From an uncultured Steroidobacteraceae bacterium (GTDB lineage: Bacteria; Pseudomonadota; Gammaproteobacteria; Steroidobacterales; Steroidobacteraceae): a stretch of DNA of 26,786 bases. The notes below the pieces were generated by a model that was not told the origin of the DNA, made no database searches, and saw nothing but the letters and a program-made list of their open reading frames with translations. Positions 1-26,786 of this stretch are shown piece after piece; within the stretch, counting starts at the first letter, position 1, and each line of letters starts with the position of its first letter. The translations under genes and the position numbers were made by a program. The DNA lies in the NCBI GenBank assembly GCA_964345055.1, contig CAYFPW010000001.1, positions 1 through 26,786 on the forward strand. The letters are read 5' to 3'.

Positions 1-134
1 AACAGGCAGTCATTGCCGCGCATGCGCTGGAAACGAACCCAGATGTCGGTCTGCACCGACTCGAGCACGTGGCCGAGATGCAGCGGACCGTTGGCGTAGG
101 GCAGGGCGTGGGTAACGAGGATCTTGCGTGGCAT
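1..134 (-). CDS. metG: Methionine--tRNA ligase, N-terminal fragment (runs off the window start; not in the ORF track)
   Basis: Manual reverse-strand translation from ATG at 134: [44 protein letters not shown]. It contains the class I HIGH-type motif ([12 protein letters not shown]). Divergent from apbC/mrp, as in other proteobacteria. Confidence 0.95.
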
Positions 135-142
135 AAGCGGCA

Positions 143-148
143 ATTATG
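143..148 (-). promoter_or_regulatory. Putative sigma70 -10 element (CATAAT) for a leaderless metG transcript
   Basis: Minus strand reads gc-CATAAT-tgccgctt-ATG: 8 nt to the start codon, no Shine-Dalgarno. Confidence 0.5.
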
Positions 149-232
149 GCACGGGGGAACAGGCCCGCGCGCAGCCAGCAGTGTGTCGGCAGCGCGCCCT
201 CAGGCGGGTCGAGTTTGCTGGCCCGAATGAGC

Positions 233-238
233 TAGAAT
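233..238 (+). promoter_or_regulatory. Putative -10 element (TAGAAT) for apbC-dcd
   Basis: TAGAAT lies about 46 nt upstream of ATG 285. No convincing -35 at canonical spacing. Confidence 0.35.
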
Positions 239-284
239 CGCGGCTCTTTGCAGGCCGCGCCGTGCGGCATCCAGCAGGGTGAAC

Positions 285-1379
285 ATGTCAAATCTGGACG
301 CCGTCGTTCGTGCGGCCATCGGAAGTTTCGTCGAACCGGCACTGGGTCAGACACTGGATGAAGCCGGTGCAGTCCAGGCTCTCACCGTTCGCGGCCGCGA
401 GGTGGATCTGGGGCTGCAGTTCGGCTTTCCCACCGGAGGCTACGCACCGGCTCTCTCCAGTGCACTCTCGGCCCATGTGGCCGCGGAAGCGGGCGCCGAA
501 CTGACCTTCAACCTCGCGCTGGAGAGTCGTATCACTGCGCACAGTGTGCAGCGTGGTCTGACGCCACTGGCGGGGGTGCGCAATATTGTTGCGGTAGCCA
601 GCGGTAAGGGCGGTGTGGGCAAGTCCACAGTTGCCGCCAATCTGGCGCTGGGCTGGGCGGCTGCCGGCGCGCGCGTCGGCATCCTGGACGCCGACATCTA
701 TGGACCGAGTCAGCCGCTGATGCTCGGCCTGGAAGGGCAGCATCCGGGCTCGCCCGACGGTAAGCGCATCACACCGCTCCGCGCCCACGGCGTGTGCGCC
801 ATGTCGATTGGCTTTCTGGTCGATCCGGCGCAGGCCGTTGCCTGGCGCGGTCCAATGGTGACGCAGGCGCTGACCCAGCTGCTCAATGATACAGATTGGT
901 GTGAGCTGGACTACCTGGTGATTGACATGCCGCCGGGCACCGGCGACATCCAGCTGACGCTGGCGCAGCGCGTGCCCGTGGCCGGCGCCGTGATCGTAAC
1001 CACGCCCCAGGACATCGCGCTGGCGGATGCGCGCAAAGGCATTGCGATGTTCGAGAAGGTGTCGGTGCCGGTGCTGGGTATTGTCGAGAATATGAGCGTG
1101 CACATCTGCTCGAATTGCGGGCATGCCGAGCACATCTTCGGCAGTGGCGGTGGTGCGCGTCTTGCGGCCGAGCGGGGTGTGCGGGTGCTGGGCAACCTGC
1201 CTCTGGATGCCCATATCCGCGAGGAAGCTGATGGCGGTCGCCCCACGGTGATCGCCGCGCCGGCATCGCCGCGCGCTGAGGCCTATCTGCAGATGGCGCG
1301 GAATGTTGCCGGGGCGTTGGCCCTGCGCAGTCGGGATCGCAGTACACTGTTTCCGAAAATCGTCGTCGAGGCCAGTTGA
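285..1379 (+). CDS. apbC: Mrp/ApbC iron-sulfur cluster carrier ATPase
   Basis: Deviant Walker [30 protein letters not shown] and the CxxC motif CSNC. ATG 285 (after CAGGG) preferred over GTG 279. Confidence 0.95.
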
Positions 1380-1942
1380 TGAGCATCAAATCCGACCGCT
1401 GGATCCAGCGTGCTGCTGCGGCAGGCATGATCGAACCCTACGAGCCCGGCCAGGTGCGGGCTGTGGATGGTCGCAGGATCATCTCCTATGGCACGTCGAG
1501 CTACGGCTACGACGTTCGCTGTGCACGTGAGTTCAAGATCTTCACCAACATCAACTCGACCATCGTGGATCCAAAGGCCTTCGACGCCAAGAGCTTCGTC
1601 GATATGGAAGCGGACGTGTGCATCATTCCGCCCAATTCCTTTGCATTGGCACGAACGGTCGAGTACTTCCGCATTCCGCGCAGCATCCTGACGGTGTGCC
1701 TCGGCAAGTCCACGTATGCCCGCTGCGGCATCATCGTGAATGTCACGCCGCTCGAGCCCGAGTGGGAAGGGCATGTGACGCTGGAGTTTTCCAACACCAC
1801 TCCGCTCCCCGCCAAGATCTACGCCAATGAGGGTGTGGCGCAGATGCTGTTCTTTGAATCCGACGAGCCGTGTGCGGTGTCGTACCGGGATCGCGGCGGG
1901 AAGTATCAGGGGCAGACGGGCGTGACTCTGCCCAAGACCTGA
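1379..1942 (+). CDS. dcd: dCTP deaminase
   Basis: Motifs [43 protein letters not shown]. The ATG overlaps the apbC stop (TGATG). Confidence 0.96.
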
Positions 1943-1961
1943 GCGGCCAGCGCGGCAGGAG

Positions 1962-1975
1962 CCGTCCCGGGACGG
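1962..1975. repeat. Perfect 14-bp palindrome CCGTCCCGGGACGG between convergent dcd and can (possible weak bidirectional hairpin)
   Basis: Self-complementary by inspection. No U-tract on either strand, so it is not a canonical intrinsic terminator. Confidence 0.35.
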
Positions 1976-2018
1976 GCCGGGCGGCGGGATGCTTACCGGT
2001 GCGGAGCCTTTGGAGCTT

Positions 2019-2666
2019 TTAGGGAACGGCGAGCGCCGCGACGGCGCGTTCGTAGGTCTGCTCGATATCGCGATGGTTGTTGATCGTGATGTCGAGGTTG
2101 CGTATTAGTCCGTTCTCGATGCCGTACACCCAACCATGAACCGATAGTGTCTGGCCGCGTTCCCAAGCATCGGCAGCGATGCTGGTCTGACATACATTCA
2201 TGACCTGCTCGATCACGTTCAGTTCGCACAGGCGTCGGGAGGCCTGCTGTTCCGGCAGATCGCGGAGCTTCAGCATGTGCTTTTCTCGCACGTCCTGCAC
2301 ATGCCGCAGCCAGTTGTCGGACAGTCCGAGGCGCGTGCGGCGCAGGGCGGCACTGACGCCGCTGCAGCCATAGTGGCCGCAGACGATGACGTGCCGGACC
2401 TTCAGCAGATCCACGGCAAATTGCATCACTGAAAGACAGTTGAGATCCGTATGCACCACGACGTTGGCGATGTTTCGGTGTACGAACAGCTCGCCGGGCA
2501 ATAGGCCAACGATCTGGTTGGCTGGCACGCGGCTGTCAGAGCAGCCGATCCAGAGGTATTCGGGCGATTGCTGGTGGGCCAGTTTATGGAAAAAATCCGG
2601 GTCCTGGCGCAGGATGCGCGCCGCCCAGTCGCGATTGCTGTCCAGCAGGTGATCGAGTGAGCTCAT
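2019..2666 (-). CDS. can: Beta-class carbonic anhydrase
   Basis: Zn-ligand motifs WIGCSDSR and HYGC, plus FVHRNIAN and VHGWVY. Confidence 0.95.
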   Translation of the reverse strand: MSSLDHLLDSNRDWAARILRQDPDFFHKLAHQQSPEYLWIGCSDSRVPANQIVGLLPGELFVHRNIANVVVHTDLNCLSVMQFAVDLLKVRHVIVCGHYGCSGVSAALRRTRLGLSDNWLRHVQDVREKHMLKLRDLPEQQASRRLCELNVIEQVMNVCQTSIAADAWERGQTLSVHGWVYGIENGLIRNLDITINNHRDIEQTYERAVAALAVP

Positions 2667-2675
2667 CGTGGAACT

Positions 2676-2684
2676 AGATTAACA
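2676..2684 (-). promoter_or_regulatory. Putative extended -10 (TG-T-TAATCT) for can
   Basis: Minus strand reads TGTTAATCT-agttccacg-ATG: 9 nt to the start, no SD. Confidence 0.5.
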
Positions 2685-2733
2685 GCTCGCGGGTGAATAC
2701 GTAATTATCACAATGACGCCGTGCCGTCCGGGT

Positions 2734-2761
2734 GATTAGTGTGACAACCTTCACACTAATC
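2734..2761. promoter_or_regulatory. CRP/Clp-family binding site (TGTGA-N6-TCACA) inside an 11-bp perfect inverted repeat
   Basis: GATTAGTGTGA-caacct-TCACACTAATC. The core is a 10/10 match to the CRP consensus. It lies in an AT-richer intergenic region (48 GC of 104 nt by hand count). Confidence 0.7.
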
Positions 2762-2762
2762 T
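2757..2762 (+). promoter_or_regulatory. Putative -10 element (TAATCT) for the LOG-family gene
   Basis: TAATCT-attaacac-ATG: 8 nt spacer, no SD. Overlaps the right arm of the inverted repeat. Confidence 0.4.
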
Positions 2763-2770
2763 ATTAACAC

Positions 2771-3646
2771 ATGGCACAGCCACTCGATAATCGTCCCGAA
2801 GCTGCTCAGCAGCTCGAGACCATTCTGCGCAGCCCAACCTATTCTGAGGCCGATAAAGATCTCGGCTTTCTGGATAGTGCGGACACGCGTGGCGTGCGCC
2901 TGCAGCTTGACTACCTGAAAGCCGAGCTGATGCTGGCCAGCTACAACATCGAACATACCATCGTGGTGTTCGGCAGCTCCCGGATTCCTGACCCTGAAGC
3001 CGCACGACTGGCATTGCATGCGGCACAGGCCGAGGCGGCGCGCAATCCCGACAACACCGAGCTGGCGCAGCGTGCGGCCGTGGCCGCGCGAGTAGCTGCC
3101 AACAGCCGCTACTACGAGGTGGCGCGCGAACTTGGGCGCTACGTGGGTCACATGAGTGACGGTCCTGGCCGGCCACGTACGGTGGTCATGACCGGTGGCG
3201 GCCCCGGCATCATGGAGGCGGCCAATCGCGGGGCGAAGGAATCCGGTGCACCGACGGCGGGTATGAACATCCACCTGCCATCGCCGCAGTCCCCCAACCT
3301 GTACGTCACGCCGCAGCTGGCATTCCAGTTCCATTATTTTGCGATCCGAAAGCTCCACCTTCTGCTGCGCGCCCGCGCACTGGTGGCCTTCCCCGGTGGC
3401 TACGGCACTCTGGATGAACTGTTCGAGACGCTGACGCTGGTACAGACGCGCAAGATTGCGCCATTGCCTATCATTCTGGTCGGGCGCGAATACTGGACCC
3501 AGGCCGTCAATCTCCAGTTCATGTGCGCCGAGGGGATGATTTCTCCCGACGATATGTCACTGTTCAGTTACGCCGATTCCGCGCCCCAGATCTGGCAGTC
3601 CATCCTGCAGTGGCATGCGGCGCGCGGCCGGCCGCTGGTCCGATAA
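2771..3646 (+). CDS. LOG-family (TIGR00730-like) nucleotide monophosphate phosphoribohydrolase
   Basis: VVFGSSR, TGGGPGIMEAANRG and the PGGxGTxxE signature (FPGGYGTLDELFE). Confidence 0.88.
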   Translation: MAQPLDNRPEAAQQLETILRSPTYSEADKDLGFLDSADTRGVRLQLDYLKAELMLASYNIEHTIVVFGSSRIPDPEAARLALHAAQAEAARNPDNTELAQRAAVAARVAANSRYYEVARELGRYVGHMSDGPGRPRTVVMTGGGPGIMEAANRGAKESGAPTAGMNIHLPSPQSPNLYVTPQLAFQFHYFAIRKLHLLLRARALVAFPGGYGTLDELFETLTLVQTRKIAPLPIILVGREYWTQAVNLQFMCAEGMISPDDMSLFSYADSAPQIWQSILQWHAARGRPLVR

Positions 3647-3666
3647 CCCGATTCCTATATTGCGCT

Positions 3667-3686
3667 GCGCGGCAGGGCTGCCGTGC
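3667..3686 (+). terminator. GC-rich hairpin after the LOG gene (no U-tract)
   Basis: GCGCGGCA-GGGC-TGCCGTGC stem with one G-U pair, followed by a TAGAAT at 3693-3698. Confidence 0.2.
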
Positions 3687-3721
3687 GTCCATTAGAATCT
3701 CCCGCGTCCGCCGTCGCAGTG

Positions 3722-4975
3722 ATGGGCCACGTCATGGGTACACAAGCGCCGTCTCCAGACCCCACGGCTAAAACCGTGAGGCCCCTCGGTCTAATGGTCG
3801 CGATCTGCTTTCTGGTCGCCTTCCTCGAAGGCTTCGACATCCAGGTGCTGGGTATCGCATTGAGCCGGCTCACGGAGCAGTTCAGCCTGACGGGCAGCCA
3901 GCGCACGCTGCTGATGACCATCGGCAGCCTCGGCATCGTGCTGGGGGCCTTTTTCGGTGGGCGCATCGCTGATTTTCTCGGTCGCAAGCCATTGCTGCTG
4001 TCAGCCGTTGCCGGCTTTGGCCTGTGCACCCTCGGCAGCGTCGTTGCGTCAGGCTTTGGGATGTTGGCGGTCTGCCGCGCGCTGGCCGGCATTGGCTTTG
4101 GTGTCGCTTTACCGATGCTGATGGCGATCGCGGCGGATATCAGCCCGCCGCAGCGGCGGGCCAGCACGGCTGCACTCATTTTCTGCGGCATGCCCGCCGG
4201 CGGCGGGAGCGGTGGATTGCTGGTGCAGTGTCTGGGTGCCGATTTCGACTGGCGGCTGCTCTTTGCGATCGGAGGAGTGCTGCCGCTGGTGTTGTTCCCG
4301 GCGATTGCCTGGATCCTGCCGGAAACCGGGGGGCGCCGCCCGACACAGGCCCAAGCGCCACTGGCGCTGCTGCAGGCGCTCTTCGGCGGCGAGCGGCTGA
4401 GGCTGACGCTGCTGCTCTGGATGATCTTTTTGCCGACGCTGACCATCCTGTACATGATTCTTAACTGGTTGCCGACGCTGATGACCGCCAAGGGCTTTGG
4501 TGGCACCGTGCCGGCGCTGGCCACGATGCTGTTCAACTATGGCAGCGTCATCGGTGCCTGGGTGTTCGGCAGGTGGGTCGATCGTTTTGGAGTACGTGGG
4601 CCGCTGGGGTTCTCCTATGCCGCGTTGATTCTCTGCCTGCTGGCGCTGGGTGCAACCACCGGCGTGTCCGTCACGCTGTGGTTGAGCGCGCTCACCGGAT
4701 TTTTGCTGCTAGGCGCGAATTACGCCATGTATGGAGTTGCCGCCGCGCGATACCCGCCGGCGGTGCGTGGCACCGGTTCCGGCGCCTGTGTCAGCGTGGG
4801 TCGCATGGGCGCGGTGCTCGGACCCATGCTGGGCGGCATCTGGCTGGGCGGCGGTGCATCCGCCTCGCGGGTGATTGTTTATATGGCGCCGTTTGCCGCA
4901 GTTGCGCTGATGGCTGTGTATGGTCTTGGCGCTCGCGGTGGCAGGCAGACGGGTGAGTCAGACACGACGCTCTGA
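3722..4975 (+). CDS. MFS transporter, aromatic acid:H+ symporter (AAHS, MhpT/BenK-like)
   Basis: About 12 hydrophobic segments, EGFDIQ in TM1, motif A GRIADFLGRKP and a second repeat GRWVDRFG. Start uncertain (3722 or 3734; ORF track 3683). Confidence 0.8.
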   Translation: MGHVMGTQAPSPDPTAKTVRPLGLMVAICFLVAFLEGFDIQVLGIALSRLTEQFSLTGSQRTLLMTIGSLGIVLGAFFGGRIADFLGRKPLLLSAVAGFGLCTLGSVVASGFGMLAVCRALAGIGFGVALPMLMAIAADISPPQRRASTAALIFCGMPAGGGSGGLLVQCLGADFDWRLLFAIGGVLPLVLFPAIAWILPETGGRRPTQAQAPLALLQALFGGERLRLTLLLWMIFLPTLTILYMILNWLPTLMTAKGFGGTVPALATMLFNYGSVIGAWVFGRWVDRFGVRGPLGFSYAALILCLLALGATTGVSVTLWLSALTGFLLLGANYAMYGVAAARYPPAVRGTGSGACVSVGRMGAVLGPMLGGIWLGGGASASRVIVYMAPFAAVALMAVYGLGARGGRQTGESDTTL

Positions 4976-4984
4976 GCGTTTGAA

Positions 4985-5722
4985 TCAGCCCCTGCGCAGG
5001 GTGCGGATCTCCAATGTCCACTCGAGCTCTTCAAGGCGCTGCTGCTGCACGCGCACCGGCAGATAGCCGTAGTTTGGCGCACACCAGTAGCGCGTGGTGC
5101 GAGGCGATCCCGAGCGCTCGGTCACGAAGATGCGCGTCGATACATCGCCCACTGCGGTGCGCAGCATCGCCTCACCCTCGGCGCGAAAGCGGTATTCGCG
5201 CAGGCCGCGATCGCCAAAGGTGTGCAGTGTGCCGCTGTCCTGGCCGCGGGCGAGAGCGCTCATCAGGGCAATCTGCACTGAGAGGTCATCCTGCGTGTCG
5301 GGCGGCACGGTTTCATCGACCGGCTTGTCTTCCATCATGCCCTGCACGCGATTGGTGTCCCAGTTGAAGTGCAGATCGATGGCCCGATCATTCCCCGCGC
5401 CATTGCGCTGACTGAAGTTCAGGGGCTGCACGCCAGCGGCGCTGATACGCATCTCGCTGCTCTGCGCTGGGTTATCGATCGGTAGTGCGCGGAAAATACC
5501 GCGGGCCTCACCGCTGGAGCGGTACATCCAGCGATCACCGTCCATGCGAGTGAGAGTCAGTGTCGTGATGGCGGCGTTCAGGCCTTTGTAGTTTAGGCTG
5601 TAGCTGGCCTCGAAGGGCTGCAGGTCGCGGCGGTTGCTGCCGTTGCCCTCTGCAGTGTTGGCAGAACCCGTGAAGAGCGTGGCACCCAGCAACAACACAA
5701 TGCTGCGCATCAGGATGTTCAT
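4985..5722 (-). CDS. Exported DUF3108-like protein
   Basis: Signal-peptide-like N-terminus ([23 protein letters not shown]), beta-rich body, C-terminal WCAPNYGYLPVR. The ATG at 5722 overlaps the purN stop (ATGA). This position after purN is the usual one for the family. Confidence 0.7.
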   Translation of the reverse strand: MNILMRSIVLLLGATLFTGSANTAEGNGSNRRDLQPFEASYSLNYKGLNAAITTLTLTRMDGDRWMYRSSGEARGIFRALPIDNPAQSSEMRISAAGVQPLNFSQRNGAGNDRAIDLHFNWDTNRVQGMMEDKPVDETVPPDTQDDLSVQIALMSALARGQDSGTLHTFGDRGLREYRFRAEGEAMLRTAVGDVSTRIFVTERSGSPRTTRYWCAPNYGYLPVRVQQQRLEELEWTLEIRTLRRG

Positions 5723-6387
5723 GACTCGTGCTCCTCCAGCACCACAGGCTGGCGCAGCGCTGCGCCGTCGAGCCAAGGTTCGCCGTTGCGCCACTGCAGT
5801 CGACCGGTTGCGAGCCAGTCGATCACCCGCGGGTAGATGATGTGCTCACGCTGCTGCACGCGCGCCGCCAACGTATCGGCGGTATCGTCGGGGCGGACTG
5901 CGATCCGCGCCTGCAGCAGTAGCGGGCCGCCGTCGAGCTCCGCCGTCACGTAATGCACGGTCACGCCGTGTGACGCTTCGCCTGCGGCGAGCACGCGCTC
6001 GTGGGTGTGCAGGCCTTTATAGGTGGGCAGGAGGGAGGGGTGGATGTTCAGCAGTCGTCCGGCGTAGCGCGCAGTGAATTCGGCGGACAGGATGCGCATG
6101 AACCCCGCCAGCACCACCAGTTTTGCCTCGCTGGCATCGATGGCTTCGGCCAGTGCCGTCTCGAACGACGCTTTGTCAGGGAATGATTTGGCCGGAATGA
6201 CTTGAGTCGCCAGTCCAAGGGCTTGTGCCGCTGAGATGCCCGCTGCGCTGTCGCGGTCAGCGATGACCCGCAGCACCCGCGCGTTCAATTGGCCGGCCTG
6301 GCAGGCGCGGGCGATGGCCAGCATGTTGCTGCCGCGGCCTGAGATGATGACCGCCAGGCCGAGCGGGGAGCTGGGCGTGTCAGCCAA
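5719..6387 (-). CDS. purN: Phosphoribosylglycinamide formyltransferase
   Basis: [39 protein letters not shown]. Start uncertain (TTG 6387 overlapping the purM end, or 6411). Confidence 0.95.
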
Positions 6388-7411
6388 AGAGGACGTTGCC
6401 TTGCCCACCACGGACGTCGCCGATCAGCTGGGCCTCTTCGCCGTGCTGGCGCAGTAGGGCAACAGCCGCGTCGGCCTGCTCGGCAGCGACGATCACCACC
6501 ATGCCGATACCGCAGTTGAATGTGCGGTGCATTTCCTCAGCGCTGATGTTGCCGGTGCGCGCCAGCCAGTCGAACACCACATTGCGCTGCCATGCGGCCG
6601 GGTCGAGTCGCACGTCGAGGTCATGGCGCAGCACCCGCGGAATGTTGTCGGTCAGGCCGCCGCCCGTGATGTGGGCCAGGCCATGGACGGGCAGGGTGGC
6701 TGCCAGAGCCAGCAGCGGCTTGACGTAGATGCGCGTCGGGGCCAGCAGCCGGCGGTACAGCGACTGGCCATCCAGTTGCGTCTCGATGCTGGCGCCGGAG
6801 ACGGCCAGCAGTTTGCGGATCAGGGAATAGCCGTTTGAGTGCGGCCCGGAAGAGGAGAGGCCGATGACCGCATCACCCGGCTTTACCTTCGAGCCGTCGA
6901 TGATGCCGTCACGCTCCACCAAGCCGACGCAGAAGCCGGCGAGATCGTAGTCGCCTTCCTGATACATGCCCGGCATCTCGGCCGTCTCGCCGCCAACCAG
7001 CGCCGCGCCGGCCTGCATGCAGCCCTCGGCGATGCCAGCCACCACGCGCGCGGCCACGTCCACCTGCAGCTTGCCGGTGGCGTAGTAGTCGAGGAAGAAC
7101 AGCGGCTCGGCGCCCTGCACGACGACGTCGTTGACGCACATCGCCACCAGGTCGATGCCGATAGTGTCGTGCATGCCGGTTTCGATGGCCAGCCGCAACT
7201 TGGTGCCCACGCCATCGGTACCCGACACCATGACCGGGCGGCGATAGCGATGCAGTGGCAACTCGACCAGTGCGCCGAAGCCGCCGATGCCGGCGAGCAC
7301 TTCGGGCCGCATCGTGCGCTTGACCAGCGGCTTGATGCGTTCGACAAGTTCGTCTCCGGCATCGATATCGACGCCGGCGTCGCGATAGGTGTAGCTGCGT
7401 TGGTCGCTCAT
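6380..7411 (-). CDS. purM: Phosphoribosylformylglycinamidine cyclo-ligase (AIR synthetase)
   Basis: [46 protein letters not shown]. Confidence 0.97.
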
Positions 7412-7422
7412 GATGAGCGCGG

Positions 7423-7429
7423 TATAGTA
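7423..7429. promoter_or_regulatory. Overlapping divergent -10 elements (TATAGT on +, TACTAT on -)
   Basis: Only 26 bp separate the two divergent ATGs. The + hexamer 7423-7428 is 9 nt before ATG 7438. The - hexamer 7429-7424 is 12 nt before ATG 7411. Confidence 0.55.
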
Positions 7430-7437
7430 GCGAAACC

Positions 7438-7992
7438 ATGCGGCACCTGCCCAACATCATCTGCCTGCTGCGTATTGCGCTGGTGTGGCCGCTGGTCGCC
7501 AGCCTCCGGGCGGGGGATTTTGGCACCACCCTGTGGGTGTTCGCGCTGGCAGCGGTCAGCGATGGTTTGGACGGCTATCTGGCCAAGCGTTTCGGGTGGA
7601 TTAGTCGTCTGGGCCGGATCCTTGATCCGCTGGCCGACAAGCTGCTGCTGGTGTCGCTGTTCCTTCTGGCCACTTGGCTGGGCCTGATTCCCCAGTGGCT
7701 AACCTTCATGGCGGTGGCTCGCGACGTGATGATTGGCAGCGGCGCACTGGTCTTTCGTGTGGTCTTCGGACCCTTGCATGGCCGGCCGAAGTGGATCAGC
7801 AAACTGAACACGCTGATGCAACTGGCCTATCTGATGGGCGTGATACTCCATCAGGTCAGCGCATTTCCGCCGCACTGGCTCTTGCAGGGGCTGTTGTGGC
7901 TGACCGCGGCCACCATTCTCGCCAGCGGCTATGCCTACCTGAGCGAGTTTACGGCGCGGGCGGCGCTCGCTCGGCCAGCGGCGGTCCGTTAG
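7438..7992 (+). CDS. CDP-alcohol phosphatidyltransferase family protein (PgsA / CMP-forming cardiolipin synthase-like)
   Basis: HLPNII start and the family motif [28 protein letters not shown]. Hydrophobic. Confidence 0.85.
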
Positions 7993-8703
7993 ATGCGCCA
8001 GTTACCGCTGGGTGTGCGGCTGCGCGAGCGCGCCAGCTTCGAGAGCTTCCATCCTGCCGGCCATGGCGTTGCTGTCGATGTGCTGCAAGAGCTGGCCGCC
8101 CACCGGCGTCGCGGCGTTTTCTGGTTGGCTGGCGCCGCGGGCAGCGGAAAGTCACATCTGTTGCAGGCTGTCTGTGTGGCGGCGGCGCGTGAGCGTCGTG
8201 CCGCTTATCTGCCGCTGCGGGAATTGCAGGCCGGTGGCCCGGAGGTGCTCGGTGGCTGGCACGATACGCAGTCCATGTGCATCGATGATGTCGATGTGGT
8301 GCTGGGCCAGCGCTCCTGGGAGGTGGCTTTGTTCAACCTACATCGCGAGCTGGAGGAACGTGGCGCCAGTCTGGTGATGTCCGCCAGTGCGCCGCCCCGT
8401 GGACTGAACTTTGCCTTGCCGGACTTCGCATCGCGCTCCGCTCACGCGCTGCTGCTGACGCTCGGGCCACTCAGCGAGGAAGAGCAGCGGGTCGCGCTGC
8501 AGCGACACGCCTCGCTACGTGGTCTGGAACTTCCGGATGAAACGGCGAATTATCTGTTGCGCCGTGTACCGCGCGACATGGAGAGACTGGTCGCGCTACT
8601 CGACGAACTCGACCTGGCGGCGTTGCAGGCCCAGCGACGACTGACCGTGCCGTTCGTACGCGAAGTGCTGGGCCCTGAGCGGGCCGGATCAGCTGCCCGC
8701 TGA
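7993..8703 (+). CDS. hda: DnaA regulatory inactivator Hda
   Basis: N-terminal beta-clamp-binding motif QLPL, Walker A GAAGSGKSHLL, Walker B IDDVD, C-terminal LDELD...RRLTVPFVREVL. Confidence 0.92.
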   Translation: MRQLPLGVRLRERASFESFHPAGHGVAVDVLQELAAHRRRGVFWLAGAAGSGKSHLLQAVCVAAARERRAAYLPLRELQAGGPEVLGGWHDTQSMCIDDVDVVLGQRSWEVALFNLHRELEERGASLVMSASAPPRGLNFALPDFASRSAHALLLTLGPLSEEEQRVALQRHASLRGLELPDETANYLLRRVPRDMERLVALLDELDLAALQAQRRLTVPFVREVLGPERAGSAAR

Positions 8704-8766
8704 GGCGTTCCGTGTGCGCGCAAGTTCTGCGTCGACACTGTCCAGCCACTCATAGCGACGCTCGTA

Positions 8767-9399
<633 letters not shown>

Positions 9400-11109
9400 C
9401 TAGGTGTTTAACCGTGCGCGAATGAAGGACACGGCCTCTGCAAGCGGCATGTCTTCGTTATCGGCAGCGCGACGGGCGCGGTACTCAAGCTGACCGTTGG
9501 CCAGTCCGCGCTCGCCAATGACGATCCGGTGGGGAATGCCCAGCAGTTCAGCGTCCGCAAGCTTGACGCCCGGGCGTGCATCGCGGTCGTCGTACAGCAC
9601 TTCGATGCCGGCGGCGGTGAAATCCGCGTAGAGCCGCTCTGCCGTGTCGCGCACCAGTTCGGATTTGTGCGCATTCATCGGGACGAGGACCACCTGGAAG
9701 GGTGCCAGCGGCGCCGGCCAGATGATGCCGCGCTCGTCATGGTTCTGTTCGATGGCGGCGGCAACGATGCGCGTCACGCCGATGCCGTAGCAGCCCATCA
9801 GCATGGTCGAGGCCTTGCCGGATTCGTCCAGCACGGTGGCGTTCATCGCTTCGCTGTACTTCCGGCCGAGCTGGAAGATGTGGCCAACCTCGATGCCGCG
9901 CACGATCTTCAGTCGTCCCTGGCCGCTCGGGCTCGGATCGCCGTCGACGACATTACGCAGATCCGCTGCTGTGGGCTCGGGCAGGTCGCGGCCCCAGTTC
10001 ACGCCGGTGAGATGGGCGTCGAGACGGTTGGCGCCGCAGACGAAGTCGGCGAGGGCCAGCGCGCTGTGGTCCGCAAAAATCGGGCACTTCAGGCCGCGGG
10101 GACCGATGAAGCCCGGCTCGCAGCCGGCGGCGGCCTGCACTTCGGCGGCGTTCGCCATGCGGAAGGGGCTGGCGACGCCCGGCAGCTTGCCGGCCTTCAC
10201 CGCGTTTAGTTCATGGTCGCCGCGCACCAGCAGCGCTACGACGCCACCGTTCTGAGCAGCCACCAGCAGCGTCTTCAGGCACTGCGCAGGTGAAACCTTG
10301 AGCGCGCTGCAGAGCTGTTCGATGCTCTTGGCATTGGGGGTATGGGCTTCGGCCAGCGGCTGGCTGGCGGCGGCACGGGCCTGCGCCGGCGGTAGCGCTG
10401 CGGCCAGTTCGACATTGGCTGCGTACTCGTCACCATCCGATGCGGCGATGGCATCTTCGCCGGAGCTGGCCAGCACCTGGAATTCTTCCGAGGTATTGCC
10501 GCCAATGGAGCCGGTGTCGGCCTGCACGGCGCGGAACTGCAATCCCATACGGGTGAACATGCGCACATAAGCGGCGCGCATGGCAGCGTATCCCTCAGCC
10601 AGAGAGGCCTGGTCGAGGTGGAAGGAGTAGGCGTCCTTCATGATGAATTCGCGGCCGCGCATCACGCCGAAACGCGGGCGGACCTCGTCGCGGAACTTGA
10701 CCTGGATCTGATAGAAGTTGGCGGGCAGCTGACGATAGCTCTTGAGTTCGGCGCGCGCCGTGGCGGTGATGACTTCTTCGTGAGTCGGACCGATGACGAA
10801 GGAGCGGTCGTGCCGGTCCTTCAGGCGCAGCAGTTCCGGGCCGTACTGTTCCCAGCGGCCGGATTCCTGCCACAGTTCCGCGGGCTGCACGGCCGGCATC
10901 AGCACTTCCATGGCACCGGCGCGGTCCATTTCCTCGCGGATGATCTGCTCCACCTTACGTAGGGTGCGCAGTCCCATTGGCAGCCAGGTATAGATCCCGG
11001 CGGCGACGCGGCGGATGAGTCCGGCGCGCAGCATCAGCTGGTGGCTGATGACTTCGGCTTCGGACGGGGTTTCCTTGACGGTATTGATCGGGTAGAGCGA
11101 GAGACGCAT
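9400..11109 (-). CDS. proS: Proline--tRNA ligase (bacterial type with INS editing domain)
   Basis: [49 protein letters not shown]. Confidence 0.97.
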
Positions 11110-11115
11110 CCGGCC

Positions 11116-11130
11116 ATATTAGCCTATGAT
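11116..11130. promoter_or_regulatory. Back-to-back -10 elements for proS (TAATAT, - strand, 11121-11116) and pssA (TATGAT, + strand, 11125-11130)
   Basis: 30-bp divergent gap. Spacers to the ATGs are 6 nt (proS) and 9 nt (pssA). No SD for either gene. Confidence 0.55.
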
Positions 11131-11139
11131 TCGACTCCC

Positions 11140-11970
11140 ATGAGTACCCAACAGTCAGGACCTGAGACGGATTCCGCCCCAACGCGGGTGCCGTCACGGC
11201 GTCGCGCGATCTACCTGCTGCCCAACCTGTTCACGACGGGTTGCCTGTTTTGCGGGTTCTACGCCATCGTCGCGGCCATCGACGGCAACTTCGAGCGCGC
11301 CGGATCCGCGGTATTCGCCGCCATGCTGTTCGACACGCTCGACGGGCGGGTCGCTCGCCTGACGAACACCGAGAGCGCGTTTGGCAAGGAGTACGACAGT
11401 CTAGCCGACATGGTCGCCTTCGGGCTGGCCCCGGCCATCGTCAGTTATCAGTGGGGCGTGGCGCGCATCGCCGAATACGGCAGTGTGTGGTTCCGCTTTG
11501 GCTGGGTCGCCGCGTTCTTCTATGCCGCCTGCGCAGCGATGCGCCTGGCGCGTTTCAATGTTCGCTCGGGCAGCCAGGACAAGCGCTACTTCGAAGGCCT
11601 GCCCAGTCCTTCTGCGGCGGCCTGCGTGTCGGCATTCATCTGGTCGTTCTCGGAATGGCGCGAACCCGGGCTGCCGGGGTTGATCCTGACCTTCGTGGTC
11701 ACTGCTGCAGCCGGTGCCCTGATGGTCAGCCGTTTCAGCTATCCCAGCTTCAAGGGCATCGATCTGACCAAGCCCATCAGCTTCCTGTGGCTGGTGCTGA
11801 TTGCCGTGGTCATCTCGGCCTTTGCCAGTGATCCGCCGCGCGCATTCCTGGTGTGTTTCGGGACCTACGCGCTGTCGGCGCCGCTCATCTGGCTGGTACG
11901 GCGCGTGCGTCGCAAGCACCGGCACGATCAGCGCGGCGGTGGTTCATCCGATTCTTCGACCGCGGCCTGA
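11140..11970 (+). CDS. pssA: CDP-diacylglycerol--serine O-phosphatidyltransferase (membrane, CDP-alcohol phosphotransferase type)
   Basis: [16 protein letters not shown]...[27 protein letters not shown]. Start re-called to ATG 11140 because the ORF-track start overlaps proS. Confidence 0.92.
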
Positions 11971-11974
11971 AACG

Positions 11975-12670
11975 ATGGCGATGCAGCCGCAGCGGTACGC
12001 GCAGTACCTGGACGCGCTGGGGATCGATCTGTTCGTGCCGCGGGGCGGTGTGGCACGCGCAGCGGCGCAGGACGCACCTGCGGCTGCGGATGATGCTGCT
12101 TGGACGCAGCTGGAAACCGAGGTGCGCGGCTGCACGCTATGTGCACTGAGCCAGAGCCGCACGCAGACGGTGTTTGGCGTTGGTAACCGGCGCACTGAAC
12201 TGCTGCTGGTGGGCGAGGCCCCTGGTGCGGACGAGGATGCGCAGGGCGAGCCCTTCGTCGGGCGAGCCGGGCAACTGCTCAATGCGATCCTGCGTGGCAT
12301 GCGTTGGCCGCGACCCACGGTCTACATCGCCAATATCCTCAAGTGCCGTCCGCCGGGTAACCGCGATCCATCACCCGAAGAATCCGCCTGCTGCACGCCT
12401 TACCTGCACCGGCAGATCGAACTGATCAAGCCGCTCATGATTCTCGCGGTGGGTCGTGTCGCTGCGCAGAACCTGCTCGCCACCGAGACGCCGATCAGCA
12501 AATTGCGTGGGGTTGTGCATCGCTATGGGACGCGTGAAACGCCGCTCATCGCCACCTATCACCCCTCCTATCTGTTGCGCAGCCCGGGCGAGAAGCGCCG
12601 CGTGTGGGATGACATGAAGTTCCTCAAGGCCGAGCTGGAGAAGCGGCGCGCGGCAGCCGCGACAGGCTGA
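11975..12670 (+). CDS. Family-4 uracil-DNA glycosylase ([4Fe-4S]) with a HolD/psi-like N-terminal peptide
   Basis: Motif [25 protein letters not shown], motif [10 protein letters not shown]. Four Fe-S-type Cys (CTLC, KCRP, ACC). N-terminal [13 protein letters not shown] followed by an Ala-rich linker. Start 11975 or 11981. Confidence 0.9.
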
Positions 12671-13149
12671 TGGTTGCCGAGCCCGGCGGTGCCCTGGGTG
12701 TGCTCGAGCTGGACATCCGTCCGATGGACAGCGGCGATCTCACCGCCGTGGCGCAGCTGGAGCGCGAGAGCTACGAGTTCCCGTGGAGCGAGGGCATTTT
12801 TCGCGACAGTCTGCGAGTGGGTTATTACTGCAGCGTTCTGACTTTCGATCCAATCATTGCCGGCTACAGCGTGCTGGCGGTTGGTGCCGGCGAGGCGCAC
12901 ATCCTGAATGTCTGCGTGCGACGCGAGTTCCGCGCCCGTGGTCTCGGCGGCCGCTTGCTCGATCACCTGATTGATCAGGCGCGCGATGCCGGTGCCGGCA
13001 CGCTGTTTCTCGAAACGCGGCCGTCCAACCTGTCGGCGATCCGGCTTTACCATTCCAAGAGCTTCGTGCAGATCGGCATCCGGCGCGGCTACTATCAGGC
13101 GGCAGGTGGCCGTGAAGATGCCATCGTCATGCGTCGGCCGCTCTTCTAG
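12670..13149 (+). CDS. rimI: Ribosomal protein S18 N-acetyltransferase
   Basis: FPWS, EAHILNVCV, RARGLG, LETRPSN.SA..LY, RRGYY...GREDA. TGATG overlap with the UDG gene. Confidence 0.93.
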   Translation: MVAEPGGALGVLELDIRPMDSGDLTAVAQLERESYEFPWSEGIFRDSLRVGYYCSVLTFDPIIAGYSVLAVGAGEAHILNVCVRREFRARGLGGRLLDHLIDQARDAGAGTLFLETRPSNLSAIRLYHSKSFVQIGIRRGYYQAAGGREDAIVMRRPLF

Positions 13150-13158
13150 GCGGGCGGC

Positions 13159-13167
13159 TGCTAGAAT
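13159..13167 (+). promoter_or_regulatory. Putative extended -10 (TG-C-TAGAAT) for prfC
   Basis: TGCTAGAAT-ccgcgtcca-ATG: 9 nt spacer, no SD. Confidence 0.55.
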
Positions 13168-13176
13168 CCGCGTCCA

Positions 13177-14787
13177 ATGAATTCTCCTGATCCCGGGCTC
13201 GCCGCGGAAATCGCGCGCCGGCGCACCTTCGCCATCATCTCGCACCCCGACGCGGGCAAGACCACGCTGACCGAGAAGCTGCTGCTGTTCGGCGGTGCGA
13301 TCCAGCTCGCCGGTACGGTCAAGGGCCGCAAGGCCGCGCGTCATGCGACTTCGGACTGGATGGCGCTGGAGCAGCAGCGCGGAATTTCCATTACCAGTTC
13401 GGTGATGCAGTTCCCGTACCTGGGTCGCATCGTCAATCTGCTCGATACGCCGGGTCACGAAGACTTCTCCGAGGACACCTATCGCACGCTGACCGCAGTG
13501 GACTCGGCACTGATGGTCATCGACTGTGCCAAGGGCGTCGAGCAGCGCACCGTGAAGCTGATGGAAGTCTGCCGCTTGCGCACGACTCCCATCATGACCT
13601 TCATCAACAAGCTCGACCGCGAAGGCCGTGCGCCCATCGAGCTGCTCGATGAAATCGAGAGTGTGCTGAAAATCCAGTGCGCGCCGATGACCTGGCCGAT
13701 TGGCATGGGCCGCTCGCTGCGCGGGATTTATCACCTGGGTGAGGATCGTATTTACGTTTACGAGGCCGCCGAGAAGGGGCGCGCCGGTACCACGCATGTC
13801 ATCGAGCGACTGGATTCGGATGAGGCGCGTGAACTGCTGGGCAACGACTGGCAGGCCTTTAGCGATGAGATCGAGCTGGTGCGCGGCGCCAGTCCGGCGT
13901 TCGACAAGCAGGCGTACCTCGCCGGTGCGCAGACACCAGTGTTCTTCGGATCGGCCATTTCCAACTTTGGTGTCCAGGAGTTGCTGACGTCCTTCGTCAC
14001 TCACGCGCCTGCGCCACTGCCACGCGCCACGCTGCAGCGTGAGGTGCAGCCGCAGGAAGAGGCGCTGACCGGCTTCGTCTTCAAGATCCAGGCCAATATG
14101 GATCCGCAGCACCGCGATCGCGTGGCGTTCTTGCGTCTGTGCTCCGGTCGGTACCGGCGTGGCATGCGCCTGTACCACACGCGCCTGCAGAAAGAGGTGC
14201 GGGTTGCCGATGCGCTGACATTCATGGCAGCCGAGCGCGTGCAGGCCGAGGATGCCTATGGCGGCGACATTATCGGTCTGCACAACTATGGCACCATCAA
14301 CATCGGCGACTCGTTCAGCGAGGGTGAGTCGCTGAGCTTCACCGGCATTCCCAACTTTGCACCCGAGCTGTTTCGGCGTGCCGTGCTGAAAGATCCGCTT
14401 CGTATGAAGGCGCTGCAGAAGGGTCTGGCGCAGTTGTGCGAGGAGGGCGCCACGCAGCTGTTCAAGCCGCTGCGCAACAATGACCTGGTACTCGGGGCCG
14501 TGGGTCAGCTGCAGTTCGAGGTGGTCGCGTTCCGACTGGCCGACGAATATGGCGTGCAGTGCGTGTTCGATGCGGTCAATGTCTACACCGCGCGCTGGGT
14601 CAAGGCACCGGATGAGAAGCGTCTGGAAGAATTCCGCGAGAAGGCCTTTGAAAACCTCGCGCTCGATCATGGGGGTGCGCTGGTCTATCTGGCGCCGACG
14701 CGGGTCAACCTGTCGCTGATACAGGAGCGCTGGCCGGATATTCAGTTCCTGGAGACACGGGAGCATCACAGTGGGTCAGCGGAATGA
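13177..14787 (+). CDS. prfC: Peptide chain release factor 3
   Basis: [46 protein letters not shown]. Confidence 0.97.
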
Positions 14788-14800
14788 AAGGGCACCCGGC

Positions 14801-16063
14801 GTGAAGGGCTGGTCGCTCAGGAATCCCGTGGTGGCCTGGGCGATGTATGACTGGGCCAATTCGGCCTATGCCACCACCGTGATGGCGGGGTTCTTTCCAA
14901 CCTTTTTCCGGCAGTACTGGAGCAGTGGCGCCGAGGTCACCGTCACGACCTGGCGGCTTGGGCTCGCCAACGGACTGGCCGGCTTCCTCATCGCCGCCTT
15001 GGCGCCGATCCTTGGCGCACTGGCGGATCGCAGCGCCCGTCGCAAGCAGTTCATGTTTGCCTGGACCGTGTTGGGCGCACTGGCCTGTATGGCAATGTTC
15101 TGTGTCGGTCAGGGGCAGTGGTTGATGGCCGCTGCATGTTTCGTACTGGGCACGCTTGGTTTCAATGGCGGTATCGTGTTCAACGATGCGCTGATCACGC
15201 ATGTGGCGGCACCGCGCGACTATGATCGCGTCTCGGCGCTGGGCTATGCGCTGGGCTATCTGGGTGGCGGTTTACTGTTCGCACTGAATGTGGCGATGAC
15301 CGTGAAGCCTGCCTGGTTCGGGCTGCACAATGCAGCCGAGGCCGTGCGCTGGAGCTTCCTCAGCGTCGGCATCTGGTGGGTGGTGTTTTCTCTGCCGCTG
15401 ATGGCATGGGTGCGTGAGCAGGATGGCGCGATGGGGTCCGGCGGCCTCGCGGAGTCGCTGCGCGAGTTGCGTCGCACGGTGCGCGATATCGTCGGCTGTC
15501 GGCCGCTGTGGCTGTTTCTGCTCGCCTATTGGCTCTATATCGACGGCGTGAACACGGTTATCAAAATGGCCGTGGACTTTGGCTTGTCGCTCGGTCTGCC
15601 GGCCTCCAGTCTGCTGGGCGCACTGCTGCTGACCCAGTTCGTGGCGTTCCCGGCCGCGATTGTCTTTGGACGGCTCGGCGAGCGCTACGGCGCCAAGCGC
15701 GCGGTGCTGTTCGGGATTGGTGTGTACGGCGCGCTGAGCCTGTATGCGCTGCGGTTGGCAAGTGTCACTGAGTTCTGGGTGCTGGCCATCGTCGTCGGAC
15801 TGGTGCAGGGGGGGGTGCAGAGCCTCTCCCGTTCACTGTTCGGCCGCTTCGTTCCGCCGGGCAGGGCGGCCGAGTACTTTGGCTTCTACAACCTGATGGG
15901 CAAGTTCGCCACGGTGCTCGGCCCGCTTCTGGTGGGCGCCACCGCGGCGCTCACTCACGACTCGCGCGCCGGCATCAGCTCACTGCTGCTGTTGTTCGTC
16001 AGCGGCGGACTGCTGCTGTGGCGGGTCAGGGTGCCGGAACAGTCGGATGCTCCCGCGGCCTGA
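14801..16063 (+). CDS. MFS transporter, UMF1/Atg22 (YxiO-like) family
   Basis: WAMYDWANSAY, ILGALAD, SALGYALGYLGG, GGVQSLSRS, FGFYN..GK. GTG 14801 chosen because AAGGG lies 8 nt upstream. Confidence 0.82.
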   Translation: MKGWSLRNPVVAWAMYDWANSAYATTVMAGFFPTFFRQYWSSGAEVTVTTWRLGLANGLAGFLIAALAPILGALADRSARRKQFMFAWTVLGALACMAMFCVGQGQWLMAAACFVLGTLGFNGGIVFNDALITHVAAPRDYDRVSALGYALGYLGGGLLFALNVAMTVKPAWFGLHNAAEAVRWSFLSVGIWWVVFSLPLMAWVREQDGAMGSGGLAESLRELRRTVRDIVGCRPLWLFLLAYWLYIDGVNTVIKMAVDFGLSLGLPASSLLGALLLTQFVAFPAAIVFGRLGERYGAKRAVLFGIGVYGALSLYALRLASVTEFWVLAIVVGLVQGGVQSLSRSLFGRFVPPGRAAEYFGFYNLMGKFATVLGPLLVGATAALTHDSRAGISSLLLLFVSGGLLLWRVRVPEQSDAPAA

Positions 16064-16643
16064 ACGTTGCAGGGTCGGCTCGCGTGGCATCGCTGCCCTG
16101 CTGCTGGGGGTGACACTGTCGCTGATCACTGCCGATGCCTTTGCGCTGCGCAGCGGTCCGCGTCGCACCAGGCCTGCCGATATGGTCGTCATCCATTCCA
16201 CGGGCGGCCCAACCTGCGACGCGCAGACCGGCCGGCTGGTCTGGATTGGTGCCGGCACATTGGCTGAGGATCTGCGCACTATCGAGGCCCATCCGCAGCT
16301 GGGCGTGCACTACATGATCGACCGCGACGGCACGGTACGCAGCAGCGTGCCCGAGGATCGGGTGGCGCATCATGTCTTCCACTTCAGCGAGCAGTCGATT
16401 GGCATCGAGCTGGTGAACGATGGCGATGGCCGGGATCCATTTCCCGAGCCACAGCTGACGGCACTGGTGCAGCTGTTGCGCGGGATCGTCCAGCGACATG
16501 GCATCCCGCGCACTGGTGTCCGGCGCCATTCCGACCTCGACCATGGGCACCTGAACTGCGCCCCGACACAATTACGCAAGGTCGACCCGGGCGCCGCATT
16601 CCCATTGGCCACCGTCATCGATTCCGTCTTCGGTGCCCGTTGA
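16047..16643 (+). CDS. Exported N-acetylmuramoyl-L-alanine amidase (Amidase_2, AmpD-like)
   Basis: VVIHST, VHYMIDRDG, SIGIEL, RHSD, KVDPG (His/His/Asp Zn ligands and the catalytic Glu). Hydrophobic signal ending ADAFA. Start uncertain. Confidence 0.85.
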   Translation: MLPRPERCRVGSRGIAALLLGVTLSLITADAFALRSGPRRTRPADMVVIHSTGGPTCDAQTGRLVWIGAGTLAEDLRTIEAHPQLGVHYMIDRDGTVRSSVPEDRVAHHVFHFSEQSIGIELVNDGDGRDPFPEPQLTALVQLLRGIVQRHGIPRTGVRRHSDLDHGHLNCAPTQLRKVDPGAAFPLATVIDSVFGAR

Positions 16644-16669
16644 CGCGAGCGCCCGCGGCAGAGAACAAT
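16640..16669 (+). promoter_or_regulatory. Possible sigma70 promoter TTGACG-N18-AACAAT for the DUF6152-ABM-cytochrome operon
   Basis: The -35 (5/6 match) overlaps the amidase stop. The -10 is 4/6. GGGGG SD-like sequence before ATG 16719. Confidence 0.3.
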
Positions 16670-16718
16670 CACCGGGCGGCGAGGGGTCACATTCCAATAA
16701 ATCCGGGGGCGATAACCG

Positions 16719-17771
16719 ATGGTCCTGAAAACTTCGCTTTGGTGTGCGTTGCTGGCGCTGCTCGCGGTGCCGGCGGCACGCGCGCATCACGGCATGGGCG
16801 GTGAGTTCGACAACAAGAAAACCATCGAGTTTGCCGCAGTCATTTCATCCGTGACATGGGCCAATCCGCACGTCCGGATGGAGCTCACCGAGGATGCCGG
16901 CAAGAGCACGGCCAAGACCTGGCTGATCGAAACCAACTCGGTTTCCAGTCTTTCGCGACTCGGGATCACCCGCGATATCGTTGCGGTGGGCGCGCCGGTC
17001 CGGGTGGCCGGATTTCCTTCGCTGACCAGCGATCGTCGTCTGTTCATGACCCACATGCTGCTGCCCGACGGCCGTGAGGCCGCGTTCCAGGACAATGGCA
17101 AACCACGCTGGCAAGGCGTGTCGGTGGGCAATGACGACAGGATCCACGGCAAGATCGTCGAGGCGGATTTCAGCAAGCGTCCCACCTCCATCTTTTCTGT
17201 GTGGACTACGGTCTACGGCAACCTCGGCAGTCACAACACCCAGCCGGCGGCCTCGGCGGACTACCCGGCCACCCCGCGCGGCTTGAAGGAAGCTGCGGCG
17301 GTCGACATGGTCCATGATCACCCGCTCAACGACTGCAAGCCTAAGGGCATGCCGGTGGCGATGTTTGCGCCGTATCCCGTGCAGCTGATTAGGGACGGCG
17401 CCAACATCAAAGTGCGCTTGGAAGAGTACGATGCCGAGCGCCTGATCGTAATGACCAGCAAGCATGACGATGCGCGTGTGGCGCCCAGTCGCTTGGGTTA
17501 TTCCACCGGCGTGTGGCAGGGCGACAAGCTGGTCGTGAAGACCACCAAGATCGACTATCGCTACCTCGGAATCCAGACCCAGCCGCTGCCGGTTATCCAG
17601 GGCCCGCGCATCAGCACGGTCGAGACCTTCCAGCTCAGCGCCGATCACAATCAGCTGAACTACACGGTGGTGATCACTGATCCGGATTACCTCACCAAGC
17701 CTCTGACCGTGAGCAAGTTCTGGCAGTACCAGCCCGGTGCGAAGATCGACCGCTACAACTGCACCCGCTGA
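16719..17771 (+). CDS. Exported two-domain protein of unknown function: N-terminal DUF6152-like domain plus C-terminal Cys-containing beta-rich domain
   Basis: Signal peptide ending ARA|HHG, then the HH..EFD and WANPH motifs I recall for DUF6152. The C-terminal domain has C.P.GMP, G.S.G.W.GD.LVV.T and a terminal Y.C. Family number is from memory. Confidence 0.65.
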   Translation: MVLKTSLWCALLALLAVPAARAHHGMGGEFDNKKTIEFAAVISSVTWANPHVRMELTEDAGKSTAKTWLIETNSVSSLSRLGITRDIVAVGAPVRVAGFPSLTSDRRLFMTHMLLPDGREAAFQDNGKPRWQGVSVGNDDRIHGKIVEADFSKRPTSIFSVWTTVYGNLGSHNTQPAASADYPATPRGLKEAAAVDMVHDHPLNDCKPKGMPVAMFAPYPVQLIRDGANIKVRLEEYDAERLIVMTSKHDDARVAPSRLGYSTGVWQGDKLVVKTTKIDYRYLGIQTQPLPVIQGPRISTVETFQLSADHNQLNYTVVITDPDYLTKPLTVSKFWQYQPGAKIDRYNCTR

Positions 17772-17808
17772 GAGCCGCGCAGATGCGGCGAGTCTGGACA
17801 GCTGAGGC

Positions 17809-18507
17809 GTGTTGGCGGTGAGGGGCATCGCCGGCTTGCTGCTTTGGCTGACTGCCGTGGTTGCGGTGGCTCAGGCACCGGGACCAGCGTCGTCGGAAGG
17901 ATTGCGCTCCGTCGCCAGCTACGTGGCGGTCGAGGCGGGGCAGGATGCAGCCGCTGCGGCGGCGCTGAAGGCTTATGCGGCGCGAGTGCGGCTTGATCCG
18001 GCGGCGCAGCGGGTGCTGCTCCTGGCAGAGATCGGTCGTCCCGGGCAGTTCGTGCTGCTCGAGTCATGGCGCGACGAGACGGCTTGGTTGGCCCATGCGG
18101 CCGCTCCTTCTCGGCAGACGCTCGAGCAGGCGCTGCAGCCGATTCTATTGGCACCGTTTGATGATCGTCTCGGTTTGCCCATGCAGCGCGAAACGCCCGC
18201 CAGCGAGCCGCGCGATGCGGTGCATGTGGTGCTGCATGTGGATGTCACGGGCACGGGTATCGACACCATGCCGGAGACATTGCGCGAAACAGCCGGAAAG
18301 GCGCTGCGAATGCCCGGCGCGATCGCTTTCGAGATCGCAACCCAGAGCAATAAGCGCAACCACTTCACCGTGCACGAGATCTGGGCAAGTCGCGCAGCCT
18401 ACGACGCCTACAACGCCAGCGCAGCGGCCAAAGGATTTCGCGCCCGCTTCCATCAGGTGAAGGGCGCCGTCTACGACGACCGCCTGTTCACGCAGATCCC
18501 GCCTTGA
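17809..18507 (+). CDS. Exported tandem ABM (dimeric alpha/beta-barrel) domain protein
   Basis: Signal peptide (...VVAVAQA). Two repeats: EIGRPGQFVLLESW...AH and QSNKRNHFTVHEIW...AY, each ending in D(D)RL. Confidence 0.75.
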   Translation: MLAVRGIAGLLLWLTAVVAVAQAPGPASSEGLRSVASYVAVEAGQDAAAAAALKAYAARVRLDPAAQRVLLLAEIGRPGQFVLLESWRDETAWLAHAAAPSRQTLEQALQPILLAPFDDRLGLPMQRETPASEPRDAVHVVLHVDVTGTGIDTMPETLRETAGKALRMPGAIAFEIATQSNKRNHFTVHEIWASRAAYDAYNASAAAKGFRARFHQVKGAVYDDRLFTQIPP

Positions 18508-19532
18508 GCCGCCAGCGCTGGGCACTCCTGGCTCTGGCGCTGTGCGCCACTTGGGTGGCGCAGGCGCGAATGGATGCATTGCCCTTGTGGGCCTATGGGT
18601 ACATCCAATATCCAACCGTACCCGATGACTATTCGCTCAGATGTCAGGGCGAACGTGCCGATCCGTGTGACCGACCCGGTGGGCTGCCGACCGATCCCAC
18701 GGAGACGCCGCGACACGTGCCGGGCAGCGAGCGTACCTTCACCGTGGCGCAGATCAATGCGCGCTACGACCCCGCCGACTGGTTTCCCGGCGACCACCCG
18801 CCGATGCCCGACGTCGTTGCGCACGGCAAGGCGTCGCAGGGCGCGCGGGCCTGTGCGATCTGCCATCTGCCCAATGGCAAAGGACTGATGCAGAACGGCA
18901 GTGTCGCCGGTTTGCCGCGCGAGTACATCCTGCAGCAGCTCGCAGACTTCAAAACCGGGCGACGACACACTGCGGATCCAAACAAGGCGAATGGTTACGA
19001 GATGCAGGCCGTGGCACGTAACCTGACCGAGGCCGAAGCGCAGGCGGCGGCCGAGTACTTCGCATCGCTCCCCTACACGAAGTGGGTGCGAGTGGTGGAG
19101 TCGGAGACGGTTCCGCTCTTCACCGCAACGATCAACGGCTTGTTTCTGCGTTCGGCGGGCAGTGATGTTGTGGCGCTCGGTCAGCGCATCGTCGAGATGC
19201 CGGAGGATACCGAGCAGACCAATCTGCTGCGCAATCCGCGCTCCGGCTTTGTCGCCTATGTGCCGGTGGGGAGTCTGCGGCAGGGCCGGGCGCTGGTAGA
19301 CTCGCAATGCACGGCATGTCACGGCGCGCAGCTGCGCGGCATGACGCTGGCGGGGGTGATCATGCCGCCGATTGCCGGGCGCTCGCCGAGCTACATCGGT
19401 CGCGCGCTCTACGATTTTCAGCACAGCGCGCGCAGCGGCGTGGCTGCAGAGCAAATGCAGGCAGTGGTGCAGGGGCTTGATGAAAAGGAAGTGATTGCGA
19501 TCGCGGCCTACGTTGCCTCACTCGATCCCTGA
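18504..19532 (+). CDS. Diheme cytochrome c (enlarged c4-like), copy 1
   Basis: Signal peptide. CAICH (18852-18866) and CTACH (19308-19322), each followed by a c4-type distal Met (EMQAVA, QMQAVV). The TTG start overlaps the ABM stop (TTGA). Confidence 0.85.
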   Translation: MSRQRWALLALALCATWVAQARMDALPLWAYGYIQYPTVPDDYSLRCQGERADPCDRPGGLPTDPTETPRHVPGSERTFTVAQINARYDPADWFPGDHPPMPDVVAHGKASQGARACAICHLPNGKGLMQNGSVAGLPREYILQQLADFKTGRRHTADPNKANGYEMQAVARNLTEAEAQAAAEYFASLPYTKWVRVVESETVPLFTATINGLFLRSAGSDVVALGQRIVEMPEDTEQTNLLRNPRSGFVAYVPVGSLRQGRALVDSQCTACHGAQLRGMTLAGVIMPPIAGRSPSYIGRALYDFQHSARSGVAAEQMQAVVQGLDEKEVIAIAAYVASLDP

Positions 19533-19554
19533 TCGGCTGCCGCTCGCCGGCGCG

Positions 19555-20589
19555 CTAGAGTCCCAGCTGCTTCAATGTTTCGCTGTGGAACTCCCGGCGT
19601 GCCTCGGCGTAAATGGGTGTTACGGCGCTGGCAAATTGCCGATGCTCGTCGGCTTTCAGTTCCAGGATCTCGCCACCTGCAGCACGGATCTGAGCCATCG
19701 CGTCTTCTTCTTCCCTGATGTGCAAATCGCGCTGGAACAGCACTGCGTCGTGGATCGCAGCGCGCATTTCTTCCTGCAGCGCGCGTGGCCATGCGTCAAA
19801 AGTTGGCCGATGCAGGAAAATTGGACGCGAGATATAAAAGTGATGCGTCGCGGTGTGGAAGCGGTGAAACCGGTGCACACCGTAGGTCACGGTATTGGCG
19901 AATGGATTCTCCTGCGCATCCAGTGTCCCAGCCTGGATGGCCTCGGGCACTTCGGAAAGATCCATCACCTTCGGTACCGCGCCGAGTAGTTCGAAGGTGC
20001 GCGCCTGCACTTTGCTCGGCAGCACACGGATTCTCATGCCCTGCATATCGGTCGGTACGCGGATCGGTCGCAGTCGGTTGGACACGTGGCGAAAGCCGTT
20101 CTCGAAGTAGCCCAGGATCCGGTAGTTCATCCCGGCTTCGATGCGCGCGGCCAGCAGTTGGCCCAGGCGTCCGTCCATGGCGGCACGTGCGTGCGCCAGG
20201 TCAGGGAAGACGAATGGCAGGTCAGTGGCACCGAGCTCTGGAACACGCTCGGTCAGATAGCTGCTCGACTGATAGCCGAGCGTAAGTACGCCCTGTTCCA
20301 CCAGCCACAGAATGTCGTCGGCTCGGTAGCCGAGATCGAGAATATTGAAGACGTACTTGATCTCGACCGCGTCGCCGAAGCGCTCCTCGAGCCGTGCGCC
20401 GATTCTCTTGAGCGCCAGACTGAAGCCGGTGGTAGCTGGGCCGTAGCCGCCCATCACGATCCGGTGGCGCTGGCCTCTCGAGCCGGAGGAGGAGCTCTGC
20501 CCCGAGCTGGCCGCAAGGGCCAAGGGCTGGCCCGCCAGTACGGACGCGCTGGTCAATGCTGAAACCTGGATAAAGCGTCGTCTCAACAT
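19555..20589 (-). CDS. dctP: TRAP transporter substrate-binding protein DctP with twin-arginine signal
   Basis: Re-called start MLRRRFIQ...ALA. ENGFRH, GMRIRV (carboxylate-binding Arg), DAQENP. No dctQM in the window. Confidence 0.85.
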   Translation of the reverse strand: MLRRRFIQVSALTSASVLAGQPLALAASSGQSSSSGSRGQRHRIVMGGYGPATTGFSLALKRIGARLEERFGDAVEIKYVFNILDLGYRADDILWLVEQGVLTLGYQSSSYLTERVPELGATDLPFVFPDLAHARAAMDGRLGQLLAARIEAGMNYRILGYFENGFRHVSNRLRPIRVPTDMQGMRIRVLPSKVQARTFELLGAVPKVMDLSEVPEAIQAGTLDAQENPFANTVTYGVHRFHRFHTATHHFYISRPIFLHRPTFDAWPRALQEEMRAAIHDAVLFQRDLHIREEEDAMAQIRAAGGEILELKADEHRQFASAVTPIYAEARREFHSETLKQLGL

Positions 20590-20749
20590 GCGTCTCACAC
20601 GCCGCGTTGCGTCTGGGGTAATGTTTACGCCAGTACAGTGTGAGGCAGCATACACGAGCGTCGGGCTGGCTCCAGATGAGGGCGCCGCCCAGATGCCGCG
20701 GGCTGGCCGTGTCGCTTCGATGACAGCGCGTATGGGGGCGAGAGGTTTG

Positions 20750-21781
20750 ATGAAGACGTTGGCGATTCTGGTGCTTGGGGCATTGCTGCTGGCATTCCAG
20801 CAACAGCTCTCACGTGATCAACAGGCAGCGCCGGACTGGGCGTATGGCTATCAGCGCTCGCTCCGCCCGGGTGATGTGGTTGCGCCACCGTGTCCTGAGA
20901 CTGCGCGACCATTTCCCGACTGCGCCTACGCGGCGACACTCCCGCCGCAGGATGGCATCAAGCACACGTTGCCGGGGGCTGCAGCCAGCTTCACGCGTGT
21001 CGAGGCGTACTACGACTTTGGTCCCGCGGATTGGTATCCGGAAGATCATCCGCCGATGCCAGATATCGTGGCCCATGGCCGCGAGTCGGCCGGTATACGC
21101 GCCTGTGCCCTGTGCCACTTCCCGAATGGGCAAGGCAAGATGGAGAACGGCGGTGTGGCGGGATTGTCGGCGGCCTATATCCTCCAGCAGATCGAGGCGT
21201 TTAGGAGCGGGGCGCGACGCAGCGCCGATCCGCGCAAGGCCAATGCCAAGGAAATGGCGCAGGTTGCGCGACTGCTGACGGACGACGAGAAGCATGCGGC
21301 AGCGGAGTACTTTGCTTCACTGCGCTGGCGGCTCTGGGTGAAGGTGGTCGAGACCGACGTGGTGCCCGCCGTGCGCGCGACCACCAACGGACTGTTCATG
21401 CCGCTGACCGATCGACCGCCGATGGCCTTGGGCGCGCGCATCATCGAGGTGCCGCAGCGGCCGCGTGATACCGACGAGCTGCGCGATCCACGGGCCGGGT
21501 TTCTGGCCTATGTGCCACGCGGCAGTGTCGCCAAGGGCGCAGCACTGGTGTCCACTGGCGGCGGCAAGACGCTGCCCTGTGGCAGCTGCCACGGCGCGGA
21601 TCTGCGGGGCGTCGGCGATATTCCGGGCATTGCCGGGCGCACCGCCAGCTACCTGGTGCGGCAGCTGTGGGACATGAAGCAGGGTGCCCGCCAGAGCCCG
21701 GTGATGGCGCCCGTGGTCGCGAGACTGGAGGTCAGTGACCTGATCAATCTCGCGGCTTTCGTCGCCTCACGCGAGCCCTGA
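20750..21781 (+). CDS. Diheme cytochrome c (enlarged c4-like), copy 2
   Basis: Start re-called to ATG 20750 after GAGAGG. Signal peptide. CALCH (21104-21118) and CGSCH (21578-21592), distal Met motifs EMAQVA and VMAPVV. Confidence 0.85.
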   Translation: MKTLAILVLGALLLAFQQQLSRDQQAAPDWAYGYQRSLRPGDVVAPPCPETARPFPDCAYAATLPPQDGIKHTLPGAAASFTRVEAYYDFGPADWYPEDHPPMPDIVAHGRESAGIRACALCHFPNGQGKMENGGVAGLSAAYILQQIEAFRSGARRSADPRKANAKEMAQVARLLTDDEKHAAAEYFASLRWRLWVKVVETDVVPAVRATTNGLFMPLTDRPPMALGARIIEVPQRPRDTDELRDPRAGFLAYVPRGSVAKGAALVSTGGGKTLPCGSCHGADLRGVGDIPGIAGRTASYLVRQLWDMKQGARQSPVMAPVVARLEVSDLINLAAFVASREP

Positions 21782-21800
21782 GGCGCGAGTCCCGCGCGGT

Positions 21801-25677
<3,877 letters not shown>

Positions 25678-25686
25678 GACGGCGAC

Positions 25687-26136
25687 TCAGGCGACGTTCT
25701 GTGTCGTTGGCTCGACGCCCTCGGTCCGGTATTGACGGAAGCGTGCGCGACCGGCATCGCGCCGGGCCGGCTCGGCATCGATGATTTCGATGATCTGCCG
25801 CGCGCTCTTGCGAATGCTCGGAATGGAGCCCGCGAGATTCAAGATCACATCGGGCGGGGCCGCGTCGAGCAGCCCGGTGCTGCGCGCGCCGGGGCAGGTG
25901 AGCAGCACCGGTGCTTCTTCCCAGTCCGATTCGGGGCCCAGTGGCTCGTGCGGTACGAAGCTGTCCTGCGCGAAGGTCCATAGCAGATCGTCGAAGCGGG
26001 TGACAGCATCGGCATCATCGAGCCAGACGAGTACGCGCTGTTCGGCTTCAAAGGCCTTGTCGATCACGCGGCAGGCAAACTTCCAGCGTTCGCGCTCGTC
26101 GGTGCCGCCCAGCACATAGAAATCCACACGCTCCAT
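25687..26136 (-). CDS. holC: DNA polymerase III subunit chi
   Basis: RVDFYVL, FDDLLWTF..DSFVPH, ILNLA, C-terminal GRARFRQYR..G. Directly downstream of pepA, with GGAG SD. Confidence 0.92.
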   Translation of the reverse strand: MERVDFYVLGGTDERERWKFACRVIDKAFEAEQRVLVWLDDADAVTRFDDLLWTFAQDSFVPHEPLGPESDWEEAPVLLTCPGARSTGLLDAAPPDVILNLAGSIPSIRKSARQIIEIIDAEPARRDAGRARFRQYRTEGVEPTTQNVA

Positions 26137-26154
26137 GCTGCGCTCCGCGATGAC

Positions 26155-26786
<632 letters not shown>

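Follow-up and report, generated by a model that had tools for sequence, protein, structure and literature searches.

The locus and its genes

The window, that is, the whole stretch of DNA that was analyzed, comprises 26,786 nucleotides from an uncultured Steroidobacteraceae bacterium, whose genome is a MAG of 1.78 Mb in 312 contigs with an estimated completeness of 91%. One of its plus-strand ORFs translates, free of stops, into a 231-aa family-4 uracil-DNA glycosylase (UDG) that begins with a peptide resembling the N terminus of psi (HolD), a subunit of the DNA polymerase III clamp loader. We refer to this protein as P0001 and to family-4 UDGs that carry the peptide as UDG4-N (Table 1). The first-pass annotation had described an intact family-4 UDG with GEAPG, HPSY, and four cysteines, preceded by a 13-residue peptide and an Ala-rich linker and lying upstream of rimI and prfC. 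Each of these elements was recovered where it had been placed: the stop codon of the UDG gene and the start codon of rimI overlap by one base (TGATG), and prfC is the next gene. Cysteines occur at residues 53, 56, 124, 139, and 140. The linker is variable in sequence among UDG4-N orthologues and also in length, which runs from ~10 to >100 aa. A holC gene, encoding chi, was likewise present as described, on the minus strand. The gene order holD-rimI-yjjG-prfC, with which the locus had been compared, was seen in the Escherichia coli chromosome (NC_000913.3), where the end of holD overlaps the start of rimI and prfC is close by, an arrangement that the P0001 gene shares.

Table 1. Features of the P0001 locus and of the holC gene, in window coordinates.
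Feature	Position	Strand	Remarks
CDS, 231-aa family-4 UDG with psi-like N-peptide (UDG4-N; P0001)	11975..12670	+	positional and sequence homologue of holD (close to certain)
N-terminal peptide, residues 11-23	12005..12043	+	homologous to the psi clamp-loader-docking peptide (E. coli LQQLGITQWSLR)
N-peptide F20	within 12005..12043	+	psi W17 position, by alignment
Ala/Pro-rich linker, residues 24-42	12044..12100	+	low model confidence
CxxC (C53, C56), first two [4Fe-4S] ligands	12131..12142	+	family-invariant
Catalytic motif A GEAPG, residues 80-84	12212..12226	+	aligned family motif
Helix, residues 97-109	12263..12301	+	aligns with psi LVSDVLRAL; half of the predicted chi interface
C124, third [4Fe-4S] ligand	12344-12346	+	family-invariant
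C140, fourth [4Fe-4S] ligand	12392-12394	+	family-invariant
Catalytic motif B HPSYLLR, residues 196-202	12560..12580	+	aligned family motif
C-terminal helix, residues 201-215	12575..12619	+	aligns with psi NPTARAALWQQI; other half of the predicted chi interface
rimI	12670..13149	+	TIGR01575, 111 bits; translationally coupled to P0001
prfC (RF3)	13177..14787	+	completes holD-rimI-(yjjG)-prfC-type synteny
holC (chi)	25687..26136	-	predicted partner; adjoins pepA and valS

A family-4 UDG body behind a psi-like peptide

The assignment of the P0001 body to family 4 draws on both sequence and structure. Specifically, P0001 scored 204.6 bits against the NCBIfam model TIGR00758 UDG_fam4 (cut-off 125.3), matched the Pfam UDG model PF03167 over residues 67-214 (E 2.3e-35), and aligned in sequence with Thermus thermophilus UDGA (1ui0) at E 1.5e-44. 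Its AlphaFold (AF2) model (pLDDT 91.9) has the UDG alpha/beta fold and matches 1vk2, 1l9g, 4zbx, and 1ui0 at Z 28.8-29.7, with structural-alignment identities of 36-44% to solved family-4 UDGs (43-44% to 1ui0). The GEAPG and HPSYLLR motifs align to 1ui0 and 1l9g; the segment bearing the stacking Phe (PFVGRAG) spans residues 93-99, and that bearing the uracil-recognizing Asn (ANILKCRPP) spans residues 119-127. Across 32 aligned orthologues, GE.PG, F94, N120, H196-P197, and the four cysteines are invariant. With all of its catalytic motifs intact, P0001 is apparently an active [4Fe-4S] family-4 UDG. Further, it was the only UDG-superfamily match in a profile search of the 91%-complete MAG, and the same superfamily was matched in 13 of 14 control genomes.

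The solved family-4 UDGs of Thermus (1UI0), Thermotoga maritima (1L9G/1VK2), and Sulfolobus tokodaii (4ZBX) have this fold in common with P0001 (rmsd 1.2-1.9 Å), but they are alignable only from P0001 residue 34-48 onward and thus show no counterpart of the ~40-residue N-peptide and linker. Control genomes of Thermus and Thermotoga gave no chi match. To our knowledge, the family-4 UDGs of Thermus, Thermotoga, and Sulfolobus are not known as replisome subunits.

Nearly all of the full-length proteins among the 120 closest database homologues start with (Q)YL(E)ALGI(D)xW(V)PR, followed by a variable linker and then the UDG domain, and the motif, whose lack of conservation among orthologues had been named as a refuting outcome, is present in essentially every full-length homologue. 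Its aromatic position is W in 74% and Y in 15%, and F is rarer, being found in P0001 and its nearest relatives. The pattern L..[LM]G[IV]..[WFY]..[RK] has a single occurrence in the six-frame translation of the genome (2.68 million residues), and that occurrence falls in the P0001 ORF; the motif exceeds chance. A peptide of the form L-x-x-[LM]-G-I-x-x-aromatic-x-x-R also stands at the N terminus of E. coli psi (HolD; PF03603; PDB 1EM8, and 3SXU with chi). The two peptides are in register, as had been noted at first pass, over psi residues 9-20, with the invariant Trp of psi (W17) replaced by F in P0001.

PF03603 positions 2-28 matched the N terminus of intact family-4 UDGs in 5 of 250 genomes, and 8 of 32 UDG4-N family members matched PF03603 at E<=1 (best 1.9e-5); in the genome searches, the PF03603 matches to UDG4-N covered the N-peptide alone. 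P0001 itself had no match at E<=1 to PF03603 or the NCBIfam psi models, whose thresholds were not reached. Its N-peptide alone scored only 5.4 bits against a psi HMM, a low value that reflects the substitution of F for the Trp that is invariant in psi. A phmmer search of residues 1-30 against all PDB chains returned no match at E<=10. Finally, the N-peptides of 106 close homologues were used to build an HMM of 18 columns; searched against ORFs from the E. coli locus and from 12 psi loci, it placed two psi N termini at the top, but at E 0.1-0.3, which falls short of significance owing to the narrowness of the input family.

Homology to psi and distribution across the class

For profile comparison, we assembled 11 bona fide psi proteins, namely E. 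coli HolD and ten PF03603-matching ORFs from other families, and excluded two PF03603-matching ORFs that are still UDG-like. L9, W17, L53, and W122 are invariant in this 11-sequence alignment. When the 11 psi sequences were compared with 32 UDG4-N sequences by hhalign, the two families matched with a probability of 98.7% (E 3.6e-16) over 147 collinear columns, and the cores alone, with the N-peptides removed from both sets, matched with a probability of 97.4% (E 1.1e-11). The alignment pairs N-peptide with N-peptide, psi LVSDVLRAL with the helix at residues 97-109, and psi NPTARAALWQQI with the C-terminal helix, including the 12-residue segment (residues 203-214) that had been said to parallel the psi C terminus. 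Within these helices, psi L53 pairs with P0001 L101/L102, and psi W122 pairs with W211. The psi HMM scored 27 bits against P0001 residues 30-231 and, when searched against all six-frame ORFs of the genome, found only the P0001 ORF (E 5.3e-7; next best E 8.8). The UDG4-N HMM, in turn, recovered the bona fide psi ORF of each of two genomes, with genome-wide E values of 1e-7 and 5e-9. PF03603 gave no match at E<=10 in the 91%-complete MAG. The absence of a separate holD, on which the first reading of the locus depended, was thus borne out by the PF03603 and psi HMM searches, which gave none beyond P0001; given that the genome is a 91%-complete MAG, the absence of holD or ung is provisional.

The structural comparison is compatible with this picture. 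In an exhaustive comparison of the P0001 model with 48,161 PDB representatives, E. coli psi (3sxu_B) ranked 22nd, with 101 of 102 residues aligned to model residues 70-223 at Z 6.2. This score supports the link and fits a common fold, yet generic alpha/beta folds score in the same range, and it is not decisive. The top 50 of a Foldseek-seeded structural list held UDGs alone and no psi, and the structure predicted for one psi protein (L003) from the 11-sequence alignment reached a pLDDT of 64.5. That psi has a UDG-like fold had been put forward as established. We found no paper stating such a fold, and its standing as established knowledge could not be corroborated. The core helices and strands of E. 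coli psi are collinear with those of P0001, and the predicted chi interface lies on equivalent helices. The E. coli protein is shorter, at 137 aa versus 231 aa. Unlike P0001, it has neither the Fe-S ligands (CxxC...C...C) nor the uracil pocket, and both GEAPG and HPSYLLR are missing from it.

Natural intermediates connect the two families. A 186-aa protein (L008) scores above the PF03603 cut-off, yet is plainly a decayed family-4 UDG without cysteines, reading ...IMIIGEALDEQGEP...VVGQVAAQHLL...IVTYDTAYLLRTPKDKRKAFEDL. Another (L002) is a psi that retains TFHPSHLL, and a third (L014; 346 aa) combines the peptide with a decayed body. Considered alongside how widely catalytic family-4 UDGs occur, these intermediates indicate that the direction of change was from UDG to psi. 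The proposal that enterobacterial psi is a decayed UDG therefore gains support from the intermediates and from the homology of the core profiles. Judged by these profile comparisons and gene positions, homology and positional orthology of UDG4-N to psi are close to certain. The divergence of psi sequences is too great for the branching order of a UDG4/psi tree to be reliable.

The distribution of the family was assessed in 250 genomes spread evenly across families of the same GTDB class; the tallies include one unpublished genome (G039), on which none of the individual claims depends, and because the sampled genomes are related, the counts are descriptive rather than statistical. A match to the UDG4-N family HMM was found in 195 of the 250 genomes. 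Among the best 150 matches, from 150 different genomes, 112 spanned the N-peptide, and three further matches that were examined carry it behind a longer linker. The best 30 UDG4-N loci, which represent 30 families, all have the peptide, and in 29 of them rimI lies directly downstream on the same strand; rimI is also downstream of psi in 8 of 12 psi loci. In three members from large genomes, rimI is instead located upstream and the linker is ~100 aa or longer.

Full-length psi matches were confined to 12 of the 250 genomes, and an intact N-peptide UDG4 was found in none of these 12. Eight of them are without any UDG4, and one (G227) encodes a separate UDG4 that lacks the peptide and does not adjoin rimI. 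The anti-correlation between this UDG subtype and holD that had been anticipated thus took the form of mutual exclusion in the genomes sampled. Chi was found in 206 of the genomes, and matches to the UDG4-N family, counted from the result tables, occurred in 178 of these 206 versus 17 of the 44 chi-negative genomes. Strict co-occurrence of the N-peptide and chi was ruled out by four near-complete genomes (G023, G100, G166, and G236) that encode an N-peptide UDG4 and have no detectable chi. The first of these belongs to the same family as the host and has a syntenic locus, pssA-UDG-rimI-prfC. Hence, the peptide is not strictly tied to chi, and it may serve clamp-loader docking independently of chi.

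Predicted chi complex, proposed role, and competing readings

A complex of P0001 with the HolC of its host, a model of which had been called for as a check, was predicted with an ipSAE of 0.81 (three runs, 0.80-0.82) versus 0.00 for the best control, although this score may echo the solved chi:psi complex, and for relatives of a solved complex a pass shows likeness rather than binding. Among 78 solved complexes, 51 attained this mark, versus 2 among 108 mismatched pairs, and the model passes its controls. On the UDG, the confidently predicted interface consists of exactly the two helices that are shared with psi, at residues 97-109 and 201-215. Its chi side is predicted to comprise residues 29-30, 50-62, and 74, which include W53, S59, F60, and P62. 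All 19 chi proteins compared have W53, F60, and P62 (the comparison drew on 5 psi-type and 13 UDG-type genomes), and S59 is nearly invariant; conservation of the predicted interface was 0.61 versus 0.59 for the whole protein, and there was no overall enrichment. In the model, L201, P204, and G205 of the predicted interface abut motif B, which bears on whether chi and DNA could be bound jointly. The host genome also encodes a DnaX in which collar domain III is present.

We propose that P0001 is bifunctional, serving both as an active [4Fe-4S] family-4 UDG and as the psi equivalent of the Pol III clamp loader, a reading that we consider likely; the psi-like function is, by itself, probable. In this model, residues 11-23 would attach to the DnaX3-delta-delta' collar, which is built from the C-terminal domains of these subunits, in the manner of the homologous peptide of E. 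coli psi, and a flexible linker would join residues 11-23 to the UDG body. The body would bind chi through helices 97-109 and 201-215, and chi would bind the SSB tail. Because the UDG body would be linked to both the clamp loader and chi, uracil excision would be tethered to the replisome. Enterobacteria and their relatives would have, in classical psi, a decayed descendant in which both the active site and the Fe-S cluster have been lost. What we infer is that the protein physically binds chi and DnaX, that it retains activity, and that the tethering has a biological role. Combining a psi docking peptide with the psi genomic slot, the P0001 family probably represents the psi that has seemed to be missing from many proteobacteria, and probably also the ancestor from which E. 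coli psi arose. The broader statement, that psi across the GTDB Gammaproteobacteria was originally, and predominantly still is, a UDG4 with the psi peptide (apparently also in large-genome lineages that we tentatively take to be Burkholderiales, the former Betaproteobacteria), and that this UDG4 is the long-sought missing psi of chi-containing proteobacteria, is one that we hold evenly balanced between right and wrong.

P0001 could instead be a plain housekeeping family-4 UDG, its N-peptide tethering it to some other partner or to the clamp loader alone, with no bridging to chi, chi anchored by other means, and the likeness to psi a matter of common ancestry only. Its standing as the sole UDG of the genome, with catalytic motifs intact, would suit such a role, as would the N-peptide UDG4s of genomes without detectable chi. 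The helices of the predicted chi interface are, moreover, also conserved in the UDG4 of Thermus (AGQLLNRIL; W in KHLTWLD), a genus without a chi match in the control genomes. We nevertheless regard this explanation as unlikely, given the separation of the chi complex model from its controls, the frequency of family matches in chi-positive versus chi-negative genomes, the retention of both the psi slot and the psi peptide across ~30 families, and the lack of any other psi candidate in the PF03603 and psi HMM searches of the genome. A different departure would be a purely structural psi, in which the UDG fold and Fe-S cluster act as a scaffold and uracil is not excised in vivo, or the substrate is altered. 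Graded decay is indeed seen among relatives (GEAPT and VFSG in G023, GEAPN in L018, and full decay in L008 and L014). The catalytic and cluster residues are, however, invariant in P0001 and 31 orthologues, the structural-alignment identity to characterized UDGs is 40-44%, and no other UDG was found in the genome, which together render this option improbable.

The two remaining readings concern the peptide and the resemblance to psi. The end of the N-peptide (...GIDLF) might be taken as a QL[SD]LF-like beta-clamp-binding motif that tethers the UDG to the sliding clamp, rather than as a clamp-loader peptide. The IDLF of P0001 presumably does resemble the end of the clamp-binding pentapeptide consensus, and PCNA tethers archaeal and human UDGs. 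Across the family, however, W predominates at the final position, the residue before it varies (L 35%, R 32%), and no Q is conserved at the start; the peptide is also in register with the DnaX-binding peptide of psi and is recognized by the Pfam psi model. We rejected the beta-clamp reading of IDLF on the basis of this family conservation, and consider it very improbable. Chance or convergence, to which the shortness of the peptide and its weak score alone in P0001 might point, is effectively refuted as the source of the psi resemblance by the profile match, end to end and in the cores alone, by the shared position of both genes next to rimI, by the existence of intermediates, and by the uniqueness of the motif in the genome.

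The psi-equivalent reading of P0001 bears on how chi is held in the replisome. Chi occurs in alpha-, beta-, and gammaproteobacteria, and psi has been detectable in gammaproteobacteria only (PMC3290774), being recognizable in just a subset of these. The N terminus of psi binds domain III of three DnaX subunits (PMC3290774), and structure 3GLI, cited in the same review, has the psi N-peptide on the clamp-loader collar. Several chi-bearing genomes have no findable psi (PMC3197488), and how chi is anchored outside psi-bearing gammaproteobacteria is left open in reviews (PMC3290774; PMC3197488 citing Gulbis 2004). A described parallel is the "cryptic" psi of Pseudomonas aeruginosa, PA4679 (278 aa), a long psi that was missed by ordinary homology searches (Jarvis 2005; El Houry Mignan 2011, PMC3197488; PMC8879598). 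By description, PA4679 resembles P0001 in its layout, in which a disordered linker separates the conserved clamp-loader peptide at the N terminus from a core that binds chi, a partner only predicted for P0001; it is set apart from UDG4-N in being described as non-enzymatic. No paper connecting psi/HolD with a UDG was found in searches of the openly accessible full-text literature.

The UDG4-N family offers a concrete and testable answer to the question of chi anchoring and to that of the origin of psi, which it would place in a DNA-repair enzyme. Given that psi is essential in P. aeruginosa and Acinetobacter baylyi (PMC3290774, PMC8879598), the interface would, if our reading is true, be of interest for replication studies as well. 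A large share of proteobacteria would then have replication-coupled uracil removal as an integral part of the clamp loader, and, under the broader statement, an active uracil glycosylase would be a stoichiometric clamp-loader subunit in most such bacteria, with the catalytically dead psi of E. coli as the derived exception. Genes upstream of rimI that are annotated as "uracil-DNA glycosylase" or "DNA polymerase" would also need revision.

Human UNG2, which acts with PCNA/RPA, is a replisome-tethered UDG. If true, our reading would supply a bacterial counterpart of UNG2-PCNA and of vaccinia D4. The viral and eukaryotic tethered UDGs belong to other UDG families and differ in their partners and modes of attachment, so that the tether is an analogy and not a homology. 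UDG folds are found within replication machines both in vaccinia D4, as part of the E9-A20-D4 holoenzyme (PDB 8Q3R), and in the UDG-like domain of phage family-A polymerases (PDB 9QHS), and both entries appeared in the P0001 fold search, at Z 10.4 and 15.5-16.6, respectively.

Intermediates between UDG4 and psi

Three loci in the genomes compared (L008, L002 and L014; see table) are natural intermediates between family-4 uracil-DNA glycosylases (UDG4) and psi (HolD), the clamp-loader subunit. In the Steroidobacteraceae genome that carries the window (G000, 91% complete), the window UDG is the sole match to the UDG superfamily (PF03167), and family-1 Ung was not detected in that genome. This absence of a detected Ung fits the idea that UDG4 decays to psi where another UDG exists.

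Loci and neighbouring genes with their locations
Feature	Location	Strand	Remarks
proS	window 9400-11109	-	divergent from pssA-like gene
pssA-like CDP-alcohol phosphatidyltransferase gene	window 11134-11970	+	directly upstream of UDG
UDG stop/rimI start overlap	window 12668-12672		TGATG
holD/rimI overlap, E. coli K-12	L020:6186-6217		32 nt
L148	G023:C7:58500-62500		same GTDB family as window
L138, L140, L142	G316, G149, G283		same class as window, 4-7 Mb
L008	G216:C91		186-aa decayed UDG4; PF03603 score above cut-off
L002	G229:C7		psi retaining HPSHLL
L014 (= L133)	G191:C25		346-aa ORF; psi peptide and decayed UDG body

Gene neighborhood and linker architecture

The stop codon of the window UDG overlaps the start codon of rimI, implying translational coupling of the two genes, and this arrangement is paralleled by the longer overlap of holD and rimI in E. 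coli. Synteny extends to L148, where the order pssA-like gene, UDG, rimI and prfC is the same as in the window; the L148 UDG carries the N-peptide (the segment homologous to the clamp-loader-docking peptide of psi) as YLEAMGIDAYARR, and its motif A is altered, reading GEAPT, with EVFSGRAG. L138, L140 and L142 show the reverse order, with rimI situated upstream of the UDG; in these proteins, the N-peptide (for example, RAMLAEMGVRVWAPK) and the UDG domain are joined by a Pro/Ala-rich linker that is at least about 100 aa long.

Chi and variant N-termini

Chi (HolC) was not found in the 100%-complete genome that contains L148 (G023), either by PF04364 or with the window chi protein as the query. 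In five genomes (G175, G179, G229, G041 and G049), PF03603 matches a psi and PF04364 matches no chi at E<=0.001; chi is either very divergent in these genomes, or psi occurs in them without chi. Outside the class of the window, but within its phylum, the family-4 UDGs of L141 and L143-L146 share a different conserved N-terminal motif, YLREIGVQTPVSL, which resembles YLxxxG[IV] but lacks the aromatic residue. No rimI was found in the ~1.5-kb flanks fetched around these UDGs. This motif may serve as an alternative form of the tether in lineages with no known psi.

The UDG fold in other replication machines

A fold search with the predicted structure of the window UDG (m48d9b2ea844d) placed two other replication machines that contain a UDG fold high in the ranking, specifically, the phiLo family-A DNA polymerase, through its N-terminal UDG-like domain (9qhs_A; Z 15.5-16.6), and the vaccinia E9-A20-D4 holoenzyme, through D4 (8q3r_D; Z 10.4).

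Follow-up and report, generated by a model that had tools for sequence, protein, structure and literature searches.

The question raised by this locus is whether the genes lying between prfC and valS, all of which encode envelope proteins, form a single system or a mosaic. The locus belongs to an uncultured Steroidobacteraceae bacterium (GCA_964345055.1 CAYFPW010000001.1:1-26786), and coordinates refer to the window, that is, the whole 26,786-nt stretch of DNA that was analysed. The left flank is prfC (RF3; 13177..14787, + strand; Pfam GTP_EFTU and RF3_C) and the right flank is valS (21801..24665, − strand; Pfam tRNA-synt_1 and Val_tRNA-synt_C). Between them an earlier note had counted seven envelope genes, encoding an MFS transporter, an amidase, a DUF6152 fusion, a tandem ABM protein, two two-haem cytochromes (cytA and cytB), and a DctP protein, and had taken them together as one accessory periplasmic redox system. 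The gene content is borne out by gene calls and Pfam matches, and the same contiguous order is found in a metagenome contig with 94% identity. The reading favoured here, at a probability of roughly 0.55, is instead that the stretch is a mosaic of a backbone, a DUF6152-ABM-cytA/DctP cluster that moves between sites, and two add-ons (the amidase and cytB), the cluster being a module for a carboxylate-bearing ligand.

The transporter of the ATG22/UMF1 type (14771..16063, + strand; Pfam ATG22, 3e-60) follows prfC directly on its 3′ side in 18 of the 20 relatives examined, which lack the rest of the seven genes (prfC is 68-82% identical across 20 relatives). valS is conserved downstream of prfC-MFS in relatives, whereas the interval from MFS to valS is variable and holds moxR-DUF58-tgpA and other genes there. 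The prfC-MFS pair and valS are the conserved backbone, and the term "accessory block" is correct for 16047-21781 but does not extend to the MFS gene. The secreted Amidase_2 protein (AmpD/AmiD-like; 16047..16643, + strand; Pfam Amidase_2, 4e-25; signal peptide) is encoded by a gene whose start overlaps the MFS stop by 17 bp. This gene is strain-variable and dispensable: the nearest relative, G207, has deleted all of it but about 45 nt at the 3′ end, it gave no match in the other relatives searched, and it is absent from all other loci that carry the module. In other lineages a gene of the metallo-beta-lactamase (MBL) fold stands in the place of cytB. The idea of a single seven-gene system, attractive as the contiguity and the shared order may make it, is therefore contradicted already by synteny and is highly improbable. 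As regards mobility, the earlier note had seen neither an integrase nor terminal repeats, and indeed no integrase or transposase genes, flanking repeats, or Rfam elements were found. The GC content of the block is 0.62-0.65 versus 0.63-0.68 in the flanks, and with no mobility gene, flanking repeat, or shift in composition the block was not classed as a genomic island or mobile element.

The conserved unit is a quartet. It consists of a DUF6152(OB)-calycin fusion gene (16719..17771, + strand), a tandem ABM gene (17809..18507, + strand), and the cytochrome gene cytA (18504..19532, + strand), together with a convergent gene for a Tat-exported DctP protein (19555..20589, − strand). By a search anchored on ABM orthologues of 62-72% identity, the ABM-cytA-DctP core was recovered in five diverged freshwater lineages (G000/G207, L064/65, L062/63, L067, and L060), with a mutual identity of 62-83%. 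Of the DUF6152-ABM-cytochrome trio, which the earlier note had singled out, ABM and the cytochrome are kept with DctP in all five lineages. The fusion orthologue precedes the core in four (the L067 contig covers no more than its final 18 residues), and in the fifth, L060, a 34%-identical fusion paralogue and an aldo-keto reductase (AKR) gene precede ABM. The flanks vary by lineage and comprise a TonB receptor, the AKR, an MBL and an amidohydrolase, or prfC-MFS and valS. The TTGA stop/start overlap between ABM and cytA (18504..18507, + strand), read directly from the sequence and reported earlier, is confirmed, and the same 4-bp overlap is kept in every orthologous locus (L060, L062, L064/65, and L067). 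The sigma-70-like hexamer pair proposed as a promoter 5′ of the fusion gene (16640..16669, + strand) is present as TTGACG-18-AACAAT, with 9 of 12 positions matching, but only at chance level, one site being found versus 1.3 expected in shuffles; G207 has the same sequence there, but is too closely related for this agreement to be informative.

It could be argued that these genes form no functional unit and are neighbours by descent in a variable slot, their synteny persisting only through the kinship of the lineages. Linkage is indeed limited to orthologues that share 62% identity or more, and distant homologues have other neighbours. Cytochrome homologues of 38-51% identity have no DUF6152, ABM, or DctP gene within about 9 kb; among ABM homologues of 30-42% identity, this cytochrome is missing in 52 of 53 loci; and fusion orthologues of 58-70% identity occur singly or beside different genes. 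Conservation of the module does not reach beyond one narrow clade. At 50% identity the module ABM clade forms just one of about 244 related clusters, and G000 and G207 alone, out of 301 genomes from the family, carry it. The association implied by the earlier note holds for close orthologues, linked in five lineages, but not for distant homologues, which shuffle independently, nor for the broad families, whose genome-level co-occurrence within the genus is not enriched. Against an explanation by descent, the core is kept while the flanks differ in every lineage, and the 4-bp overlap is kept with it. L060 comes from a close relative: those of its genes that have a counterpart on G000 contig C62 share 79-93% identity with it. 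Here the core nevertheless has a different location, immediately following the AKR gene; the AKR in G207 precedes a different gene. In its 2.2 Mb, G207 contains 22 DUF6152 genes but a single DctP gene and a single ABM gene of this family, and because DctP and ABM are single-copy, the odds of chance adjacency are low. The trio and DctP are a conserved, non-chance neighbourhood, and the absence of any functional unit is rather unlikely.

The DUF6152 fusion protein is secreted and matches PF19649 with 56.1 bits, compared with a gathering score of 27. In the AF2 model (pLDDT 89.8) its N-terminal domain is an OB fold and its C-terminal domain a calycin/FABP-like barrel, for which there is no Pfam family. 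Foldseek gave only weak matches, to CRABP barrels and to OB folds (SSB, PolD, and LysRS OB domains). In an alignment of 29 homologues, the invariant residues are His23-His24, at the predicted mature N-terminus, and N49-P50-H51 in the N-terminal domain, and Cys206 and Cys348 in the calycin-like domain. The His-His N-terminus with the N-P-H motif recalls the histidine-brace copper proteins (LPMO, CopC, and PmoD); His23, His24, and His51 are invariant, but the cleavage site is only a predicted one and model confidence there is below 50. The histidine-brace fold was not assigned, as the model is an OB barrel rather than the Ig-like or cupredoxin-like beta-sandwich of those families.

The ABM protein is likewise secreted and matches Pfam ABM (PF03992) over two stretches with 66.6 bits (cut-off 23.1). 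Its two ferredoxin-like halves form one barrel in the AF2 model (pLDDT 91.4). The best Foldseek folds are the tandem-ABM "putative monooxygenases" 3mcs (TM 0.75) and 3f44, the anthrone-oxidase-like 5f9p, and PenE (9kdp), although at the sequence level it is only 9-15% identical to solved ABM proteins. The doubled Pfam match and the tandem ferredoxin-like barrel place it beside the cofactor-independent monooxygenases of the ABM fold (YgiN, ActVA-Orf6, anthrone oxidases, and PenE). Unlike these, it carries a signal peptide and is translationally coupled to a two-haem cytochrome c; known ABM monooxygenases need no electron partner, which is a point against the favoured reading. A different role has been considered, namely, that of a barrel that binds or degrades haem (IsdG/HmoB or Cld/DyP-like) and acts with the cytochrome, downstream of a TonB-dependent receptor, in the acquisition of iron or haem. 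The invariance of His143 and His185 is consistent with this role, as is a resemblance of the fold to HmoB with haem, chlorite-dismutase-like proteins, and coprohaem decarboxylases (Foldseek E ~1e-6). However, the closest structures are those of tandem ABM proteins that lack a cofactor, and the TonB receptor, found directly upstream of the module in L064, is present in one of the five lineages only. As the cluster is also devoid of iron-uptake genes, a haem function is judged very unlikely.

The cytochrome encoded by cytA is a secreted, c4-like protein with a signal peptide, an N-terminal Cys pair, and two class-I Cytochrom_C stretches bearing the two CxxCH motifs CAICH and CTACH. Its orthologues, 73-76% identical, are found in all module loci. 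The nearest PDB structures are TsdBA (5lo9) and cytochromes c4. It shares with carriers of the c4/TsdB type two class-I haem domains, a periplasmic location, and co-encoding with a presumed catalytic partner, but differs from them in its length (~340 aa), in an extra N-terminal segment with the Cys pair, and in an inter-domain insert. Among NCBIfam equivalogs the best match is PdsA, with 44 bits versus a cut-off of 330; cytA was consequently not assigned as a curated PdsA/c4 equivalog, being far below the cut-offs.

The second two-haem cytochrome, cytB (20750..21781, + strand), is 48% identical to cytA. It is sister to the module cytA clade (support 95/93), and no other paralogue is closer to the module cytochrome. 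In L060, L062, and L067 its position is held by the MBL-fold gene, of about 500 aa. cytB is a lineage-specific paralogue of G000/G207 and lies outside the conserved quartet. A relay system of a quinoprotein (PQQ) dehydrogenase was also considered but not assigned; neither the block nor the module loci contained a PQQ enzyme, and the MBL protein scored 38 bits against SoxH-like "quinoprotein relay" models, below their cut-off of 280.

DctP is a clear member of its family (Pfam PF03480, 183 bits; Pfam DctP 7e-54; NCBIfam TRAP_S1, 132 bits versus a cut-off of 50) and shares about 35-40% identity with TRAP binding proteins of solved structure, 4p9k among them. Its likeliest start is 20589 (MLRRRF, with the Tat motif; 344 aa, as in orthologues) and not 20655, and that of cytB is 20750 (MKTLAIL..., 343 aa) and not 20588. 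With these corrected starts the two genes therefore do not overlap and are separated by a divergent intergenic region of 160 bp (20590..20749, no strand). The FENGFRH and DAQENPF motifs are invariant, so that the carboxylate-binding Arg (in NGFRH) and the QENP motif are intact, and the RR motif is present in 111 of 116 homologues. G000 and G207 each have a single DctP. DctM (PF06808) had no match in G000, G207 (96% complete, 10 contigs), or G731, and DctQ (PF04290) had none in G000 or G207; because of these absences in G000 and G207, DctP is a genuine orphan binding protein. Neither DctM nor DctQ was found in the Vicinamibacterales genome G731, which has a 70%-identical DctP orthologue, and in four further genomes DctM lies more than 100 kb from DctP or on other contigs. 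The protein thus keeps the family features of TRAP transporters (DctPQM), including the carboxylate-binding Arg, but has a Tat signal and neighbours that are enzymes and a cytochrome, and a complete TRAP transporter was set aside for want of DctM and DctQ in these genomes.

DctP might still be an ordinary uptake binding protein, its partner being unassembled or a secondary transporter of non-TRAP type, and the ABM-cytochrome pair unrelated to it. The intact ligand-binding motifs are consistent with uptake, and in two loci of Acidobacteria type DctP is divergent from a ttdAB-like fumarase and a DASS transporter. PMC12344293 describes a TAXI binding protein that operates with GltS, a carrier of non-TRAP type. 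However, besides the missing DctQ/DctM matches in G207, no conserved transporter gene stands beside DctP in the module loci, and the sole nearby carrier, MFS, is part of the backbone and present in relatives without DctP. Tat export and a conservation of 67-78% identity across phyla are also unusual for a TRAP binding protein, and a simple uptake role seems distinctly unlikely.

Returning to the mosaic reading, the quartet is a credible candidate for an undescribed periplasmic redox module, and no literature on it was found. Only in the lineage of G000/G207 would the ancestral moxR-DUF58-tgpA genes have been replaced by a cluster that moves between genomic sites, with two add-ons. The first unit of the cluster would be an operon running from the DUF6152(OB)-calycin fusion through the tandem ABM gene to the c4-like two-haem cytochrome, the last two genes being translationally coupled. 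The second would be the DctP gene, tail to tail with the operon and not co-transcribed with it because it is on the opposite strand. The module may act in the periplasm on a small, partly hydrophobic molecule that bears a carboxylate, with oxidation of this ligand as its probable function; we infer this substrate class, as well as a physical complex and the direction of electron flow. Because no membrane partner was found in the genome, DctP would be a ligand receptor or presenter and not a transporter subunit. The OB-calycin protein would carry ligand or metal, catalysis or the holding of a cofactor would fall to the ABM barrel, and the cytochrome would act as its stoichiometric electron partner towards the respiratory chain.

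A comparable arrangement is the mxaFJGI methanol dehydrogenase cluster, in which the orphan binding-protein-like MxaJ is encoded with the periplasmic dehydrogenase and the cytochrome cL that serves it. In both cases a transporter-less periplasmic binding-protein homologue is encoded with a periplasmic redox enzyme, a putative one in the module, and its own c-type cytochrome. The module differs in that it has no PQQ dehydrogenase, its binding protein is of the DctP family, and its candidate catalyst is an ABM barrel.

Beyond the quartet, some of these families meet in other combinations. The DctP subfamily was never found adjoining DctM and is often beside MBL or calycin-domain genes, though it also occurs without any of the module's partners. 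DctP occurs with MBL500 in L060, L062, L067, and L143, with MBL300 in L140, L142, and L143, and with a calycin-domain protein in L140 and L142. An ABM homologue is accompanied by MBL500 and DUF6152 in L102 and L112, and on contig C5 of G207 MBL500 is accompanied by a DUF6152 fusion and by a cytochrome from the same family.

The gene list of an earlier note, which read the region between prfC and valS as one periplasmic redox system, is borne out by ORF listing together with Pfam/NCBIfam scans. On the forward strand, prfC (13177-14787) is followed by an ATG22/UMF1-type MFS gene (14771-16063), an Amidase_2 gene with a signal peptide (16047-16643), a DUF6152 fusion of 350 aa (16719-17771), a tandem ABM protein of 232 aa (17809-18507) and a two-haem cytochrome c, cytA (18504-19532). 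DctP (19555-20589) and valS (21801-24665) are encoded on the reverse strand, and between them a second two-haem cytochrome, cytB (343 aa), 48% identical to cytA, lies on the forward strand. The start of DctP is most likely at 20589, as judged from an MLRRRF Tat motif and a resulting length of 344 aa as in the orthologues; that of cytB is most likely at 20750 (MKTLAIL), the start annotated in a metagenome contig of 94% identity. With these corrected starts, the two divergent genes are separated by 160 bp. All seven block proteins have a signal peptide at the start or are membrane proteins, in agreement with the envelope-only character first attributed to them. The proposed TTGA overlap of ABM stop and cytA start (18504-18507) can be read in the sequence, and a 4-bp overlap occurs also in every orthologous locus. 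A promoter-like site is indeed present at 16640-16669, but this single site compares with 1.3 expected by chance. Neither flanking repeats nor an integrase accompany the block, as had been noted, and a reading as a mobile island was rejected for this reason; no Rfam elements and no composition shift between block and flanks were found.

The window comprises contig C1 in full; its source genome, G000, is a fragmented freshwater MAG (1.78 Mb, 312 contigs, 91% complete as listed), and absences in it alone are unreliable. Its near-identical relative of the same genus, G207 (locus L013), comprises 2.2 Mb in 10 contigs and has a prfC 98.5% identical. Among related genomes, prfC was found in 37 of 41, and 10-16 kb downstream were fetched for 20 of these. 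In 18 of the 20, the MFS gene comes directly after prfC, and valS lies 3.3-10 kb beyond it with relative orientation unchanged; MFS and valS therefore belong to the backbone. Between the two, most relatives have a moxR (AAA_3)-DUF58-tgpA (transglutaminase) operon that continues from valS, in some cases accompanied by extra genes (L037:8874-12727; equivalents in L024, L027, L032, L038 and L041). Amidase, DUF6152 fusion, ABM, cytochromes and DctP were found between MFS and valS in none of the 20 relatives, and the block is known from three places only, namely G000, G207 and the 94%-identical contig. Orthologues of moxR-DUF58-tgpA were not found in G000 (a 38% moxR paralogue only, with no DUF58 or TgpA match), nor was TgpA in G207, which is 96% complete, and this points to replacement. 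The term accessory block is thus appropriate for the variable stretch from MFS to valS, but not for the MFS itself.

The reading of all seven block genes as one system draws on their common envelope location and on their contiguity in the window, but the backbone position of the MFS and the fate of the amidase make it unlikely. In G207 the amidase (window 16047-16643) is gone except for some 45 nt from the 3′ end of the gene, which lie just upstream of the DUF6152 fusion gene (L013:6770-6920). Such a remnant indicates a recent deletion, and the loss marks the amidase as a dispensable passenger.

Positive linkage emerges when closer ABM orthologues (62-72% identity) are used as anchors. Outside the window lineage, L064/65/66 carry a TonB receptor followed by the DUF6152 fusion (77%), ABM (72%) and cytochrome (73%), with DctP convergent (76-80%). 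L062/63 have the DUF6152 fusion (80-85%), ABM (66%), cytochrome (75%) and convergent DctP (77%), then a divergent metallo-beta-lactamase fold protein (MBL) of about 500 aa (MBL500). L067 shares this layout, the DUF6152 fusion being represented by its last 18 residues at the contig edge. In L060/61, a cytochrome, a sugar MFS, an LVIVD/SBP56-like propeller, a DUF6152 paralogue (34%) and an aldo-keto reductase (AKR) precede ABM (65%), cytochrome (73%) and convergent DctP (71%), and these are followed by a divergent MBL and an amidohydrolase. All module loci examined keep the 4-bp overlap between ABM and cytochrome. The sequencing runs listed for the operon are freshwater DNA metagenomes only, with no RNA run among them.

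A competing explanation holds that the gene order is mere synteny by descent. The module proteins of the five lineages are, however, mutually 62-83% identical and hence not near-duplicates, and their flanks are different in each. L060 derives from a close relative of G000, with genes 79-93% identical to those of G000 contig C62, and has the ABM-cytochrome-DctP trio at a locus different from that in G000; in G207 the AKR precedes a 1104-aa gene instead. The presence of the same trio at another locus in so close a relative indicates that trio or quartet (with the DUF6152 fusion) relocates as a unit. Repeated chance adjacency is also unlikely, since the 2.2 Mb of G207 contain one DctP and one ABM of the module family, alongside 22 DUF6152 genes.

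A further conserved set consists of a two-haem cytochrome of the same family beside a sugar-type MFS, an LVIVD/SBP56-like beta-propeller and AKR. It occurs in G000 C62 (L055), in G207 C2 (L154:5237-10136) and in L060:79-6044, and in L060 it is joined directly to the trio. An MBL500 orthologue (62%) is present in G000 and G207 away from the module, adjoining another DUF6152 fusion, and in G207 it is additionally beside a cytochrome of the module cytochrome's family.

The linkage holds for ABM-anchored close orthologues in five lineages, but three other anchors showed none. DUF6152 fusion orthologues at 58% (L015) and 69% (L017) have no ABM or cytochrome neighbours, and neither DUF6152 nor ABM nor DctP lies within about 9 kb of cytochrome homologues (38-51%) in relatives. 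The neighbours of these cytochromes (esterases, sugar MFS, a xylose-isomerase-like barrel, dienelactone hydrolase) share no redox partner or theme. Co-occurrence within the genus, which had been suggested as a check, gave no enrichment, with DUF6152 in 6/10 cytochrome-positive genomes against a baseline of 14/24. ABM homologues at 31-33% identity in relatives are likewise unlinked; among 301 family genomes an ABM orthologue above 41% identity was found in G000 and G207 only, and no cytochrome, DctP or MBL lies within 1.5 kb of the 16 weaker homologues in the family whose loci were fetched. The module ABM clade forms one 50%-identity cluster among 244 recovered by exhaustive search at E <= 1e-10. 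In 53 metagenome loci with ABM homologues (30-42%), a module-type cytochrome was found only at a close orthologue, and the recurrent partners are convergent MBL500 (L102, L104, L112), short DUF6152 genes (L102, L105, L112, L117) and TctC binding proteins (six loci, several syntenic).

DctP shows about 35-40% identity to solved TRAP binding proteins (best 4p9k). Among its close homologues, the NGFRH arginine and QENP motif do not vary, and 111 of 116 have an RR motif. The subfamily counts thousands of metagenome homologues at 67-78% identity from soil and freshwater, including one Vicinamibacterales MAG; a close orthologue was found in none of 400 sampled genomes of the class and in 5 of 151 genomes of Vicinamibacterales, and an Acidobacteria survey yielded DctP orthologues at 53-69% without module partners. 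DctM and DctQ were not found in G000 or G207, nor DctM in the Vicinamibacterales genome G731, and in four other genomes DctM is distant from DctP. On this gene content DctP is an orphan binding protein, set apart from TRAP systems by the lack of both DctQ and DctM. Less probably, it could be an uptake protein with an unrecognised carrier. In one Vicinamibacterales MAG and one metagenome contig, a Tat-DctP (69-75%) is divergent from a ttdA/ttdB-like fumarase and a DASS-family carrier (L139:5266-8038, L141:5111-8038), where it may serve a non-TRAP transporter. At other loci, an MBL of about 300 aa overlaps and follows DctP in L140:7001-8936, L142:7001-8936 and L143:5367-9007, and a calycin-domain protein is divergent from it in L140 and L142. 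L143 has on the other side of DctP a divergent MBL500 of 496 aa, 69% identical to the module-linked one.

In the AF2 model of the DUF6152 fusion (pLDDT 89.8), an OB fold at the N-terminus is followed by a calycin/FABP-like barrel. Foldseek against PDB returned weak matches only, none at E <= 0.001, so no function is transferable. An alignment of 29 homologues shows no variation at His23-His24 (the predicted mature N-terminus), N49-P50-H51, Cys206 or Cys348; the modelled fold separates the protein from histidine-brace copper proteins. DUF6152 is strongly expanded in these bacteria, with 25 matches in G000, 53 in G003, 57 in G032 and 22 domain hits in the 2.2 Mb of G207, and absent from 14 model genomes. 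It occurs as fusions or with OB and calycin as separate genes (G207 genome-wide; G000 C17, C37, C57, C74, C95 and C114), and the paralogues often neighbour TonB receptors, purple-acid-phosphatase-like proteins, secreted Zn-ADH and AKR.

ABM is modelled as a tandem ferredoxin-like barrel (pLDDT 91.4). A role in haem handling is an unlikely alternative to a catalytic one: HmoB, together with chlorite-dismutase-like proteins and sulfur oxygenase reductase, is among the more distant folds, whereas the closest are uncharacterised tandem ABM proteins, an anthrone-oxidase-like protein and PenE. CytA resembles c4/TsdB, and cytB is the sister of the module cytA clade (support 95/93). ESM Atlas look-ups with the DUF6152 fusion, ABM protein and cytA gave unnamed or generically named clusters only.

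The best-supported interpretation is that a relocatable periplasmic cluster replaced moxR-DUF58-tgpA in one lineage. It would comprise an operon of DUF6152-calycin, ABM and two-haem cytochrome abutted by the orphan Tat-DctP, with cytB and amidase as local additions and MBL500 as the usual fifth member elsewhere. The cluster is rated as a candidate periplasmic redox module that has its own dedicated cytochrome along with an accessory binding protein. In such a module, the role of DctP would be to receive, but not to transport, a ligand that bears a carboxylate. The calycin/OB protein would serve as carrier of ligand or metal, and the ABM barrel either as catalyst of an oxidative step or as holder of a cofactor; the translationally coupled cytochrome would connect ABM to the respiratory chain. 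The narrow taxonomic range of the linkage, the opposite strand of DctP and the known ABM oxygenases, which require no electron partner, speak against this mechanism. A broader proposal, to which we give roughly a one-in-five chance, is that the ultra-conserved Tat-exported DctP subfamily has no transport role but presents the ligand, as a subunit, within a modular set of periplasmic enzymes, and defines a new binding-protein-dependent periplasmic pathway. This set would combine hydrolases of the MBL fold, DUF6152/calycin carriers and a secreted ABM oxygenase that has a two-haem cytochrome of its own; acting together outside the cytoplasm, they would process a compound that bears a carboxylate.

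In line with the initial statement that no known pathway has this composition, none is described in the literature searched; no papers were found on DUF6152, and nothing relevant on periplasmic ABM with a cytochrome or on orphan Tat DctP. MxaJ, a binding-protein-like protein, accompanies cytochrome cL in methanol dehydrogenase clusters, and these may be counted among the nearest analogies, together with cofactor-free ABM oxygenases, TsdB-type two-haem partners and TRAP systems. If the cluster works as proposed, it offers an entry to DUF6152, secreted tandem ABM and the orphan DctP subfamily, families without tested function, and adds a case of a TRAP-type binding protein serving periplasmic enzymes instead of a transporter. 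The hosts are uncultured freshwater Gammaproteobacteria, and in practical terms the cluster is of value as a small number of genes that can be expressed and tested in a heterologous host.

A sulfur-compound reading was considered in view of resemblances of the MBL to SoxH, of the cytochrome to TsdB, of ABM to sulfur oxygenase reductase and of the neighbouring beta-propeller to methanethiol oxidase. Every one of these matches falls far below family thresholds, and the reading therefore stays speculation.

Among the 53 metagenome loci, two distant secreted tandem-ABM homologues have other periplasmic redox proteins as neighbours. One adjoins a 956-aa protein that combines six CxxCH motifs with a P460-like domain (L070:805-4369), and the other a TPP enzyme bearing a Tat signal, together with a one-haem cytochrome c (L092:1803-4589).
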